Source: an uncultured Gemmatimonadales bacterium (GTDB taxonomy: Bacteria > Gemmatimonadota > Gemmatimonadetes > Gemmatimonadales > GWC2-71-9). From it: a stretch of 64,000 nt of DNA. Made by a program: the position numbers and the translations under genes. Below, piece after piece: positions 1 through 64,000 of this stretch (within the stretch, counting starts at the first letter, position 1; each line of letters starts with the position of its first letter). Location of the stretch: assembly GCA_963695555.1 (NCBI GenBank), contig CAVOGR010000001.1, positions 928,001 to 992,000 on the forward strand, written 5' to 3'. The notes under the pieces are model-generated. The model had not been told where the DNA came from and did not search any database. It was given only the letters and a program-made list of their open reading frames with translations.

Positions 1-2775
1 ATCCGTCGAGCCCATGAAGACATTGAACCGATCGGCGTCGGGCCCGATGCGGCCGAAGTAGAGCGCGCGGGTGGCGAGCACGAAGGGCCCGGGCAACCGG
101 TCGTAGCGTCGGTAGTCGAGGGTCCCTTGGGTGAAGTCCCAGCCGCCGATGGTACGGGAAAGTTCCACCCGATACCGCCGGCCCATGAATGGGGCCGTCC
201 AGCCGAACAGGGTATTGTCGAACACCATGGCTACGCTTGGCTGCACGAAGTTTGTGCTGCCCAAGGATCGTTCCACAATGCGGGGCTCGGCGACGAGCAA
301 GCCCGTCCGGGGGTCGTATGGCTCCTCGAGTGCCAGGATGTCGTCTTCGATGTTGACCAGCCGCATGCCCAGCTCGATCCGCCGGAAGGTATTGAGCGGG
401 TAGAACCCCTGCGCAAACGCCTGGCGGACGATGAGCCGCCGGATGTTGGTCACGAACGTGTTGAACCCCGGTGCCGGGTCATTCACCCGCAGCTGATCCA
501 ATTCCGCGTAGAATACCGGGTCCTGCGATACACCCACTTGCCAGTTCAGCCGCCGGCTCAGGTTGGTGAAGCCCACGAAGACCTGGGCTTCCTTGATCCG
601 CCCATTCAGGAATGCCGCAATCGCCAGCTGGTGATTGTTGAGCATGTCGGTGAGGACAATCGCGCTCCCGCCATAAAACCCGTTGCCGAACGTGTCTCGG
701 CTGTAGCCGATCGACGGCCGCGACACGTAGTCCGGGCTGAGCTTGGCGCGGTACTTCCCGACTGAGAATTCGCTCGTGTCCGGCAGGTTGAGGGACACCG
801 AGTCGAGCAGGGAAGCCACGGAAATCGGTCCGCCGGCGTCCGGGACCGAGTCCACCCCCGCTGCCACCTGGCCCGCGGCACGGAATCCGCGCGGAGTCCG
901 ATAGATGGTGCCGCCCTCGCGCACCTGGGGCTGAACTTTCGGCGGCGCCTCCAGCACGCCGGGCGGAGCCGCCGCGGAATCCGGTGCGGCGGCAAGCACG
1001 GGCGTTAGTGGTGGAGCGGCCCCCGGCTCGAAGGGGGCGCCCTTCAGCGACCTCGGATTGTCGAGCGTGTACACGTCGAAGTTGTTCTTTTCGTAATACA
1101 CGAACGCGAGGCGATCCGCGTTGGCGGCCCACGAGAGAACCGGCGACTCGGGCGTGATCGACTCGGCCCCGGTGTACAGATCGGTCAGCTTGTAGATGTC
1201 CTGGGCTTCGAAATCATAGAGGAAGATATTCGAAACCCCTGTCCGATCGGACACAAACGCGAGGGAGCGCCCGTCGGGGGCCCACTGCGGGCTCATGTTC
1301 TTTCCCGCATCCATGTGACGCAGCACCTCTTCCGTGCCGCTATCGAGATGGAATAGGGCGATGCGGAAGTTGCCGAAGGCGAGCGTGGCGAAGTCCGTCT
1401 CCGGTCCGCGATCCGTCACGAACGCGATGGTCCTGCCGTCGGGTGACCAAACGGGCTGGAGGTTGGCGTACTTGTCGTCCGTAAGCTTGCGAAAGCCGGT
1501 CCCGTCACGATTCACTAGGTACAGGTCTGAAATGCCGCCGTCATAGCCGGTGAACACCAGCTGCGCCCCGTCGGGGCTCCACGATGGGTTGGTGATGCCG
1601 TTGAGCTCGACCTTGATTCGCCCGACCTCTTTGCCGTTCTCCCCGTTGATGATGACGATGTCGTCCTGGGCCTTGCGGCCGGCCGCGATGGCGAGGAATC
1701 GGCCGTCCGGCGACCAACTCATGCTTGCCTTCAGAAAGCGGAGGGTCCGGAAATTGGGATCGAAGGTGGACTTGACCAGGCGGCGCTTGACCTTGCCGGT
1801 CGTCGCGTCCGCCAGGTACAGATCGATGAAGAAGAAGTCCTTCTCGCTCAGGTACGCGATGGTGGAGCCGTCCGGCCTCAGGGCCGGGGCGATGTGGTAT
1901 CGGCCCTCGGATCGCTCCTCGGTCAAGACGGGCGACGCGACCACCCGGGCCTTGACCCGGTCCTTGATCTCGGGGAGGTACTGCTTTTGGACGTCGTCGC
2001 GCCACTGCTCAATGAGCTGAAGTACCGTCACGCCGAGCACCCGGCGGAACGAGCCCTCGATGCCGCCGGTCACCGTTCCCTGGAGCAGGGCGCCGATGGC
2101 CTCGTCGCCCCACCGCCGCCCAATGTAGGCCATGATCGAGTGGCCATATCGGTAGGGGAACACCCGTTCCAACTGGCGCAGGGTCGGCAAGTCTCCCTCG
2201 AGCGCCGCGTCGCGAATCCACATGGCCGTTTGCGGGGTGATGTCGCCAAGCGAGAGGTACTCGGCCATGCCTTCGGCGAACCACAGCGGTGGGTTGACCC
2301 GCAGAATGGTTGAGAGACCGGAGCCAGCCTTGCCACGGCTCCAGACGTCATATTGGAATTGGTGCACCATTTCGTGCTGGAGCACGTGCTCGAACTCGGA
2401 GTAGGAGCCCGTGAACGGCAAAATGGCGCGATGCTTGAAGAAATCGGTAACGCCGCCCGTGCCCTCCCCAACATTGAGCGTATTGGTCTGCTCGAAATCC
2501 GCACTCGAGGCGTACAGAATGATCGGCTTCCGCTCCTTGAACTCATGGCTCAGGATGCGGGAGAGACGGGCATAGGCGCGCTCGGCCATCCGGGCGGCGT
2601 CCATGGCCGCCGTCCGCTCCCGCTCGTAGAAGTAGATATCGAAATGCTCGGTCTTGATGACCTGGAAATCGAATTTGGTGTATTGGACCTTGTTCTTCCC
2701 GAAGTATTGGGCAGTGCCCACCCCCGGCAAACCGATGACGCACGCCAATACCAACCATGCTGTCCGTCTCGACAT
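1..2775 (-). CDS. Secreted/outer-membrane protein: peptidase-MA-like HEXXH domain, PD40/TolB beta-propeller, probable C-terminal Omp85/BamA-type barrel (3' end runs off the window)
   Basis: Absent from the ORF track because no stop falls in the window. Manual translation from ATG 2775: MSRRTAWLVLACVIGLPGVGTAQYFGKNKVQY...HEMVH...PLWFAEGMAEY, then WSPDG repeats; the same frame reads sensibly at base 1. Confidence 0.8.
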   Translation of the reverse strand, partial: MSRRTAWLVLACVIGLPGVGTAQYFGKNKVQYTKFDFQVIKTEHFDIYFYERERTAAMDAARMAERAYARLSRILSHEFKERKPIILYASSADFEQTNTLNVGEGTGGVTDFFKHRAILPFTGSYSEFEHVLQHEMVHQFQYDVWSRGKAGSGLSTILRVNPPLWFAEGMAEYLSLGDITPQTAMWIRDAALEGDLPTLRQLERVFPYRYGHSIMAYIGRRWGDEAIGALLQGTVTGGIEGSFRRVLGVTVLQLIEQWRDDVQKQYLPEIKDRVKARVVASPVLTEERSEGRYHIAPALRPDGSTIAYLSEKDFFFIDLYLADATTGKVKRRLVKSTFDPNFRTLRFLKASMSWSPDGRFLAIAAGRKAQDDIVIINGENGKEVGRIKVELNGITNPSWSPDGAQLVFTGYDGGISDLYLVNRDGTGFRKLTDDKYANLQPVWSPDGRTIAFVTDRGPETDFATLAFGNFRIALFHLDSGTEEVLRHMDAGKNMSPQWAPDGRSLAFVSDRTGVSNIFLYDFEAQDIYKLTDLYTGAESITPESPVLSWAANADRLAFVYYEKNNFDVYTLDNPRSLKGAPFEPGAAPPLTPVLAAAPDSAAAPPGVLEAPPKVQPQVREGGTIYRTPRGFRAAGQVAAGVDSVPDAGGPISVASLLDSVSLNLPDTSEFSVGKYRAKLSPDYVSRPSIGYSRDTFGNGFYGGSAIVLTDMLNNHQLAIAAFLNGRIKEAQVFVGFTNLSRRLNWQVGVSQDPVFYAELDQLRVNDPAPGFNTFVTNIRRLIVRQAFAQGFYPLNTFRRIELGMRLVNIEDDILALEEPYDPRTGLLVAEPRIVERSLGSTNFVQPSVAMVFDNTLFGWTAPFMGRRYRVELSRTIGGWDFTQGTLDYRRYDRLPGPFVLATRALYFGRIGPDADRFNVFMGSTD

Positions 2776-2791
2776 GAGCGACCTCAAACCT

Positions 2792-3199
2792 TTAGGAGCT
2801 GGCCAGCAGCTCCGGTGCATCACCCCACAACCGCTCCAGCTGGTAGAACGCGCGGGTCTCGGGATGAAAGACATGAATCACGAAATCCACATAGTCCAAC
2901 AATACCCACCGGCCCCCTCGAACGCCCTCGATGTGGTGGGCCCGGTGCCCGTGATGGCGCAGCCGCTCCTCCAGCACATCGGCGATGCCACGCACGTGGG
3001 CATCAGAGGTCCCAGATGCAATGACGAAGAAGTCGGTGGCATCGCTCACATGTCGGAGGTCGAGGACCACGATTTCCCGCCCCTTGCGGTCCTCGATCTC
3101 CGCAACTGCCAGGGCGATCGGCTCGGGTAGCCGAGCCGATCGCGGGGACCGTTCAGCCGGGGTGCGGGCCGCGGGCTTCCTCGGCGGCGTGCTAGGCAT
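2792..3199 (-). CDS. rsfS: Ribosome silencing factor RsfS/Iojap
   Basis: DFFVIASG, WVLLDYVDFVIHVF, FYQLERLWGDA motifs. Confidence 0.95.
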   Translation of the reverse strand: MPSTPPRKPAARTPAERSPRSARLPEPIALAVAEIEDRKGREIVVLDLRHVSDATDFFVIASGTSDAHVRGIADVLEERLRHHGHRAHHIEGVRGGRWVLLDYVDFVIHVFHPETRAFYQLERLWGDAPELLASS

Positions 3200-5018
3200 G
3201 CTGCCGGTCCGGGCTCTCGACCTGGTAGAAGACGGCCCAGGCGCCGGGCCCCACGTGGGTGGCCAGGGCGGCGGTTGCGGGGGACACCAGGCAATCGCGA
3301 GGGGCGAACCTGGCCACCAAGGCGTTCCTGACCTCCTCGGCCACCTCGGGCGCGTCCACGTGGACCACGCCGAGCCGGAAGCGCTCCGGCCGGGGGGTCA
3401 GGCGCTGGTCCAGCAAGGCCACCATTTGGGGCAGCACATTGGCCCGACCGCGCACCCGATCGACCGGAATCACGGCGCCGCTCGCGTCGAGGCCCAGAAT
3501 GGGCTTGACGTCCAGCATCCCGGCGAGCCACGCCTTGCCGCGGCTGACCCGGCCCGAGCGAAGCAGGTTGTCGAACCGATCGACCGTCAAGAGGATGCCC
3601 GAGCGGCTTCGGATGCGCTCGAGCTCGGCCACGATCTCGGGGACCGGCCAGCCGGACTCGGCAAGTTCCGCCGCCCGAAGGGCCAACAGGCCAACTCCGA
3701 GCGAGGCCGATCGGCTATCCACCAGATGGATGTCCTCCAGCTTGGCGGCTCGGACCGCGGCCTGGACCGATTGGAACGTTCCCGACAAGGCCGACGAGAG
3801 AAGGACCACGATCACCTCCGCGGCCTCGGATCTCGCGTCCCTCAAGACCTGGACGATCTCGGCAGGGGTGGGTTGGGATGTGGTGGGGATGGTCCGACTG
3901 GTCCTGAGACGACGGAAGAACTCCGCGTGGGTGAGCTCGACCCGATCCCGGAACGTCTCGTCCCCGAACATCACCTGAAGCGGCACCAACGCGATCTGAT
4001 GGCGGTCCAGCAGGGTGTCGGAGAGGTCCGCAGAACTGTCCGCCACCACTGCGACCGCGCGCTGTGTTTCGTGTGACAGGCCACGATGTTGGGCCCGCAT
4101 GTCATCCGCTTTGCGGCTTGTGATCGTGCCCCATTGCGCCACATGGGCATAGACGGCGTCGGGCTCATCGGTGTGGACATGGATCTTGAGCACGTCCATG
4201 GCCTCCGCGACCACGATCGACCCGCCGAACTTGCGGAGCTGGGCGCGGACCTGGTTGGCGGGCGGGAACTCCGTGCCCTCAATCAGCACCTCAGTGCAGA
4301 ACTGATAGTCCCGTTCCGCATCGACCAGGGCGACGGCGGCCGGCACCATGGCCGAGAGCTCTTTTTCCGAAACGCGTTCGACGGGCTGGATCGGTTCTCC
4401 ATCGACCAGGCGCACCATGCCCTCGATCATCCGGACGAATCCCTTGCCGCCGGCGTCCACCACGCCGGCCTCCTTGAGGACCGCCAACAATTCGGGCGTC
4501 GCTGCCAGGGCCTCCTTGCCGCGGGTCAGCATTCTGTAGAGGAAGTGCCTGATGTCCGGCGAGTCGGCCGCCGCCCGCTGCGCCTCCTCGGCGGCTTGGC
4601 GCGCGACAGTGAGAATGGTGCCCTCGCGCGGGTCGTCGATTGAGTTGTCGAGATGCTCGGCGCCGCGTCTGACGGCGTTGGCCAGCTCTCGCACCGTCGC
4701 GCTCGGGAGATGGTCGAGCGCCTCCGCGACACCGAGGAGGAAGTGCGCCAACATCATGCCTGAATTGCCCCGCGCGCCCATCACAGCCGCGCGGGCCATG
4801 GTGCGGGCCGTCTCGTTGAGCGGCGCCTCTCCGAGCGATTCGAGCGCGTCGGCGACCGAGCGGAGCGTCAGACTGAAATTGGTGCCGGTATCGCCGTCAG
4901 GCACCGGAAACACATTGATCCGGTTGATCTCCTCCCGTCCCGCTGCCACCCACTCAGACGCTGCAAAGAGCGAGCGGGCCAGCCGAGGGCCGTCGAGATA
5001 CGCAATACCGACGGTCAC
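3192..5018 (-). CDS. DAK2 (FakA-like) plus DegV (FakB-like) fused fatty-acid kinase
   Basis: N-terminal INVFPVPDGDTGTN, GARGNSG, VVDAGG; C-terminal DegV motifs TTSQP, SSALSGT, THVGPG. Confidence 0.9.
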   Translation of the reverse strand: MTVGIAYLDGPRLARSLFAASEWVAAGREEINRINVFPVPDGDTGTNFSLTLRSVADALESLGEAPLNETARTMARAAVMGARGNSGMMLAHFLLGVAEALDHLPSATVRELANAVRRGAEHLDNSIDDPREGTILTVARQAAEEAQRAAADSPDIRHFLYRMLTRGKEALAATPELLAVLKEAGVVDAGGKGFVRMIEGMVRLVDGEPIQPVERVSEKELSAMVPAAVALVDAERDYQFCTEVLIEGTEFPPANQVRAQLRKFGGSIVVAEAMDVLKIHVHTDEPDAVYAHVAQWGTITSRKADDMRAQHRGLSHETQRAVAVVADSSADLSDTLLDRHQIALVPLQVMFGDETFRDRVELTHAEFFRRLRTSRTIPTTSQPTPAEIVQVLRDARSEAAEVIVVLLSSALSGTFQSVQAAVRAAKLEDIHLVDSRSASLGVGLLALRAAELAESGWPVPEIVAELERIRSRSGILLTVDRFDNLLRSGRVSRGKAWLAGMLDVKPILGLDASGAVIPVDRVRGRANVLPQMVALLDQRLTPRPERFRLGVVHVDAPEVAEEVRNALVARFAPRDCLVSPATAALATHVGPGAWAVFYQVESPDRQHA

Positions 5019-5028
5019 GGGTCCAATC

Positions 5029-5475
5029 CTATTCCGGCACCACCGTCACGTGCACGCCGGCCGGCACATCGGGATGGAGCTTGATCGACACCGTGTGATC
5101 CCCCAGCGTCTTGATCGGGTGTTCGAGGTCGACCTTACGCTTATCGATGTCGAATCCCTTGGACGCCAGCGCATCCGCCACATCCTGCGCCGTGATGGAC
5201 CCGAACAGCCGGTCACCCTCGCCCACCTTTCCGGGCAGCGTGAGGGTAATGGCCCGCAAGGACTCAGCCAGGCGCTCGGCGTCGCCCCTCTGGGCGGCGA
5301 GCCGAACACCGAGCGCTCTGGTTTCTGCCGCGATGCGCTTCTTGTTGCCCTCGGTGGCCGAGTAGGCCAGCCCCTTCGGGAGCAGATAATTCCTCGCGTA
5401 GCCCGGTCGGACCCGTACCATCTCTCCCGCACGCCCGAGCGAACTGACGTCTTGACGCAGAATGACTTCGATCAT
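5029..5475 (-). CDS. rplI: 50S ribosomal protein L9
   Basis: [10 protein letters not shown]...GYARNYLLPKG...LFGSIT; real start ATG 5475 inside the longer track ORF. Confidence 0.97.
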   Translation of the reverse strand: MIEVILRQDVSSLGRAGEMVRVRPGYARNYLLPKGLAYSATEGNKKRIAAETRALGVRLAAQRGDAERLAESLRAITLTLPGKVGEGDRLFGSITAQDVADALASKGFDIDKRKVDLEHPIKTLGDHTVSIKLHPDVPAGVHVTVVPE

Positions 5476-6431
5476 GGAGTTCCTCCTGTGAACAGTCGCT
5501 TGGCGCGCTGTCGAAATCCGATCCAGGTATCGGCTAGGCCCACGAGTACCAGGCTCGCGGCCACGAACGGGAATAGCAAGAGGCCACCAACCAGCGCGAG
5601 CGCTACCAGCTGCCACCCGCGGCGCTCCAGCGCAATTGCCCACACCACGGCAGCCCCACGGATGCCATAGAGCACCGCCAGCACCGCGAGCCCGTTCAGC
5701 GCCAGGGCGGTGTAGGACCGGCCCATGTCGGCAAGGTACACCCCCAGGCCGGCGATGACCGCCCAGGCCAGAAGGTCGCTCACGGTGAAGGCGCGAAACG
5801 GCATCGAGTCCTCGGCCGCCCTGCCCACAATCCGCCGGTGCCACCGCACGGCCAGACTCCCACCGGCGACCGCCATGAGCACCGCCAGGGCAGGGGTGAG
5901 CATGGCCGCCGGCCCTACACCCGCCGCAAACTGATCGAGGGCCCCGGCAACTGCGGAGCCCGCTGGCGCCCCTCGGGTCACTTGGCCCGCGACCATGCGA
6001 TAGGTCTCCCACCCTTTGGCCTCGAGCGCCAGTTCGATCTGCCACCAGCCGATGCCGAGATAGCGGCACCAGACGCCGGTCGCGACCACCGCCCCCGCGG
6101 CTGCCCACAGGGTCTGCGACAGGAGAGACCCTCGCCCCAGGACCACGGCAATGATGAAGGCTCCGGTGAACAGGATCCCACCCGCCCGGAGGCTCTGATC
6201 CGCCAACCCTCCCGGCTCGGCAAACCATACCGCCGCCCAGACCGCGATCGTGGCGAGCCAGAGCCACTGGCGGCGCGAGGTAGGACGGCGAAGAATCAAG
6301 AGGCTAGCGAGCGGTCCGAGAAAGAAGACCACCATCACTGGCCAGCTGAGCAGAACATACCCACCCAGGACGAAGACCTGGCCAAGCTGCAGCCGGGAAG
6401 GTCCGGAATCCGTACGGCCGGCAGAGGTCAG
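5472..6431 (-). CDS. YybS/DUF2232-family membrane protein (start uncertain: CTG 6431, or GTG 6338/ATG 6335)
   Basis: Multi-TM protein between rpsR and rplI, C-terminal [11 protein letters not shown]; frame open up to a CTG overlapping the rpsR stop. Confidence 0.8.
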
Positions 6432-6649
6432 CCGCTATGGCCCTTGATGTAGGGGAGCAATGCCAGTTCGCGGGCCCGCTTGATGGCGGTGCTCAGTTGT
6501 CGCTGATGCCGGGCGCACGTTCCCGAGAGCCTGCTGGGGAGGATCTTCCCCCGCTCCGTCAAGAACCGTGACAGGGTCCGATCGTCCTTGTAGTCGACGA
6601 CCCGCACTCCCGACTCGCAAATGGTACACGTCTTTTGTCGGCGTCTCAT
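6428..6649 (-). CDS. rpsR: 30S ribosomal protein S18 (Cys/Zn-binding type)
   Basis: CTIC...DYKD...[19 protein letters not shown]...AIKRAR. Confidence 0.98.
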
Positions 6650-7002
6650 TCGTCACCGTCCTCCGAGGCGCTGGCTTCGTTCGTGGCTGCATCTTGACCC
6701 GGGGCCTCGGGCCGCAGGTTCCCTTCGTTGGCAACCACCATGAACCGGAGCACGCTGTCGTCCAGCTTCACGGCCCGTTCGAACTCGGGCAAGGTCTCGG
6801 GAGGGGTCTCGAAGCGGGCGATCACATAATAGCCAGTTTCGTGATTCTGCAGGGGGTAGGCAAGCGTCCGCTTGCCCCAATGGTCGAGCGCGGGGCTCTC
6901 AGGAAGCCCGAGCACGGTGTGGAACCCTTCCAGGCGTTGGGAAATGGCGGCTTCGTCGAGGGCGGAATCGAAAATGTAGACCGCCTCGTATAGACGGGTC
7001 AT
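6646..7002 (-). CDS. rpsF: 30S ribosomal protein S6
   Basis: YEAVYIF...WGKRTLAYP...GYY...VLRFM. Confidence 0.97.
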
Positions 7003-7003
7003 A

Positions 7004-7060
7004 GCACCTTCCTTTGGTCTCGTCGCCCCGGCTTCAGGTGTTGGCCGAGGAGGGAATCTG
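7004..7060 (-). promoter_or_regulatory. Putative S6:S18-binding rpsF leader RNA
   Basis: Leader TTCCCTCCTCGGC...GCCGGGG..GAGACCAAAGGAAGG folds into a hairpin with an internal ACC loop that overlaps the Shine-Dalgarno. Confidence 0.6.
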
Positions 7061-7136
7061 TTGGTAACAGAGTAACTTAAGCGGGCAGGAACCTCGAAGG
7101 AAGTCCGGCGCTCGGGGACGGCCTCGAGGGTAGATT

Positions 7137-7376
7137 AGGTCCCGTTCGGGACCCTGAGAGGGAGGGTCGACGCAAGTGGGCAATGAGGCAGCCCTCCCGG
7201 ATCAGTGGCCGGTGACCACCGAGGCCATTCGCGAGCTCCACACGAGGAGCTGGCACGGTGCGGTGACCTGTGCGAAGACGGGGGACGGTGTCGAGGCTGC
7301 CCCGGCCTCCATGATGGTGGCGGAGTGAGGCACCGATGCAGGATTAACGAGGTCATGGACCAGGTGTCCGGGCCTT
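7137..7376 (+). ncRNA. Large structured ncRNA candidate (raiA-motif-like segments)
   Basis: Closing helix 7144-7156/7361-7373 plus at least six internal helices; TAGATT -10-like hexamer at 7131-7136; no credible protein in this interval. Confidence 0.6.
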
Positions 7377-7413
7377 CGTCGAGCGCCAAGCGGCGCCTGC
7401 CTGGGAGAGGGTG

Positions 7414-8079
7414 ATGACGGAGCCGGCGATTCGAATTGTCTCGATCCAGATCGGTCAACCCCAAGCGCTCGGTGTGCCGAACGCGGAGAATCCGCTCGAT
7501 CGTCCCTGGACCAGCGCCATCAACAAGTCCCCGGTAGAACGGAAGATCTGGCTGGGAACCGAAGGACTCGACGGTGACGGGCAGGCAGACCGTCGGCATC
7601 ATGGAGGGCCCGAACGCGCCCTCCTGGCGTATGCCGCCTCCCATTACCCGAGTTGGCAGCGGGAACTCGGGTTGGCGGTGCTTGCTCCGGGGGCCTTTGG
7701 AGAGAATTTGACGATCGCGGGGTCGACCGAGGATACAGTGTGCATCGGTGATCGCCTGGCCATTGGCGATGTAATCATCGAGGTGGCCCAGCCCCGGCAG
7801 CCTTGTCAGAACTTGGCCCGGAAGTTCCGCGTGGCCGACATGGTCGCGCGGGTCGAATCATCTGGCCGCGGGGGTTGGTATCTCCGAGTGATCCGCGAGG
7901 GTTGGCTCGAAGCAGGCATGATGGCCGAGCTCACCGGCCGGCCCTATCCCGAGTGGACGGTCCGCGAGGCTGCCCGGGTCTACCAGGCGCGGCGGAACGA
8001 TCCCACCGCCGCCGCGAGGCTGGCGGAGTGCCCGGCTCTTTCCGGCGGGTGGCGGGAGCGGCTGGCTCTCGGCGGATAG
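7414..8079 (+). CDS. MOSC-domain protein (YiiM-like)
   Basis: HHGGPERA, FGENLT, QPRQPC, GWYLRVIREG. Confidence 0.92.
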   Translation: MTEPAIRIVSIQIGQPQALGVPNAENPLDRPWTSAINKSPVERKIWLGTEGLDGDGQADRRHHGGPERALLAYAASHYPSWQRELGLAVLAPGAFGENLTIAGSTEDTVCIGDRLAIGDVIIEVAQPRQPCQNLARKFRVADMVARVESSGRGGWYLRVIREGWLEAGMMAELTGRPYPEWTVREAARVYQARRNDPTAAARLAECPALSGGWRERLALGG

Positions 8080-8102
8080 CCGCCGGGGCGTTTGCCGGCG
8101 GC
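8079..8102. terminator. GC-rich hairpin between convergent MOSC gene and ychF
   Basis: GCCGCCGG-N8-CCGGCGGC; no U-tract. Confidence 0.45.
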
Positions 8103-8127
8103 GAAGGCGGTGCCCGGACCCTCCAGT

Positions 8128-9225
8128 TCAGACGTTGAATCGAAACAGAATGATGTCACCATCCGCTACCACGTAGTCCCTGCCCTCGGCGCGGATCAAG
8201 CCCTGATCCCGTGCCTGCTTCCATCCGCCGACTCGAACGAAATCGTCATACGACACCGTCTCTGCCCGAATAAACCCCCGCTGGAAATCGGTGTGGATCT
8301 CGCCGGCAGCCTCGTAGGCTGTTTCACCTCGGTGGATGGTCCAGGCCCGTACTTGTTTCTCGCCCGTGGTGAAGAAGCTGAGAAGCCCGAGCAAGTGATA
8401 GGCGGCGTGCGTGAGTCGGTCCAGTCCCGTTTCCGCAACACCGAGTCCGTCGAGGTACTCCTGCTGTTCCTCCTCGGAGAGGCTCAGAAGGTCGGCCTCC
8501 ATCTGCGCGGAAAATGTGACGACCTCTGCCGGCTCATGGGATAGCGCGATGGCCGCCTCGAGTTTGCGGACCGCGGGATTTCCGGTGGCGATATCGTCCT
8601 CCGCCACGTTTGCGGCATACAACTCCGGCTTGGTGGTGAGCAGGTTGAGGGATTGAAACGCCGGACGCTCATCCTCGCTGGGCGTGTAGGCTCGCGCCGG
8701 TTTACCCTCGGCCAAGAGCGCCTGGACCCGCTCCAGCATGGCGACTTCGAGTTTCGCCTGTTCGTCGCCCGAGCGCGCGGATCGCGTGGTTCGCTCCAGC
8801 CGCTTTTCAACGGAGGCCAGATCCGCAAGACCCAATTCAACCAGCACGATCTCCCGGTCTCGTACCGGATCGATCGTGGCCATGACATGTTGCACGCTGT
8901 CGGTCTCGAAGCACCGCACCACGTTGACGATCGCGTCGACTTCTCTGATGTGGCCGAGGAATTTGTTGCCGAGACCCTCGCCTTCGCTGGCACCCTTGAC
9001 CAGGCCCGCGATGTCCACGAACTCGATGGTCGCCGGGACGGTTTCCTTGGGTTGGACGATGGTCGTGAGGACATCCAGCCGCGGATCGTGCACGGGGACG
9101 ATGCCCGTGTTGGGCTCGATCGTGGCGAAGGGGTAATTCGCCACCAGTGCGCCGGCCGACGTGAGGGCGTTGAAGAGGGTGGACTTCCCCACGTTGGGCA
9201 GTCCGATAATGCCGAGGCGCAGCAT
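8128..9225 (-). CDS. ychF: Redox-regulated ATPase YchF
   Basis: GLPNVGKSTLFN, NYPFATIEPN, DIAGLVKGAS, IHTDFQRGFIRAE. Confidence 0.98.
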   Translation of the reverse strand: MLRLGIIGLPNVGKSTLFNALTSAGALVANYPFATIEPNTGIVPVHDPRLDVLTTIVQPKETVPATIEFVDIAGLVKGASEGEGLGNKFLGHIREVDAIVNVVRCFETDSVQHVMATIDPVRDREIVLVELGLADLASVEKRLERTTRSARSGDEQAKLEVAMLERVQALLAEGKPARAYTPSEDERPAFQSLNLLTTKPELYAANVAEDDIATGNPAVRKLEAAIALSHEPAEVVTFSAQMEADLLSLSEEEQQEYLDGLGVAETGLDRLTHAAYHLLGLLSFFTTGEKQVRAWTIHRGETAYEAAGEIHTDFQRGFIRAETVSYDDFVRVGGWKQARDQGLIRAEGRDYVVADGDIILFRFNV

Positions 9226-9307
9226 GGAAAAACGCTATCGGCTAACTGCTATCAGCCCGTGACCGTTAGCCGATTGCAGTTCGTCCAGAGCCGATTCCGG
9301 CATGCAG

Positions 9308-11372
9308 CTACAGGCTCGCGAACCATGGCGCCAGCACGAGCGATACCACCGACATGAGCTTGATGAGAATATTCATGGACGGGCCGGACGTATCCTTGAA
9401 CGGGTCGCCCACGGTGTCACCGACGACGGCGGCCTTGTGCGGATCGGATCCCTTGCCGCCGTGTTCGCCGCTCTCGATGTACTTCTTGGCATTGTCCCAG
9501 GCGCCACCAGCGTTGGCCATGAACAGGGCCAGGAGCACCCCAGAAAGCGTGGCGCCGCCGAGCAGCCCACCCAGCGCTTGAACGCCGAGGAAATAGCCGA
9601 CCACGACCGGTGCGACGACCGCCGTCACGCCCGGCAGGATCATCTCTCGCAGTGCGGCGCGGGTCGAGATGTCGACGCAGCGTGCGCTGTCGGGTTTTCC
9701 TGTGCCTTCCATCAGGCCGGGGATTTCTCGGAACTGCCGTCGCACCTCTTCGACCATGCCCGCCGCGGCGCGTCCGACGGCGGTCATCGTCATGGCGCCG
9801 ATGGCGAACGGCAGCGTTCCACCGATGAAGAGGCCGATCACGACTATGGGGTTCACCAGGTCGAGCGACAACACCTCGCCGGGCGGGCTCACCGCGGTTG
9901 CGAACGCGGAGAACAAGGCCAGCGCGGTCAGTGCGGCGGACCCGATGGCAAAGCCCTTGCCCATCGCGGCCGTGGTATTCCCGAGGGCGTCGAGGCTGTC
10001 GGTGATCTTCCGGACCTCGGGACCCAGGTGGCTCATCTCCGAGATGCCGCCGGCGTTATCCGCCACCGGGCCGTAGGCGTCGACGCTCATGGTGACGCCG
10101 ACGGTGGCGAGCATCCCGACCGCCGCGATGGCAATGCCGTAGAGATCGGCCGACTGATAGGAGACGTAGATGGCCGCACAGATGAGCAGCAGGGGAATCA
10201 CCGCAGACTTGAGCCCCACCGCGAGGCCCGCGATGATGTTGGTCGCCGGGCCGGTGAGCGATGCTTCCGCGATATCGCGAATGGGCTTGGCGGCCGTGTA
10301 GTACTCGGTTGACGAGGCCGATCAGGATGCCCGCGACCGTGCCGGCAACCACGGCGTAGAAGGCACCGATGGCCGGCTTCGCGGCCATGCCGAGGGGTAG
10401 CTGCGTGGTCAGCCAGTATGCCGCCAGCATGAACAGCCCTGCCGCGATGAATGTCGTGAGCCTGAGCGCGTTGGCCGGTGACCCGCGCTCCAGCAGCTTC
10501 ATCGAGGCGATGCCGACGAGGGAGGCGGCCAGGCCCGCGAGGATCATCGTGATGGGCAGTGCCACCGCATTGGCCCGGTACTCGAGCGGAATCGCGGGAC
10601 TCGTCGCGGCCAGGGCGACCGTTGCGATGACCGCGCCCACGTAGCTCTCGAAGATGTCGGCGCCCATGCCGGCCACGTCACCGACGTTGTCACCCACGTT
10701 GTCGGCGATGGTGGCGGGATTCCGCGGATCGTCTTCGGGGATTCCCGCTTCCACCTTGCCGACCAAGTCGGCGCCGACGTCGGCGGCCTTGGTGTAGATG
10801 CCGCCTCCAACGCGGGCGAAGAGCGCGATCGAAGACGCCCCCATGGCGAATCCGCTGATGATCTCGCTGAAGTTCTTGAACATCTCGGCGCTCACGATGG
10901 CCTCGTCGAGCACGAGGTACGCCACGGTCCCGATTCCCAGCAGGCCGAGCGAGGCCACGGCCAGTCCCATCACGGCGCCGCCGTTGAAGGCGATCCGCAA
11001 CGCCTTGGCCTGTCCGCTGTCTCGGGCGGCTTCCGACGTGCGCACATTGGCCTTGGTCGCGGCCTTCATGCCGAAGAAGCCGGCACCGACGGAACACAAG
11101 CCGCCGAACACGTACGCCATGGCGGTGTTTCGCCCGACCGCGAGGCCGAGCAGCACCGCGACGATCAAGAGAAAGGGAAACAGCACCATGTACTCGCGTC
11201 TGAGGAACGCCATGGCCCCGGTCTCAATCGACCGGGCGAGGTCCTGCATGATCTCGGAACCAGCGGGCTGCCGCTTGATGTAGCCATAGATCAGCAGCGC
11301 GATGATGAGGCCCAGCAGGCCGCCCCCGGCGGCATACACGGCGTATTGCACGAGTTGAACGAGGTCGGTCAC
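9308..11372 (-). CDS. hppA: Membrane-bound K+-dependent (probably Na+-translocating) pyrophosphatase, split by a +1 frameshift at about 10309
   Basis: [45 protein letters not shown]. Removing one A in GTC-A-ACC restores GLVTEYYT and joins the two track ORFs. Confidence 0.93.
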
Positions 11373-11382
11373 AACTCCTCCG

Positions 11383-11949
11383 TCAGCGATTGAACGTGTT
11401 CATGGCTTCTTCCATACCATGGGCCAACCACAGGTCCACGGCCTCAGCCATCGGATCGAGCAGACCTTCGAGTGTCTCTTCCTCATCCGGCAGGAACGGG
11501 CTGAGCACGAAATCGGCGAGGTCGTCGACCTCGTCGGGCACCGGCCCGACCCCGATGCGCAGGCGCCCGTAGTCCTGCCGGAGCAGGGCGCCTTCGATGC
11601 TCTTCAGGCCGTTGTGACCTCCGGCGCTGCCTTGGCTTCGCAACCGGAACCGTCCGACTGGCAAGGCCACGTCATCCACCAGGATCAGCAACTCGCGGCT
11701 CGGTTCGAAGCCCGGATGCGCGCGGAGCGGGGCCAGGACCGCCCCGCTCCGGTTCATGTACGTCAGGGGTTTGATCAGACGGCATTCATGTCCGTGGCGC
11801 CGTGCCGTGCCCTGGCGTGCTCCTCCTCCTCGCGTGAGGGACCCCACACCCCACTGCTCGACCAGATGGTCGAGCAGGCGCCAGCCGGCGTTGTGCCGGG
11901 TTCGGGCGTATTCCGGCCCGGGGTTGCCGAGCCCCACGATGATACGCAG
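11383..11949 (-). CDS. pth: Peptidyl-tRNA hydrolase (probable CTG start)
   Basis: (M)RIIVGLGNPG..YARTRHNAG, KPLTYMNRSG, GGHNGLKSI. Confidence 0.95.
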   Translation of the reverse strand: MRIIVGLGNPGPEYARTRHNAGWRLLDHLVEQWGVGSLTRGGGARQGTARRHGHECRLIKPLTYMNRSGAVLAPLRAHPGFEPSRELLILVDDVALPVGRFRLRSQGSAGGHNGLKSIEGALLRQDYGRLRIGVGPVPDEVDDLADFVLSPFLPDEEETLEGLLDPMAEAVDLWLAHGMEEAMNTFNR

Positions 11950-11958
11950 CGGTCAGCT

Positions 11959-12645
11959 CTACGGCTCTTCTGTCTCTTCCTCGGGCTTTGGCTTCCGAAT
12001 CAGCTCGGGCTCGGGCGCGGCCTCGCCCTCCGCCACGACTTCAATGCCCTCCGCGGCCTCGACGGCTACCGGCTCCTCGATGGCCCTCGGCGCAACGACC
12101 GAGCAGACCGCGATATCCGGATCGTTCATGATCTCGACGTCGCCCAGTTGGATGTCACGTACGTAGAGGGCATCGCCGATGGTCAACGCCGTCACATCGA
12201 GATCGACCGATTTCGGGATGTCGCGCGGCAAGACCTTGATGTCCAGCTCCCGGAGCGCATGGTCGAGCACGCCGCCCTCGTTCCGGACGCCTTCCGCCGT
12301 TCCCACCAGGTGGATCGGTACGGAGAGCTCGATCTTCTCGCCGGCGTGGACCTCATACAAGTCGATGTGGAGGATGTGCTCGGGCCGCAACGGATTGCGC
12401 TGGAGTTCCCGGATCAACGTCTGTACCGGCTCGCCGCTGTCGATGGACACCTCGAACAGGGTGCTCGAGGAGCCGCCGCGGGCCAGCAGCCGCTGGAGCG
12501 CCGCGGCCTCGATCGTGATGGGCAGGGACTCCCGTCCGCGGCCATAGATGACGCCAGGCAATTGGCCGAGGCGTCGGAGCGATCGCGCCGCTCCCTTGCC
12601 ACTGCTCGTGCGGCGGGCTACGTCGAGTTGTGCGTTCTGCGACAT
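11959..12645 (-). CDS. rplY: 50S ribosomal protein L25/Ctc
   Basis: GKGAARSLRR..LPGVIYG, HIDLY, acidic tail. Confidence 0.96.
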   Translation of the reverse strand: MSQNAQLDVARRTSSGKGAARSLRRLGQLPGVIYGRGRESLPITIEAAALQRLLARGGSSSTLFEVSIDSGEPVQTLIRELQRNPLRPEHILHIDLYEVHAGEKIELSVPIHLVGTAEGVRNEGGVLDHALRELDIKVLPRDIPKSVDLDVTALTIGDALYVRDIQLGDVEIMNDPDIAVCSVVAPRAIEEPVAVEAAEGIEVVAEGEAAPEPELIRKPKPEEETEEP

Positions 12646-12661
12646 GATTCAGTCCTTCGTT

Positions 12662-13615
12662 TCAGTCGAAGAGTGAACTCACCGACTGATCGCTGTGGGT
12701 ATATCCAATCGCCTTAGCGAGGAGCCGCGCGATCGACAGCACCGTGATCCGATCGAACCTCCGCTCGGCCGGCAGCTGGATCGTGTTGGTCACCGCCACT
12801 TCCTTCACCGGGGACGCCGCGAGCCGGTCGATTGCCGGTCCGGACAGCAACGCGTGCGTCCCGCAGCAGTAGATGTCGCGGGCCCCCAGCCGCTTCAGCG
12901 CATGGATGGCCTCGGTCATCGTCCCGCCCGTATCAATCATGTCGTCGGGAATCAGGCAGTCCCGTCCCTCGACATTGCCTACCACATTCACGACTTCCGC
13001 AATGTTGGCCGAGGGCCGGCGCTTGTCGATGATCGCGATCGACGCGTTCAACCGGTTTGCGAACCCTCGGGCCATCTTGGCCCCGCCGACATCGGCCGCC
13101 ACCACCACCAGGTTCTTCAGCGCCTTCTGGCGGTAGTGACTGGTGAAGACCGGTGCCGCGTAGAGGTGGTCGACCGGAAGGTCGAAGAACCCCTGCAGCT
13201 GGTGCTGGTGAAAATCCATGGCCAGCACCCGGTCGGCCCCTGCCCGAGTGATCATGTTGGCCATGAGCTTCGCGCTGATGGCCACGCGGGGCTGATCCTT
13301 CCGATCCTGCCGGGCGTACCCAAAGTACGGGATGACCGCCGTGATCCGTGCCGCGCTTGCCCGCCGGGCCGCGTCAATCAGGAGCAGCAGCTCCATCATG
13401 TTCTCGGCCGGCGGATTGGTGGGCTGGATGATGAAGACATCCTTCCCACGCACATTCTCGTCGATCTTGACGAAAATCTCGCCGTCCGAAAAGCGCTTGA
13501 TGGTGAGCCGGCACAGCAACTCACCCAAGTGACTTGCCACCTCCTCAGCGAGGGGACGGTTGGCCGTTCCGCTCATGAGAAGCATTCGGCTCTGGGACAG
13601 CGAGATGTCCGCCAT
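12662..13615 (-). CDS. prs: Ribose-phosphate pyrophosphokinase
   Basis: FSDGEI, PYFGYARQDRK, DDMIDTGGT. Confidence 0.98.
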   Translation of the reverse strand: MADISLSQSRMLLMSGTANRPLAEEVASHLGELLCRLTIKRFSDGEIFVKIDENVRGKDVFIIQPTNPPAENMMELLLLIDAARRASAARITAVIPYFGYARQDRKDQPRVAISAKLMANMITRAGADRVLAMDFHQHQLQGFFDLPVDHLYAAPVFTSHYRQKALKNLVVVAADVGGAKMARGFANRLNASIAIIDKRRPSANIAEVVNVVGNVEGRDCLIPDDMIDTGGTMTEAIHALKRLGARDIYCCGTHALLSGPAIDRLAASPVKEVAVTNTIQLPAERRFDRITVLSIARLLAKAIGYTHSDQSVSSLFD

Positions 13616-13693
13616 GAGATAGCCTAGAAAGCTAGCGACCCGTTGCGTCGAGCGTCAACCGCCGCGACCGACCAAAGCCCGGGACGGTGGACA

Positions 13694-13764
13694 TTGGCCC
13701 TGGTGGATTCGAACCACCATTCTCAGATCCAAAATCTGATGTCCTGCCATTGGACGAAGGGCCA
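13694..13764 (-). tRNA. tRNA-Gln(TTG)
   Basis: TGGCCCT...TCAGA-TTTTGGA-TCTGA...GGTTCGAATCC...AGGGCCAA cloverleaf; CCA not encoded. Confidence 0.96.
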
Positions 13765-13843
13765 GCGAAAACCGTGTAGAACGTAACCCATCCCGCTGGC
13801 GGGGTAAACGGTCCCGGCCGTCCCCGGGCCCGCCGGGGCAGGA

Positions 13844-14749
13844 TCACTCGTTCGATAGCGGTTCGGGGCCCAAGGACGGCGCGGATAGGGTCCGGACAGG
13901 GGTCACGGTGCCGTGACGCCGACCCAGCACCGAGCGGGCGTCATCGCGGTCCCGCTCGTTTCGGAACAGACCGAAAATCGTGGCCCCCGATCCGCTGAGA
14001 CGGCACGTCAGGGGCCGAGTTTCCGCCAGCGCCCGGAACGCGTCACCGAGCTCCGGCCGGCGCCCGAACACCGCGGATTCGAAGTCGTTACCCGCCATGC
14101 GGGCCACATCGCCCCAGGTCGAGAGCGCGTCCAGCGTCAGGGCGATGGCGCCCCGCCGTCCTGTGTCGGCGCGGACCTGGTCCACCCAGCCATAGGCGTC
14201 TCTGGTCCGGATGCCGGTTGGAGACGACACGAGCAGCCCCGGACAGGCCGGGAGCGGGGGCAAGGACAACAGCCGCTCACCCCGGCCCCAGCCGATCGCC
14301 AGCGGGGTGCGGGTCAGGAAGAAGGGGACATCGCTCCCGAGCCGGGCGGCGAATTGCAGGAGTTCGTGCTGCGGCACGGCCCCGCCCGCCAGCGCATTGG
14401 CTGCCAGGAGTGCCGCGGCGGCATCACTCGACCCCCCGCCCAACCCAGCGGCGACGGGAATGCGTTTGGTGAGGCGAAGCTCAATGCCAAACCGGTTGCC
14501 CGTGGCAGCCAACACCATGTTGGCTGCGCGGACGGCCAGGTTCTCGTTTGCCGGTCCGGTGTCGGGTCCTTCCACCTCCAGGGCCACGCGACCAGGCGCC
14601 CCGCCACGTGCCACCACGACCTCATCCGCCAGGTCGACGAGACAGAGGAGCGTTTCGACCGCGTGGAAACCGTCGTCTTCCTTGGCCAGTACCCGAAGGA
14701 ACAGATTGACCTTCGCGTGCGCGGCAATCCGGAAGGCGCGATCGGTCAC
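13844..14749 (-). CDS. ispE: 4-diphosphocytidyl-2-C-methyl-D-erythritol kinase
   Basis: AKVNLFL, KRIPVAAGLGGGSSDAA, GSDVPFF, LSGSG. Confidence 0.96.
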   Translation of the reverse strand: MTDRAFRIAAHAKVNLFLRVLAKEDDGFHAVETLLCLVDLADEVVVARGGAPGRVALEVEGPDTGPANENLAVRAANMVLAATGNRFGIELRLTKRIPVAAGLGGGSSDAAAALLAANALAGGAVPQHELLQFAARLGSDVPFFLTRTPLAIGWGRGERLLSLPPLPACPGLLVSSPTGIRTRDAYGWVDQVRADTGRRGAIALTLDALSTWGDVARMAGNDFESAVFGRRPELGDAFRALAETRPLTCRLSGSGATIFGLFRNERDRDDARSVLGRRHGTVTPVRTLSAPSLGPEPLSNE

Positions 14750-15777
14750 TCGCTCGCTCGGGCGTCCTGGCGCAGGTGCCCAAGGCTCATGCCGGTCAGC
14801 GCGAAGGACCAGAGACCGAGCACGGTGATGGGAATGAAGGTGGTGACGTGATACGTCAGGGCGAACGACAGGGACTGATCGGGTGGGATGCCGTAGAGGG
14901 AGAGCACGACCCGGATCACCGCCTCAAACGCGCCAACGAATCCCGGGGCCAGCGGGACCGCAATGCCAAAGACCAATACACCCTGGAGCAGCAGGGCTCC
15001 GGCGAAATTGACCGGCAGGTTGAAGACGGCGAATCCCACATAGAACGCAAGGCCGTTCAAGAGCCAAATCCCGACCGACCACGCAGCCACGCCAAGGAAC
15101 CGACCCGGACTCCGTAGCGCGGACATGCCCTGGCGCAGGCCCTCGATGACCGAATTGATCCGGTCGGCCAGCCCCTTGGCGCGGATCAGGCGGTGCACCA
15201 GCCGTTCGGCGGCCAGTGGAAAGGCCACCACCAGACCTGCCGCGACCAGGGCGAGCGCCGAGAGGATGCCCGCTGCCATCGCCGCGCGGGTGATGGACAC
15301 TCCCGAGATCGTGACGTCCGCCGGCATGCCCGGAAGGAACAGCGCGACGGTCAGGAGAAACACCACCGCCAGGCTGTCGAAAACCCGTTCGACCGCGATG
15401 GATGAGAGCGCGGCGGTCAGTCGGGCCGAGGCCAGCCTGCTCGCAGCGTAGGTTCGGAGTAGTTCGCCGGCGCGAAAAGGAAGCAGGTTGTTGGCGGCGA
15501 ACCCGATGGCAACCGCATGCCACAATGGCTTGTAGGGGTAGGGGCCACCGTCCGGACGGCGCAGCAACAGGCGCCAACGCAACAGCCTTGCGGGAAAGGT
15601 CAGGGTGGCGAGTACGACGCTGCCGATGAGTGGGAGGATTCGCGCACCGCGCACGTTGGCCATGAACTGGTCCAAGTGCACGCCTTTGACCGCCCACGCC
15701 AAGAGCGCGAGCGAAATCACCACAGCCAGAGCCAGCCGCCAGATCGGAGGCCTGGTCGGCGTTGGGACCTCAGTCAT
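14746..15777 (-). CDS. Lysylphosphatidylglycerol-synthase-TM/flippase-like membrane protein
   Basis: RWRLLL, NNLLPFRAGELLR, ERVFD, PGFVGAFE. Confidence 0.85.
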   Translation of the reverse strand: MTEVPTPTRPPIWRLALAVVISLALLAWAVKGVHLDQFMANVRGARILPLIGSVVLATLTFPARLLRWRLLLRRPDGGPYPYKPLWHAVAIGFAANNLLPFRAGELLRTYAASRLASARLTAALSSIAVERVFDSLAVVFLLTVALFLPGMPADVTISGVSITRAAMAAGILSALALVAAGLVVAFPLAAERLVHRLIRAKGLADRINSVIEGLRQGMSALRSPGRFLGVAAWSVGIWLLNGLAFYVGFAVFNLPVNFAGALLLQGVLVFGIAVPLAPGFVGAFEAVIRVVLSLYGIPPDQSLSFALTYHVTTFIPITVLGLWSFALTGMSLGHLRQDARASE

Positions 15778-15801
15778 GTGGCGCCGGCTGGGCCAGGCAC
15801 G

Positions 15802-17469
15802 CTAGGACGCGACTCCGCGCGCCAGCGGCACGAGGTCGAGCAACTCCTCGACCAGGGGCTTGACCGATTCCCACGCGTCATTCTTGGCGAGAAGCCCTTG
15901 GATCTGCTCCCGGACCAACGTGGCACGGTCGAGCGCTCCGGGTCCTGTGTAGAGCAGCGTCGAGATCGGAACGACCTCCTCGCCCACCGCGCTCGAGGAG
16001 GGGCGGGCGGTTGGCCGATCAAGGAAAGCCTCGAGAGACGGCTCGACCCCGGGGGTCTGTTGCATCAGCCGTGCAAAGGTCACGAAGCTCGTGGCCAAGT
16101 CACTTCGCATGGCGGGCACATCCTCCGCCGGGCCCGGAACGTCCTCCTCCGTGTCCGGAGCAAGCGCGCTGATCGGCACGATCTCGCCTGGCGGTGCGGC
16201 GGGTGGTGCTGTGGGCTCGAGGGTGGCGAGACGCGAGGTGAGGGCCGCGAGCCGTTCGAGTTGCGCCGCATCCGGCACCCCCTCGTGATGGTCGCGGAGC
16301 AGGTGGCCGGCCTCGTCGAGCACCGCCGCAAAGGCATCCAGCGTGGCGCCCGCGCGCCCGCGGGCGATGTGGGACCGTGCGGCCGCACCGAAGTCCCGGA
16401 GGGCGCCGCCAAATGCCGCGCTCGACGTCTGGCTCAAGGCGCGCAGCGAGCCGAACACGCTGAAGAGCCTGAGCTCCCGCTCGATGTTCGAGCCGGCAGT
16501 TCCGAGCTCGTGGGCGATTGCCAGGAGGTGGTCGGCGTGGCCGGTGACTTCCATGGCGCTCAGCGACTCGCCCCGCCCACTGGCACGGCCGGTGCCACGC
16601 TCTACCACGCAGGGCTCGCCATCTTCCGGCGCCAGCGTGGCGATCGGGACCACATCCTCCTCTGCCACGAATGCCCGGAGGAGCAGGTCGGCAAAGCGAC
16701 GCCCCTCTTCGGACTCGCTGGCCGTTCGCCCGGTGCCTGCGACATCGCGCGAAATGCGGGTTACCGCACGTGCGGCGGCATCGAACACGTCGGCGATGCC
16801 GGGTGGTGGGGCGTAGGCTCGGTCGAGCTCGGTACACGCGAGCTCGATCCCATCCAGGATCTCAGGCAGGGGAGGCAGCTCGCCGAGTTCGGCCAGGCCG
16901 CGCAACGACTGCAGACGACGGATCACCGTGTTGACCGGGTCTTTGGCCCTGGCCTCGACCCGAAGCGCATTGGCAGCGCGGTCGAGCGCGCTGGCGATCA
17001 AGGCCCCTTCACGAGCCACGAATGCACGGACTCCGGTGCTCATTGCGAGCGGACCGGCTTCTCGGCTTGCGTCGGGTTGAGGCGTGCTGAATGCCGCCGG
17101 TATCCCGCCGACCTCTTCCAGGGCTTGCCCCACGCGGTGCGCCCGGCTCCGGTGCTCCTCTGCCCAGTTGCCCGCGGCACGGACCAGGAGCTTGAGGTCC
17201 TCGATCGCTTGCCCGGTTACCTCACGGACGGCTGGGCCCCATTTGAGCGTTCCCTCGCGGTACTGCCGGGCGACCGATTCGAGGCCGGCGGCGGCGTGGG
17301 CGATGTCGCTTTGCTTCGCCATGAGGGCCGAGCCGCGCAGGGCCCGGCTGAACCGCATGAACTCGTCCGGGGCCGGCCCGTCGGGCTTGGCGATCTGGGT
17401 GCCCAGCCGCTCGAGGTACTCCCCGGCCTCGAGGGCGAAGAACTCCGCGGCGCCGAGGGAAGGTGTCAT
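15802..17469 (-). CDS. Hypothetical all-helical protein with tandem degenerate Hpt-like domains
   Basis: FFALEAGEYLERL...RALRGSALMA; second unit FVAREGALI...QSLRGLA; repeated VVPIxxL linkers. Confidence 0.7.
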   Translation of the reverse strand: MTPSLGAAEFFALEAGEYLERLGTQIAKPDGPAPDEFMRFSRALRGSALMAKQSDIAHAAAGLESVARQYREGTLKWGPAVREVTGQAIEDLKLLVRAAGNWAEEHRSRAHRVGQALEEVGGIPAAFSTPQPDASREAGPLAMSTGVRAFVAREGALIASALDRAANALRVEARAKDPVNTVIRRLQSLRGLAELGELPPLPEILDGIELACTELDRAYAPPPGIADVFDAAARAVTRISRDVAGTGRTASESEEGRRFADLLLRAFVAEEDVVPIATLAPEDGEPCVVERGTGRASGRGESLSAMEVTGHADHLLAIAHELGTAGSNIERELRLFSVFGSLRALSQTSSAAFGGALRDFGAAARSHIARGRAGATLDAFAAVLDEAGHLLRDHHEGVPDAAQLERLAALTSRLATLEPTAPPAAPPGEIVPISALAPDTEEDVPGPAEDVPAMRSDLATSFVTFARLMQQTPGVEPSLEAFLDRPTARPSSSAVGEEVVPISTLLYTGPGALDRATLVREQIQGLLAKNDAWESVKPLVEELLDLVPLARGVAS

Positions 17470-17564
17470 GCGGCCTCGAGGGGGGTGACGGGGAACGGGT
17501 CCGATACGCTCATAAAGTACACCGCGCCACGCGTGGTGAGAACGGCCCGGCGTTCACTGGGCGG

Positions 17565-18281
17565 CTACGCGCTGTGCATGAGTCGGGCCATGTCCTCCAC
17601 GGCCGACCGCATGCCGGTAAAGATCGCGCGGCTCACAATACTGTGGCCGATGTTGAGCTCCTCGATTTCGGGAATCCGTGCGACGGGTTGCACATTGCGG
17701 TACGTGAGTCCGTGACCGGCGTGCACGGCCAGTCCCAGGGCTCTCGCGTAACGGGCGGCGTGCTGCAGTTCCTCGAGCGCTGCCGGACTCTGCTGCCAGG
17801 TATTGGCGTAGCGTCCGGTGTGCAGTTCGACGGCGGGGACCCGGAGCGACTTCGCCGCTTCGATTTGCACTTCTTCCGGATCGATGAACAGGCTGAGGCG
17901 GCACCCCGCGGCGGCGAGACGGTCGATGGTAGCCTGGAGACGGCTGGGGTCCCTGGTCAAATCGAGACCGCCCTCAGTGGTAATTTCTTCGCGTCGTTCG
18001 GGGACGAGCGTGGCTTGATACGGCCGGAGGCGGCACGCCAGGGCGACCACCACCTCGCTGCTCGCGAGCTCGAGATTGAGGACCCGCCCGCGCTCCGACA
18101 ACGCAATCACATCCCGATCCTGGATGTGCCGCCGGTCTTCGCGCAGGTGGACCGTGATGCCGTCTGCTCCGCCGGCTTCGCATTCTGCAGCGGCGAGTGC
18201 GGGGTCGGGCTCATCGGCGCGTCGCGCCTCGCGAACCGTCGCGACGTGGTCGATATTCACATACAGTCGTGTTGGAGTCAT
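17565..18281 (-). CDS. pdxJ: Pyridoxine 5'-phosphate synthase
   Basis: VNIDHVATVR, ITVHLREDRRHI, TTEGG, HAGHGL, ELNIGH. Confidence 0.98.
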   Translation of the reverse strand: MTPTRLYVNIDHVATVREARRADEPDPALAAAECEAGGADGITVHLREDRRHIQDRDVIALSERGRVLNLELASSEVVVALACRLRPYQATLVPERREEITTEGGLDLTRDPSRLQATIDRLAAAGCRLSLFIDPEEVQIEAAKSLRVPAVELHTGRYANTWQQSPAALEELQHAARYARALGLAVHAGHGLTYRNVQPVARIPEIEELNIGHSIVSRAIFTGMRSAVEDMARLMHSA

Positions 18282-18338
18282 TGATCCGACTCTCCCCCCG
18301 GTTTACTTTCGACGTCGGCCACCACCCACGAGGTTCCT

Positions 18339-18776
18339 TTGAGTCAGCGCTGGATTTTTGCCGCCCTCACCCTTGTCATCGGATGTGGGCAGGGCTCGGT
18401 GCAGGTTCCGCCCAGCCCCAATCCCGAATCAGCCGTCGAGACGTTCATGCAGAGCGTCAGCGACAGCAACCTGGCGATGATGTCCCAATACTGGGGCACG
18501 ACCAAGGGCTCGGCTGCCGAGACGAACGACCCGTCCGACTACCTCAAACGGATCGAGGTGATGCGGGTGTATCTGCGTCACGACTCGTTCAAGATTACGT
18601 CCAATCGGGCGAGTCAACAGGGCGACGACATTCGGGACCTCACGGTCGAAATCCGGCGAGACTCGTGCGTGCGCCAGGTGCCGTTCCAGGTCGTCCGGAC
18701 CGGCGCACGTCGATGGATCATCCGCAATATTGATCTCACGGCAATAGGCAACCCTATCGCGCCGTGTCGGGAGTAG
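18339..18776 (+). CDS. Hypothetical lipoprotein
   Basis: Lipobox VIGC after a hydrophobic stretch; TTG start with GAGG upstream. Confidence 0.7.
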   Translation: MSQRWIFAALTLVIGCGQGSVQVPPSPNPESAVETFMQSVSDSNLAMMSQYWGTTKGSAAETNDPSDYLKRIEVMRVYLRHDSFKITSNRASQQGDDIRDLTVEIRRDSCVRQVPFQVVRTGARRWIIRNIDLTAIGNPIAPCRE

Positions 18777-18828
18777 CGTGCGTCGGTCGAGGGCCTGGCC
18801 GGGAACTTTCCGCGTCCACCGGTGTTCC

Positions 18829-19224
18829 TTACTCAGTTAGCTCGAGCAGGATGCCGGCGGTGGACTTCGGGTGCACGAACGCGATCCGGCGACCGCCGGC
18901 CCCGCGCCTGGGGACCTCATCGATGAGCTGGTATCCCTGTGCCCGGCACGCCTCGAGCGTCTGATCGAGGTCACGTACGCGGTAGCAAATATGATGGATA
19001 CCGGGTCCGCGTCGCGCCAGAAACTTTGCGATGGGCCCATCGGGAGTCTTGGGAGCGAGGAGCTCGACGTGGGAGTCGCCGAACGCAAGCGACGCGATCA
19101 TGGCGCCGTCCGCCTCCTCCTGTGGAAGGGGAGCAAGCCCGAGGATGTCGCGATAGAAGCTCAACGCAGCTTCGAGATCGGGTACGGCAACCCCAACGTG
19201 GGCGATGCGAGCGGAATCCGACAC
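18829..19224 (-). CDS. mce: Methylmalonyl-CoA epimerase (VOC family)
   Basis: HVGVAV, VELL, GPGIHHI, AFVHPKSTAGILLEL; GTG start with GAGG. Confidence 0.9.
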   Translation of the reverse strand: MSDSARIAHVGVAVPDLEAALSFYRDILGLAPLPQEEADGAMIASLAFGDSHVELLAPKTPDGPIAKFLARRGPGIHHICYRVRDLDQTLEACRAQGYQLIDEVPRRGAGGRRIAFVHPKSTAGILLELTE

Positions 19225-19334
19225 GGCTACCTCGTGGGAGTGTAAGTGGGTCTCGCGTCGACCGTAGAAAGTAACCAGCACGGTGGCATCTGGTGAGCCC
19301 CGTCGGATCGAGAAAATCGAAAAATGAGGAACAC

Positions 19335-19673
19335 ATGAGCACAGCATCGAGCGCGCCGGTCGCCGTCACGGATGATTCATTTGCCGGGGATGTCGAACAG
19401 GCATCGGGATTGGTCCTGGTTGATTTCTGGGCCACCTGGTGCGGACCCTGCCAAGTCATTGCTCCGATCCTGAACCAGTTGGCGGGAGAGTACGCGGGCA
19501 AGGTCAAAGTGACGAAACTCGACGTCGACGCCAATCAGCGCACGGCCATGCGGTTCAATGTCCGGTCCATCCCGAGCGTGTTGTACTTCCGGGATGGGAA
19601 TCACGTGGACACGGTGGTCGGAGCGGTCCCCAAGTCGGTGTTGGAAGGCAAGATCAAGGAGCATCTCTCCTAG
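19335..19673 (+). CDS. trxA: Thioredoxin
   Basis: VDFWATWCGPC, VRSIP. Confidence 0.97.
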   Translation: MSTASSAPVAVTDDSFAGDVEQASGLVLVDFWATWCGPCQVIAPILNQLAGEYAGKVKVTKLDVDANQRTAMRFNVRSIPSVLYFRDGNHVDTVVGAVPKSVLEGKIKEHLS

Positions 19674-19687
19674 CCCGCGTCCCATAC

Positions 19688-19710
19688 GGGGCCGCCCTCG
19701 AGGGCGGCCC
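19688..19710 (+). terminator. Hairpin after trxA
   Basis: GGGCCGCCCTCGAGGGCGGCCC perfect inverted repeat. Confidence 0.55.
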
Positions 19711-19718
19711 CCGGTCCA

Positions 19719-20741
19719 ATGTCTATGCGCCCAAGCAGCGCGTGCCTGCTGCAATCGACTGTTAGACTGCACGACATCGTGTTCCCGGCGGCCGGTTACC
19801 TGCTCCGGCGCACCCGTCTCGCATTTGTCGACCTGAACAATCTCATCGCATTTGCGACGCGGAGCCGGGACGGGAAGGTCGATGCCTACTTCGCCGGCTA
19901 CCTGCCGGAGGAAGTGGTGCTGCTCTTCTTTCGGGAGGGGAAACTGGTGAACGCCGCCACACTGGGACCAACAGTGCGGGGCATCATCCCGATCGATGAG
20001 TCGCTCCGGCGGCTCAAAGCGGAAGCGGAGCGGGGCGAGGGAGTCTACGCCACGGCGGAGGCCAGCCAACTTGCGATGATGTACGGCGCGTCGCTCGAGT
20101 CGGCCACGCTCCGCTTCGTGAACCCGCCGGACCCTGCCGCGCTGTTCCCATCCCTCATGGAAGAGCGGTTCTCCGGGACTCTCGAATTCATCTCGAACGG
20201 ACGCGTGAATTACTTGCAGTTCGACGACGGTGGGTTCGGTGGCGGGTTTCTCTGCGACCGCGCCGCGGATGTCTCCGTACCGTCGTACCTGGAGAGCCTA
20301 TTCGCGCCGCTCACTGGTGGTGCCTCACCGGCAATCGCCGGGACCACCCTGCATCCGCCGCCGGCGGTTCCGATCCAGGCACTCCCCTCGCAGATTCGGA
20401 TGTATCGCGAGGTGGTGGAACGTCTGGTCCACGCCGTCGGCGAGGAGGTGCAGGATGACGCGTCGACCCGCGCCCAACGCGCCTTCGATGATGTCGTCGC
20501 CCTCCACCCGGAAGCGACCTATCTCCGTCTCGAAGCATCGGACGATGCGGGGTCCCTCGCGATCGAGGCCGATGCCCTGACCCGGGCACTCGCCGCCTGG
20601 TCCAACGAGCTCCTGAACGGAGTCGAGATCGTCTCGCCGGAGGCGGCGCCCGGCCTCCTCAGCAAAGCAACCCGCGATCATCGTCACGTGCTTCGCGCCG
20701 CCGGTTTCTTCGATACCATCCCGTGGACGCTGGAACCGTAG
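19719..20741 (+). CDS. Hypothetical protein (start uncertain)
   Basis: 340-aa ORF with typical codon bias filling the trxA-rsmI gap. Confidence 0.7.
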   Translation: MSMRPSSACLLQSTVRLHDIVFPAAGYLLRRTRLAFVDLNNLIAFATRSRDGKVDAYFAGYLPEEVVLLFFREGKLVNAATLGPTVRGIIPIDESLRRLKAEAERGEGVYATAEASQLAMMYGASLESATLRFVNPPDPAALFPSLMEERFSGTLEFISNGRVNYLQFDDGGFGGGFLCDRAADVSVPSYLESLFAPLTGGASPAIAGTTLHPPPAVPIQALPSQIRMYREVVERLVHAVGEEVQDDASTRAQRAFDDVVALHPEATYLRLEASDDAGSLAIEADALTRALAAWSNELLNGVEIVSPEAAPGLLSKATRDHRHVLRAAGFFDTIPWTLEP

Positions 20742-21577
20742 CCGCGTCCGGGACCCTCTACGTCGTCGCGACACCCCTCGGGCATCTCGGAGACCTCACC
20801 GCTCGGGCCCGGGAGGTGCTCTGCGCGGTCCCGATCGTGGCGGCCGAGGACACCCGCCACACACGGAAGCTCCTGACTCATATTGGGGCCACGCCCCGGC
20901 TGCTGAGCTTCCACGCGCACTCCCCCCCGACGCGGGTCGGCCAAATCCTCGAGGCGCTCAGAGCCGGATCGGACATCGCGGTGGTGTCGGATGCCGGCAC
21001 ACCGGGAATCAGTGATCCCGGGGCATCGCTGGTCCGGACGGTGCGGAATGCCGGCCTCCCCGTCGTCCCCATTCCTGGAGCGTCAGCCGTTGCGGCCGCT
21101 CTCTCGACTGCCGGCCTGCCGGCCGACCGGTTCCTGTTCTTGGGATTTCTGCCGCGAAAGGGTGCCGAACGGCGCCGGTTGATCGAGCGTGCGACCACCG
21201 AAGAGTGGACCACGGTCATCTTCGAGGCTCCTCCGCGGCTCTCGGCGCTCCTGACGGAGCTGGCCGCCGTGGCGGAGCCCGACCGTCGGGCCGTGGTCTG
21301 CCGAGAGCTGACCAAGGTGCACGAGGAGATACGGGAAGGGAGTCTCGCAGAGCTGGCAGACCACTATGCTGCGACACCGCCTCGTGGAGAGATCACGGTC
21401 CTCCTCGATGGGACGGGGAAGGAGCGGAAACCACCGCTGGATTTCGATGCCCTGCGATCCGAGGCTCAGGCACTGCTCGGCGAAGGCCTGAGTCGGCGTT
21501 CGGTGGTGGGCCGCTTGACCGAATCCAGCGGCGCGCCGCGTAATGAGATCTATCGTCTGGTCATGGAGTTGCGATGA
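20723..21577 (+). CDS. rsmI: 16S rRNA (C1402-2'-O)-methyltransferase
   Basis: LYVVATPLG, AEDTR, SDAGTPGISDPG, RELTKVHEE. Confidence 0.96.
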   Translation: MDAGTVAASGTLYVVATPLGHLGDLTARAREVLCAVPIVAAEDTRHTRKLLTHIGATPRLLSFHAHSPPTRVGQILEALRAGSDIAVVSDAGTPGISDPGASLVRTVRNAGLPVVPIPGASAVAAALSTAGLPADRFLFLGFLPRKGAERRRLIERATTEEWTTVIFEAPPRLSALLTELAAVAEPDRRAVVCRELTKVHEEIREGSLAELADHYAATPPRGEITVLLDGTGKERKPPLDFDALRSEAQALLGEGLSRRSVVGRLTESSGAPRNEIYRLVMELR

Positions 21578-22263
21578 TCACCTTCGTCCGGGCTGCCGTA
21601 TTCGGACTTGTTGCTATGGCGAGCGGGCCGTGGAGCGGGGCGATATCAGGCCGGGCCCCCGGGTCGGAGATGACCATCGGGCGGCTTCACTATGAAGGAG
21701 GGGGAGACTGGTACGCCAACCCGTCGAGCCTTCCCAATTTGCTTCAGGCCATTCGATCCGGCACGCGGCTTCGCGTCGCCGAACGGGAGAAGGTCGTTAC
21801 CCTCGACGACGATGACCTGTGGACCGTGCCGTACTTGTACATGACCGGCCATGGCAACGTGCGGCTGAGCGACGCCCAGTTGCGCACGCTCGGGCGGTAC
21901 CTCGAGCAAGGTGGCTTTCTCCACGCCGACGATAACTACGGGATGGATGCCTCCCTTCGTCGCGAACTTATCCGGCTGTACCCGAATCTCGAGCTGGTGG
22001 AGGTGCCGCTCGAGCATCCGATTTATCACGTGGTCTATCAGTTTCCCGAAGGCCTTCCCAAGGTGCACGAGCACGACGGCAAGCCGGCTCAAGGACTCGG
22101 CCTGTTCATCGACGGCCGCCTCGCGGTGTTCTACAGCTATCAGTCGGATCTCGGCGACGGATGGGAAGATCCCGATGTCCACCGTGACCCGCCGGAAGTC
22201 CGGGAGGCGGCGCTCCGCATGGGCGTGAACTTGTTCGCGTACGCCGTGGCATCCGCCGAATGA
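21574..22263 (+). CDS. DUF4159-family protein
   Basis: YEGGGDWYANP, YMTGHG, GGFLHADDNYG, DLGDGWED, MGVN. Confidence 0.88.
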   Translation: MITFVRAAVFGLVAMASGPWSGAISGRAPGSEMTIGRLHYEGGGDWYANPSSLPNLLQAIRSGTRLRVAEREKVVTLDDDDLWTVPYLYMTGHGNVRLSDAQLRTLGRYLEQGGFLHADDNYGMDASLRRELIRLYPNLELVEVPLEHPIYHVVYQFPEGLPKVHEHDGKPAQGLGLFIDGRLAVFYSYQSDLGDGWEDPDVHRDPPEVREAALRMGVNLFAYAVASAE

Positions 22264-25200
22264 AACAGTCCACGACGGCGGCGACCCTCCATCGGCTGAT
22301 CTTCCCGATCCAAGCCCTCGAAGGTGCGGCGTGGCTGGTCCGCTTGTGTGGCAGCATGCTCGTCGTCCTGGGTCTCGCGGCGTGGCTGGCTCGGCTTGGC
22401 TGGTTCGATCCACCGTACTGGGTGCTGGTCGGATGGGCTGTCGCCCTCCTGGCCGTGCTTGGGGCGGTCGTGCGCGGCTGGCGCCACCGTGGCCGGCTGG
22501 CGCTCGAAGCGATTGCCCGAGTGCTCGAGGAAAACGGGGTGTCGCGTCGAGGGGGACTCACGGGTCTCCTGGTCCCTCCGGTCGATGGAACCAGTGGCGA
22601 CCTGTACCGGCTGGCCGATCGCAATCGCGCCAGGCAGCTCGCCGAGAGCGGGCGAGGCGAAGTCGCCCCGATGGCGCAGGCGGCCCGAGGCAGAGCCGCC
22701 GCCGCCGGTGCGCTATTCCTCTTCGGTGTGCTGTTGGTTGCCTCCGCCGGTCCGGTTCGCGGAGCAGCCGCGCAACTCTGGCGCCCGAAGGCGGCCTGGG
22801 ATCGGACGACGGCTCAGGTGACGCTCCAGGCATCGGACACGATCGTGGACCGTGGCCACTCCGTCGACCTCGCGCTTGCGGCCGTGGGACGCCGGAGCGC
22901 GGCTCTGTGGACCCGGTCGCCGGGCGAGGCGTGGCGGAGCGAATCGGTGGCCTTGGATGAAGCAGGGAACGCCACTCGGGCCACTGGGCCCTTGGCGAGC
23001 GATCTCCACGCGCGGCTCGTGAGCGGCACGCGAAGTTCGGAAACGATCACGGTCCGCGTCAGGTTGCCCGCGTTCCTCGGCGCGCTGTCCGTGGTGGCCC
23101 GGTATCCGCCCTACCTGGGCTTGGCTGATGAGCCGCTCCCCACGGGAGGCGACACGCTGCTTCTGCCGGCCGGAACCGTGTTGGCGACGTCGGGAGAGGC
23201 GACGACCATGCTCGCGGAGGCGAACTGGCTTGGCGCCACGACCTCGCATCCGCTGACCGTGACGGGGTCGACCTTCCAGGGGCAATTCGTACCGCGGAAC
23301 TCCGGGGTGTACCGTCTCGCGATTTACACCGCGGACGGTGGTAGCCTGGGTGGTGACATCCCTCGGCTTCCGATTCGCGTGGTGAGCGATAGCGCACCGA
23401 CGGTCGACGTGCCCGTGCCCGGCAGGGACACCCTGCTGCCGAGCACGTTGCGCATACCGATCGTGGTCGATGCCCGTGACGACCATGGCCTTCGGGAGAT
23501 CCGGCTCACCAGTCGGCGGATTTCCCGACTGGGAGTGGTGAATGAGCCCCGCCTCGAGCGCGTACCCCTGCCCGACGGGCAACCCGACCGTGCAATCGTG
23601 TCCTACGATTTCAACTTGAGCGCCCGGAGCCTCCTGCCCGGCGATTCGGTACGGTACCTGGTCGAGGTCGTGGACAATGCGCCGCGCCCCAACATCGGCC
23701 GGTCGCGGGAGTATCGCCTTCGGCTTCCGACGCTCAGGGAAATACGGGCCCGGACCCGCGAGGCAACCGCGGAATTGGAACAGCGGTTGGATTCGCTCGC
23801 GAAGGCAAGTCGGCGCATCGAACGACGGACGGAAGATCTGAGCCGGGAACGGACACGCGGCGAACAGGGACGCACCGCAGGGCAGGAGGAGTCGCTGGCG
23901 TTCGAGGACGCGCAACGAGCCGAGGCGGCGGCCCAGGACCACGAAGCTCTCGTGCGCCAAGCTGAAGCAATGCGCGATGCCCTCGATGCGTTGCGAGAGA
24001 CCGCGGAGGCGGCAGGGCTCGACGATCCCGACTGGCAGGCTCGACTGGAGGAAATCCGGCAACAGCTCGATCGGGCCCTCTCGCCCGAGATCCGGCAAAA
24101 GCTGGCGGAACTGCAACAGGCACTCTTGGAGCTCAATGCCCAACGCACCCGCGAGGCGCTCGAGCGCTTGGCCGAGGCGCAACGGGAGTTGCGCGAGGTC
24201 CTGGAGCGAAGCCGCGACCTTTTCCGCCGCGCGGCGTTGGAGGGAGACCTCGTTAACCTCGAACAAGACGCCCGCGAGTTGGCCGCGCGGCAGGAGCAGT
24301 GGAACAGCGACGTGGCATCGGCCGACAGCACGCAGGCCGCCGCGGAGGAACGCGACCTGGCCGCGGAAACCGATTCACTCGCCAAGGTTTTGGAGCAGCT
24401 CGCCGATGCGCTCGAACGCGAAGGGCTGACCGACGCGAATGATCTTGTCCGGCAAGCGATGGAAGCCGCCCAACAGATGCTTGATGCCGCGCAGCAGGCA
24501 CAATCGGGCGACCGGCCGGCCGCCGAGCAGTCTGGGCGCCAGGCACTCCAGCAGCTCCAGCCGCTGGGAGATCGGATCGGTGCCGAACGGAGCGGGTTGC
24601 AGCAGCGGTGGCGGGAAGAGATCGCGGCGGCACTCGACCGCGGCCTCACCGAAGTGAGCCGTCTGACCGAGCGACAGCTCGAGTTGGAGCGCGCGATCAG
24701 GTCTGACGCACCTCCCGGCCGCGTGCTGGCCGACCAAGGGGCCATCGAAGAGGGCGTCGAGAACCTCATCCAGCAAATGCAGCGGGCTTCCGGCAAGAAT
24801 GCGCTGGTATCTCCTGGCATTGCCGGTGCGCTCGCTCAGGCCCAGCTCCAGATGCGCCGGGCCCGCGAGGGACTGGCATCCGCCATGCCCAATGTGCGCG
24901 ATGCAGCCGAGCAGGCCGGCCAGGCTGTCGACGCGCTCAATGCCGCTGCCTACCAGATGGTACGATCCCGGGGCGATGTCACCGGAGCGGGAACGGGCTC
25001 GGGCCTGGCGGAAGCGCTGGAGCGCCTGAGCGAGTTGGCCAAGCAACAAGGCCAATTGGGTGAACGGGCCGGGGGGCTGATCCCGCTGGCCGGCGGAGGA
25101 GTGTTGCGCGAGCAGTTGCGCCGCCTTGCGCAGGAGCAGCGTCAGCTTGCCGAAGAGCTCGAGCGCATTCGCGCGAGCGGCCAGCTGCCAAACAGCGGCG

Positions 25201-25535
25201 CCTTGGCGGAAGAGGCGCGAGACCTGGCCCGGCGGCTGGAGGCCGGTCGGCTCGACCAGCAGACAGTCGAGCGCCAGCAACGGCTGTTCCGACGGATGTT
25301 GGACGCCGGCCGCACGCTACAGGGGCGGGAACAGGACGAGCGGAAGGAACGCCAGAGCCGAACCGCGACGGGAGACAATATCCGGCTGCCGCCGGCGCTC
25401 AGGGCGCTGGTGAACAGCGGAGCGCGCGGGCCCGAGATTCCCTCCTGGGAAGAGCTGCAGCGATTCTCGCCCGAGGAACGGCGCCTGGTCGTTGAGTACT
25501 TCCGCCGGCTGGCCGAGCCGGCCGGGAGGCAATGA
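22260..25535 (+). CDS. Large membrane-anchored Ig-like/coiled-coil protein (DUF4175-like)
   Basis: N-terminal TMs, YPPYLG, DDHGL, long Q/E/R/A coiled coil, C-terminal VVEYFRRL. Confidence 0.8.
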   Translation: MKQSTTAATLHRLIFPIQALEGAAWLVRLCGSMLVVLGLAAWLARLGWFDPPYWVLVGWAVALLAVLGAVVRGWRHRGRLALEAIARVLEENGVSRRGGLTGLLVPPVDGTSGDLYRLADRNRARQLAESGRGEVAPMAQAARGRAAAAGALFLFGVLLVASAGPVRGAAAQLWRPKAAWDRTTAQVTLQASDTIVDRGHSVDLALAAVGRRSAALWTRSPGEAWRSESVALDEAGNATRATGPLASDLHARLVSGTRSSETITVRVRLPAFLGALSVVARYPPYLGLADEPLPTGGDTLLLPAGTVLATSGEATTMLAEANWLGATTSHPLTVTGSTFQGQFVPRNSGVYRLAIYTADGGSLGGDIPRLPIRVVSDSAPTVDVPVPGRDTLLPSTLRIPIVVDARDDHGLREIRLTSRRISRLGVVNEPRLERVPLPDGQPDRAIVSYDFNLSARSLLPGDSVRYLVEVVDNAPRPNIGRSREYRLRLPTLREIRARTREATAELEQRLDSLAKASRRIERRTEDLSRERTRGEQGRTAGQEESLAFEDAQRAEAAAQDHEALVRQAEAMRDALDALRETAEAAGLDDPDWQARLEEIRQQLDRALSPEIRQKLAELQQALLELNAQRTREALERLAEAQRELREVLERSRDLFRRAALEGDLVNLEQDARELAARQEQWNSDVASADSTQAAAEERDLAAETDSLAKVLEQLADALEREGLTDANDLVRQAMEAAQQMLDAAQQAQSGDRPAAEQSGRQALQQLQPLGDRIGAERSGLQQRWREEIAAALDRGLTEVSRLTERQLELERAIRSDAPPGRVLADQGAIEEGVENLIQQMQRASGKNALVSPGIAGALAQAQLQMRRAREGLASAMPNVRDAAEQAGQAVDALNAAAYQMVRSRGDVTGAGTGSGLAEALERLSELAKQQGQLGERAGGLIPLAGGGVLREQLRRLAQEQRQLAEELERIRASGQLPNSGALAEEARDLARRLEAGRLDQQTVERQQRLFRRMLDAGRTLQGREQDERKERQSRTATGDNIRLPPALRALVNSGARGPEIPSWEELQRFSPEERRLVVEYFRRLAEPAGRQ

Positions 25536-25538
25536 GGC

Positions 25539-27308
25539 ATGGCGCCGGTGTGGCGAAGCAGGGCCGGTGGACAGTCTGTGCCCCGGCATCTGGTTCTATC
25601 CGTTCTGCTCACCTCGAGCCTGGTCGGCACATTGCCGGCGCAAGAAGCCGCGGTGGCGCGCGCGTTCGAACTCGAACGCCGAGGAAAGTACGCCGAGGCG
25701 GCTGACGCCTATCGGCTCGTCCTCCTCACCCACGCTACCGACGTATCGGCCCTACTCGGCATGGAGCGGTCGCTCCTCCCGCTTGGCCGATCGGCGGACA
25801 TTCTACCGCCCGTTCGCGCCGCGCTCGCGCTCGACCCCACGCTCACCGTGGCGCATGGGATCGGCGTGCGGGCGTGGGCCGAGCTGGGGCAGCTCGACAG
25901 CCTGAAGGCCCTGGTCGAGCGATGGGTTCGGGTGGAGCCGGACGACGAGGCCCCGTACCGGGAGTGGGGCCGCGCGGCGCTTCTCCAGCGCGACCGTGGT
26001 GCGGCCCGGGCGGCGTATCGCCTTGGACGCGAGCGTTTGGGGCGTCCCACTGCCTTGGCGGCGGAGCTCGCTCAACTCGCGGTAATCGAGGGGAAGTACG
26101 GCGAGGCATCCCGTGAGTGGGTGCATGCCGTGGGGGATCTTCCCGGGTATCGAAGCGCGGCCCTGTCGGCGCTCGGCAAGGCCACCGCGAAGGCGCGCCC
26201 GGAAATCCTCCAAGCGCTGAACGCGGCGCGTGCACCTGTGGGGCGCGAGTTAGCTGCCAGCCTCCAAGCAGAGTGGGGCGAGCCGTTGGCGGGGCTCCAT
26301 CTTCTCGAACGGAACCTTCCTCGAGGTGCCGACGCCGAGGTTCAAGCCTACCAACAGTTCCTGGAGCAGATCCGGGGACAGCAAGGGGACGAAGCGAAAC
26401 AGGTTCGCGCCAGGATTCTCGAGGCCATAGCACAGCGGACCGCCGGCCCACAGAATGCCCGCCTTCGACTCGAGGCTGCCCGGTCGTTCGCCGAGAGCGG
26501 TGATGCCGCCGCCGCCCGCCGGATGCTGGCCGGACTGGCTGAGGACGAGGCGGCGCCACCGGACCTCGCGGCCGGTGCGACCCTCACGCTCATCAAGATC
26601 CTCGCAGCCGAAGGGAAGTTGGCAGAGGCGGAGCAGCGATTAGAGCGACATCAGGATGGCCTGAGCGGGGAAGACGTGGCGAACGCATGGCGCGACCTCG
26701 CTGTTCGATGGATTGATGCCGGCAACCTGGACCGCGCGGAGGCGGCCATCGCTCACGATCAGTCCGTGGAGGGACTCGCCGTCGCGGGGAAGGTACGCCT
26801 CTTTCGCGGCGACCTTCGCGGCGCGTTCGAGCGACTCCAGGCCGCGGGGCCATTTGCCGGCTCGCGCGAGGACGCGGCGGAGAGAACGGCGCTGCTCGCG
26901 CTCATCCAACCGATTCGAGCCGACAGCCTTCCAGCCTTGGGCCAAGGGCTGTCGGCCCTGGAGCGAGGGGATACGGTGACGGCGCTTCGGGCACTCTTGG
27001 CCGTAGCAGAGAGACTCCATCTTGGTGCTGGTGGGGCCGAGGTGTATCTGCTGGCTGGCCGCGTCGAGGCCGCACGTGGACGCACTGATCGGGCAGAGCG
27101 GCTCTTTCGGATGGCGGACAACGCCGATGCGCTGGCCACGGCTCCGGCCGCCGAACTCGAGTTGGCGCGTCTATTGGTCGGCCTCGAGCGGGTCGAGGAG
27201 GCGATCGAGCTCCTCGAACATCTCATCATCACCTATTCGGGTAGCGCCCTGGTGCCTCAAGCCCGGCGGCTGCTCGATGCGGTGCGTGGGGCGGTTCCGC
27301 GAACATGA
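25539..27308 (+). CDS. Exported tetratricopeptide-repeat protein
   Basis: Signal-like N-terminus, Ala/Leu helical repeats, C-terminal LIITYSGSALVPQARR. Confidence 0.78.
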   Translation: MAPVWRSRAGGQSVPRHLVLSVLLTSSLVGTLPAQEAAVARAFELERRGKYAEAADAYRLVLLTHATDVSALLGMERSLLPLGRSADILPPVRAALALDPTLTVAHGIGVRAWAELGQLDSLKALVERWVRVEPDDEAPYREWGRAALLQRDRGAARAAYRLGRERLGRPTALAAELAQLAVIEGKYGEASREWVHAVGDLPGYRSAALSALGKATAKARPEILQALNAARAPVGRELAASLQAEWGEPLAGLHLLERNLPRGADAEVQAYQQFLEQIRGQQGDEAKQVRARILEAIAQRTAGPQNARLRLEAARSFAESGDAAAARRMLAGLAEDEAAPPDLAAGATLTLIKILAAEGKLAEAEQRLERHQDGLSGEDVANAWRDLAVRWIDAGNLDRAEAAIAHDQSVEGLAVAGKVRLFRGDLRGAFERLQAAGPFAGSREDAAERTALLALIQPIRADSLPALGQGLSALERGDTVTALRALLAVAERLHLGAGGAEVYLLAGRVEAARGRTDRAERLFRMADNADALATAPAAELELARLLVGLERVEEAIELLEHLIITYSGSALVPQARRLLDAVRGAVPRT

Positions 27309-28597
27309 AGCGGCGCACCTTCCTTCATGGGACGGCCGCGGGTCTCGCCGTTCTCTCGCCGCTTGGGCGCGCCTTCGGCGTGCCGCCGCGCGAAGCCCCG
27401 TGGTGGCTGGTGCCAATGGATGACGCCCAAACGGACCATCTCAAGGCCTACGGTGTCGCGTTCCGGCTCCTCGAACGCGGGGGGCAGGGCGAGTGGTTCC
27501 TCAATTACCGTGGCGGCGCCTTCCTGGTTCCGGCCGACTCCGCCACCACGCGCGATGCGCAACTGGCCGGAGTCACGCTCGAGCCGCTCGCGGAGCGCGA
27601 ATTGTTGGACATTCGGGCGGCAATCGCCGAGGCCAACATGGACGCCGTCCCGCTCGAGAAGGCGCCGAAGGTGGCGGTGTACGCGCCACCCAACGCGCCG
27701 CCATGGGACGATGCGGTGACGATGGCGCTCCAATACGCCGGGATCACTTTCGAGAAGGTGTGGGACCAAGATGTGTTGAGCGATGCTATCCGTCGCTACG
27801 ATTGGCTGCATTTGCATCACGAAGATTTTACCGGCCAATACTCCAAGTTCTTTTTGAACTATGCCGGCACGGCATGGCTCGCGGACATGGTGGATCGCAA
27901 TCAACGGATGATGCGGCAGCTCGGGTTCCCGACCGTGCCGGCGCTCAAACGCGCGGTGGCCCAAGCGATCAGGGCGTACGTCGATCAGGGCGGATTCTTG
28001 TTTGCGATGTGCACGGCGACCGAAACCATCGACCTGGCCCTCGCCAGCGCCGACGTCGACATTGCGGCCAACTATGCCGACGGCAATCCGATGGACCCCA
28101 ATGCGTCGGCGAAGATGGACTGGACCCAGGCCTTGGCATTTCGGGATGCAAGACTGGTGCTGAGCCCGACGGTCTCACAGTTCTCGGACATCGACGGCCA
28201 CCAGGTCAACTCACCGGCGCTGCGGCAGCCGCTTGGTTCCTACACATTGTTCGGCTTCAGTGCGAAGATCGACCCGGTTGCCACCATGTTGGTCCAGAAC
28301 CATCGTCACGTGATTCCCGATTTCTACGGCCTGACGACCTCCTTCACGCGGCACACGCTCAAGCCGAGTCTGACCGTGCTTGCCGAGGAAGCAGGGACGC
28401 CGTGGGTCAAATACATTCACGGCGAGCAGGGGCAGGGCACGTGGACCTTCTTTGGGGGACATGACCCGGAAGACCCCCAACATCAGATCGGTGATGCACC
28501 AACCGATCTCTCGCTCCACCCGCATTCACCCGGCTATCGCCTGATCCTCAACAACGTCCTGTTCCCGGCAGCGAAGAAGCGCGAGTTGAAGACGTGA
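27305..28597 (+). CDS. Tat-exported protein of the FCB family often labelled 'asparagine synthetase B' (glutamine-amidotransferase-like; function unknown)
   Basis: KRRTFL Tat motif; HLKAYG, PWDDAV, WLHLHHEDFTGQY, FAMC, GGHDPED. Confidence 0.8.
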   Translation: MKRRTFLHGTAAGLAVLSPLGRAFGVPPREAPWWLVPMDDAQTDHLKAYGVAFRLLERGGQGEWFLNYRGGAFLVPADSATTRDAQLAGVTLEPLAERELLDIRAAIAEANMDAVPLEKAPKVAVYAPPNAPPWDDAVTMALQYAGITFEKVWDQDVLSDAIRRYDWLHLHHEDFTGQYSKFFLNYAGTAWLADMVDRNQRMMRQLGFPTVPALKRAVAQAIRAYVDQGGFLFAMCTATETIDLALASADVDIAANYADGNPMDPNASAKMDWTQALAFRDARLVLSPTVSQFSDIDGHQVNSPALRQPLGSYTLFGFSAKIDPVATMLVQNHRHVIPDFYGLTTSFTRHTLKPSLTVLAEEAGTPWVKYIHGEQGQGTWTFFGGHDPEDPQHQIGDAPTDLSLHPHSPGYRLILNNVLFPAAKKRELKT

Positions 28598-28622
28598 GGG
28601 CCGGCTGAACGCGGACCCAGAT

Positions 28623-28756
28623 GGGGAGGTGGGGAGCAGGGAGTAGGACTCCGTGCGTTGTCATTCCGAGCAGCGGGGTCCTCCTTACCTCGTACTCCTT
28701 ACTCCTCACTTCTTGACTCGTCACTCGCACTTCCCACTCCCTACTCCGACTCCCTT
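28623..28756. repeat. Degenerate heptamer tandem repeat (ACTCCnn) with a complementary G-rich arm
   Basis: About 10 units such as ACTCCTT/ACTCCTC/ACTCGTC/ACTCCCT at 28680-28756; GGGAGCA-GGGAGTA arm at 28623-28648. Confidence 0.75.
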
Positions 28757-28804
28757 AAGCAGTCGATAGCCTCCCAACCCGCCTCCCCCTTACTATTCCG
28801 GGCC

Positions 28805-31330
28805 ATGTCTGCTCCCCTGCCGAGCCCGGTCCAACGAATTGCCCACGCGGCGTGTGCCCGTCTTCGGGCGGAGATTGGTCGCGCCGGTGGCCGTGAGGTC
28901 TGTTTCGTGGCCGACCTCGACGGCGAAGGGATCATCGTCTCGGCCGATGCGGTGTCTCGGGGGACGCCCGACATGGTGCTCGCCCTGCCCGGTGTCGCGA
29001 GCCGGGGTCAAATGCTGCTCCACAATCATCCCACCGGAGAACTCGAGCCGTCGCAAGCCGACTTGAGTGTCGCCGCCCGGCTCCACGAGGCCGGCATCGG
29101 GTTCGGCATCATCAATAACGACGCGTCTGAACTGTATGTCGTGACCGAAGTCCCTGTCCCACGGGTCACCAACGCGATCGATCCCTTCGACGTAGTGGGA
29201 ACTCTTGCCGAGCACGGCGCCGTCAGTCGCGTGCTCGGCCAGTTCGAGGATCGTCCGAGCCAGCGCGACATGGCGGCCTACATCGCCGACGGCTACAACG
29301 AAGGCGGCGTGCAGGTCCTGGAAGCCGGGACCGGGGTGGGGAAGTCCTTCGCCTACCTGGTTCCAGCGTTGGCATGGGCCCGGGCCAATTCCGAGCGCAC
29401 GGTCATCAGCACCAACACCATCAACCTGCAAGAGCAATTGGTTGGGAAAGATCTGCCCCTGCTGAAGGATGCGCTTCAGTGCGCCGACTACACGCCCACG
29501 TTCGCGTTGCTCAAGGGATGGCGCAACTACCTCTGTCTGGCGCGGCTGGAGCAGGCGGCGTCAGCGCAGCAGACGCTGCTCGAGCCGGAGCGGCTCGATG
29601 AACTCCTCACCGTGGTCGAATGGGCAGGGCACACGGCAGACGGCACGCTCAGCGACCTACCGTTCACCCCGGCAACAGAAGTATGGGACGAGGTCAGCGC
29701 GGAGTCCGATCTCTGCACCCGCCTCAAGTGCTCGTGGTATCAGAAGTGTTTCCTCTTTCAGGCGCGTCAGCGCGCCGCGGAAGCGGACGTGGTGGTGGTG
29801 AATCACCATCTCTTCGCCGCCGATCTCTCGGTGCGTCTGGCTCAGGACAATTGGCTGGAAGCCGCCGTGTTGCCCCCCTACCGGCGGCTCATTCTCGACG
29901 AAGCCCATCATCTCGAGGACGTCGCGGCAGAGCATCTCGGGACCCAGGTCACGAGTTGGGGGGTGCGACGATTACTCGGCCGATTCGAGCGGAATGGAAA
30001 GGGGCTGGCGCCGGCGCTCGCCCAGGAATTGGCTGCGCGTGACGATCTCCTGAGTAGGGCCAGCCTGGACCTCCTCAGGGAACGCCTCATCCCGGCCCTC
30101 TCCACCGCCCGGCGGATGGCCGACGCGCTGTTCGCTCGATTGCAGGGACACTTGGCGAATGTATCGGGCCGGACGCTCCGACTGGCCGACGAATTCCAGG
30201 CCGACGAGATCTGGGCCCAAGGTCTGGCCGTCGAATTGGACGGCGCGGTCGGCGCCTTCCGGCAGATCAAGGACCTGGTCGAAACAATCGCGGACCGCCT
30301 CGCCCAAGGCGAGGAATCGGAACGGCAGCAACAGTTGCTCAAGGAACTGCGCGGACTGTACCGCCGGCTCGAGAGCCAGGAGGACGGACTCAATCGCACG
30401 CTCCGTCCGGCGCCGGGCGGAGACCCGGTGGTGCGCTGGATGGAGCGGTGGGGGCAGCGTGGCCAACACGTACGGCTGGCGACGGTCCCGCTCGATCTTG
30501 CCCCGATCCTGCGCGAACTCATCTTCGACCGGCTGGAAACGGTCGTCCTCACAAGCGCCACCCTTGCCGCGGGCGGTGACTTCGATTTCCTGGAACGCCG
30601 GCTGGGCCTGGCCGCGGCCCCGTCGCCGGTCACCGTGCGGGAAATACTGCCGTCGCCGTTCGACTTCACCGGCCAATGCCTGTTCGGCATCCCCAACGAC
30701 ATGCCGGACCCGCGTGCGGATGAATCGGGTCATGATGCCGCCACCGCGGAGATCGTCGCGCAACTAGCCGCGGCCTCCGATGGTGGCATGTTCGTGCTGT
30801 TTACCAGTCACGCCGCGCTCCGCCGCGTGGGCGACTTGCTCCGGGCCTCACTGCCGGTCCAATGGCCCCTGCTGGTTCAGGGCGAGGCGCCCCGCGACGC
30901 GCTCCTCCGCCGCTTTCGCGAGGCGGGGAACGCCATTCTCCTCGGCACCGATTCCTTCTGGGAAGGGGTGGACGTGCCGGGTCGGGCCCTTCGGGCCCTG
31001 GTGCTCACCAAGCTGCCGTTTAAAGTGCCCTCCGAGCCGGTCACATCGGCACGGCTCGAACGCATCAGCGAAGAGGGCGGTGACGGGTTCTGGCAGTACC
31101 TGGTGCCACACGCGGCCTTGAAACTCAAGCAAGGGTTCGGGCGGCTGATTCGCTCGCGGCAGGACGTCGGAGTTGTACTGCTGCTCGACCCGCGGATCCT
31201 CACGAAACGCTACGGCAACGTTATCCGGTCGGGACTCCCGCCAGCCACCGAGATCGTCGGGAATTGGCGTGACGTGCTGATTGCGTGTGAAGACTTCTTT
31301 GCCCGGCACGGAATTGGAGCCACCTGGTGA
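28805..31330 (+). CDS. dinG: DinG/YoaA-family Fe-S helicase with N-terminal JAB/MPN (RadC-like) domain
   Basis: EVCF...HNHPTGELEPSQAD; EAGTGVGKS, DEAH, TSATL, SFWEGVD, QGFGRLIR. Confidence 0.9.
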   Translation: MSAPLPSPVQRIAHAACARLRAEIGRAGGREVCFVADLDGEGIIVSADAVSRGTPDMVLALPGVASRGQMLLHNHPTGELEPSQADLSVAARLHEAGIGFGIINNDASELYVVTEVPVPRVTNAIDPFDVVGTLAEHGAVSRVLGQFEDRPSQRDMAAYIADGYNEGGVQVLEAGTGVGKSFAYLVPALAWARANSERTVISTNTINLQEQLVGKDLPLLKDALQCADYTPTFALLKGWRNYLCLARLEQAASAQQTLLEPERLDELLTVVEWAGHTADGTLSDLPFTPATEVWDEVSAESDLCTRLKCSWYQKCFLFQARQRAAEADVVVVNHHLFAADLSVRLAQDNWLEAAVLPPYRRLILDEAHHLEDVAAEHLGTQVTSWGVRRLLGRFERNGKGLAPALAQELAARDDLLSRASLDLLRERLIPALSTARRMADALFARLQGHLANVSGRTLRLADEFQADEIWAQGLAVELDGAVGAFRQIKDLVETIADRLAQGEESERQQQLLKELRGLYRRLESQEDGLNRTLRPAPGGDPVVRWMERWGQRGQHVRLATVPLDLAPILRELIFDRLETVVLTSATLAAGGDFDFLERRLGLAAAPSPVTVREILPSPFDFTGQCLFGIPNDMPDPRADESGHDAATAEIVAQLAAASDGGMFVLFTSHAALRRVGDLLRASLPVQWPLLVQGEAPRDALLRRFREAGNAILLGTDSFWEGVDVPGRALRALVLTKLPFKVPSEPVTSARLERISEEGGDGFWQYLVPHAALKLKQGFGRLIRSRQDVGVVLLLDPRILTKRYGNVIRSGLPPATEIVGNWRDVLIACEDFFARHGIGATW

Positions 31331-31953
31331 CCCTCGTGCATCCGTCGAAGATCGTGTGCGTCGGTAGGAACTATCCGGCCCATGCCGCCGAGCTGGGGAA
31401 CGAGGTCCCCGAGCGGCCGCTCCTCTTCCTGAAACCCCCGAGTGCGCTCGTTGGGAATGGCGAGCCCATCGTTATTCCGAGCGAATCGGCCAGGGTCGAC
31501 CATGAAGCGGAAATCGGCGTGATTATCGAGCGTCGGGTTCGACGGGCCACCCCGGACGAAGCGGCCGCTGCCATCGGATTGTACGTTTGCCTCAACGACG
31601 TGACCGCTCGCGACCTCCAGCGGCCCGATGGGCAATGGACCCGAGCCAAGGGATTCGACACGTTCTGTCCCGTCAGCGATCCGGTCCGGCCGGAGACGGA
31701 TTGGCAAGAACTCGAGGTGGTGTGCCGGGTCAATGGCCAGGAGCGTCAACGGGGGAGGGCGGCCGACATGCACTTCGCCATTCCGGAGCTGATCGCGTAT
31801 ATCAGTGGCATCATGACGCTCGAGCCCGGTGATCTCGTGGCCACCGGCACACCCGCCGGCGTCGGGCCGCTAGTGGCCGGCGATGTGGTGGAAGTGGAAA
31901 TCCCGGGGGTGGGGCTCTTGACCAATCCGGTCGAGGCGGAAAGGGTCACATGA
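31327..31953 (+). CDS. Fumarylacetoacetate hydrolase family protein
   Basis: CVGRNY, FLKP, HEAE, NDVTARD, AKGFDTF, TGTPAGVG. Confidence 0.95.
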   Translation: MTLVHPSKIVCVGRNYPAHAAELGNEVPERPLLFLKPPSALVGNGEPIVIPSESARVDHEAEIGVIIERRVRRATPDEAAAAIGLYVCLNDVTARDLQRPDGQWTRAKGFDTFCPVSDPVRPETDWQELEVVCRVNGQERQRGRAADMHFAIPELIAYISGIMTLEPGDLVATGTPAGVGPLVAGDVVEVEIPGVGLLTNPVEAERVT

Positions 31954-33146
31954 GGCGACACAATACCAGACTCCTGTCGTTGCCGGGCTATCCGCTGGCG
32001 GAGCTGCCGGGGATCAAACGGCGTCTGATCCAAGAAGGAAGGGACGTGATCGATTTGGGCGCCGGCGACAACGACATGCCGCCGCCCGCCGAGGTCGTGG
32101 CAGCGATGCAGGAGGCCGTCACCGACCCCGCCATGAGCAAGTATGGATTCCAGCAAGGCCTGCCCGAGTTTCGCCAGTCGGCCGTCCGATATCTCGAGCG
32201 GCGCTTTGGGGTCGCGATCGATCCGGTCGCGGAGCTCCTGCCCATGATCGGCTCCAAGGAGGGAATTGCCCACCTGCCGTTCGGCCTCGTCGAGCCGGGC
32301 GACGTCGCCGTCATTCCCGAGCCCGGGTATCAGGCCTACCTGGGTGGGGCGGTGCTGGCGGGTGCCGAGCCCTACGTCGTGCCGCTTCGGGCGGAGAACG
32401 GTTTCCTGCTCGAACTCGACACGCTGCCCACGGACGTGCTCCAGCGAGCGGCCATCGCGTATCTCAACTACCCCAACAACCCGACTGCGGCCGTCGCGCC
32501 GCGTGAGTACCTCGAGCGGGCGGTCGCCACCTGTCGCCGGTACGACATCGCGCTGGTGTATGACAACGCCTACTGCGACCTCACCTTCGACGGCTATGAG
32601 GCGCCGTGCATGCTTGGGCTGCCGGGTGCGCGGGACGTGGCCGTGGAGTACTTCAGCCTGTCCAAGAGCTTCTCGATGACGGGCTGGCGGATCGGGTTTG
32701 TGGCCGGCAATCGCGACCTGATCGCGTGTCTCACCAAGGTGAAGACCTATGTCGACACGGGGCCGTTCCTCGCCATCCAGCGCGCCGGCTCGGTGGCACT
32801 CGACCATGCGGAGCGGTTCGTCGAACCCGTGGTGCGCACCCTCGCCGAGCGGCGGGACGCAGCGGTCGACAGCCTGCGGGCGGCCGGGTTCGCGGTCGAC
32901 CCGCCGCGTGCGACCATGTACCTGTGGATCGCGTTGCCTGCGGGAGTCCGATCCTCCGAATTTGCGCGCGTGGCGCTCGAGGAGTGCGACGTCTTGGTAT
33001 TACCGGGGAGTGGATTCGGGCCGGCGGGTGAGGGGTTCTTCCGGATCGCACTCACGGTGAGTCTTGCGCGGCTGGCCGAAGCAAGTCAGCGTTTGGGACG
33101 GGCCCTGGACCGGGTGCGAGGCGGAGCGGTTGAAACCCGCAACTGA
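31950..33146 (+). CDS. Class I/II PLP aminotransferase (LL-diaminopimelate aminotransferase-like)
   Basis: GSKEG, NYPNNPT, DNAY, SLSKSFSMTGWRIG. Confidence 0.9.
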   Translation: MRRHNTRLLSLPGYPLAELPGIKRRLIQEGRDVIDLGAGDNDMPPPAEVVAAMQEAVTDPAMSKYGFQQGLPEFRQSAVRYLERRFGVAIDPVAELLPMIGSKEGIAHLPFGLVEPGDVAVIPEPGYQAYLGGAVLAGAEPYVVPLRAENGFLLELDTLPTDVLQRAAIAYLNYPNNPTAAVAPREYLERAVATCRRYDIALVYDNAYCDLTFDGYEAPCMLGLPGARDVAVEYFSLSKSFSMTGWRIGFVAGNRDLIACLTKVKTYVDTGPFLAIQRAGSVALDHAERFVEPVVRTLAERRDAAVDSLRAAGFAVDPPRATMYLWIALPAGVRSSEFARVALEECDVLVLPGSGFGPAGEGFFRIALTVSLARLAEASQRLGRALDRVRGGAVETRN

Positions 33147-33975
33147 CTTGTGGATGCCGCGATCGCGGCGCTGGTCGCCTTGGGCCATCGGCCTGAGTGT
33201 GGCGATCCACGTCGCGTTCATTCTCGTCTTCCGGGCCGAGGGCCACCTGCCCCACATCGCGCGCAGGCCCAGTCCCGACATCATCGTGCTCTCCCCGCCG
33301 GAGGCGGAGCGACGCGAAGTGCTCATGCCGTTTGGCGGAGCCCCAGCGGTCCCGCCTGCCGCGGGCCGGCCGGCGGTGCGCGTGGCCATTCCGGCGGAAA
33401 TATCCGAGCCCGACACCGTCGCCTACGATTTCCCGCCGGTGACCGTGACCGAGACGAGCCCCTACCGCCGTACCATCGGACGCATCGCTCCGAGGCTGGC
33501 CGGAGGCGGGCTCTGGGTCCGCCCGCTCCCGCTGCCACCGCAGGAACTGGCCCAGCGGATTACCCGCTCGCATGAAGAACTGGTCGACAGCGCGGTCACG
33601 GCCATCGTGCAGGCCTTTCTGGATTCGGTGACACCCGTGCCCGGTTCGGTGGTGGCGTCACTCCCGAAGTGGACCACCGAGATTGGCGGCAAGAAATTCG
33701 GCATCGACGGGAGCAACATCTACATCGCAGGACTCAAGATTCCCACTGCCGTGCTCGCGCTCTTGCCGCTCCAGGGCGGCAACATCGATCAGTCGCGCCG
33801 CTACAACGACCTGATGGACATGCGGTCGGATATCTACAACGCCGCTCGACGCGCGGATAATCTCGAGGAGTTCAAGCAGGTGATCGAGGAGATTCGCGAG
33901 CGGAAGGAGCGTGAGAAGGAGTTCGAGCGGAACCAACGCACGGCCCCGCCGCCGGAAGAACCTCCGGTTCCGTAA
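33130..33975 (+). CDS. Hypothetical membrane-anchored protein with TonB-like S-x3-H TM and Pro-rich linker
   Basis: TTG start with GGAG; LSVAIHVAFILV anchor. Confidence 0.7.
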   Translation: MKPATDLWMPRSRRWSPWAIGLSVAIHVAFILVFRAEGHLPHIARRPSPDIIVLSPPEAERREVLMPFGGAPAVPPAAGRPAVRVAIPAEISEPDTVAYDFPPVTVTETSPYRRTIGRIAPRLAGGGLWVRPLPLPPQELAQRITRSHEELVDSAVTAIVQAFLDSVTPVPGSVVASLPKWTTEIGGKKFGIDGSNIYIAGLKIPTAVLALLPLQGGNIDQSRRYNDLMDMRSDIYNAARRADNLEEFKQVIEEIRERKEREKEFERNQRTAPPPEEPPVP

Positions 33976-33984
33976 CCGACCGGC

Positions 33985-35331
33985 CTACTTGGCCTCGGGC
34001 GGCGGCAGGATCTCGCCACCGTCGCCGATCCTCGCCGCCGTCGCCCCGAAGTCCTCGGTCGAGAGGCGCCGCACCAGGGCGATGGCCCGGCCGGCGGGGT
34101 CGGTGCGCGGTCCGGCCCGGGGTACCTGGTACAGCGGCTGGAGCCGGGCGGATCGGAAGGCGCCGTCGGACCCCAATTCCAAATCCAAGATGGCCGTGAT
34201 GCCCAGGGGTCCCGACAGATTGAACCCCCGGTAGGTGGCGAAGTTGCCCAAGGAGTACGCGATCGGGCGGCCCCGATAGAATTCGATCCCACGGAGCACA
34301 TGCGGGCCGTGCCCGATTACGGCATCGGCCCCGGCATCCACCACCGCGCGCGCCCACCTTCGGAGATCGCCGCGCGGCTCGCGTCCCAGAAACTCGGGAC
34401 CGTCCGGCGTGTGCACGGCGTCGGCTCCCTCGCTCCCGCCGTGGAAGGTGACGATCAGCACGTCCACCAGCGGTCGCACGCTCGCGACCAGGCCTTCGCT
34501 CGCCGTGACGTCGAGCAGGTTGTACGAATGGGGATAGGTCGCGAAGCCGATGAGCCCGACCACGGTGATACTGTCCGCCCGGTAGAGCGTGTCGATGCTC
34601 AGGCGCTCCAGGGGGCCGTAGGTCCGAATGCCGAGCGCTTCCAACGAACGCTCGGCCATGCTCCGGCCTTCGGATCCCATGTCGTTGGCATGGTTGTTGG
34701 CCAAATTGAGGTGGGTAAACCCGGCCTCGGCCAGGCGCGGCAGCAAGTGCGTCGGAGCCACGAAGGCGTAGCATTGCTGCCGGATGGTTCCATCGTCCCT
34801 CCGGCACTTGGATGGTGAGCCGGTGTCTCCCACGGCGCTCTCGAAGTTGCCGACCACCATGTCTCCAGTCAGCAGTGGCACCACCGCGGCTAAGAGCCCA
34901 CGCCCGCTGTCCGCAGGAACCCCGTCCGGCAGCGTCGTCGTGCCGAGGCTGATGTCCCCAACGAAGCTCAAACGAACCGGTGCCTCCGCCTTGGGCGGCG
35001 ACCGGTCCATCGGGACCGCGAGCGGATCGCCCAGGCGGGCCGAGTCGATCGATGGCTTCATGGGGGCATCGCTGGGGATTGCGACGTCGGGACGATCGAG
35101 CCGCGCGGAATCGATGGAGGGCTCAGGCGTCGAGTCCCTCGGGATGGTAACCGGCCCGATCATCGGACCCGGATCGATGTTGGGTTTGATCGGTGGCGTC
35201 GGCGCCTCCGGTTGCTCGACTTCCGCCGGTGGCGGCTCGGGCTCGGGAAGGGCCTCCGGGGCAGGGCGGGCGCACGCCGCGGCCGTCACCAGCAGCCAGA
35301 GCCCGGCCGACGCCCGGAGGTCGTTACGCAT
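33985..35331 (-). CDS. CapA/PgsA-family metallophosphoesterase lipoprotein
   Basis: Lipobox AAAC; VGD, GNFE, LANNHAND, FHGG, GHGPHV, YSLGNF. Confidence 0.9.
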   Translation of the reverse strand: MRNDLRASAGLWLLVTAAACARPAPEALPEPEPPPAEVEQPEAPTPPIKPNIDPGPMIGPVTIPRDSTPEPSIDSARLDRPDVAIPSDAPMKPSIDSARLGDPLAVPMDRSPPKAEAPVRLSFVGDISLGTTTLPDGVPADSGRGLLAAVVPLLTGDMVVGNFESAVGDTGSPSKCRRDDGTIRQQCYAFVAPTHLLPRLAEAGFTHLNLANNHANDMGSEGRSMAERSLEALGIRTYGPLERLSIDTLYRADSITVVGLIGFATYPHSYNLLDVTASEGLVASVRPLVDVLIVTFHGGSEGADAVHTPDGPEFLGREPRGDLRRWARAVVDAGADAVIGHGPHVLRGIEFYRGRPIAYSLGNFATYRGFNLSGPLGITAILDLELGSDGAFRSARLQPLYQVPRAGPRTDPAGRAIALVRRLSTEDFGATAARIGDGGEILPPPEAK

Positions 35332-36754
35332 CAGTACTCCTCTTCGCAGCGTTCCGAAGACGCTCGAGGCTCGAATCGCGCCCCACCACGTACAGCAGAT
35401 CATTGACTGGCTCCGATACGGTCGATCCGGTGAGGGCAACCCGAATCGGTTGCATGACGTCTCCGAGCGTGAGCTCATTTGACTCGGCGACCCGTCGCAA
35501 GGTGTCGATGAGGTGTTCCGGCGTCCACTCGGCGGCGGATAGCTCCTGGAGCGCGGCGACGGCCAACCCAAGATTCGCGTCGAAGGCCGGGCCCATCTTG
35601 CCTTTGAGTTTCTCGGCCTTTTGGTCCGGCACGACCCGGCTCGGGTCCAGCCGGATGGCTATCTGCTCGGCCAGGTGCACCACCGTTCGGCTCCGCGTCT
35701 TCACGGCGTCGATCAATGGTAGCACGTCCGCGATGTCGGGCAGCTGCATACGCCCGAGCTCGCGCCGCACCGGTCCGACCAACTCCTCCGCGGGAAGCAT
35801 GGACAAGTATTGGCCGTTCATCCATTCCAGCTTGGTTGTGTCGAACACGGCCGGTTTCTTCTGAATGGACTCGAGCGAGAAGGCGTCGATCATCTCCCGT
35901 TCAGTGAGGATCTCCCGGTCGTCGCCCGGGGACCAGCCGAGCAGGGCGAGGAAGTTCCGCATGGCCTCCGGAAGGATCCCATGGTCCTGGTAGTCTCCGA
36001 CGGCGGTGGCACCGTGCCGCTTCGAGAGTTTCTTGCCGTCCGTGCCCAGGATCATGGGCACATGCGCAAACACCGGCGGCTCCCGGCCGAGTGCCCGGTA
36101 GAGCGCGATCTGTTTCGGGGTGTTGGAGATGTGATCGGCGCCACGGATAACGTGGGTGATCCCCATGTCGAGGTCGTCCGAGACCACGGCCAGGTTGTAG
36201 ATGGGAGATCCATCACTTCGAAGGATGACCAAATCGTCGAGGTCGCGTCCGTGAAAGCTGATCCGGCCGTGCACGGTATCGTCCCACGCCAGCTCCTCCT
36301 TCGGCATGAGAAACCGGATGGCGAACGGCGTGCCGGCGTCGATCTTGGCAGCGATCTCGGCATCGGACAAGGCATGGCAGCGGCGATCGTACGTGAATGG
36401 GGCCTTCTGCCGATCGGCTTTCTGCCTCTGCTCCGCCAGCTCGACCACCGAGCAGAAGCACCGATAGGCCTTCCCCTCGGTCAGGAGCTGGTGGGCGCGG
36501 GCTCGCTGCTGGTCGGAATAGTCGGCCTGGAAGAAGGGCCCCTCCTCCCACGTGACGCCGAGCCAAACGAGCCCGTCATGAATGACCTTGGTGTGCTCGT
36601 CGCTGCTTCGCGTCCGATCGGTGTCCTCGATGCGGAGGATGAAGGTGCCGCCGGTTTGCCGGACGAATAGCCAGTTGAACAACGCAGTACGCGCCCCGCC
36701 GACGTGGAGGTAGCCGGTGGGGGACGGTGCGAACCGGACGCGGGGTGCGGACAT
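35324..36754 (-). CDS. gltX: Glutamate--tRNA ligase
   Basis: RFAPSPTGYLHVGG, RIEDTD, KLSKRHG. Confidence 0.98.
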   Translation of the reverse strand: MSAPRVRFAPSPTGYLHVGGARTALFNWLFVRQTGGTFILRIEDTDRTRSSDEHTKVIHDGLVWLGVTWEEGPFFQADYSDQQRARAHQLLTEGKAYRCFCSVVELAEQRQKADRQKAPFTYDRRCHALSDAEIAAKIDAGTPFAIRFLMPKEELAWDDTVHGRISFHGRDLDDLVILRSDGSPIYNLAVVSDDLDMGITHVIRGADHISNTPKQIALYRALGREPPVFAHVPMILGTDGKKLSKRHGATAVGDYQDHGILPEAMRNFLALLGWSPGDDREILTEREMIDAFSLESIQKKPAVFDTTKLEWMNGQYLSMLPAEELVGPVRRELGRMQLPDIADVLPLIDAVKTRSRTVVHLAEQIAIRLDPSRVVPDQKAEKLKGKMGPAFDANLGLAVAALQELSAAEWTPEHLIDTLRRVAESNELTLGDVMQPIRVALTGSTVSEPVNDLLYVVGRDSSLERLRNAAKRSTDA

Positions 36755-36829
36755 GGATGGACGAATTTGGGAAGACCGGTGGCGGGAAAGGGTACGGTCC
36801 CGAGGGCCGGCTGGCACGTCGGGCGGAAA

Positions 36830-36919
36830 CGGAGCGGGAGGGATTCGAACCCTCGATAGGGGGATAAGCCCTATGCCGGTTTAGCAAACCGGTGCCTTCA
36901 GCCTCTCGGCCACCGCTCC
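36830..36919 (-). tRNA. tRNA-Ser(GCT)
   Basis: GGAGCGG...CCGGT-TTGCTAA-ACCGG, long variable arm, GGTTCGAATCC. Confidence 0.96.
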
Positions 36920-37002
36920 TCGGGACGTGGAAAGTGATCGCCCGGCCCGACCGGGGCAAGGTCTCTTGACCCAGCGTCATCGGTACCAATCACCCACCCT
37001 GT

Positions 37003-37036
37003 CACCAGGGCCGGCACTGCTGTGCCGGCCCTGGTG
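37003..37036. terminator. 15-bp perfect hairpin downstream of the DUF4097 gene
   Basis: CACCAGGGCCGGCAC-TGCT-GTGCCGGCCCTGGTG. Confidence 0.65.
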
Positions 37037-37066
37037 GATGCACGCGGGATGAACCGCCTTCGGGAC

Positions 37067-37870
37067 CTACCGTCGCTCGATGTGGACCCCGCCGTTGGTT
37101 GTCATCGCTCGGATCGGCGGGCCGCCGTCACCCAGCGTCACGGACAAGCGCTTCGTAAGCCGGCCCTGAACCATGACAGGGAAGTCGATCTCCAGCCCAC
37201 CGTTGGTGGTGCCGGTTTCCAGTCGGGCCGAGTAGCCGTCGGGCATTGTAAGGGAAACGCCGCCATTCCTGGTCTGGGCGTCCAACCCGGCGCCCTGCCA
37301 CCGCGAGCCGCTGAGCTCAATGTGGAGCCCTCCATTGGTCGTACGAGCGCGAACATCACCGCCGAGATTCCTGAGGTGGACACCGCCGTTTACCGTGGCG
37401 AGTGCCATCTTGCCGCGAACATCGCTCACCTCGACTCCGCCGTTCGTGGTTTCGAGGTCCAAGTCCTGACTGCGGGGTAGGTAGATCTCGTAACTCGCGG
37501 ACCAGTTTTCGTTGCGGCCGGTGGAGGGTCCCTTGGCGCGGATCGAGCCGCGGTCGGCCTCGATGCGGACCTCTGACGCAACCGCCCGGGCGCGCTCGTC
37601 GGTTCTCGCGTGGCCAACGACCACCACCCGAACGGCGATTTGGTCTCGGTCCCACCCCGAGACCTGGATTCCTCCGTTGGGACCCGCATCGACCTCGAGG
37701 CTGCCGGTCGGTGAGAGCGTCAGGTCCTTGACCAGACAATGCCGGCCCCGGTCGGCATTCCGCTCACGGCCCTCGCAGCTGGTTTGCCAATCTTGAGCGG
37801 TGGCTGGGGAAACCATGAGGGCGAGGAGTACTGCGATTGAGAGGCATGGAAGCACGTCATGTGACCGCAT
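37067..37870 (-). CDS. Secreted DUF4097/adhesin-like beta-repeat protein
   Basis: Signal peptide; repeated T-x-NGG[VL] units; GGAGG Shine-Dalgarno. Confidence 0.88.
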   Translation of the reverse strand: MRSHDVLPCLSIAVLLALMVSPATAQDWQTSCEGRERNADRGRHCLVKDLTLSPTGSLEVDAGPNGGIQVSGWDRDQIAVRVVVVGHARTDERARAVASEVRIEADRGSIRAKGPSTGRNENWSASYEIYLPRSQDLDLETTNGGVEVSDVRGKMALATVNGGVHLRNLGGDVRARTTNGGLHIELSGSRWQGAGLDAQTRNGGVSLTMPDGYSARLETGTTNGGLEIDFPVMVQGRLTKRLSVTLGDGGPPIRAMTTNGGVHIERR

Positions 37871-37962
37871 GGGGACCGACCTCCGGGTCGAGAGAGCCAA
37901 CGAGGGCATCAGAGGGTTAGATGCCCCGGAGTGCCCGAGGGTTGTCATCGTGCGACGAGCGG

Positions 37963-38625
37963 TTAGTCGAAGATGTGGTGGGTCACGGCGTAGTGGATCA
38001 GCCCCGGGGTGGTGCTCACGCCCAGGATCTTCTTGATGCGCCTGCGATGGAACTCGATGGCCTTGACGGTCAATTCAAGCGCCTCAGCCGTCTCGGCAAT
38101 GGTAGAACCGAGGACCAGGTGATGGAGGACTTCCAGCTGCCGTTCGGTGAGACGAAGCCAGGGCTTCATCCGCACCTCCCCACCGGTCGTTTGCTGCATG
38201 TCGCTGCCGGGCGAATACGCCTTGAGTTTGTCCGCCATGGCCGGGTCCATGAAGGTCTCGCCCTCGAGCGCCTTCTCAATGGCCGTCAAAAGCACCTCGC
38301 GCGGCGAATGCTTGAGCACGAACCCTGCAGCCGAGGCGCGCATGGCCTCGAGAGCGAACAGGGCCTCATCGTGCATGGTGAGGATGATGACCTTGGTGGG
38401 AGACCCGAGCTTCTTCATGCGCCGGGCCACGTCGATGCCGCTCTGTCCGGGCATGGACACGTCCACCAGGGCCAGGTCGGGCTTCAGGCGTTCGATCTCG
38501 TCCAGCACCTGCGAGCCTTCGTGTACCATGGCGACGACGCGGTAGGTGGGCTCGAGCGCGCCGACCAAGCCTTCGCAGAACATCTTGTGGTCGTCGGCCA
38601 CCAGGACTCGAGGGTGGTAGATCAT
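37963..38625 (-). CDS. NarL/LuxR-family response regulator
   Basis: VLVADDH, DVSMP, LTMH, FVLK; HTH LTERQLEVL...KAIEFHRRRIKKILG. Confidence 0.95.
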   Translation of the reverse strand: MIYHPRVLVADDHKMFCEGLVGALEPTYRVVAMVHEGSQVLDEIERLKPDLALVDVSMPGQSGIDVARRMKKLGSPTKVIILTMHDEALFALEAMRASAAGFVLKHSPREVLLTAIEKALEGETFMDPAMADKLKAYSPGSDMQQTTGGEVRMKPWLRLTERQLEVLHHLVLGSTIAETAEALELTVKAIEFHRRRIKKILGVSTTPGLIHYAVTHHIFD

Positions 38626-39398
38626 GGCCGCCTCTGAAGCGGCACCCAGGCCTCGACCCGGGTGCCCCGGTCGCGAGCCGGCATGACAGAAACCTGCCCG
38701 TTCACCAGGCGCGCCCGTTCCTTCATGCTGGTGATGCCGAGCCCGCCGGCACCCCGCTCCCAGTCCTCCGGCAGACCCCGTCCCTGGTCTTCCACCACGA
38801 GCCGAATACCCCCGTCCTGTTCCGTCATGGACAGGGAAGCGCGGTTGACCTGGGCGTGTTGGGCCACGTTCCGCAATGCCTCCTGGGCGATGCGGTAGAG
38901 ACTGGTGGTGAGAGCCTTGGGGAGGACGGTGGTCTTGTGTTTCATGTCGATGTTCACGTCCAGCTGGACGCCATCGGTACCGGTCATGTCCTGCGCCAAG
39001 GCCTCGAGCGCGGCTTCGAGCCCGAGATGGTCGAGCACGGCCGGGTGCATCCGCTGGGCGATGTTCCGGATGTCGTCGGCCAGATCGGCGACTTCTTCGC
39101 GGAGTTGGCCCACCCATCGGGCATAGGCCTCACGGTTCGGCGGGGGTGCCGTCCGCTTGCCGTCCAGTTCGCCGAGCAGCACGGCCACCCGCTGGAGCAC
39201 GTCGTCGTGGATTTCGCGGGCCACGAGGGCGCGTTCCTCCTCTTGGGCGGCGAGGAGGCGGTCGCTGAAGGCACGGACCGACGCCATATGCCGTCGCTGC
39301 TGCAGCATGACGGCGATGACGAACGCTACGACGACGATCGTAACGGTGCCGGCGGCGGCGAGATAGACCCACCAAATCTCAGGTACGACCGTCCGCAC
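38622..39398 (-). CDS. HisKA_3 histidine kinase with a single N-terminal TM and no sensor domain
   Basis: GTG start (inferred) VRTVVPEIWWVYL...; QEEERALVAREIHDD H-box, QEALRNVAQHA, DQGRG, GLGITSMKERA. Confidence 0.85.
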   Translation of the reverse strand: MRTVVPEIWWVYLAAAGTVTIVVVAFVIAVMLQQRRHMASVRAFSDRLLAAQEEERALVAREIHDDVLQRVAVLLGELDGKRTAPPPNREAYARWVGQLREEVADLADDIRNIAQRMHPAVLDHLGLEAALEALAQDMTGTDGVQLDVNIDMKHKTTVLPKALTTSLYRIAQEALRNVAQHAQVNRASLSMTEQDGGIRLVVEDQGRGLPEDWERGAGGLGITSMKERARLVNGQVSVMPARDRGTRVEAWVPLQRRP

Positions 39399-40016
39399 AG
39401 AACCCCCAGGGTCAAGAGTGCGTATGCCAGGATATTGATGGCGGCCTTCACGTAGAACGTCGCCCGCAGAATACTCCATGGAGTTCGAGGCGAGGAGCAT
39501 GTCACTCACGGGATCCAGCACCACCCCGCTCCCGAAGTAGAGCAGCCACCCGATGCTGATCCAAAACCACGGGGCGGCCGCGGGGGTGCTGGACTTCCTG
39601 AGCCGGGTCACCAGGGTGTAGGCCGCGGCCACCAGGATGACGAGGGCCTGGAGCGGGGCGGTGAACCGGCTGAACTGCGACGAGATCCTCGACGCAACCC
39701 CGTCATGACGAGCCAGGCCACCACGTAGAGCCCCGCGGCGATGCGCATGGCATCCCGCGGGACGACTGCGGAGCTGCAGGTAGGAGAAGCTCCACAGGAT
39801 GAGCGCCGTGATCACCGGCAAGGCCGCGTGGATGATCCAGAGAGTCTGGCTGCCGCGCTTGCCGAGCCATGTCATGACCACGTCCAGCATGAACATGGTC
39901 AGCATGGTGACTGCGGTTAGCATAAGGGCGGCGGTACCGGCCGGCGGACGGCAAATATCGCCGCGAACGCGAGGAACTCGACGCCGAATGACCGCGTAGA
40001 TCAGTGCATCGCCCAC
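39326..40016 (-). CDS. Stand-alone polytopic (~7 TM) membrane protein carrying several indels
   Basis: Hydrophobic helices alternate between frames: GVEFLAFAAIFAV / TMFMLDVVMTWL / WIIHAALPVITALILWSF / MRIAAGLYVVAWLVMTGL / LQALVILVAAAYTLV / WFWISIGWLLYFGSG / FYVKAAINILAYALLTLGVLC...TAG 39326. Confidence 0.7.
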
Positions 40017-40026
40017 AACTCGAGCC

Positions 40027-40481
40027 CTACTGGCCCAGATTGCCCGAACGCCTGCTACAAAAGGGCGGGCACGGCCTGCCCTTCTCGGCTATGGTCCCGT
40101 CCTCGAGATCGTTGCCCTTGGCTATCGACACCAACCACCACCAACGCCGGTGATCCGTCCGGGTTCATCCCCTGATAGATCCTGAGGCCGGCGACACCCG
40201 ACTCGCTCAGCACTTGGTCGAGCACCGCGCGGTCGAAGTACCCGGCAATGACCGTCCCCGGCGGATTCGCATTCGCGGAAGGCCCGGGTGAGCTCCGCCG
40301 CCTCGGGAGCCGACATGGCATGGAGGGCAACGGCCTCGGCACTCGGCGGCGCCATGCCCGCTTGCTGCGCCGGCTGCTCGGCACGGCAGCCGGCGAATAT
40401 CACGGCCATGCCTGCTACGAGGCCAGGAATAGCGAGCTCGGTGGAGCACTCGCGGTGTCGTGTGGTGAGCAGGTTGAACAT
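40027..40481 (-). CDS. Small lipoprotein with C-terminal PCPPFC motif (two +1 indels)
   Basis: GGAGGTG SD plus ATG 40481; lipobox FAGC. Reconstructed: HAMSAPEAAELTRAFRNANPPGTVIAGYFDRAVLDQVLSESGVAGLRIYQG...LVVVGVDSQGNDLEDGTIAEKGRPCPPFCSRRSGNLGQ*. Confidence 0.78.
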
Positions 40482-40593
40482 TGGACACCTCCGCCGACGA
40501 AATGATGAACTCGTGCGGGTCTCGGTACTGTCGCGACCCAAACTGATGCACGATACCATTCTCAGGCTAATCGGGGAATACGATCGTTGGGCT

Positions 40594-40613
40594 GACTAGG
40601 GTTTTCCCTAGTC
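40594..40613. promoter_or_regulatory. Perfect 8-4-8 palindrome, candidate response-regulator operator
   Basis: GACTAGGG-TTTT-CCCTAGTC, about 110 bp upstream of ATG 40481. Confidence 0.6.
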
Positions 40614-40692
40614 CTGATTTCGCCCGTTTTCGGCGAAGTTGAGCCAAGGTGACGCGACTGCTGGAGGACGATCGAACTCCTGACACTACGAA

Positions 40693-40780
40693 CGGCGTGG
40701 GTGAGATTCGAACTCACGGTACCCGGTTAGGGTACGGCGGTTTTCAAGACCGCTGCATTCAACCACTCTGCCACCACGCC
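40693..40780 (-). tRNA. tRNA-Ser(TGA)
   Basis: GGCGTGG...GCGGT-CTTGAAA-ACCGC, long variable arm, AGTTCGAATCT. Confidence 0.95.
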
Positions 40781-40878
40781 CTGACGTGGAAGGTAGCGAG
40801 CGGCCCGGGGCGGATACAAGCGAATAACCGGTTGGCGGCCTTGTCCCTCCCCGTCATTCGGCCGTATCTTGCCGCGCC

Positions 40879-41802
40879 GTGAAGCCCGGCCTTCCTCGCT
40901 CCGTATGGTCTGCCATGATTCCGAGAGTGTCCCGAGTGATTGCGATGCTCGCGGGGCTTGGCAGCGTGGCCTGTGGTTCCAGCCCGGCCTCTGATGCCAT
41001 CCGAGCGGGACCCCTGCCCGTCGCGGTCAGCATCCTGCCCCAGAAGTACTTCGTGGATCGGATTGGCGGGCCGGCCGTCTCGGTGTCGGTGCTGATCGGT
41101 CCGGGTCAGAGTCCCGACACCTACGATCCGACGCCGCGCCAAATGGCCAGCCTTGCCGGCACCCAGATCTATTTCACGATGGGGTTGGAGTTCGAGGAGG
41201 CCTGGCTCGGCCGGATGCATGCGGCATATTCCGGCATGACCCTGGTCGACATGCGTCGAGGGATCGAGCTGTTGCCGTTGGATGAAGACTCGGATCCAGG
41301 CCATGAGGGTCGTCAGGATCCGCACGTGTGGATGAGTCCACGGCTGGTGGCCGTCATGGCTGGGACCATTCGGGACGCCCTGATCGAGGCGCTGCCCGAT
41401 CGCCGCGAGCTATTCGATCATAATTACCAGCGGTTCGTCCGCGACCTGAGCGCCGTCGATGGTGAGGTCCAAGGCCTCCTTCGTGACCTCCCGACCCGGA
41501 CGTTCATGGCGTTCCATCCGGCGTGGGCCTACTTCGCCGAGGAGTACGGACTGCACCAAGTCCCCATTGCGAGCCACGGGAAGGAGCCCGGCGCCCAAAC
41601 CCTGGCGCGCCTGATCCACCAGGCTCGAGTCGAGCATATCCGGGTGGTGCTAGTCCAAGCCCAATACAGCCAAGGCATGGCGAAGACCGTGGCACAGGCG
41701 GCGGGTGCCAGGGTGCTGATGCTCGATCCGCTGGCGGAGGATTATGTGAACAACGTGCGGCATGTGGCCGAGCGGCTGGCGGAGGCGTTGCGCGAATCAT
41801 GA
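40879..41802 (+). CDS. znuA: Zn/Mn ABC transporter substrate-binding lipoprotein (start may be later)
   Basis: SVAC lipobox, SPDTYDPTP, DPHVWMSP, FHPAWAYF, LDPL. Confidence 0.88.
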   Translation: MKPGLPRSVWSAMIPRVSRVIAMLAGLGSVACGSSPASDAIRAGPLPVAVSILPQKYFVDRIGGPAVSVSVLIGPGQSPDTYDPTPRQMASLAGTQIYFTMGLEFEEAWLGRMHAAYSGMTLVDMRRGIELLPLDEDSDPGHEGRQDPHVWMSPRLVAVMAGTIRDALIEALPDRRELFDHNYQRFVRDLSAVDGEVQGLLRDLPTRTFMAFHPAWAYFAEEYGLHQVPIASHGKEPGAQTLARLIHQARVEHIRVVLVQAQYSQGMAKTVAQAAGARVLMLDPLAEDYVNNVRHVAERLAEALRES

Positions 41803-42533
41803 GTGCCGCGATCGAGCTCGAGCGGGTGTCGTTCAGCTACGGCGGGCCCCTGGTTCTGGAAGACATCGATCTCACCGTCGAAGAGGGCGAGTTCCTTGGC
41901 CTGGTGGGTCCCAATGCCAGCGGCAAGAGCACGTTGCTCAAGGTCATGCTCGGTCTCTTCCGGCCCACCGCGGGCCGAGTGCGGGTGTTCGGCCGCGATC
42001 CGGTAGACGGGCGCCACGCCATCGGCTACGTGCCCCAGTTCGCGACGTTCCGGCGGGACTTCCCGATCCTGGTTCGAGACATGGTGCTCCTGGGGCGGCT
42101 CGGCGCCACGCGGGTGCTGGGCGGCTATCGAGCGGCAGATCACGCCGCCGCCGAGCTCGCCATGCGTGAGGCCCAGGTCTGGGACGTCCGAGCCAACCCG
42201 ATCGGGATGCTCTCGGGCGGTCAGCTGCAGCGGGCGCTGGTGGCGCGGGCTCTGGTCTCGAATCCCAAGATCCTCATTCTCGATGAACCGACCTCGAACA
42301 TCGATGTGTTGGCGGAGGCCGACATTTTCACATTATTCCGGACGCTCAATGAGCGCATGACGATCGTTGTGGTGTCTCATGACGTCGGGTTCATCACCCA
42401 GTACGTGCATCGCGTGGCCTGCTTGAACCGGACCTTGGTGTGCCACCCCACCGGCGCCATCACCGGCGAGGTCATCGCCCAGTTGTACGGCACGCCGGTG
42501 CGGCTCATCGACCACGGCCATGACCACTCATAG
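41799..42533 (+). CDS. znuC: Zn/Mn ABC transporter ATPase
   Basis: GPNASGKST, GYVPQ, LSGGQLQR, LDEPT, SHD, His-rich tail. Confidence 0.92.
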   Translation: MSAAIELERVSFSYGGPLVLEDIDLTVEEGEFLGLVGPNASGKSTLLKVMLGLFRPTAGRVRVFGRDPVDGRHAIGYVPQFATFRRDFPILVRDMVLLGRLGATRVLGGYRAADHAAAELAMREAQVWDVRANPIGMLSGGQLQRALVARALVSNPKILILDEPTSNIDVLAEADIFTLFRTLNERMTIVVVSHDVGFITQYVHRVACLNRTLVCHPTGAITGEVIAQLYGTPVRLIDHGHDHS

Positions 42534-42542
42534 GATGCTGTG

Positions 42543-43397
42543 ATGGGCGAGTTCTTCCGAACGCTTGCCACCGAGCAGTTCCTCCAGCACGCCTTGGCGG
42601 CGGGAATCCTCGCGAGCATCGGCTGCGGGGTCATGGGCTCCTACGTGGTGGTCAAGCGTATCGGCTACTTGGCGGGGGGTATCGCCCACGCCGTGCTGGG
42701 CGGGATGGGGATCGCGTACTTTTTTGGCCAGGACCCGATCCTCGGCGCACTGATCGCCGCGCTCGCGGCAGCCCTCATCGTGGGGTGGGTCAGCCGCCAC
42801 GGAACCGAGCATGTCGACACACTGATCGGTGCCCTGTGGGCCGTCGGCATGGCGATCGGGATTCTCTTCATTTCGCAGACCCCGGGCTACAACGTCGACC
42901 TGTTGAGCTACCTGTTTGGCAACATCTTGATGGTGGCTCCGAAAGGCCTGCTGTTCATTGCGATTCTCGACCTGATCATCGTGGTCTTGGTCTTGTTGCT
43001 CTACCGGCAATTCCTGGCCGTCGCGTTCGACGAGGAATTTGCCCTGCTCCGCGGCGTCTCCGTCGAGTTCGTCGATCTGCTACTCCTCTCCCTGGTGGCC
43101 CTCACGGTCGTCACGCTGATTCGGGTGGTCGGGCTGATCTTGGTGATCGCCCTGCTCACGCTCCCAGCGGCCATTGCCGGGCAATACGTCCGTTCCCTGG
43201 GACGCATGATGCTGCTGGCCATCGTTCTGGGGATGGGGTTTACGGTCGGCGGGCTGGCGCTGTCATTCCGCCCCGACCTCCCGGCAGGCGCTTCCATTAT
43301 TGTGGTGGCCGGGGTCGCGTACCTGGTGTCGACCGGGCTCCAGGCCGCCCTCAGGTGGCGGAAGATGCGCGGCTTACGAGGGCGACACTCCGCCTAG
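42543..43397 (+). CDS. znuB: Zn/Mn ABC transporter permease
   Basis: GIAHAVLGG, YLFGNIL, FDEEFA, VGLILVIALL. Confidence 0.92.
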   Translation: MGEFFRTLATEQFLQHALAAGILASIGCGVMGSYVVVKRIGYLAGGIAHAVLGGMGIAYFFGQDPILGALIAALAAALIVGWVSRHGTEHVDTLIGALWAVGMAIGILFISQTPGYNVDLLSYLFGNILMVAPKGLLFIAILDLIIVVLVLLLYRQFLAVAFDEEFALLRGVSVEFVDLLLLSLVALTVVTLIRVVGLILVIALLTLPAAIAGQYVRSLGRMMLLAIVLGMGFTVGGLALSFRPDLPAGASIIVVAGVAYLVSTGLQAALRWRKMRGLRGRHSA

Positions 43398-43422
43398 GCA
43401 CGCCGCGCTCCCCAGACCGACC

Positions 43423-44415
43423 TCAATGGCTCATCCGGTAGGTCAAGTACAGTCCCACCAGATACGTGATCAAGATGAACGCGGGTCCGGGCTCGATGAT
43501 CCACCAGCGTCGCTCGGACTTGTTGAGGATGTCGAGGATGGCGATCCCCATCATCAAGACCCCTACCAGCGCGCCGATGACGAGGGCCGGGTGGACCTGG
43601 GCCAGCAGCGATTCCGAGCCGTTCAGAATGTCCAATGGGAAGAGCACGGCGATGTTGAAGCAGTTGCTGCCAAGCAGCGTCCCGACGGCCAAGTTGTAGG
43701 CACCGGCCCGAATGCACGCCAGGGTCACCGCGGCCTCCGGCAGGGAGGTGGTGAATGCCAGGAGGATCATCCCGACGAAGCCCTGGGTCAGGTTCCATTG
43801 CTCCGCGAGATCTGCCGCGGAGGACGCCACGTACCGGGCGGCCAAGAGAATGACCAGCGAGGCGACGCCGAAGCCGATTACCGCGGACCCGATGGTGCGG
43901 GGCGGGGCTTTTCCGGTCGCCACTTCCTCCGGGGTGCGAAAGGGCGGACCCTCTCGATTTCGGTGCAGGAGCCGCATGCCCGCGACGTACGTGAGGCCGA
44001 TCACCAAGGAGGCCCATCCGAGGCCGACGAAGGTGGGGGTCGAGTGCGTGACGATCCCCATCGCGGCCATCACCGTGAGACAGATCGCCAACACGCCGAC
44101 CAGCGCCTGGTTGACGGCGACTCGGGTCAGGATGTGGCCCTGACGGTGCAGGAGGTCGGCAACGGCGAGGATGGCCATGTTCGCCATGCTCGAGCCGAAG
44201 AGATCTCCGACTGCGAGTCCGGGAGAGCCTTGCAGGACCGCATGTCCATCGGTAGCCAGCTCCGGGAGCGATGTCACGGCCGCCACCAGGATCGCGCCGA
44301 CCCAGGCCCCGCCGAGTCCGGTGACCTCGGCGATGGTATCACCGTCGCGAGCTAACCGTGAGCCGGCGGCGGCCACGGTGGCAGCGCTGATCAGGAACAC
44401 CAACCAAGCGGGCAT
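43423..44415 (-). CDS. Na+/Ca2+ (CaCA/YrbG-family) antiporter
   Basis: Two alpha-repeats: TSLPEL/GDLFGSS and TSLPEA/GTLLGSN. Confidence 0.9.
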   Translation of the reverse strand: MPAWLVFLISAATVAAAGSRLARDGDTIAEVTGLGGAWVGAILVAAVTSLPELATDGHAVLQGSPGLAVGDLFGSSMANMAILAVADLLHRQGHILTRVAVNQALVGVLAICLTVMAAMGIVTHSTPTFVGLGWASLVIGLTYVAGMRLLHRNREGPPFRTPEEVATGKAPPRTIGSAVIGFGVASLVILLAARYVASSAADLAEQWNLTQGFVGMILLAFTTSLPEAAVTLACIRAGAYNLAVGTLLGSNCFNIAVLFPLDILNGSESLLAQVHPALVIGALVGVLMMGIAILDILNKSERRWWIIEPGPAFILITYLVGLYLTYRMSH

Positions 44416-44729
44416 ATCAGTTCCGATTCAGGTCCTCGGGGGTCACCGGCCGACGCGCGAAGAAATGTCGCCGCGTAGCATAGCTCACAGGCGGCCGGTG
44501 GGGCAGGGCTTTGCGGTGGACGCCCCACGTCGCCCCCCGGGCCACGGGCTGCCCGAGGTTGAGACTAGGGAAAGCCCGGTGAAATCCTGGTGAAGCGTGC
44601 CTGAAGGTGTGACCCAGGATTGCCCAGTCTGAATGAGTCTTTAGGTTGGGTTCAGGACAGCTTTAGAGCCCACAGGCGATCTTGTAGGAGGTTCGAGCAA
44701 CTCGGTTCCACCTCAGCGAGGAGGGACTC

Positions 44730-45011
44730 ATGGTGGCGAAATCGGCGTCCAAGACCAAGCGGAGCCATCTCACGAAGTCGGCCGAGGTTGCGGGAGCCAG
44801 CCACGAGGAGCTGGTGCAATCGCTCGTCGCATCGCTCGAGAACAGCTTCTCCCCCGCAAAGCACGAGCACGCGCTGGAGTGGGCCATGCGCCTCTTTCGG
44901 GACTTAGATGAACCCACCCTCCGTGGGCTCGTCTACCGCTACGGCCTATTTGAAGAGCCCATGAAGGTAGAGGACGAACGACCGGCTTCTCGGGATACGA
45001 TCGAGGAGTGA
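44730..45011 (+). CDS. Small hypothetical protein
   Basis: GAGGAGG SD then ATG; 93 aa. Confidence 0.65.
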   Translation: MVAKSASKTKRSHLTKSAEVAGASHEELVQSLVASLENSFSPAKHEHALEWAMRLFRDLDEPTLRGLVYRYGLFEEPMKVEDERPASRDTIEE

Positions 45012-45118
45012 CGTCCGACCCTGCCCGAGTGCGTGGAGGCAGGAGGCCGCGCGAGGTCGGTGTTGGAGACCCTGGACATAGCCCGATTGCGATCGAGAAT
45101 CACTGAGCCCGGGTCCCC

Positions 45119-45688
45119 TTACTCGTAGCCGGCAGCGTTCTCCCGGCCTGCCGGCATCCGGACCAACGTCACGGTGCTGGCCTGTGGTCCTTCATCGCCT
45201 TCCTCCTCGACGAAACGCACCTCCGCGCCCTCGGCGAGCTTCTCGAAGTTCCCGTTGAGCACGCTGTTGCGGTGGAAGTAGATCTCACGACCCAAATCAT
45301 CCTGGAGAAACCCGTAACCTTCATAGGGGAACAGCGTCAGGACCCGCGCTCGGTTGGGTGGCGGAGGGGCCTTCACCAAGCCCCGCCGGCGCCGGGTGTA
45401 GTCCTGCACCTGCCGCTTGGCCACATCGAACGCGTCCTGGAGGGCTGTTCTGAGGTCGGCCTGCGGCTGTCGCTTCACCACCAGCTCGCGCCCCGGCAAG
45501 GTCAAGTCGATACGCACGAGATACTGGATGCCCTCATTGCCGCGCCGGTGTGGTGTCTCAACCATGACACGGCAACTCATGATCCGATCCGCCATACTGT
45601 CGAGCTTCATTGCTTCGCTTCGGATTGCCTCTTCTTCGGAAATGGAGAGGCTGATGTTGCGAGTCGCGACTTGCAGCGGAAGCTCCAT
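45119..45688 (-). CDS. HPF/RaiA ribosome-hibernation domain fused to a cold-shock domain
   Basis: IMSCRVMVE...VRIDLTLPG...ALQDAFD; GYGFL...EIYFHRNSV...GPQAS. Confidence 0.9.
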   Translation of the reverse strand: MELPLQVATRNISLSISEEEAIRSEAMKLDSMADRIMSCRVMVETPHRRGNEGIQYLVRIDLTLPGRELVVKRQPQADLRTALQDAFDVAKRQVQDYTRRRRGLVKAPPPPNRARVLTLFPYEGYGFLQDDLGREIYFHRNSVLNGNFEKLAEGAEVRFVEEEGDEGPQASTVTLVRMPAGRENAAGYE

Positions 45689-45738
45689 CTGTCACTCCTT
45701 CGCTCGATGTCGTCAGAATAGGTTCGTTACAGCAAGCC

Positions 45739-47166
45739 TCACCCCTTGATCACGCCCAGTGGCGTAAGCCTGGCCACCTTCCGAGCTAGGCCAGCCCGGT
45801 GGACCACATCGACCACCCGATCCACATCCTTGTATGCCAAGGGCGCCTCCTCGGCGAGCCCGCTCTTTGAGGCACAACGGACGACGATGCCGCGGGATTC
45901 AAGCTCACGGCGGACTTGGGCCCCTGTAACCGTGCGCTTGGCCGCCCCCCTGCTCATCGCACGGCCGGCGCCATGGCAGCAGCTGCCGAAACTGCGTTCG
46001 CCGGAGGTATCGGCACCGGCAAGGACGTAGGAGGCCGTCCCCATGCTGCCTGGAATAAAGACCGGCTGCCCGTGGGCCCGATACCGGTCCGGCGTCTCGG
46101 GAGAGGCCGGCCCGAATGCGCGCGTCGCTCCCTTCCGATGCACACACAGCTCCTCGCCGTCGTAGACCTCGAGCTTGGCGATATTGTGGGCCACATCGTA
46201 GACGAGGCGGGGGCGGTGCGCCTCGCCAAACACCCGGGCAAAGACCTCGCGGACGTAATGGGTAATCACTTGCCGGTTGACCCAGGCAAAGTTGGCGGCG
46301 GCGCACATCGCCCCGAAATAGCGCGCGCCCTCCGGCGAGTCGAGCGGGGCCGACGCCAGCTGCCGGTCGGGAAGGTGGATGCCATAGCGCTCCATCACTT
46401 GGTCCATTAACCGGACGTGGTCCGTGCAGACCTGGTGGCCCAACCCTCGCGAGCCGGTATGAATCAGTACGGTGAGCCGTCCATCAGTCAGGCCGTATGC
46501 CTCGGCGGCCGCGTCGTCGAATACCTGGTCCACCTGCTGTACTTCCACGAAGTGGTTGCCCGACCCGATCGTCCCGAGTTGATCGTGCCCGCGCGTCTTT
46601 GCCTTGGCGGAGACCGCGTCCGAATCAGCGGCCGCGAGGCAGCCTGTCGCTTCGGTGACGGCCAGGTCGTCTGGCGTGGCCAGCTCTCGCTCGACCAGAT
46701 AGCGGCAGCCCTCCGTCAGCACCCGGTCCAGCTCATCCGGGCCAAGTGAGAAGCGGGGATTTCGCCCCGGGCCCGACGGGATGCTCCGGCTCAGTTGGTG
46801 AACGACGGTCTCCAGGCGCCCGCCGGCACTCTCGGCGGTGAGTTCCGTGGCGAGGAGCCGGACGCCGCAATTGATGTCATAGCCCACCCCGCCGGGAGAG
46901 ATGACGCCATCGCGTACTCGGGTGGCCGCGACCCCGCCGACGGGGAAACCATAGCCCTGGTGGACATCCGGCATGGCGTAGACATAGCCCGTGACGCCCG
47001 GCAACGTGGCGACGTTCACCAACTGCTCGATCGATTGGTCCTTGGAAATTTGATCCCACAGCGCGGAGTCGGCATAAATCCGGGCCGGGACCCGCATGTC
47101 CGCTCGTGCTGTCCGCGGGATTTCGAACATCCACCCGCTTTGTCGTACTGCCTGGTAGTCAGGCAT
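45739..47166 (-). CDS. rtcB: RNA 2',3'-cyclic-phosphate ligase RtcB (archaeal/eukaryote-like)
   Basis: MPDVHQGYGFPVGG, GYDINCG, GSGNHF, HTGSRG, HRKGAT, HGAGR, EEAPLAYK. Confidence 0.97.
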   Translation of the reverse strand: MPDYQAVRQSGWMFEIPRTARADMRVPARIYADSALWDQISKDQSIEQLVNVATLPGVTGYVYAMPDVHQGYGFPVGGVAATRVRDGVISPGGVGYDINCGVRLLATELTAESAGGRLETVVHQLSRSIPSGPGRNPRFSLGPDELDRVLTEGCRYLVERELATPDDLAVTEATGCLAAADSDAVSAKAKTRGHDQLGTIGSGNHFVEVQQVDQVFDDAAAEAYGLTDGRLTVLIHTGSRGLGHQVCTDHVRLMDQVMERYGIHLPDRQLASAPLDSPEGARYFGAMCAAANFAWVNRQVITHYVREVFARVFGEAHRPRLVYDVAHNIAKLEVYDGEELCVHRKGATRAFGPASPETPDRYRAHGQPVFIPGSMGTASYVLAGADTSGERSFGSCCHGAGRAMSRGAAKRTVTGAQVRRELESRGIVVRCASKSGLAEEAPLAYKDVDRVVDVVHRAGLARKVARLTPLGVIKG

Positions 47167-47177
47167 AGCGAATCATT

Positions 47178-47630
47178 TCATACGTCCAGGAGAAGATGGG
47201 CCTCGAGGGCGCCGTCCGTCTCCTCGAGCCTTGCTCCGTGATGCGTGGCTGCTTTCACCAGACTCGGTGACGTGCCGAGTGCTCTACCCCGCAAGCGAGC
47301 AAGGAGATAGGTGTGGGTGGCCTCGATCACATCGAACTCGAGCGGCATCCACTGCTCAGATTCGGCCAGGTAAATCAACTCATTGAGCCAGTCGACCAGC
47401 AGGGCCACGGCATCCGGAGAGCACACTTCGATCTCGCGCCAGGGCCCAGTCGCTTCCGGAAGCGGCTCACCCAGGGTGAGGCTGGCCAGCGCGCGCCCTG
47501 CTTCTCCGGCCACGTCGGCCAAGGAACCACCGTAGACCAACAGGTGGGCTTCGGAAGGGTGATCAACGAATCGGTGCCTCGGCGCGGCACGGTGTGGAGC
47601 GGGGACGGGTTGCTGTGAGGCTTCTGACAT
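47178..47630 (-). CDS. Archease (start uncertain)
   Basis: FVDHPSE, LLVDWLNELIY, VKAATHHG, terminal LLDV. Confidence 0.92.
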   Translation of the reverse strand: MSEASQQPVPAPHRAAPRHRFVDHPSEAHLLVYGGSLADVAGEAGRALASLTLGEPLPEATGPWREIEVCSPDAVALLVDWLNELIYLAESEQWMPLEFDVIEATHTYLLARLRGRALGTSPSLVKAATHHGARLEETDGALEAHLLLDV

Positions 47631-47831
47631 GACCTCGTCGTCGAGCAGGACCACGGGTGGAGCAGGGACCCACGCACCTCGACCTCAAGATACGCCGGTC
47701 GAATCACGGTAACGAGGTGCAGACACTGCGGCCGTATCTGGAAGATGGGGATCGGCGATGGAAGCAGGCTTGATCCAACAATGAAAGTTGCTTCAAGGTG
47801 GGCGGCAAGGGTCGCCCAGACCTCATGGGTT

Positions 47832-48290
47832 CTACAGCGGCCAGCCGGCCGGCCGGGTCGCGGTCAAGAGAAGCAACGGCTCCGTAAGCGTGACGGGCGT
47901 CATTGTCCCCTGAGAAGGACAGAGCGCCGAGGCATCCGGGCTGCTGCCGTCCGGGGTGAGCAGGGTGACCATCAGCGTTCGCGCCATCGCGTCGGCCGGT
48001 CGTCCTTCATCATCCACGTGCATGGCATGACGGTCTCGATCGGCCGTCTCGATGCCGGCCGGCACCTCACCGTAGACCCAGCACACCACGCCCTGCAGGG
48101 CGTTCAGCATCCGATGGGTGAGCGGCATGCTCTCACCACCCAGCGTGATGAGCCCGAACTGGAGTTGCCCGAAGTCCTCCCGCCGATGGAGCAGGAACCC
48201 GTACTTGTAGGTCTCCCCTTCGCTCGCGGCGCCGGCGATAACCTGTCTGAGCTTTTCCTGGACCGTTTCGACGATGTTGCGTGCGTCCAT
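47832..48290 (-). CDS. Hypothetical protein
   Basis: AGGAG SD, 152-aa ORF with typical codon bias. Confidence 0.7.
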   Translation of the reverse strand: MDARNIVETVQEKLRQVIAGAASEGETYKYGFLLHRREDFGQLQFGLITLGGESMPLTHRMLNALQGVVCWVYGEVPAGIETADRDRHAMHVDDEGRPADAMARTLMVTLLTPDGSSPDASALCPSQGTMTPVTLTEPLLLLTATRPAGWPL

Positions 48291-48345
48291 GAGTCACTCC
48301 TGGAGTGCATCCGGACATCGGTGTGCTCGCTCACATCGTCTCACT

Positions 48346-48361
48346 TGCATAAGCCGGGCCA
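48346..48361 (-). promoter_or_regulatory. Putative sigma-54 (-24/-12) promoter
   Basis: TGGCCCGGCTTATGCA (GG-N10-GC) about 55 bp upstream of ATG 48290. Confidence 0.55.
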
Positions 48362-48688
48362 CCTGCGCCCTGGGTTAGGCAGTGCCTGAGATAAGCAGTG
48401 TAAGTCGTTGAAAGACAGCATATTATCGATGCCCATATGATGCACTTTCCGAATTGCGCCCCAGGCCTGTGCGGTGGCCTGCCTCCACGATGTCTGGCAA
48501 GTTCCTTTCTCGCCCGAGATGAATCAGCCCTTGGCCCTCGAGACTCGGCGCACCGCTGAGGGCGATTGAGTCGATCTGCGTCTTTTCCTTTCGCGCACTC
48601 AGCGCGTGGCGTTGGTCTCATGGTGCCTTCAGGGTCCTTTCATCCCAGCTGGCCCATTCTTAGTATTGGCCCCGCCAGGAGACGGCAC

Positions 48689-49363
48689 ATGTTTCAGGAC
48701 CGGGTGGATGGGGGGCAACAGCTAGCGCGTGCGCTCGGCGGATATCGCGAGTTCCATCCCATAGTCGTCGCCTTGCCGCGGGGCGGGGTGCCAGTCGGGT
48801 ATGAGGTGGCGCGGGCGTTTGACGCGGACCTCGACGTCATCGTGGTCCGGAAGCTCGGGGCACCGGGGAATCCGGAATTTGCTATCGGCGCGGTCGCGCC
48901 GGGCATTACGGAGGTCAATCGTTCGGTAGTCGACACGTACGGCATCCCCGAGCGGTACATCGAGGACGTGATCCGGCAGGAGCGTGCCGAACTCGAGCGT
49001 CAGGAGCGGCTGTACCGGAGTGGGCGTGATCCGATTCAGGTCGCGGGGCGAACGGTGCTGGTGATCGACGACGGTTTGGCTACCGGGGCGACTGCTTCGG
49101 CGGCCGTCGCCTCCATTCGAACCCATGGGCCGGACCGGGTGATCTTCGGCGCCCCCGTGTGCGCTTGTGATAGCGCCGATGATCTCGCCCCGAAGACGGA
49201 CGGGGTGGTGTGTGTGCTCCGCCCGCGTGACTTTGCCGCTGTGAGCATCTGGTATCGCGATTTCACCCCGACCACCGATGCGGACGTAACCGACTGCCTC
49301 AACCGGGCCTCGAGGGCGCGACCCCCGGTGGGCAGCCAGCCTTGGGAGAGAGAACGATCATGA
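48689..49363 (+). CDS. Phosphoribosyltransferase (Rv0571c N-terminal-like)
   Basis: FQDRVDGG, ALPRGGVPV, VRKLGAP, IDDGLATGAT. Confidence 0.92.
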   Translation: MFQDRVDGGQQLARALGGYREFHPIVVALPRGGVPVGYEVARAFDADLDVIVVRKLGAPGNPEFAIGAVAPGITEVNRSVVDTYGIPERYIEDVIRQERAELERQERLYRSGRDPIQVAGRTVLVIDDGLATGATASAAVASIRTHGPDRVIFGAPVCACDSADDLAPKTDGVVCVLRPRDFAAVSIWYRDFTPTTDADVTDCLNRASRARPPVGSQPWERERS

Positions 49364-50034
49364 GGACGCTCGAACGGCAGCGGCTCGAACGGCCCGTTGT
49401 CATCCCGGCCGGCCCGGTTCGCTTGAGCGGCGATGTGGCGGTACCCGCTGGGGCGCAGGGGCTGGTGCTGTTTGCGCACGGAAGTGGGAGCAGTCGGTTC
49501 AGCCCACGCAATCGGATGGTGGCCGCCGAGCTGAGGCGGTCGGGGGTTGGCACCCTGCTGTTCGATCTCCTTACCGATCGTGAGGCGGGCAACCGGGCCC
49601 GGGTGTTCGACATTCCGCTCTTGGCCGAGCGACTGTGGTATGCGACCAGCTGGGCACTCGCCGAGCCCGACCTTCGCGGGTTACGGGTCGGTTACTTCGG
49701 CGCGAGCACGGGGGCGGCGGCGGCGCTGGTTGCCGCGGCCCGGCGCGATTCGCCGGTCGGCGCAATCGTGTCCCGTGGCGGCCGTCCGGATCTCGCGGCG
49801 GACGCACTGCCCATCGTTGCCGCACCAACCCTTCTCATCGTCGGGGCCAAGGACGACATGGTGCTCGATCTCAACCAGAGCGCGTTCGACCGGCTGACCT
49901 GCCACAAGCAATTGGAGGTCGTCCCTCGAGCGACCCACTTGTTCGAAGAACCCGGTGCCCTCGAGCGGGTAGCCCAGGTGGCCGCCGAGTGGTTCACCCA
50001 ATACCTGGGGACGAAGGAGGCTCAGGGAGCGTAA
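49360..50034 (+). CDS. Dienelactone-hydrolase-like alpha/beta hydrolase
   Basis: FAHGSGSSRFSPRN, GYFGASTG, SRGGRPDLA, HLFEEPG. Confidence 0.92.
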   Translation: MRTLERQRLERPVVIPAGPVRLSGDVAVPAGAQGLVLFAHGSGSSRFSPRNRMVAAELRRSGVGTLLFDLLTDREAGNRARVFDIPLLAERLWYATSWALAEPDLRGLRVGYFGASTGAAAALVAAARRDSPVGAIVSRGGRPDLAADALPIVAAPTLLIVGAKDDMVLDLNQSAFDRLTCHKQLEVVPRATHLFEEPGALERVAQVAAEWFTQYLGTKEAQGA

Positions 50035-50247
50035 CTGCCACGGTGCTCGGTGAATATCCGGAGTACCTGTGGGAGCAGTAGCTGTCAGGCTCGGTGTTCC
50101 GCTGTGAAACCGAAGCGAAGCGCCTTCGTAGTGATGGAAGCTCAACGTTGCCATGGCTTTCCATTACCCGTCCGCGGGGCGCACGCACGGTTGAGTCGTG
50201 CGCGTTCCCGGCCCGGTAGGCCGTCTACCCCTTTCCGGGATCAGTTG

Positions 50248-52965
50248 ATGCCATTCCTGTCACAACGGATGAGGCGAGCGACCCCTATCCGCCAGGTAAT
50301 CGGGGCGGCCCGCCGGACCGTCCTGCCGGCCCTCGTGGCGCTCGTCTACGGCGTAGCCCAGGGCAGTGACCTCGCAGGGCAACAGACCCCCCAGGCGGCT
50401 CGAACCACGGCATCATCGAGAGAGGTCACCGCCACGCGCCTCAACGGAGCCAGAATCGAACTCGACGGGCACCTGGATGAGCCGATCTGGCAACAGGCAT
50501 CGTACACCAACGCCTTCATCCAGAAGGACCCGAACGAAGGGACTCCGGCGACCACCGATACCGAAGTCGGCTTCGTATTCGATGACAATGCGCTCTATAT
50601 CGGCGCCCGCATGCACAGCCTCGGCCGCGACGACATCCGCGCGGTGATGAGCCGCCGGGACAACGCGGGCAACTCGGAGCGGCTGCTCGTTTCGATCGAC
50701 AGCTACAACGATCGCCGGACCGCGTACACGTTGGGCATTACCGCCACCGGGGTCCGCATCGACTACTATCACGGCACCGACAGCGAACACAACCGCGACT
50801 ACAACTGGAATCCGGTGTGGCAGGCCCATACCCACGTCAGCGACTCGGGCTGGACTGCGGAAATGCGAATTCCGTTTTCCCAGCTTCGGTTTACCGATCG
50901 CGAACGGCAGGTGTGGGGCCTCAACATGAACCGCTATATCCCGAGCCGGAACGAGGACGTGTACTGGGTTCAGATCCCCAAGAACGAGACGGGCTGGTCG
51001 AGCCGCTTCGGCCGACTGACCGGCATCGATGGGGTCCAACCATCCCGGCGGCTCGAACTCATGCCCTACGTGGCGTCGGACGCCCGGCTGACGGGGCAGG
51101 GCGGCGGAGACAATCCCTTCGATGACGGGTTCAATTTTACCACGCGGGTCGGCGGCGACGTTCGCATGGGACTGGGGCCGAACCTGACGCTGGAGGCAAC
51201 GATCAATCCGGACTTCGGCCAGGTCGAGGCCGACCCGGCCGAGGTCAACCTGAGCGCGGTCGAGACCTTCTTCTCCGAACGGCGGCCATTCTTTACCGAG
51301 GGCAGCCAGCTGCTCGATGGCGACGGCGCCGACTTCTTCTATTCCCGCCGCATCGGCGCGGCGCCGCGTGGCAGGGCCAGCGGCGACTTCGTCGACCAGC
51401 CGCCGGCGGCCACGATTCTCAGCGCCGCCAAGATCACGGGCCGACTGGCCTCGGGGCTCTCAATCGCGACGTTGGCCGCGCTGACCGGCAATGAGTTCGC
51501 TGACACGTACGACGAAGCCGCCAATACGTTCGGTCGGACCAGGATCGCACCGCTCTCCGGGTACGGAGCACTCCGCGCCCAGCAAGAGTTCGGACCTTCA
51601 GCGTCTACCGTTGGGCTGAGCCTCACTGCCGTGTCCCGCGATATCAATGAAGAAAGCCCGCTCGCGGACCTGATGACCCGGCAAGCAGTGGCAGGCGGGG
51701 TGGATTGGAATCTCAGGTGGGATGGTGGGGCTTACGTGCTCGGGGGTTCCCTTGGCTTCAGCCACGTCGCGGGCGACTCCGAGGCCATTCTCCGCATCCA
51801 GCGCAACGGCGTCCACTTCTTCCAACGGCCCGATCAGGACCATGTGACCGTGGACCCCACGCGAACCTCGCTCACCGGCTTCGTTGCATCGCTCGAATTC
51901 GACAAGAACAGCGGCGAGCATTGGCTCTACGGGGTGGAGGCCTCGGCAGAATCTCCCGATTTCGAGATCAACGACGCCGGGAGGCTCGGGACGACCGATG
52001 ATATCGACGCGTTCGGGTTTCTGCGATACCGGGAAACCGCGCCCGGTCGGCTATTCCGCGAGTACAACGTCTCGCTCTACAATTTTGCCGGGTGGAACTT
52101 CGGTGGAATTCGGCAATACACCGGGTTCGACCTCGAGTCGAACCTGACCTTCCACAATTTTTGGCAGGCCCACTTGAGCGTGGAACTCCAGACCTCGGCC
52201 CTGAGTGACCGGTTGACCCGGGGCGGCCCGCTCATGAAGCGGACCACCGATGTGGGGATAAACGGCGGGGTGTCCAGCAGTTTCTCCTCCAACACGCAGT
52301 GGCGGACCTTCGTCAACTTTCTTTGGGATGACATCGGGGGCTGGTTCTACGCTCTTTCCGGCGAGGTGTTGTTCCGGCCCAGCAGCCGGTGGCAGTTCTC
52401 GGTCGAGCCCGAATACTTCCGGCTGCACGACACCCGTCAGTACGTGAGTCAGCGGGCCGGTGGAAGCGCCGCCACCTTCGGCACACGCTACATCTTCGGC
52501 ACCATCGATCAAAGCACCATCTCCGCGCAATTCCGCCTCAACTACACGGTGACGCCCGACCTGACCATCGAACTCTACGCCGAGCCGTTCGCCTCGAGCG
52601 GCCAGTACTCGGACATCGGCGAACTGGCCCGGGCGCGGACCAACGACCTCAGGCTGTATGGTACCGATGGCTCCACGATTACCGAGCTGGAGGACAGCGA
52701 AGGCAATCCCTATGTCCAGGTGACCGATGGATCCGACACCTTTGCGCTGGCGCCGAGTTTCAATGTCCTATCGTTCCGGAGCAATCTCGTGGTGCGGTGG
52801 GAATGGCGGCCCGGCAGCACGTTGTTCCTGGTGTGGCAGCAGAACCGAGCGGATTCCGGTGATCCGCGGAGGCGCGCCGGGCTCGGCTCCTTCTTCGACT
52901 CCTTCGGCGCCGAAGGCGAAAATTTCCTGGCGCTGAAGATCAGTTACTGGCTGCCGGTGCGGTAG
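50248..52965 (+). CDS. CBM9-like plus DUF5916 outer-membrane protein (start uncertain)
   Basis: LDGHLDE..W, GWTAEMRIPFSQLRF, NPDFGQVEAD, ERRPFFTEG, FFYSRRIG, terminal KISYW. Confidence 0.88.
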   Translation: MPFLSQRMRRATPIRQVIGAARRTVLPALVALVYGVAQGSDLAGQQTPQAARTTASSREVTATRLNGARIELDGHLDEPIWQQASYTNAFIQKDPNEGTPATTDTEVGFVFDDNALYIGARMHSLGRDDIRAVMSRRDNAGNSERLLVSIDSYNDRRTAYTLGITATGVRIDYYHGTDSEHNRDYNWNPVWQAHTHVSDSGWTAEMRIPFSQLRFTDRERQVWGLNMNRYIPSRNEDVYWVQIPKNETGWSSRFGRLTGIDGVQPSRRLELMPYVASDARLTGQGGGDNPFDDGFNFTTRVGGDVRMGLGPNLTLEATINPDFGQVEADPAEVNLSAVETFFSERRPFFTEGSQLLDGDGADFFYSRRIGAAPRGRASGDFVDQPPAATILSAAKITGRLASGLSIATLAALTGNEFADTYDEAANTFGRTRIAPLSGYGALRAQQEFGPSASTVGLSLTAVSRDINEESPLADLMTRQAVAGGVDWNLRWDGGAYVLGGSLGFSHVAGDSEAILRIQRNGVHFFQRPDQDHVTVDPTRTSLTGFVASLEFDKNSGEHWLYGVEASAESPDFEINDAGRLGTTDDIDAFGFLRYRETAPGRLFREYNVSLYNFAGWNFGGIRQYTGFDLESNLTFHNFWQAHLSVELQTSALSDRLTRGGPLMKRTTDVGINGGVSSSFSSNTQWRTFVNFLWDDIGGWFYALSGEVLFRPSSRWQFSVEPEYFRLHDTRQYVSQRAGGSAATFGTRYIFGTIDQSTISAQFRLNYTVTPDLTIELYAEPFASSGQYSDIGELARARTNDLRLYGTDGSTITELEDSEGNPYVQVTDGSDTFALAPSFNVLSFRSNLVVRWEWRPGSTLFLVWQQNRADSGDPRRRAGLGSFFDSFGAEGENFLALKISYWLPVR

Positions 52966-52969
52966 CTGG

Positions 52970-55219
52970 TCAGGGGCCGCCGAGCTCGCGCCGGACGGCG
53001 CTCGCCACCGAATCGGCCTGGGCCGCGCCCGCCGAATCGCCCAGCTGGCGCAGGGTGGCCGCGAATCCGCCGTAAACGGCTTGATAGAGCTGCAAGATCG
53101 ACCCCGAGGGTGGATCCATCCATCCGCGGGGTCGTTCGCGCGCGGCCGACTGGTAGTGGTACACGGTCCAGAGCAGCTCGTAGGTGCGGGGCACGTCCAT
53201 GAACCCGAGACCCTGGCTCCAGACCACCGAGTCGCTGGGCACCACTCGGGTCGGCATGAGCTTTCGCACCAGTCCCTGGGTCACGAGGTACGGCGTGAGG
53301 GTAAAGGTCTGATCGGGGTATCCCGCCGCACTCCACGAAAAAAAGATCGGCCGTTGGTCGAGGTTGTCCCGGATCAGCGCCAGCATCGCGAGGTCGCGCT
53401 TCTCGAAGTAATCCTCGCCGAACTGGATGCGGACGCTGTCGAATTGAATCACGTTCCCGCGTTGAACGGGGAGAAGGAGCGGGAGACTATCGAGCTGTTG
53501 CTCGCTCATGCTGAACACCGGACGCGTCGGCTGGGTCCACGACCGGTTCCGCCACAGAGGGACCGAGCGGTCAGGGTCGAAGGGCACCTCCGGGCGCCGC
53601 CGCAGCTGCCGCAGGTGCCACTCGGTATTCATGAGGGAAAGATTGGCGAGCGTCACATCGCGGCGGACGCCCTCGACCTCCTGGGCATACCAGAGAGGGA
53701 AGGTGTCGTTGTCGCCGGCCGTCACGAGGATGCCGTAGGGCTCAACCGATTCCAGCAAATCGATGGCCACGTCGCGCGGCAGCGTCTCATGCGCCCGGCT
53801 GGCCGTGAAGCGATTGCCGAGCAGGGGCACGATCGCGAACAAGAGGATCGGGCTCGCGGCGAGCCAGCGGGTGCGCTCCGCCAGGCGCGATTCCAGGAAC
53901 CCGGCGATGCTCCGGAGCGCCGCGCCGAAGCCCAGCGCCACCAGCACACCGAAATACGCGAACGAACCAACGAAGAAGTAGTCTCGTTCGCGGACCTCAC
54001 GCACCAAGTCGGCGCGGTCCGGATAGATGGAGAACCCGTATTTGAAATTGAGATAGAAGATGAGCGCGAGGGTCAGCGTGCCGAACATGGCGGCCGCGGC
54101 CAAGCCGGCACGGCGGTCCCGGCGCAGCAGGCTGACGAGTCCTCCGAGCCCCAGGAACGTGAAGAGCGCGGTCACGACGCGGGCGACGCTGCCCCAGTCC
54201 CGCGCGAACTGCCAGGAGAAGTACTGGCCGTAGTTGGCCAGCTGAGCCACGAAGTCCGCCTGCCGGAGGAAGACCGACGGCTTGGCATACTGCTCTCGGT
54301 TGAGGACGGCCAGCAGACTCGACCATGTCGTTGGCTCGCCTTCATTGATCGGGGGGAACTGCCCGGCGCGGATCGGGAGGTAGAGGTAGTTGAGCGATAC
54401 GCCGATAATGACGGCGGCGAGACCTACGTACAGAAGGGGTCGCTTGAAGTCTCCGGGCGCGCGCCAGACGGCATACCCCACTGCGACCGGTACGGTCCAC
54501 ACGAGTGCGCCCCACTGACTCGGCGGTTGCCCGACCACAGTGGCCCACTGACCCGTCAGGGCGAGCGCTAAGGCGACGGCCATGAGCACAACCCACGGCT
54601 CGGTCGCCGCGCGCCAATCGGTCCAGAGCACGTAGACCGCCACGGCCGGCACGGCGAGGACGCCCATCATGTGGTTGGTGGAGGATAGGGCGATGATATA
54701 GGCGATCAACACCAACCAGCGATTCCGGTGGGGTCCCGGCGTGTCGTCTCCCCAGTGGACCGCGAGCCAGATGACGAGCGCCATCGAAAACAACGACAGC
54801 GTGTACACCTTCTCGTTCACGGTGGACTGGTTCCAGACCGTCCAGGAGGTCGAGGCGACGAGCGTGCCCGCGGCGGCCGCGGCGAGCCGCGCCCAGCGGA
54901 CCGGCACGATCTCGCGCAGCCAGCGCTCGGCGACGAGGAACCACAGCCCGGCCGCCGCGGCGCTGGTGACGGCGGCGAACAGATTGATACGGACCGCGTA
55001 GGCCTCGGCAAGGGGCAGCAGTCCGAAGACGTGGGCGGTCAGTGTAAAGAGCGGGTTTCCCGGCGGATGGGGAATGCCCAGCACGGCCGCGGCGGCGATG
55101 TACTCGCTCGTGTCCCAGAACGCGGTTGTCGGGGCCAAGGAGGCCAAGTAGATGGCGAAGATGGCCAGCGCCATGCCGACGGCCCACCCGTAGGGAGGGA
55201 ATGGCTTCGGGTCGTTCAC
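52970..55219 (-). CDS. DUF2723 / TMEM260-like GT-C membrane glycosyltransferase
   Basis: [48 protein letters not shown]. Confidence 0.88.
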
Positions 55220-55229
55220 GGCGCGACCG

Positions 55230-56759
55230 TCAATGGCGGAACTGGCGCTGGCCGGTGACGATCATGGCCATGCCGTTGTCGTTTGCCGCCGCCACCACTT
55301 CGGCGTCCCGGATGGAGCCCCCCGGCTGAATGATGGCCGTGACACCGGCTTTCGCGGCCTCCACAACGCTATCGGCAAAGGGAAAGAAGCCATCGGAGGC
55401 CAGGACGCTGCCGGCGACGTCGTGGTGCTGCTGCTGCGCCTTGTAAATGGCGAGGTAGGTCGCGTCCACCCGGCTCATTTGACCGGCGCCGATCCCGATC
55501 GCCATCTCGTTCTTGGCCAGCAGGACCCCGTTGGACTTGACCGGTGCCACGGCCGCCCAGGCAAATCGGATGTCGTTCCATTCCTGGTCGGTGGGCTCGC
55601 GGGTGGTGGCAATGCGCCAGTTGTCCTCGCTCGGGTCGAAAATGAACCGATCCTGAACCAGAAAGCCGCCACGCACCTGCTTCGCGTCCAATCCCCGCTC
55701 GCCCCGGCTCACTGGGAGCTCCACGACCCGGAGGTTCTTCTTGGTCGCCAAGATTTCGACCGCGTCCTCATGGAAAGAGGGTGCGCAGACGACCTCGAGG
55801 AACAGCTCGGTCATGGCTGCCGCGGCTCCCCGATCGACCACGGTGTTGAATGCGGCTACGCCGCCGAAGGCGGATTGTGGATCGGTCGCCAAGGCTCTGC
55901 GAAAGGCGTCCTCCGAGGTCGTTCCCAGCGCCACGCCGCACGGGGTGGTGTGCTTCACGATCACGCAGGCTGGCCGGACCGCCCAAGAGGACGCGGCCCA
56001 CGCCGCGCCGTCGAGGTCGAGCAGGTTGTTGAACGACAGTTCCTTGCCGTGGAGTTGACTCATGTCCCGAATGCCGCGGGGCTCCTCCGACGCATAGAGC
56101 GCGGCACGCTGGCCCGGGTTCTCGCCGTATCGCAGCAACATCATCCGTTCGAAGGCGCCGACCAATCGACTGGGCAGACCATCTGACTCTACGGGCAGGA
56201 ATCGGGCGATGGCCGAATCGTAGTCGGACGTGTGGGCGAAGACCTTGGCGGCGAGTTCCCGACGGAAATTTTGGGGTACATCGCCTTGCTTGAGCATGGC
56301 GAGCACTTTGGTGTAGTCCTGCGGATCCACCACGGGGATCACGAACTCGTGATTCTTCGCCGCGGAGCGAAGCATGCTCGGCCCGCCGATGTCGATGTTC
56401 TCCAAGGCATCCTCGAACGGGACGTCGGGCTTGGCGATCGTTGCTTGAAAGGGATAGAGATTGACGGCCACGAGATCGATGGGCGTGATCGCATGCTGTT
56501 CGAGGGTCAGCGCGTGCTCGTGGAGATCGCGGCGAGCCAAGAGTGCAGCGTGGATCGAAGGGTGAAGCGTCTTGACCCGGCCGTCCAGAATCTCCGGATA
56601 GCCTGTGACGTCGTCCACGAAGGTCACCGGCACGTCGCCCGCGAGGAGGGCAGCGCCGGTTCCGCCGGTCGAGATGATCTCCCAGCCCAGATCGACGAGG
56701 CCACGAGCAAACTGGACGATCCCACGCTTGTCGCTGACGGAAATGAGTGCACGCGGCAT
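55230..56759 (-). CDS. purH: Bifunctional AICAR transformylase/IMP cyclohydrolase
   Basis: [33 protein letters not shown]. Confidence 0.98.
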
Positions 56760-56770
56760 TTTGCGTTCGC

Positions 56771-57376
56771 CTACGGCTGCGGGTTCACTGGCTCGGTGAG
56801 CGGGACCGGCCGGCCGGCCCGGGCGGCGGCCAACACGACGGCCGGCAGCAAGCGGTGCTCCTGGTCGAGGACCCGTCGCGCCAGCGAATCCGGCGTGTCG
56901 TCGGATTCGACGGAAACCCGCGCCTGGGCCAACACGGTTCCATGGTCGAACTCTTCGTCCACGAGATGCACGGTGGCACCGGACTCGGCATCTCCACTCG
57001 CCAGCACCGCCTCATGGACTCGCCGGCCATACATCCCGTGACCTCCGAACTTCGGCAAGAGCGCCGGGTGGATGTTGATGATGCGGCCGGCATACGCTGC
57101 CACGACGGGCGCTGGGACCAACTTCAGGTACCCCGCCAGGACCACGAGGTCGATCGCTCGACGGCCGAGTCGATCCAGCCATTCCGCCGCGGCGCTTGGC
57201 TGGTCGAGAACCTCTGCGGCAACGCCGGCTGCGCGCGCGCGGTCGAGTGCGCGGGCGTCAGCGCGGTCGCTCAACACCAATACCACGGCGGCCGGGTTAT
57301 CAGGCCCCAATCGGTCGAGCAGCGCTTGCAGGTTGCTGCCGCCGCCCGACGCGCACACCGCTATCCGGTACGACAT
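56771..57376 (-). CDS. purN: Phosphoribosylglycinamide formyltransferase
   Basis: SGGGSNLQA, LAGYL, NIHPALLP, GATVHLV. Confidence 0.97.
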   Translation of the reverse strand: MSYRIAVCASGGGSNLQALLDRLGPDNPAAVVLVLSDRADARALDRARAAGVAAEVLDQPSAAAEWLDRLGRRAIDLVVLAGYLKLVPAPVVAAYAGRIINIHPALLPKFGGHGMYGRRVHEAVLASGDAESGATVHLVDEEFDHGTVLAQARVSVESDDTPDSLARRVLDQEHRLLPAVVLAAARAGRPVPLTEPVNPQP

Positions 57377-57433
57377 CGCCGGGAAAGGTACAGGGACCCA
57401 GCGTGCCGGAGAAGGACGCCGCCCAAGTACCGC

Positions 57434-57991
57434 CTAGTCATGTTCGGCCAGGTGCGCGAGGATGGCATCCGTTGCCGCTCGGATGTCGGAGGCAGTCTCA
57501 AATCCGCTCGCCTCCGCGGCGGCGAGGAGGGCGTCGTTCGAACCGAGGATGAGAATGCCCTGGCCACCGAGCACCCGGGCCGGCTCCACATCGGTGAGTC
57601 GGTCCCCGACCCACCAGCAGCGCGCAAAATCAAGGTCGAAGCGCTGGGCCGCTTCGTGGTACAGATCGGTGCCCGGTTTGCGGCAACCGCATTGGCCGGT
57701 CACGGTTGGGGCGTGAGGGCAATGCAGTGACGCGGCGATCCGTCCGCCGTCACCGGACAACACAGTCTCCACCTTGGTGCGAACGGCGTGATACTGGTCT
57801 TCCGAAATGAGTCTGCGGCCGATGCCCGATTGATTGGTGACGATGATAGGCAGGAGGCCGGCCTGAGTGAGGCGGGCTATCGCCTGCGCGGCCCCGGGCA
57901 GGGGCCGCACGAGCGCTGGGTCGGCCAAGAACCCCGGATCGTCGATGAGGGTACCGTCGCGATCCAGGAAGACCGCCGCGCCCGCGCTCAT
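57434..57991 (-). CDS. gmhB: D,D-heptose 1,7-bisphosphate phosphatase-type HAD hydrolase
   Basis: FLDRDGT, VTNQSGI, CPH, CGCRKP, VGDR. Confidence 0.88.
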   Translation of the reverse strand: MSAGAAVFLDRDGTLIDDPGFLADPALVRPLPGAAQAIARLTQAGLLPIIVTNQSGIGRRLISEDQYHAVRTKVETVLSGDGGRIAASLHCPHAPTVTGQCGCRKPGTDLYHEAAQRFDLDFARCWWVGDRLTDVEPARVLGGQGILILGSNDALLAAAEASGFETASDIRAATDAILAHLAEHD

Positions 57992-59355
57992 ACTTCCAAT
58001 GCTCGGGCCAACGCGGCGCCGACTTCGGTGAATGACTCGACGGGCAACGTGCGGGGATCGAGTACGATACAGTCGTCGACCACCCGCGGCACGATGGCCG
58101 GCGTGCCAAGACGGAGCGCGCGCGCAAAACGGGTGGCGGCTCCCGGTCCGGGATCGAGGACCACGAGGCTGGTCGGGAGTGAAGCGCCAGCGAACGCGCC
58201 GCCGCCGACCACGGACTCTCCGGGCTGGACCGTCGGGTGGAGCGATTTGGGGCATACATCCGACAGGGCAAGCGCTCGACCCTCGAGGGTGTCCGCATCG
58301 AGCGTGAGCATCCGGAGGACCGGAATCTCTCCAATGGCCGATTCAAAGTCGCGGTAGAGGGCCAGCGTGGCCTCGAGTCCGGCCAGCGTCGATTTGTCGG
58401 CACGGAGGGCGCGAGCAAGCGGATTCCTCTGGCAGCGATCGATCAACGTTTGCCGCCCGACCAGGCACCCGGCCTGCGGTCCGCCGAGTAACTTGTCACC
58501 GCTGAACATCACGAGATCGGCTCCAACGGCCACAGCATCTTGCACCCTGGGCTCGTGGTGCAACCCCCAGGGTGTGAGGTCGGCAAGAAGACCGCTTCCG
58601 ACGTCGTACAGGTAAGGCAAGCCGGCCTCGTGGGCGAGTTGCGCCAAGTCGGCTGGGGCCGGAGACGAGACGAATCCTTGTTGGGCAAAATTGGATTGGT
58701 GGACGGTGAGAATCGCACCGGTGGCGTCGCTGAGCGCGTCGCGGTAGTCCCCGAGATGGGTGCGATTGGTGGTCCCGACTTCGCGAAGCCGGGCTCCGCT
58801 CTTCCTGAGGATGTCTGGAATCCGAAAGCTGCCACCGATCTCGATGAGCTCCCCCCGTGACAGGAGGACGTCGCGGCCGGCTGCGATCTCATTGAGCCCG
58901 AGGACCAGTGCCCCCGCGGCGTTATTCACAACCAGGCCCGCTTCTGCCCCACTGGCTTCAGCCAACAGGGTTCGACAGTGGGTGCTGCGGCTCCCGCGCG
59001 AGCCGCTCTCCAGATCGAACTCCAGCGTGGAATAGCCCGCGCACACCCGTGCCATGGCGTCGATCGCGCCGGGCGCCAGTGGGGCACGGCCGAGATTGGT
59101 GTGCAGCACGACTCCCGTGGCGTTGTAGACCGGGCCCAGCGAGGGGGCGGTACGGTGGAGCACCCGGCCGCGAATGTCGTCGGCCCAACTCACCGGTTCC
59201 GGACCGCCTCGGCGACGGGCCTCGTCCACCGCCTCGCGAACGGCGGCTACGACCACGCTCCTCGGCGCCGAAGCCAGCAACGGCTGGAGCGATGGTTCCC
59301 GGAGCAACCCGTCCACCGACGGGAGGCGCCGCCGAGGGTCGTCGTCGGCTGTCAT
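57988..59355 (-). CDS. selA: L-seryl-tRNA(Sec) selenium transferase
   Basis: NATGVVLHTNLGRA, VNNAA, SRGELIEIGGSFRIP, EVGTTNRT, FSGDKLLGGPQAG. Confidence 0.96.
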   Translation of the reverse strand: MTADDDPRRRLPSVDGLLREPSLQPLLASAPRSVVVAAVREAVDEARRRGGPEPVSWADDIRGRVLHRTAPSLGPVYNATGVVLHTNLGRAPLAPGAIDAMARVCAGYSTLEFDLESGSRGSRSTHCRTLLAEASGAEAGLVVNNAAGALVLGLNEIAAGRDVLLSRGELIEIGGSFRIPDILRKSGARLREVGTTNRTHLGDYRDALSDATGAILTVHQSNFAQQGFVSSPAPADLAQLAHEAGLPYLYDVGSGLLADLTPWGLHHEPRVQDAVAVGADLVMFSGDKLLGGPQAGCLVGRQTLIDRCQRNPLARALRADKSTLAGLEATLALYRDFESAIGEIPVLRMLTLDADTLEGRALALSDVCPKSLHPTVQPGESVVGGGAFAGASLPTSLVVLDPGPGAATRFARALRLGTPAIVPRVVDDCIVLDPRTLPVESFTEVGAALARALEV

Positions 59356-60638
59356 GCCCCGGAATCCGGCTGGGCCGGGGGCAGGGAATCACCCGGCGGC
59401 GCCGGCGCCGGGGCGAGCGAGTCGGGCTGGGCCGGAGGAGTGGGAGGTGGTTCCGGCACTTGAAGGCCAGCCGACGCGTCGGCCGCGACGCCATTCACGT
59501 TTCGTACGCCAAGCATTTCAATCATATAGGCGCCACCCGGGATCCACGGGGTGGTTACTCGCAGCACCAGTCGATCGGACAGCGCAGGCCGCGACTCGGT
59601 GCGCCGCGGCGTCGGCGTCGGCGTGGGTGCCAGTGGCGGGCCGGCCGCGCTGTCCGCGGCTTCGAGCGTATCCACTGCTGCGAGCGTATCTACTGCTGCC
59701 AGCGTATCTACTGCTGCCAGCGTATCCACTGCCGCTTGTGCTCGGGTGACGCTGTCGTCCTCGGCCGGAGTCCGAATAGCGGTCACGCCGATCGCGGTCG
59801 AATCCGGCATCCGCCAGACCCGAGCCGCCGTCGTGTCGTAGCGCGCGGCGGGGTCCAGAAACTGGGAAAACGTGATCGTGGCGCTCAGGCTGTCGCGCAC
59901 TGCGATGCTCTGCATCCGCGGACCGATCGTGTCGTGGGGGAACGTCCAGATTTCTCCCACGTCGGTCTGGCCGGGTCCCACGCGAACAGTGTCGAACGCC
60001 TCGCGCGGATCGCGCCGCTGGTTCCGATTCCCATCCAGCACGCCCACGACCACGTAGTCCCCGTCGGGCAGCGGATCGAGAACAAACGCGCCGGTTGAAT
60101 CGCTGAGGCTCCGGTATGCGAGGCGGTCGGGCAGCAATTCTGCCTGCACCAGCGCCCGTGGCGCGGCCTGGCCGCGGGTCCAATCGAGCACGCGTCCCAC
60201 GAGACGGTGCTGGGGCGCGGCAGCTCCGGTGGTGAAGGTGATGACCACGGACGTATCGGATCGGTTGCGTCGCAGGTCGACGATGCCCGGCAGGAGCTCG
60301 ACTCGGTAGACCCGATTCGGCTGCCATCCCTCCTTCGGCTTGACCGTGATCCGGCTCCGCTTCCAGGCAACGCGTGGAACCTCGTCCGAGGGCGACAGGA
60401 TGATGAGACGCTCGAGGTCTCCGGTGCCGAGCCCTTGATTCGGGCTCGTTCCCTCGGAGATGACCTCATCGAAGAGGAACTCGGCAGCGTCGTCGAAGCC
60501 GGGCAGCACTCTCAGTGAGTCTGGGCGCACGGTTACGACGCGTGGAGGTTGGAAATCGGATGGGCCGCCTGGCGGCGGCTCCATCTTGGCGCAGGCGAGG
60601 AGCAAGAGCAGGGTTGCGCCGACGGCCCGTGAGGTCAT
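59352..60638 (-). CDS. Ig-like (Big_5-type) domain lipoprotein
   Basis: LLACAKMEPPPGGP lipobox start, FDEVI, FTTG; Pro-rich tail. Confidence 0.85.
   Translation of the reverse strand: MTSRAVGATLLLLLACAKMEPPPGGPSDFQPPRVVTVRPDSLRVLPGFDDAAEFLFDEVISEGTSPNQGLGTGDLERLIILSPSDEVPRVAWKRSRITVKPKEGWQPNRVYRVELLPGIVDLRRNRSDTSVVITFTTGAAAPQHRLVGRVLDWTRGQAAPRALVQAELLPDRLAYRSLSDSTGAFVLDPLPDGDYVVVGVLDGNRNQRRDPREAFDTVRVGPGQTDVGEIWTFPHDTIGPRMQSIAVRDSLSATITFSQFLDPAARYDTTAARVWRMPDSTAIGVTAIRTPAEDDSVTRAQAAVDTLAAVDTLAAVDTLAAVDTLEAADSAAGPPLAPTPTPTPRRTESRPALSDRLVLRVTTPWIPGGAYMIEMLGVRNVNGVAADASAGLQVPEPPPTPPAQPDSLAPAPAPPGDSLPPAQPDSGA
59664..59735 (-). repeat. In-frame 18-bp tandem repeat x4 (AAVDTL)
   Basis: (G/C)AGCGTATC(C/T)ACTGC(T/C)GC x4 on the + strand. 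Confidence 0.95.
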
Positions 60639-63364
60639 GCGCAGCCGAGCAGCCGTCGCTTCTCCGCCAGCACCGTCGACTGCTCTTGCCACGCGCTGAG
60701 TTTGCGGCGCTCGTTGTCCACCACCAGGGCCGGGGCTCGCTCGACGAACTGTGTATTGGCGAGCTTGCGGTGTTGGGTCGCAAGCAGTTTCCCGAGCCGC
60801 TCGATCTCCGTGCCCAGCCTGGCGCACTCGCGCGCGATGTCGATCGCATCGCCCAGCGGTACGAAGATGCCGTTGCCATCGGACAGTACGTCGTGCGCGC
60901 CCGGTTCGTCGGTCGGCTCCCCGAAGCTCAGGTCGGCCACCTTCGCGAGGCGTCGAATAGTCTCTCCCTCCGACTCGAACACCGGATTTCGCCACGCGAG
61001 GCGGACATGCACCTGGCGTCCCGGCTCCACGTGGTACTCCGCTCGAATGGCCCGAATCGCACCGACCAATTCCTGGACCAGTGAGAAGGCGCGTTCCGCT
61101 TCCGGATCGCCGGCCCGCGGGTCGGGCAGTGGCCATGGCGCGCGCATGATGCTCGCCCCTGCGGCGTGTCCCGGCAGCTGCTGCCACAGGGTCTCCGTAA
61201 TGAACGGCATGATGGGATGGAGCAGCCGGAGCGCCACTTCAAAGGTCTTCACCACGACGGCCCGTGCAACGTCTCCACCGGGCTCGTCTCCGTAGAGCCG
61301 CGGCTTGACCTGTTCGAGGTACCAGTCGGCAAGGTCCGACCAGAGGAAGCGGTACACGGCATTGGCCGCGTCATTCAACCTGAACCGCTCGTACGCCTCC
61401 GTTGCCGTGACGACGGTGCTCTGGCATCGGGCGATGATCCACCGATCGGGCAGCGTGAGTTCCTCGGGCCGGACCACGGCTGGATCGGGCCCCGCGAGTG
61501 GCCGGGTCGGTCCGTCGATGTTGGTCAGGATGAACCGGGCGGCGTTCCAGAGCTTGTTCGCAAAATTCCGTCCCGCGGCAAAGGACGATTCGAGGTCGTC
61601 GGGATCGAGGATCAGGTCGGTGCCGACCGCCATGCCTGAGATCATCGTGAAGCGGAGCGCGTCGGCGCCGTAATGCTCGACCACCTCGAGCGGATCGATT
61701 CCATTGCCCAGCGATTTGGACATCTTGCGGTGCTGCGTGTCGCGCACGGTGCCGTGGAGATACACCGTGGAGAAGGGCACATCGCCCATGAATTCGATGC
61801 CGGCCATGACCATTCGTGCCACCCAGAAGAACAGGATCTCGGGTGCAGTCACCAGCGTGCTCCCGGGGTAGAACGCATCGAGATCGGGCGTCTCGTCCGG
61901 CCACCCCAAGCTGCTGAACGGGACGAGCCACGAGGAAAACCAGGTGTCGAGCACGTCCTCGTCCTGCCGAACGTCGCCGCCGCACGCGGAACAGGCGGTC
62001 ACGTCGGTGCGGCTCACCGTCATCGTTCCGCAGGCCGGATCGGCACAGTACCACACCGGAATGCGGTGGCCCCACCACAGCTGCCGCGAGATACACCAGT
62101 CCCGGATATTTTCCATCCACTGCGCGTAATCGTCGCCGCGGCGTGCCGGTATGAATGACAGCCGGCCGTCGCGGTAGGCCTCGAGGGCGGGCTTGGCCAG
62201 CGGGGCCATCTTGACGAACCATTGCTCGGACAAGCGGGGTTCGATGACCGTGTGGCACCGGTAGCAGTGCCCAACCGCGTGCCGGTGCGGTTCGACTTTT
62301 TCGAGCAATCCGGCTGCATCGAACTCCGCCACGACACGAGCCCGGGCTTCGAAGCGATCCAGGCCGCGGAAGCGAGGCGGGGCAGCATCGCTGATGCGCG
62401 CCTCGGGGGTGAGGATGTCGATGACGGGCAGGTTGTGGCGCAGTCCGATCTCGAAATCGAGGGGATCGTGCGCCGGGGTCACTTTGACGGCGCCGGTGCC
62501 AAACGACGGGTCGACCCCGGCATCGGCTACGATGGGAACCTCGCGGTCGGCCACGGGAAGGCGCACAGTCTTGCCGATCATCGCGGCAAAGCGCTCATCG
62601 TCGGGATGCACGGCGACTGCGGTGTCTCCCAACATGGTTTCGGGGCGCGTGGTCGCGACGACCATGTGCCCGCTGCCCGATGCAAGCGGATAGCGCAGAT
62701 ACCAGAGGGAGCCGTCCACATCGCGCTTTTCCGCTTCCTCGTTGGACAGCGCCGTGTGGCAGCGAGGGCACCAATTGATGATGTAGTTGCCGCGGTAGAT
62801 CAGGCCACGCTCGTACAGGCGCACAAAGGCTTCCCGGACCGCGCGCGACAGCTGCGGATCCAAGGTGAAGTACGTGCGGGACCAATCACAACTTGCACCG
62901 ATGGCTTTGAGCTGGTCGAGAATCGTGGCCCCGGTCTCGCGAACGTGTGCCCAGACCCGGGCTTCGAACTTGGCTCGGCCGATGTCGTGGCGCGTCGTGT
63001 GGTCCTGGAGCATCAGGCGTTCCACGACGTTTTGCGTCGCGATCCCCGCGTGGTCCGTGCCCGGAAGCCACAGCACTTCCTTGCCGCGCATCCGCTCGAA
63101 CCGGACCAGCACATCTTGAACGGTGTTGTTGAGGCCGTGCCCCATGTGCAAGCTGGCCGTCACGTTGGGCGGCGGCATCATGATCACGTAGCGGGGCCGT
63201 GGCGACGTCCGGTCGGCCGCAAAGAAGTGAGCCGCCGACCACCAGTGGTACAGGCTGCCTTCGATCTCGCCTGGTGCGTAGTGCGAGGCGGATCCTAAGA
63301 GCTTGCCCGCGATGCCGGGGAGCCCACCCTCGATGGTCGCACCGCGCTGGAGCGTGTGGCTCAT
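60635..63364 (-). CDS. valS: Valine--tRNA ligase
   Basis: PPPNVT..LHMGH, DHAGIATQ, WCISRQLWWGH, KMSKS. Confidence 0.98.
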   Translation of the reverse strand: MSHTLQRGATIEGGLPGIAGKLLGSASHYAPGEIEGSLYHWWSAAHFFAADRTSPRPRYVIMMPPPNVTASLHMGHGLNNTVQDVLVRFERMRGKEVLWLPGTDHAGIATQNVVERLMLQDHTTRHDIGRAKFEARVWAHVRETGATILDQLKAIGASCDWSRTYFTLDPQLSRAVREAFVRLYERGLIYRGNYIINWCPRCHTALSNEEAEKRDVDGSLWYLRYPLASGSGHMVVATTRPETMLGDTAVAVHPDDERFAAMIGKTVRLPVADREVPIVADAGVDPSFGTGAVKVTPAHDPLDFEIGLRHNLPVIDILTPEARISDAAPPRFRGLDRFEARARVVAEFDAAGLLEKVEPHRHAVGHCYRCHTVIEPRLSEQWFVKMAPLAKPALEAYRDGRLSFIPARRGDDYAQWMENIRDWCISRQLWWGHRIPVWYCADPACGTMTVSRTDVTACSACGGDVRQDEDVLDTWFSSWLVPFSSLGWPDETPDLDAFYPGSTLVTAPEILFFWVARMVMAGIEFMGDVPFSTVYLHGTVRDTQHRKMSKSLGNGIDPLEVVEHYGADALRFTMISGMAVGTDLILDPDDLESSFAAGRNFANKLWNAARFILTNIDGPTRPLAGPDPAVVRPEELTLPDRWIIARCQSTVVTATEAYERFRLNDAANAVYRFLWSDLADWYLEQVKPRLYGDEPGGDVARAVVVKTFEVALRLLHPIMPFITETLWQQLPGHAAGASIMRAPWPLPDPRAGDPEAERAFSLVQELVGAIRAIRAEYHVEPGRQVHVRLAWRNPVFESEGETIRRLAKVADLSFGEPTDEPGAHDVLSDGNGIFVPLGDAIDIARECARLGTEIERLGKLLATQHRKLANTQFVERAPALVVDNERRKLSAWQEQSTVLAEKRRLLGCA

Positions 63365-63792
63365 GCGCTTTGGTCGGTAAGCCTCAGGTCGGGAATGCGG
63401 CGCTGGTCATCTTCGCCCCGGACCAGCACGCTGTTGATGAGGGTGTCGACGGCGGGCAGGCTGTGCACCAGTCGGGCGGCTCGGGTCCGGGCGGCGCGGT
63501 CGGCCACCCAGCCGGTCACTTCCACCGTGTGCGGGCCCACCGCACGGGCTGACAGGGTCGCGAACGCCGGATCTCCGGCCAACGCCGCCTGCGCCTCCGC
63601 GGTCACCTTGCCGGCCGTCGGACGTGCTGCTCGGCGCCCGCTCGGTATGCGGGACGGGCCGCGTCGGCCTCGGCGGGGTGGGGTCGGCCCAAACCACTCG
63701 CCGAGGAGGAGGCCGGCCATGAGTCCCGCCGCAAATCCTGCGATGGACCATCCGGCGGCTTGGCTCGGGCTCAGGTGCTCTTTCCGGTACAC
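63361..63792 (-). CDS. BON-domain membrane protein
   Basis: N-terminal Gly-rich TM; VEVTGWV...VDTLINSVLV. Confidence 0.75.
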   Translation of the reverse strand: MYRKEHLSPSQAAGWSIAGFAAGLMAGLLLGEWFGPTPPRRGRRGPSRIPSGRRAARPTAGKVTAEAQAALAGDPAFATLSARAVGPHTVEVTGWVADRAARTRAARLVHSLPAVDTLINSVLVRGEDDQRRIPDLRLTDQSA

Positions 63793-63887
63793 GCTTTCCT
63801 CTTACATATGATTTTGTTCTGCGGTTAAGTTAACACGGTTCTGCACCGAATTGAGAGATCGGTTTCCAGTCTGGCGTGGGGTGAACG

Positions 63888-64000
63888 ATGGCCGAGGAAA
63901 AGGTGAGGGTGACAACGACGGAGTGGGCTCGGTGGCTGCCCGTTCTGGCCATCGTACTGATTGGGGTCGTGCTGTTCTTCTGGTTTCTTGGCTCGAGCCA
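63888..64000 (+). CDS. Partial small membrane protein (runs off the window)
   Basis: ATG 63888: MAEEKVRVTTTEWARWLPVLAIVLIGVVLFFWFLGSS... Confidence 0.55.
   Translation, partial: MAEEKVRVTTTEWARWLPVLAIVLIGVVLFFWFLGSS

Follow-up and report, generated by a model that had tools for sequence, protein, structure and literature searches.

A conserved four-gene bacterial signalling cassette that looks like a two-component system leaning on helper proteins

Introduction

How a histidine kinase receives its signal when only a few of its residues lie outside the membrane is the question raised by a locus in the 64,000-nucleotide stretch of an uncultured Gemmatimonadales genome analysed here (the window). 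The cassette is a genuine, unstudied four-gene bacterial signalling unit on the minus strand, running from 40481 to 37963, and all the parts named in the original prediction, four coupled minus-strand genes and an upstream palindrome, are present in their places. That prediction took the locus for a candidate peptide quorum-sensing-like system, a reading that is weighed below against other explanations of the same genes.

Results

Parts of the cassette

The features of the locus are as follows:

40594..40613, no strand assigned: candidate operator, a perfect palindrome found in the sequence
40027..40481, minus strand: gene 1, small CPPxC protein (from frames, short-read contigs and intact relatives)
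39326..40016, minus strand: gene 2, stand-alone seven-transmembrane (7-TM) protein (from frames, alignments and an AF2 model)
38622..39398, minus strand: gene 3, anchor-only histidine kinase of 258 aa (Pfam)
37963..38625, minus strand: gene 4, NarL/LuxR-type response regulator of 220 aa (Pfam)
37067..37948, minus strand: secreted DUF4097 'toastrack' protein, a possible associate outside the conserved core (Pfam DUF4097, 4e-11)
40693..40780, minus strand: tRNA-Ser(TGA), upstream boundary of the cassette (syntenic across three genomes of the source genus)

The DUF4097 gene lies directly downstream of the cassette on the same strand and likewise follows the regulator in the relative G001; at locus L043 it stands ~4 kb from the cassette, and it was not found in the remaining flanks examined.

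Frame breaks in genes 1 and 2

As assembled, genes 1 and 2 contain at least six single-base insertions; the kinase and regulator genes are clean. We compared the window with short-read contigs of four metagenome runs from three studies, ~90% identical to it, from which each of the extra bases is absent: those near 40272 and 40123 in gene 1 and those at 39766/7, 39694, 39682 and 39469 in gene 2. Over 38030-39419, which covers the kinase and regulator, the same comparison gave no gap. Two further frame changes in gene 2, near 39992 and 39930, were deduced from the frames and from the alignment with genome G002. Gene 1 starts at ATG 40481, 8 nt past a GGAGG, and passes through three frames, the first reading MFNLL...VIFAGC with a lipobox, the second ...GLRIYQG...LVVVGVDSQG and the third NDLEDGTIAEKGRPCPPFCSRRSGNLGQ up to a stop at 40027-40029. 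With the indels removed its product has ~149-150 aa, and intact 149-aa relatives in public data are 89-94% identical to it. Gene 2 runs from GTG 40016 to a stop at 39326 with frame changes between, and its first frame as assembled continues into the kinase as a single 464-aa open reading frame (38622-40016); in relatives the 7-TM protein has ~230 aa.

Genes 1 and 2 might be true pseudogenes here, the helper pair having decayed while the kinase and regulator survived. The clustering of the breaks is in keeping with this, as at least six frame-breaking insertions crowd into ~1.15 kb, while the next 1.4 kb has none; the closest genome, G002, has frame breaks in the same genes, and kb 39-40 of the window holds 26 of the 65 frame-breaking gaps of a 40-kb window-versus-G002 alignment. 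However, all six confirmed differences are single extra bases, several of which lengthen a run of 1-2 bases, a pattern typical of consensus error, whereas decay also brings deletions and larger events, and three of the six add up to one codon, with the frame restored. Substitution divergence in genes 1 and 2 (~9.3-9.5%) is similar to that in the kinase and regulator (7.8%), G002 has similar indel patches elsewhere, in kb 35 and kb 37 of the window, over reading frames that are intact in the window itself, and the genome, although assembled in 14 contigs, has just 87% marker completeness. We regard decay as unlikely and consensus errors as the most likely reason why the window copy is unreadable. 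Intact cassettes in G001 and G003, which are same-genus or near relatives, and the short-read contigs free of the extra bases justify reading the four genes after correction of indels, as the original prediction had done.

A conserved gene pair

Conservation of the gene neighbourhood had been named beforehand as a point on which the original prediction could fail, and it holds. At all 30 Gemmatimonadota loci the small-protein gene comes directly before a 7-TM gene of the same strand, and this arrangement recurs at 9 of 9 loci of a second search (three of them in Bacteroidota) and at 27 of 31 Bacteroidota loci, the other four carrying a divergent protein of ~209-233 aa with 5-6 TM helices in the 7-TM slot. 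The Bacteroidota relatives mentioned in the original prediction do exist, the small-protein family being present in 51 of 401 genomes sampled; in each of the two phyla, Bacteroidota and Gemmatimonadota, about one sampled genome in eight has it. A kinase gene lies downstream in 22 of the 30 Gemmatimonadota loci (within a 1.5-kb flank), always with one N-terminal TM anchor and usually of the HisKA_3 class. At two loci (L042 and L047) a PAS-HisKA kinase takes its place, its start again overlapping the end of the 7-TM gene; the kinase is exchangeable between classes, whereas its anchor and the two genes upstream are retained. Judged by gene order, the unit kept together is the pair of small protein and 7-TM protein, because locus L046 has the order kinase, regulator, small protein, 7-TM protein, with the pair downstream of the other two. 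Some loci carry tandem extra copies of the pair (e.g., L010/L024 and L059). In the flanks examined, no protease, exporter, modifying enzyme or other further conserved neighbour was found beside the cassette.

The small CPPxC protein

In the source genus the gene 1 product carries a bacterial lipoprotein signal, read by eye as a charged n-region, an h-region and the lipobox cysteine of VIFAGC (MFNLLTTR...GLVAGMAVIFAGC in the window), and lipoboxes read in the same way in relatives are ...LLVAGC (G003) and ...FAAC (P0001, P0003 and P0004). The signal is absent from the 32 other Gemmatimonadota loci examined outside the source genus; at Gemmatimonadota loci outside the genus a stop codon stands a few codons upstream of the small-protein domain, and 72 of the 83 aligned homologues have no signal-like N-terminus. 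Export varies by lineage, occurring in the source genus and at loci L042 and L047. The protein is a conserved, confidently folded domain of ~100 aa (AF2 pLDDT 85, with a core at 93-96), and nothing in Pfam or NCBIfam matched it at threshold. The CPPxC motif is kept in every one of the 83 sequences, which span two phyla, as is an Arg (83/83), and a His (69/83) and a third Cys (65/83) are mostly kept. Among the best 150 matches, two-domain fusions of 210-270 aa are common.

These data bear on the proposal that a C-terminal, disulfide-looped C-P-P-F-C peptide is released from the small protein, sensed by the 7-TM protein and relayed to the kinase. Gene order and the likely autoregulatory palindrome do resemble agr and com layouts, the small protein is exported in the source genus, a single-disulfide C-P-P-F-C loop is chemically viable, and the tandem pair copies at some loci also agree with such a system. 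The sole PCPPFC match in the literature consulted is the unrelated cone-snail peptide Czon1107, as described in the available text of PMC9409646. Against a pheromone stand the mostly signal-less homologues with their upstream stop codons and the lack of any conserved protease, exporter or modifying enzyme, and both conservation and model confidence span the whole domain, unlike a leader followed by a variable core. Pheromone cores normally diversify, whereas the CPPxC motif does not vary at all; the frequent two-domain fusions and a kinase that is not a polytopic receptor kinase point the same way. We consider release of a signalling peptide very improbable, and the quorum-sensing part of the original prediction is not supported.

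The 7-TM protein

The AF2 model of the 7-TM protein has seven helices (pLDDT 92.4, pTM 0.86), and each of its 50 closest structural neighbours is a 7-TM bundle of the GPCR or rhodopsin type, with Z values of 9.9 to 13.3, although Z under ~13 for helical bundles may mean a common arrangement alone. These chains comprise GPCRs, designed GPCR-like folds, GPR155/LYCHOS and microbial rhodopsins and cover residues 1 to ~210; 8oyx_B (Z 13.3, rmsd 4.1, 198 aligned) heads the list together with ADGRL3 (Z 12.5), and the best Foldseek E value is 0.027. According to the model, the protein shares the GPCR/rhodopsin-like seven-helix fold, a match of fold that need not mean homology. No Pfam or NCBIfam family matched it at or above threshold, no match to Pfam 7TMR-DISM, 5TMR-LYT or MASE was obtained for two members at E 1 or for 41 members at E 0.01, and no AgrB or other peptidase model matched among the 41 at E 0.01 or better. 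Pfam KbaA (PF14089) matched three of the 41 below its 27-bit cut-off (best 22.8 bits, E 9.1e-05); the three come from one genus and are offset in register, and the remaining 38 were unmatched. A family search of the window's own genome for KbaA, in which gene 2 is frame-broken, found nothing. The claim that the 7-TM protein is a stand-alone, receptor-like partner of the kinase agrees with the confident seven-helix model and its neighbours.

The kinase and the regulator

The kinase consists of a GTG start, ~8 residues, one TM helix, HisKA_3 (5.2e-07; 30.6 bits, cut-off 24) and HATPase_c (1e-11), and these are its only two Pfam domains, as had been claimed of a kinase without an input domain. 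The intact kinase of G003 has the same domains. HisKA_3 begins at residue 55 of 259. The H-box reads REIHDD; of the NCBIfam models, MctS and UhpB come closest to its core but fall far short of their cut-offs, and LiaS matches it at 5.8e-18. The regulator has Response_reg (1.5e-23) and GerE (6.7e-08), both above cut-off, and it begins at ATG 38625, in an ATGA overlap with the stop of the kinase gene. By these domains, kinase and regulator are a two-component system of the HisKA_3/NarL-LuxR type. Intramembrane-sensing histidine kinases are defined by two TM helices, a linker of under ~25 residues and no other input; with a single helix after ~8 residues the present kinase lies outside this definition, though it would work like that class.

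The kinase gene overlaps gene 2 by ~70 nt in the -1 frame, with its Shine-Dalgarno (SD) motif and start codon inside the last codons of gene 2. Of nine loci examined, the H-box pattern was found in 8, and in all 8 a G-rich, SD-like motif and a GTG or ATG start align at one common position. Since it has its own SD motif and start codon inside gene 2, the kinase is, to judge from the sequences, a separate polypeptide. Could the 7-TM protein and the kinase nevertheless be made as one chain, either by programmed -1 frameshifting in relatives or as a genuine 464-aa fused sensor kinase? At each of the 12 loci where both parts were matched, the kinase is read in the -1 frame relative to the 7-TM gene, the two genes overlap by ~45-85 nt, and the window does read as a single open frame. 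That frame, however, is due only to insertions that relatives lack, and the conserved position of SD-like motif and start codon argues for separate initiation. Furthermore, the L046 kinase lies upstream of, and unlinked from, the 7-TM gene, and the second 7-TM copy at L010, with no kinase after it, stops a few residues past a conserved Cys. By the positive-inside rule, the 7-TM protein would end on one side of the membrane and the kinase begin on the other, and a direct fusion would therefore place the kinase domain outside. Lastly, a search for fused homologues of at least 420 aa found none, which is weak evidence. A single polypeptide is extremely improbable in our estimate, and the term 'split receptor' in the original prediction should not be taken literally, as no fusion was found and the kinase retains a TM helix of its own.

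Genes 1 and 2 could also be outputs of the system rather than its inputs, for example a stress-protection pair of a metal or thiol handler and a membrane partner that is switched on by the two-component system. They come first behind the candidate operator, a layout with output genes in front that is also seen in liaIH ahead of liaGFSR. The Cys/His set of the small protein could bind metal, the protein is found in both compartments, as protective proteins can be, and its structure faintly resembles that of the copper protein CopG (6wis_A; Z 3.6, rmsd 4.2, 51 aligned, 24% identity), a likeness that, with a Foldseek E of 0.63, is below any meaningful score. Such a pair would leave the kinase without any sensor beyond ~8 residues and one helix. 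In addition, the tie of the pair to anchor-only kinases is far stricter than is usual for effector genes, and the kinase start codon embedded in gene 2 links the stoichiometry of the two products. We hold an effector role for the pair to be quite unlikely.

The upstream palindrome

The palindrome GACTAGGG-AAAA-CCCTAGTC (8+4+8) is perfect and lies ~113-132 nt upstream of gene 1, and the same CTAGGG-N4-CCCTAG element recurs in three other genera (L019, L022 and L029), where it precedes gene 1 by 118-150 nt. Of 34 Gemmatimonadota loci, 17 have a perfect CTNNNN-N4-NNNNAG within 260 nt upstream of gene 1 (0.13 in shuffles), and 21 have one if a single mismatch is allowed (1.57 in shuffles). In Bacteroidota there was no enrichment (9 of 30 loci, against 3.85 in shuffles with a maximum of 9). 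The variants are lineage-specific and often form arrays with 24-nt spacing. The regulator's recognition helix, KAIEFH, is common to the other loci of the CTAGGG type, and in the 14 regulators whose half-site is known the residue preceding 'FH' tracks that half-site, with E accompanying ...GG (6/6), A accompanying CTAC[CT]A (4/4), T accompanying CTATAA or CTGGAG (3) and H accompanying CTGCTA (1), a co-variation that follows clades, its events not being independent. Because half-sites co-vary with the recognition helix, these data suggest autoregulation, with the cassette regulator presumably binding the palindrome as its operator. The recurrence of the class upstream of gene 1 fits the autoregulation that had been predicted.

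The genome of the window contains 19 copies of the palindrome, all intergenic, versus 0.42 expected, and G016, G294 and G237 have the identical CTAGGG type at the cassette with just 2-3 copies per genome. Some copies adjoin transposase or integrase genes, contig ends or apparently convergent gene pairs. The palindrome could be a repeat element or a site for another factor.

Discussion

A model for signal input

The reading that we favour, with somewhat better than even confidence, is a four-component, probably self-regulating signal-transduction operon in which sensing for the kinase is done by helper proteins, a design with documented analogues in SaePQRS and in KinB with KapB and KbaA. With ~8 outside residues, one membrane helix and the catalytic domains following directly, the kinase cannot sense alone and would depend on the two helpers encoded just upstream. 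The 7-TM protein, with its GPCR fold, would lie next to the one membrane helix of the kinase and set the balance between kinase and phosphatase activity. The small CPPxC protein would be its obligatory partner and carry the reactive part, the two invariant cysteines, to which most homologues add a third Cys and a His. The input would most likely be thiol/redox or metal chemistry, or else a condition of the envelope that the small protein relays. In the source genus, this protein appears to have gained a lipoprotein signal and would therefore act on the periplasmic side. The phosphorylated NarL/LuxR regulator would then bind CTAGGG-N4-CCCTAG upstream of gene 1 and a few other sites. The model builds on gene content, order and conservation, the translation signals of the kinase, the predicted folds, and the recurrence and helix co-variation of the palindrome, from which we infer the physical contacts, the direction of control, the nature of the signal and the binding of the palindrome by the regulator.

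Export of the small protein in some lineages, with most homologues signal-less, speaks against the helper model. Charge bias in two 7-TM sequences hints at one topology throughout. As small-protein export varies while 7-TM topology seems constant, a single conserved contact face is hard to picture. By analogy with what is reported for SaePQ, the helpers might only stabilize or damp the kinase and not sense. A fused 7-TM-kinase protein would have proved that the 7-TM protein serves as an input domain, and the search for one, weak evidence as it is, came up empty.

It is tempting to speculate, though we hold this only tentatively, that a stand-alone GPCR-fold receptor and an obligatory Cys/His-motif partner constitute a portable sensing module that signals sideways in the membrane to anchor-plus-core kinases, can be plugged onto HisKA_3 or PAS-HisKA kinases, and has its recognition helix and operator re-tuned in each lineage. 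If true, the module would represent a class of transmembrane signalling not described before.

Comparison with known systems

Like the agr (AgrBDCA) and comQXPA systems, the cassette has four genes, with a small first product, membrane components and a kinase with its regulator, and it shares probable autoregulation with them. In those systems, however, the kinases (AgrC and ComP) are polytopic receptors, the peptide is processed by AgrB or ComQ, and the precursors are short with variable cores. The cassette has no polytopic receptor kinase, no conserved protein dedicated to processing or export in the flanks examined and no short variable-core precursor, and so does not belong with pheromone systems of the agr/com type. 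In LytS-type BtsS and the 7TMR-DISM proteins, as in the cassette, a seven-helix membrane receptor feeds a histidine kinase; there, however, receptor and kinase are one chain, whereas the cassette has two chains, the kinase adding an eighth helix. BtsS is described in the available text of PMC10653868 as a 7-transmembrane receptor that binds pyruvate.

LiaFSR, VraTSR and BceRS-AB resemble the cassette in that a kinase without an extracytoplasmic domain receives its signal through a separate membrane protein, and LiaS is a HisKA_3 kinase too. Their kinases have two TM helices and that of the cassette one. The Lia and Bce partners, LiaF with its DUF4097 domain and ABC transporters, are unrelated to the 7-TM bundle; a secreted DUF4097 protein does follow the cassette in the window and in G001 (cf. 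LiaF) but is not conserved with it. VraT is, in the accessible part of bioRxiv 10.1101/2025.01.23.634444, an uncharacterised membrane partner.

In Bacillus subtilis, the lipoprotein KapB and the membrane protein KbaA act upstream of KinB, so that here too a kinase relies on a lipoprotein and a polytopic membrane protein; in the available text of the source, KbaA has six helices against seven in the cassette protein, and KapB consists of an SH3 domain and a helix, to which the model of the small protein found no match (PMC6011975). SaePQRS of Staphylococcus aureus likewise has four genes, encoding a lipoprotein (~146 aa), a small polytopic membrane protein, an anchor-input kinase and a regulator, the first promoter of the operon is under its own regulator, and SaeP, SaeQ and SaeS form a ternary complex (PMC5083920). 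According to the same text, as far as it is available, the Sae gene order is P-Q-R-S, SaeQ has four TM helices versus seven, SaeS combines a HAMP domain with two TM helices versus one TM helix, SaeR is not stated to be of the NarL type, and SaePQ are dispensable for activation and turn on phosphatase activity. The likeness to Sae, as far as described there, is one of architecture alone, and most homologues of the small protein are not lipoproteins. Altogether, the cassette looks like a two-component system leaning on helper proteins rather than like peptide quorum sensing.

Results

Architecture and conservation of the cassette

The original prediction of a four-gene minus-strand cassette with an upstream palindrome was borne out, with all four genes located by their reading frames and Pfam domains. 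The source genome (G000:C1:928001-992000 for the window) comprises 14 contigs and is 87% complete, and the window has a G+C content of about 65%; one close homologue of the gene 1 product is labelled as from a Gemmatimonadales MAG.

Features of the cassette in the window
40594-40613: perfect palindrome GACTAGGG-AAAA-CCCTAGTC, between tRNA-Ser(TGA) and gene 1
ATG at 40481, minus strand: gene 1, small CPPxC protein; GGAGG ahead of the start, lipobox VIFAGC in the first frame
GTG at 40016 to end at 39326, minus strand: gene 2, 7-TM protein, with repeated frame changes
39398-38622, minus strand: gene 3, kinase; HisKA_3 and HATPase_c are its only Pfam domains
38625-37963, minus strand: gene 4, regulator; Response_reg and GerE domains, ATG overlapping the kinase stop

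The conserved core of gene 1 and its GRPCPPFCSRRSGNLGQ end sit in two further frames, and the first frame of gene 2, as assembled, is open through into the kinase, creating a spurious 464-aa ORF. Scanning 40400-40900 for sigma-70 promoters and intrinsic terminators yielded none. Taken as a whole, the cassette is a two-component system with auxiliary proteins, made of two unannotated families, one of them GPCR-like in its predicted fold.

A kinase search of 41 related genomes returned 10 loci, nine of which run from small protein through 7-TM protein and kinase to regulator; in locus L007 the small-protein match lies past the regulator, at a contig end. When 301 Gemmatimonadota genomes were searched with the small-protein profile (39 with a match, mostly of this order), the 7-TM gene was directly next in 30/30 loci, and the kinase was visible in 22 of these within flanks limited to 1.5 kb. 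With one Bacteroidota-like member (P0084) as the query, species-representative genomes gave nine loci, three of them from Bacteroidota, and the small protein was followed by the 7-TM gene in all nine. The same succession was found at 27 of 31 loci from 401 Bacteroidota genomes, of which 51 gave a match; the remaining four encode, at the 7-TM position, a protein of 209-233 aa and 5-6 TM helices and then a one-TM HisKA_3 kinase. The kinases of loci L042 and L047 are of the PAS-HisKA type, that of L042 being a hybrid with a receiver domain; both keep one N-terminal TM helix and overlap the end of the 7-TM gene. No conserved genes beyond the four were seen among the flanks examined, and a secreted DUF4097 gene downstream of the regulator occurs only in the window and in the same-genus genome G001.

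Gene copy number varies at some loci. Two or three tandem 7-TM genes precede one kinase in L010/L024 (G011:C169:20012-23194), L055, L059 and L081, operons in which extra copies of the small-protein gene, complete or incomplete, are also present, and a tandem pair of small-protein genes is found in L043, L044, L038, L058, L068 and L071.

The surroundings of the cassette in the window contain the following further features, of which tRNA-Ser(TGA) is syntenic in the near relatives G002 and G003.

Flanking features in the window
33064-33975, plus strand: ORF of 303 aa, rich in G+C at third codon positions and without a Pfam match, between aminotransferase and PGA_cap genes
36830-36919, minus strand: tRNA-Ser(GCT), bracketing the cassette and the DUF4097 gene together with tRNA-Ser(TGA)
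40693-40780, minus strand: tRNA-Ser(TGA)
40879-43397, plus strand: ZnuA-like binding protein, ABC ATPase and ABC-3 permease, a metal-uptake transporter divergent from the cassette and past the tRNA upstream of it; no such arrangement adjoins the cassette among the remaining flanks examined

Frame breaks in the helper genes

We compared the window with contigs from four short-read metagenome runs of three studies, which represent relatives about 90% identical to it. Relative to these contigs, the window contains extra single bases at 39469, 39682, 39694, 39766/7, 40123 and 40272, and the n-region of the gene 1 signal peptide shows a 1+5-base difference that preserves the frame. The kinase and regulator align without gaps to one 1390-base short-read contig. 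Intact four-gene cassettes are present in the same-genus genomes G001 and G003, and public data hold intact 149-aa versions of the gene 1 product that are 89-94% identical. A 40-kb alignment of the window with its closest relative, G002, contains 65 frame-breaking gaps, including 26 in kb 39-40, eight in kb 37 and seven in kb 35; the window's own ORFs are intact at the kb 35 and 37 patches, and the small-protein and 7-TM genes are hit by indels in both assemblies. Patchy consensus error in both assemblies is much the likelier origin of these indels, in preference to true decay of the genes. The patchy differences between the window and G002 could stem from heterogeneity among strains, from base modification or from real decay. 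For annotation, the lesson is that in this genome single-base insertions hide both helper genes from gene callers and cause the kinase to be mis-called as a 464-aa fusion. Among public runs, the best one contains 0.17 of the stretch's words; the runs compared are relatives, and we therefore claim no habitat or source.

The kinase as a separate protein

The kinase gene of relatives lies in the -1 frame relative to the 7-TM gene with an overlap of about 45-85 nt, and this offset is constant across 12 loci. Programmed -1 frameshifting that would join the two proteins was considered and rejected on the grounds of a conserved start codon and SD, the unlinked gene order in L046 and a topology argument. 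The kinase start, a GTG (once ATG) with a G-rich SD-like motif, occupies the same alignment position in 8/8 loci with the H-box pattern, out of nine examined, and borrows the TG of the conserved Cys codon of the 7-TM protein. The genes of L046 are arranged as kinase, regulator, small protein and 7-TM protein, and L010 has a second 7-TM copy with no kinase behind it, which stops just past the conserved Cys. Judged from these sequence features, programmed frameshifting is both unnecessary and unlikely.

The helper proteins

Cluster representatives matched by the small-protein profile number 2734 at an E-value cut-off of 0.001 and 1188 at one of 1e-10, and two-domain proteins of 210-270 aa are numerous among them. 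About 60 of the best 150 matches (P0007-P0048 and others) are 180-290-aa proteins with two tandem small-protein domains. By a crude pattern count, CPPxC occurs twice in only 17/159 proteins, suggesting that one domain copy of the tandem proteins may now often be without the motif.

In an alignment of 83 sequences, an Arg and both CPPxC cysteines are invariant, a Tyr is present in 79 and a His close to the N-terminus in 69; a third Cys (QPGC) is found in 65, and the tail past CPPxC has a median length of 8 residues. Only 11 of the 83 homologues possess a signal-like N-terminus, and in Gemmatimonadota loci outside the window's genus a stop codon lies just 5' of the domain. The third Cys is present in 62/72 signal-less versus 3/11 signal-bearing members, counts that are not independent as the sequences are related. 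The AF2 model of the small protein has a mean pLDDT of 85, rising to 93-96 in the core; Foldseek and a PDB search by VIA gave no convincing fold match (best E 0.12, best Z 3.8), the weak structural rows (CopG, IscU, PAS) serving as leads only, and a profile search of PDB sequences returned nothing below E 0.26.

The 7-TM protein is predicted to form seven helices (pLDDT 92.4), and each of its 50 best structural chains is a bundle of the GPCR, GPCR-like or rhodopsin kind, at Z values of 9.9-13.3. This likeness of the model indicates a common arrangement and does not establish homology. A profile search of PDB sequences found no match below E 0.41, and Pfam KbaA showed sub-threshold matches to 3/41 members, all from one genus. 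Fused 7-TM forms of at least 420 aa at E 1e-5 or better were absent among 7999 candidates, which is weak evidence. Neither helper protein has an at-threshold match in Pfam or NCBIfam, and the ESM Atlas places them next to 'hypothetical protein' clusters, chiefly from Gemmatimonadota and Bacteroidota.

A palindrome upstream of the cassette

Within the window alone, the cassette palindrome is unremarkable, as 48 perfect inverted repeats (8-bp arms, loop 0-10) were counted versus 21.9 in shuffles; its weight comes only from comparison across loci. It is conserved in G002, not in G003. Of 34 Gemmatimonadota loci, 17 have perfect CTNNNN-N4-NNNNAG palindromes at a distance of 48-186 nt upstream of gene 1, compared with 0.13 loci in shuffles (maximum 1), and with one mismatch permitted the count is 21/34 versus 1.57. 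When spacers of 0 to 9 were tried, CT-starting palindromes were found in 17 loci at spacer 4 and in 0 or 1 at every other spacer. Some loci carry arrays of 2-4 copies, in which a distance of 24 nt is frequent; L012 has four copies, L045 has three and L048 has two.

The half-site differs between lineages, being CTAGGG in the window, L019, L022 and L029, and CTACCA, CTATAA, CTGGAG, CTGCTA and more in others. CTAGGG-type copies number 19 in the window's genome (all intergenic; expected 0.42), 15 in G002 and none in G003, and the genomes G016, G294 and G237 have 2-3 each, one of them at the cassette every time. CTGCTA has 10 copies in genome G085, four at the cassette, and each of three g8-genus genomes has 11-21 copies of CTACCA, so that numbers per genome are modest. 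In the 14 regulators whose half-site is known, the recognition-helix residue preceding 'FH' tracks the half-site.

These patterns suggest that the palindromes may well be operators of the regulator, in which case the predicted autoregulation would hold; this part of the original prediction finds fair support in the 17/34 loci versus 0.13 in shuffles and in the pairing of helix residue and half-site. Against an operator role, some copies in the window's genome adjoin transposase or integrase genes, contig ends or apparently convergent gene pairs, no common target gene was found for the sites, and Bacteroidota show no clear enrichment (9/30 upstream regions versus 3.85 shuffled, maximum 9). The neighbours of the 19 CTAGGG sites are mixed and include a transposase, an integrase fragment, a type II/IV secretion-type ATPase, beta-propeller proteins and a second LuxR regulator, among others. 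At the four extra sites of G016, G237 and G294, the only recurring neighbour is an RmuC gene, present in two genomes from a single genus. No common regulon was found among the genes next to the palindrome sites of these three genomes and the window's genome, and no Rfam families in the non-coding palindrome clusters. As candidate operators, the palindromes make a reporter assay straightforward and the cassette a testable instance of lineage-specific re-tuning of regulator and operator.

Several palindromes stand apart from the cassette. CTAGGG-(T/A)4-CCCTAG arrays with copies about 297 nt apart occupy ORF-poor contig ends of the window's genome (G000:C10:34209, 34506, 34803 and 36848; G000:C8:48263 and 51193) and may represent a mobile element or tandem repeat not recognised so far; a five-copy array is located at G002:C5:470251-471406. 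A CTAGGG palindrome at G000:C7:243976, next to L106:1630-2382, is 138 nt upstream of a second LuxR-family response regulator gene that itself follows a DUF5128 beta-propeller gene, and beta-propeller genes (DUF5128, NHL) are also near the cassettes in L046 and L048. In a single case (L114:4091-4612, G237:C44), one of the three CTAGGG palindromes in G237 stands ahead of an amine-oxidase gene followed by a gene for an LTXXQ/Metal_resist (CpxP/Spy-like) periplasmic stress protein.

Discussion

To our knowledge, the signal route into input-less kinases has been described for few systems, chiefly in Firmicutes, and the cassette provides a widespread, compact case (39/301 Gemmatimonadota and 51/401 Bacteroidota genomes sampled). 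The kinase is without any means of sensing, and what stays constant in the cassette is the trio of small protein, 7-TM protein and kinase anchor helix. Sensing by the helper proteins is the best-supported model: the 7-TM protein would control the kinase via membrane-helix contacts, and the small Cys/His protein would act as its partner and as the carrier of reactive chemistry. The chief puzzle is that only certain lineages export the small protein, which counts against any model built on one contact face.

The cassette had been interpreted as a peptide quorum-sensing-like system. From that interpretation, the helper-dependent kinase and probable autoregulation stand, and the peptide pheromone does not. 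The defining features of agr and com systems are absent from the cassette, and the kinase falls outside the two-helix definition of intramembrane-sensing kinases. A literature search, with subscription journals largely outside its coverage, found no description of the cassette. Kinases with a fused 7-TM receptor, such as BtsS, are examples of a 7-TM receptor able to drive a kinase (PMC10653868). The closest documented analogues of the cassette are SaePQRS, where a lipoprotein and a 4-TM protein accompany a kinase and a regulator and a ternary complex is described (PMC5083920), and KinB, whose partners are a lipoprotein, KapB, and a membrane protein, KbaA (PMC6011975).
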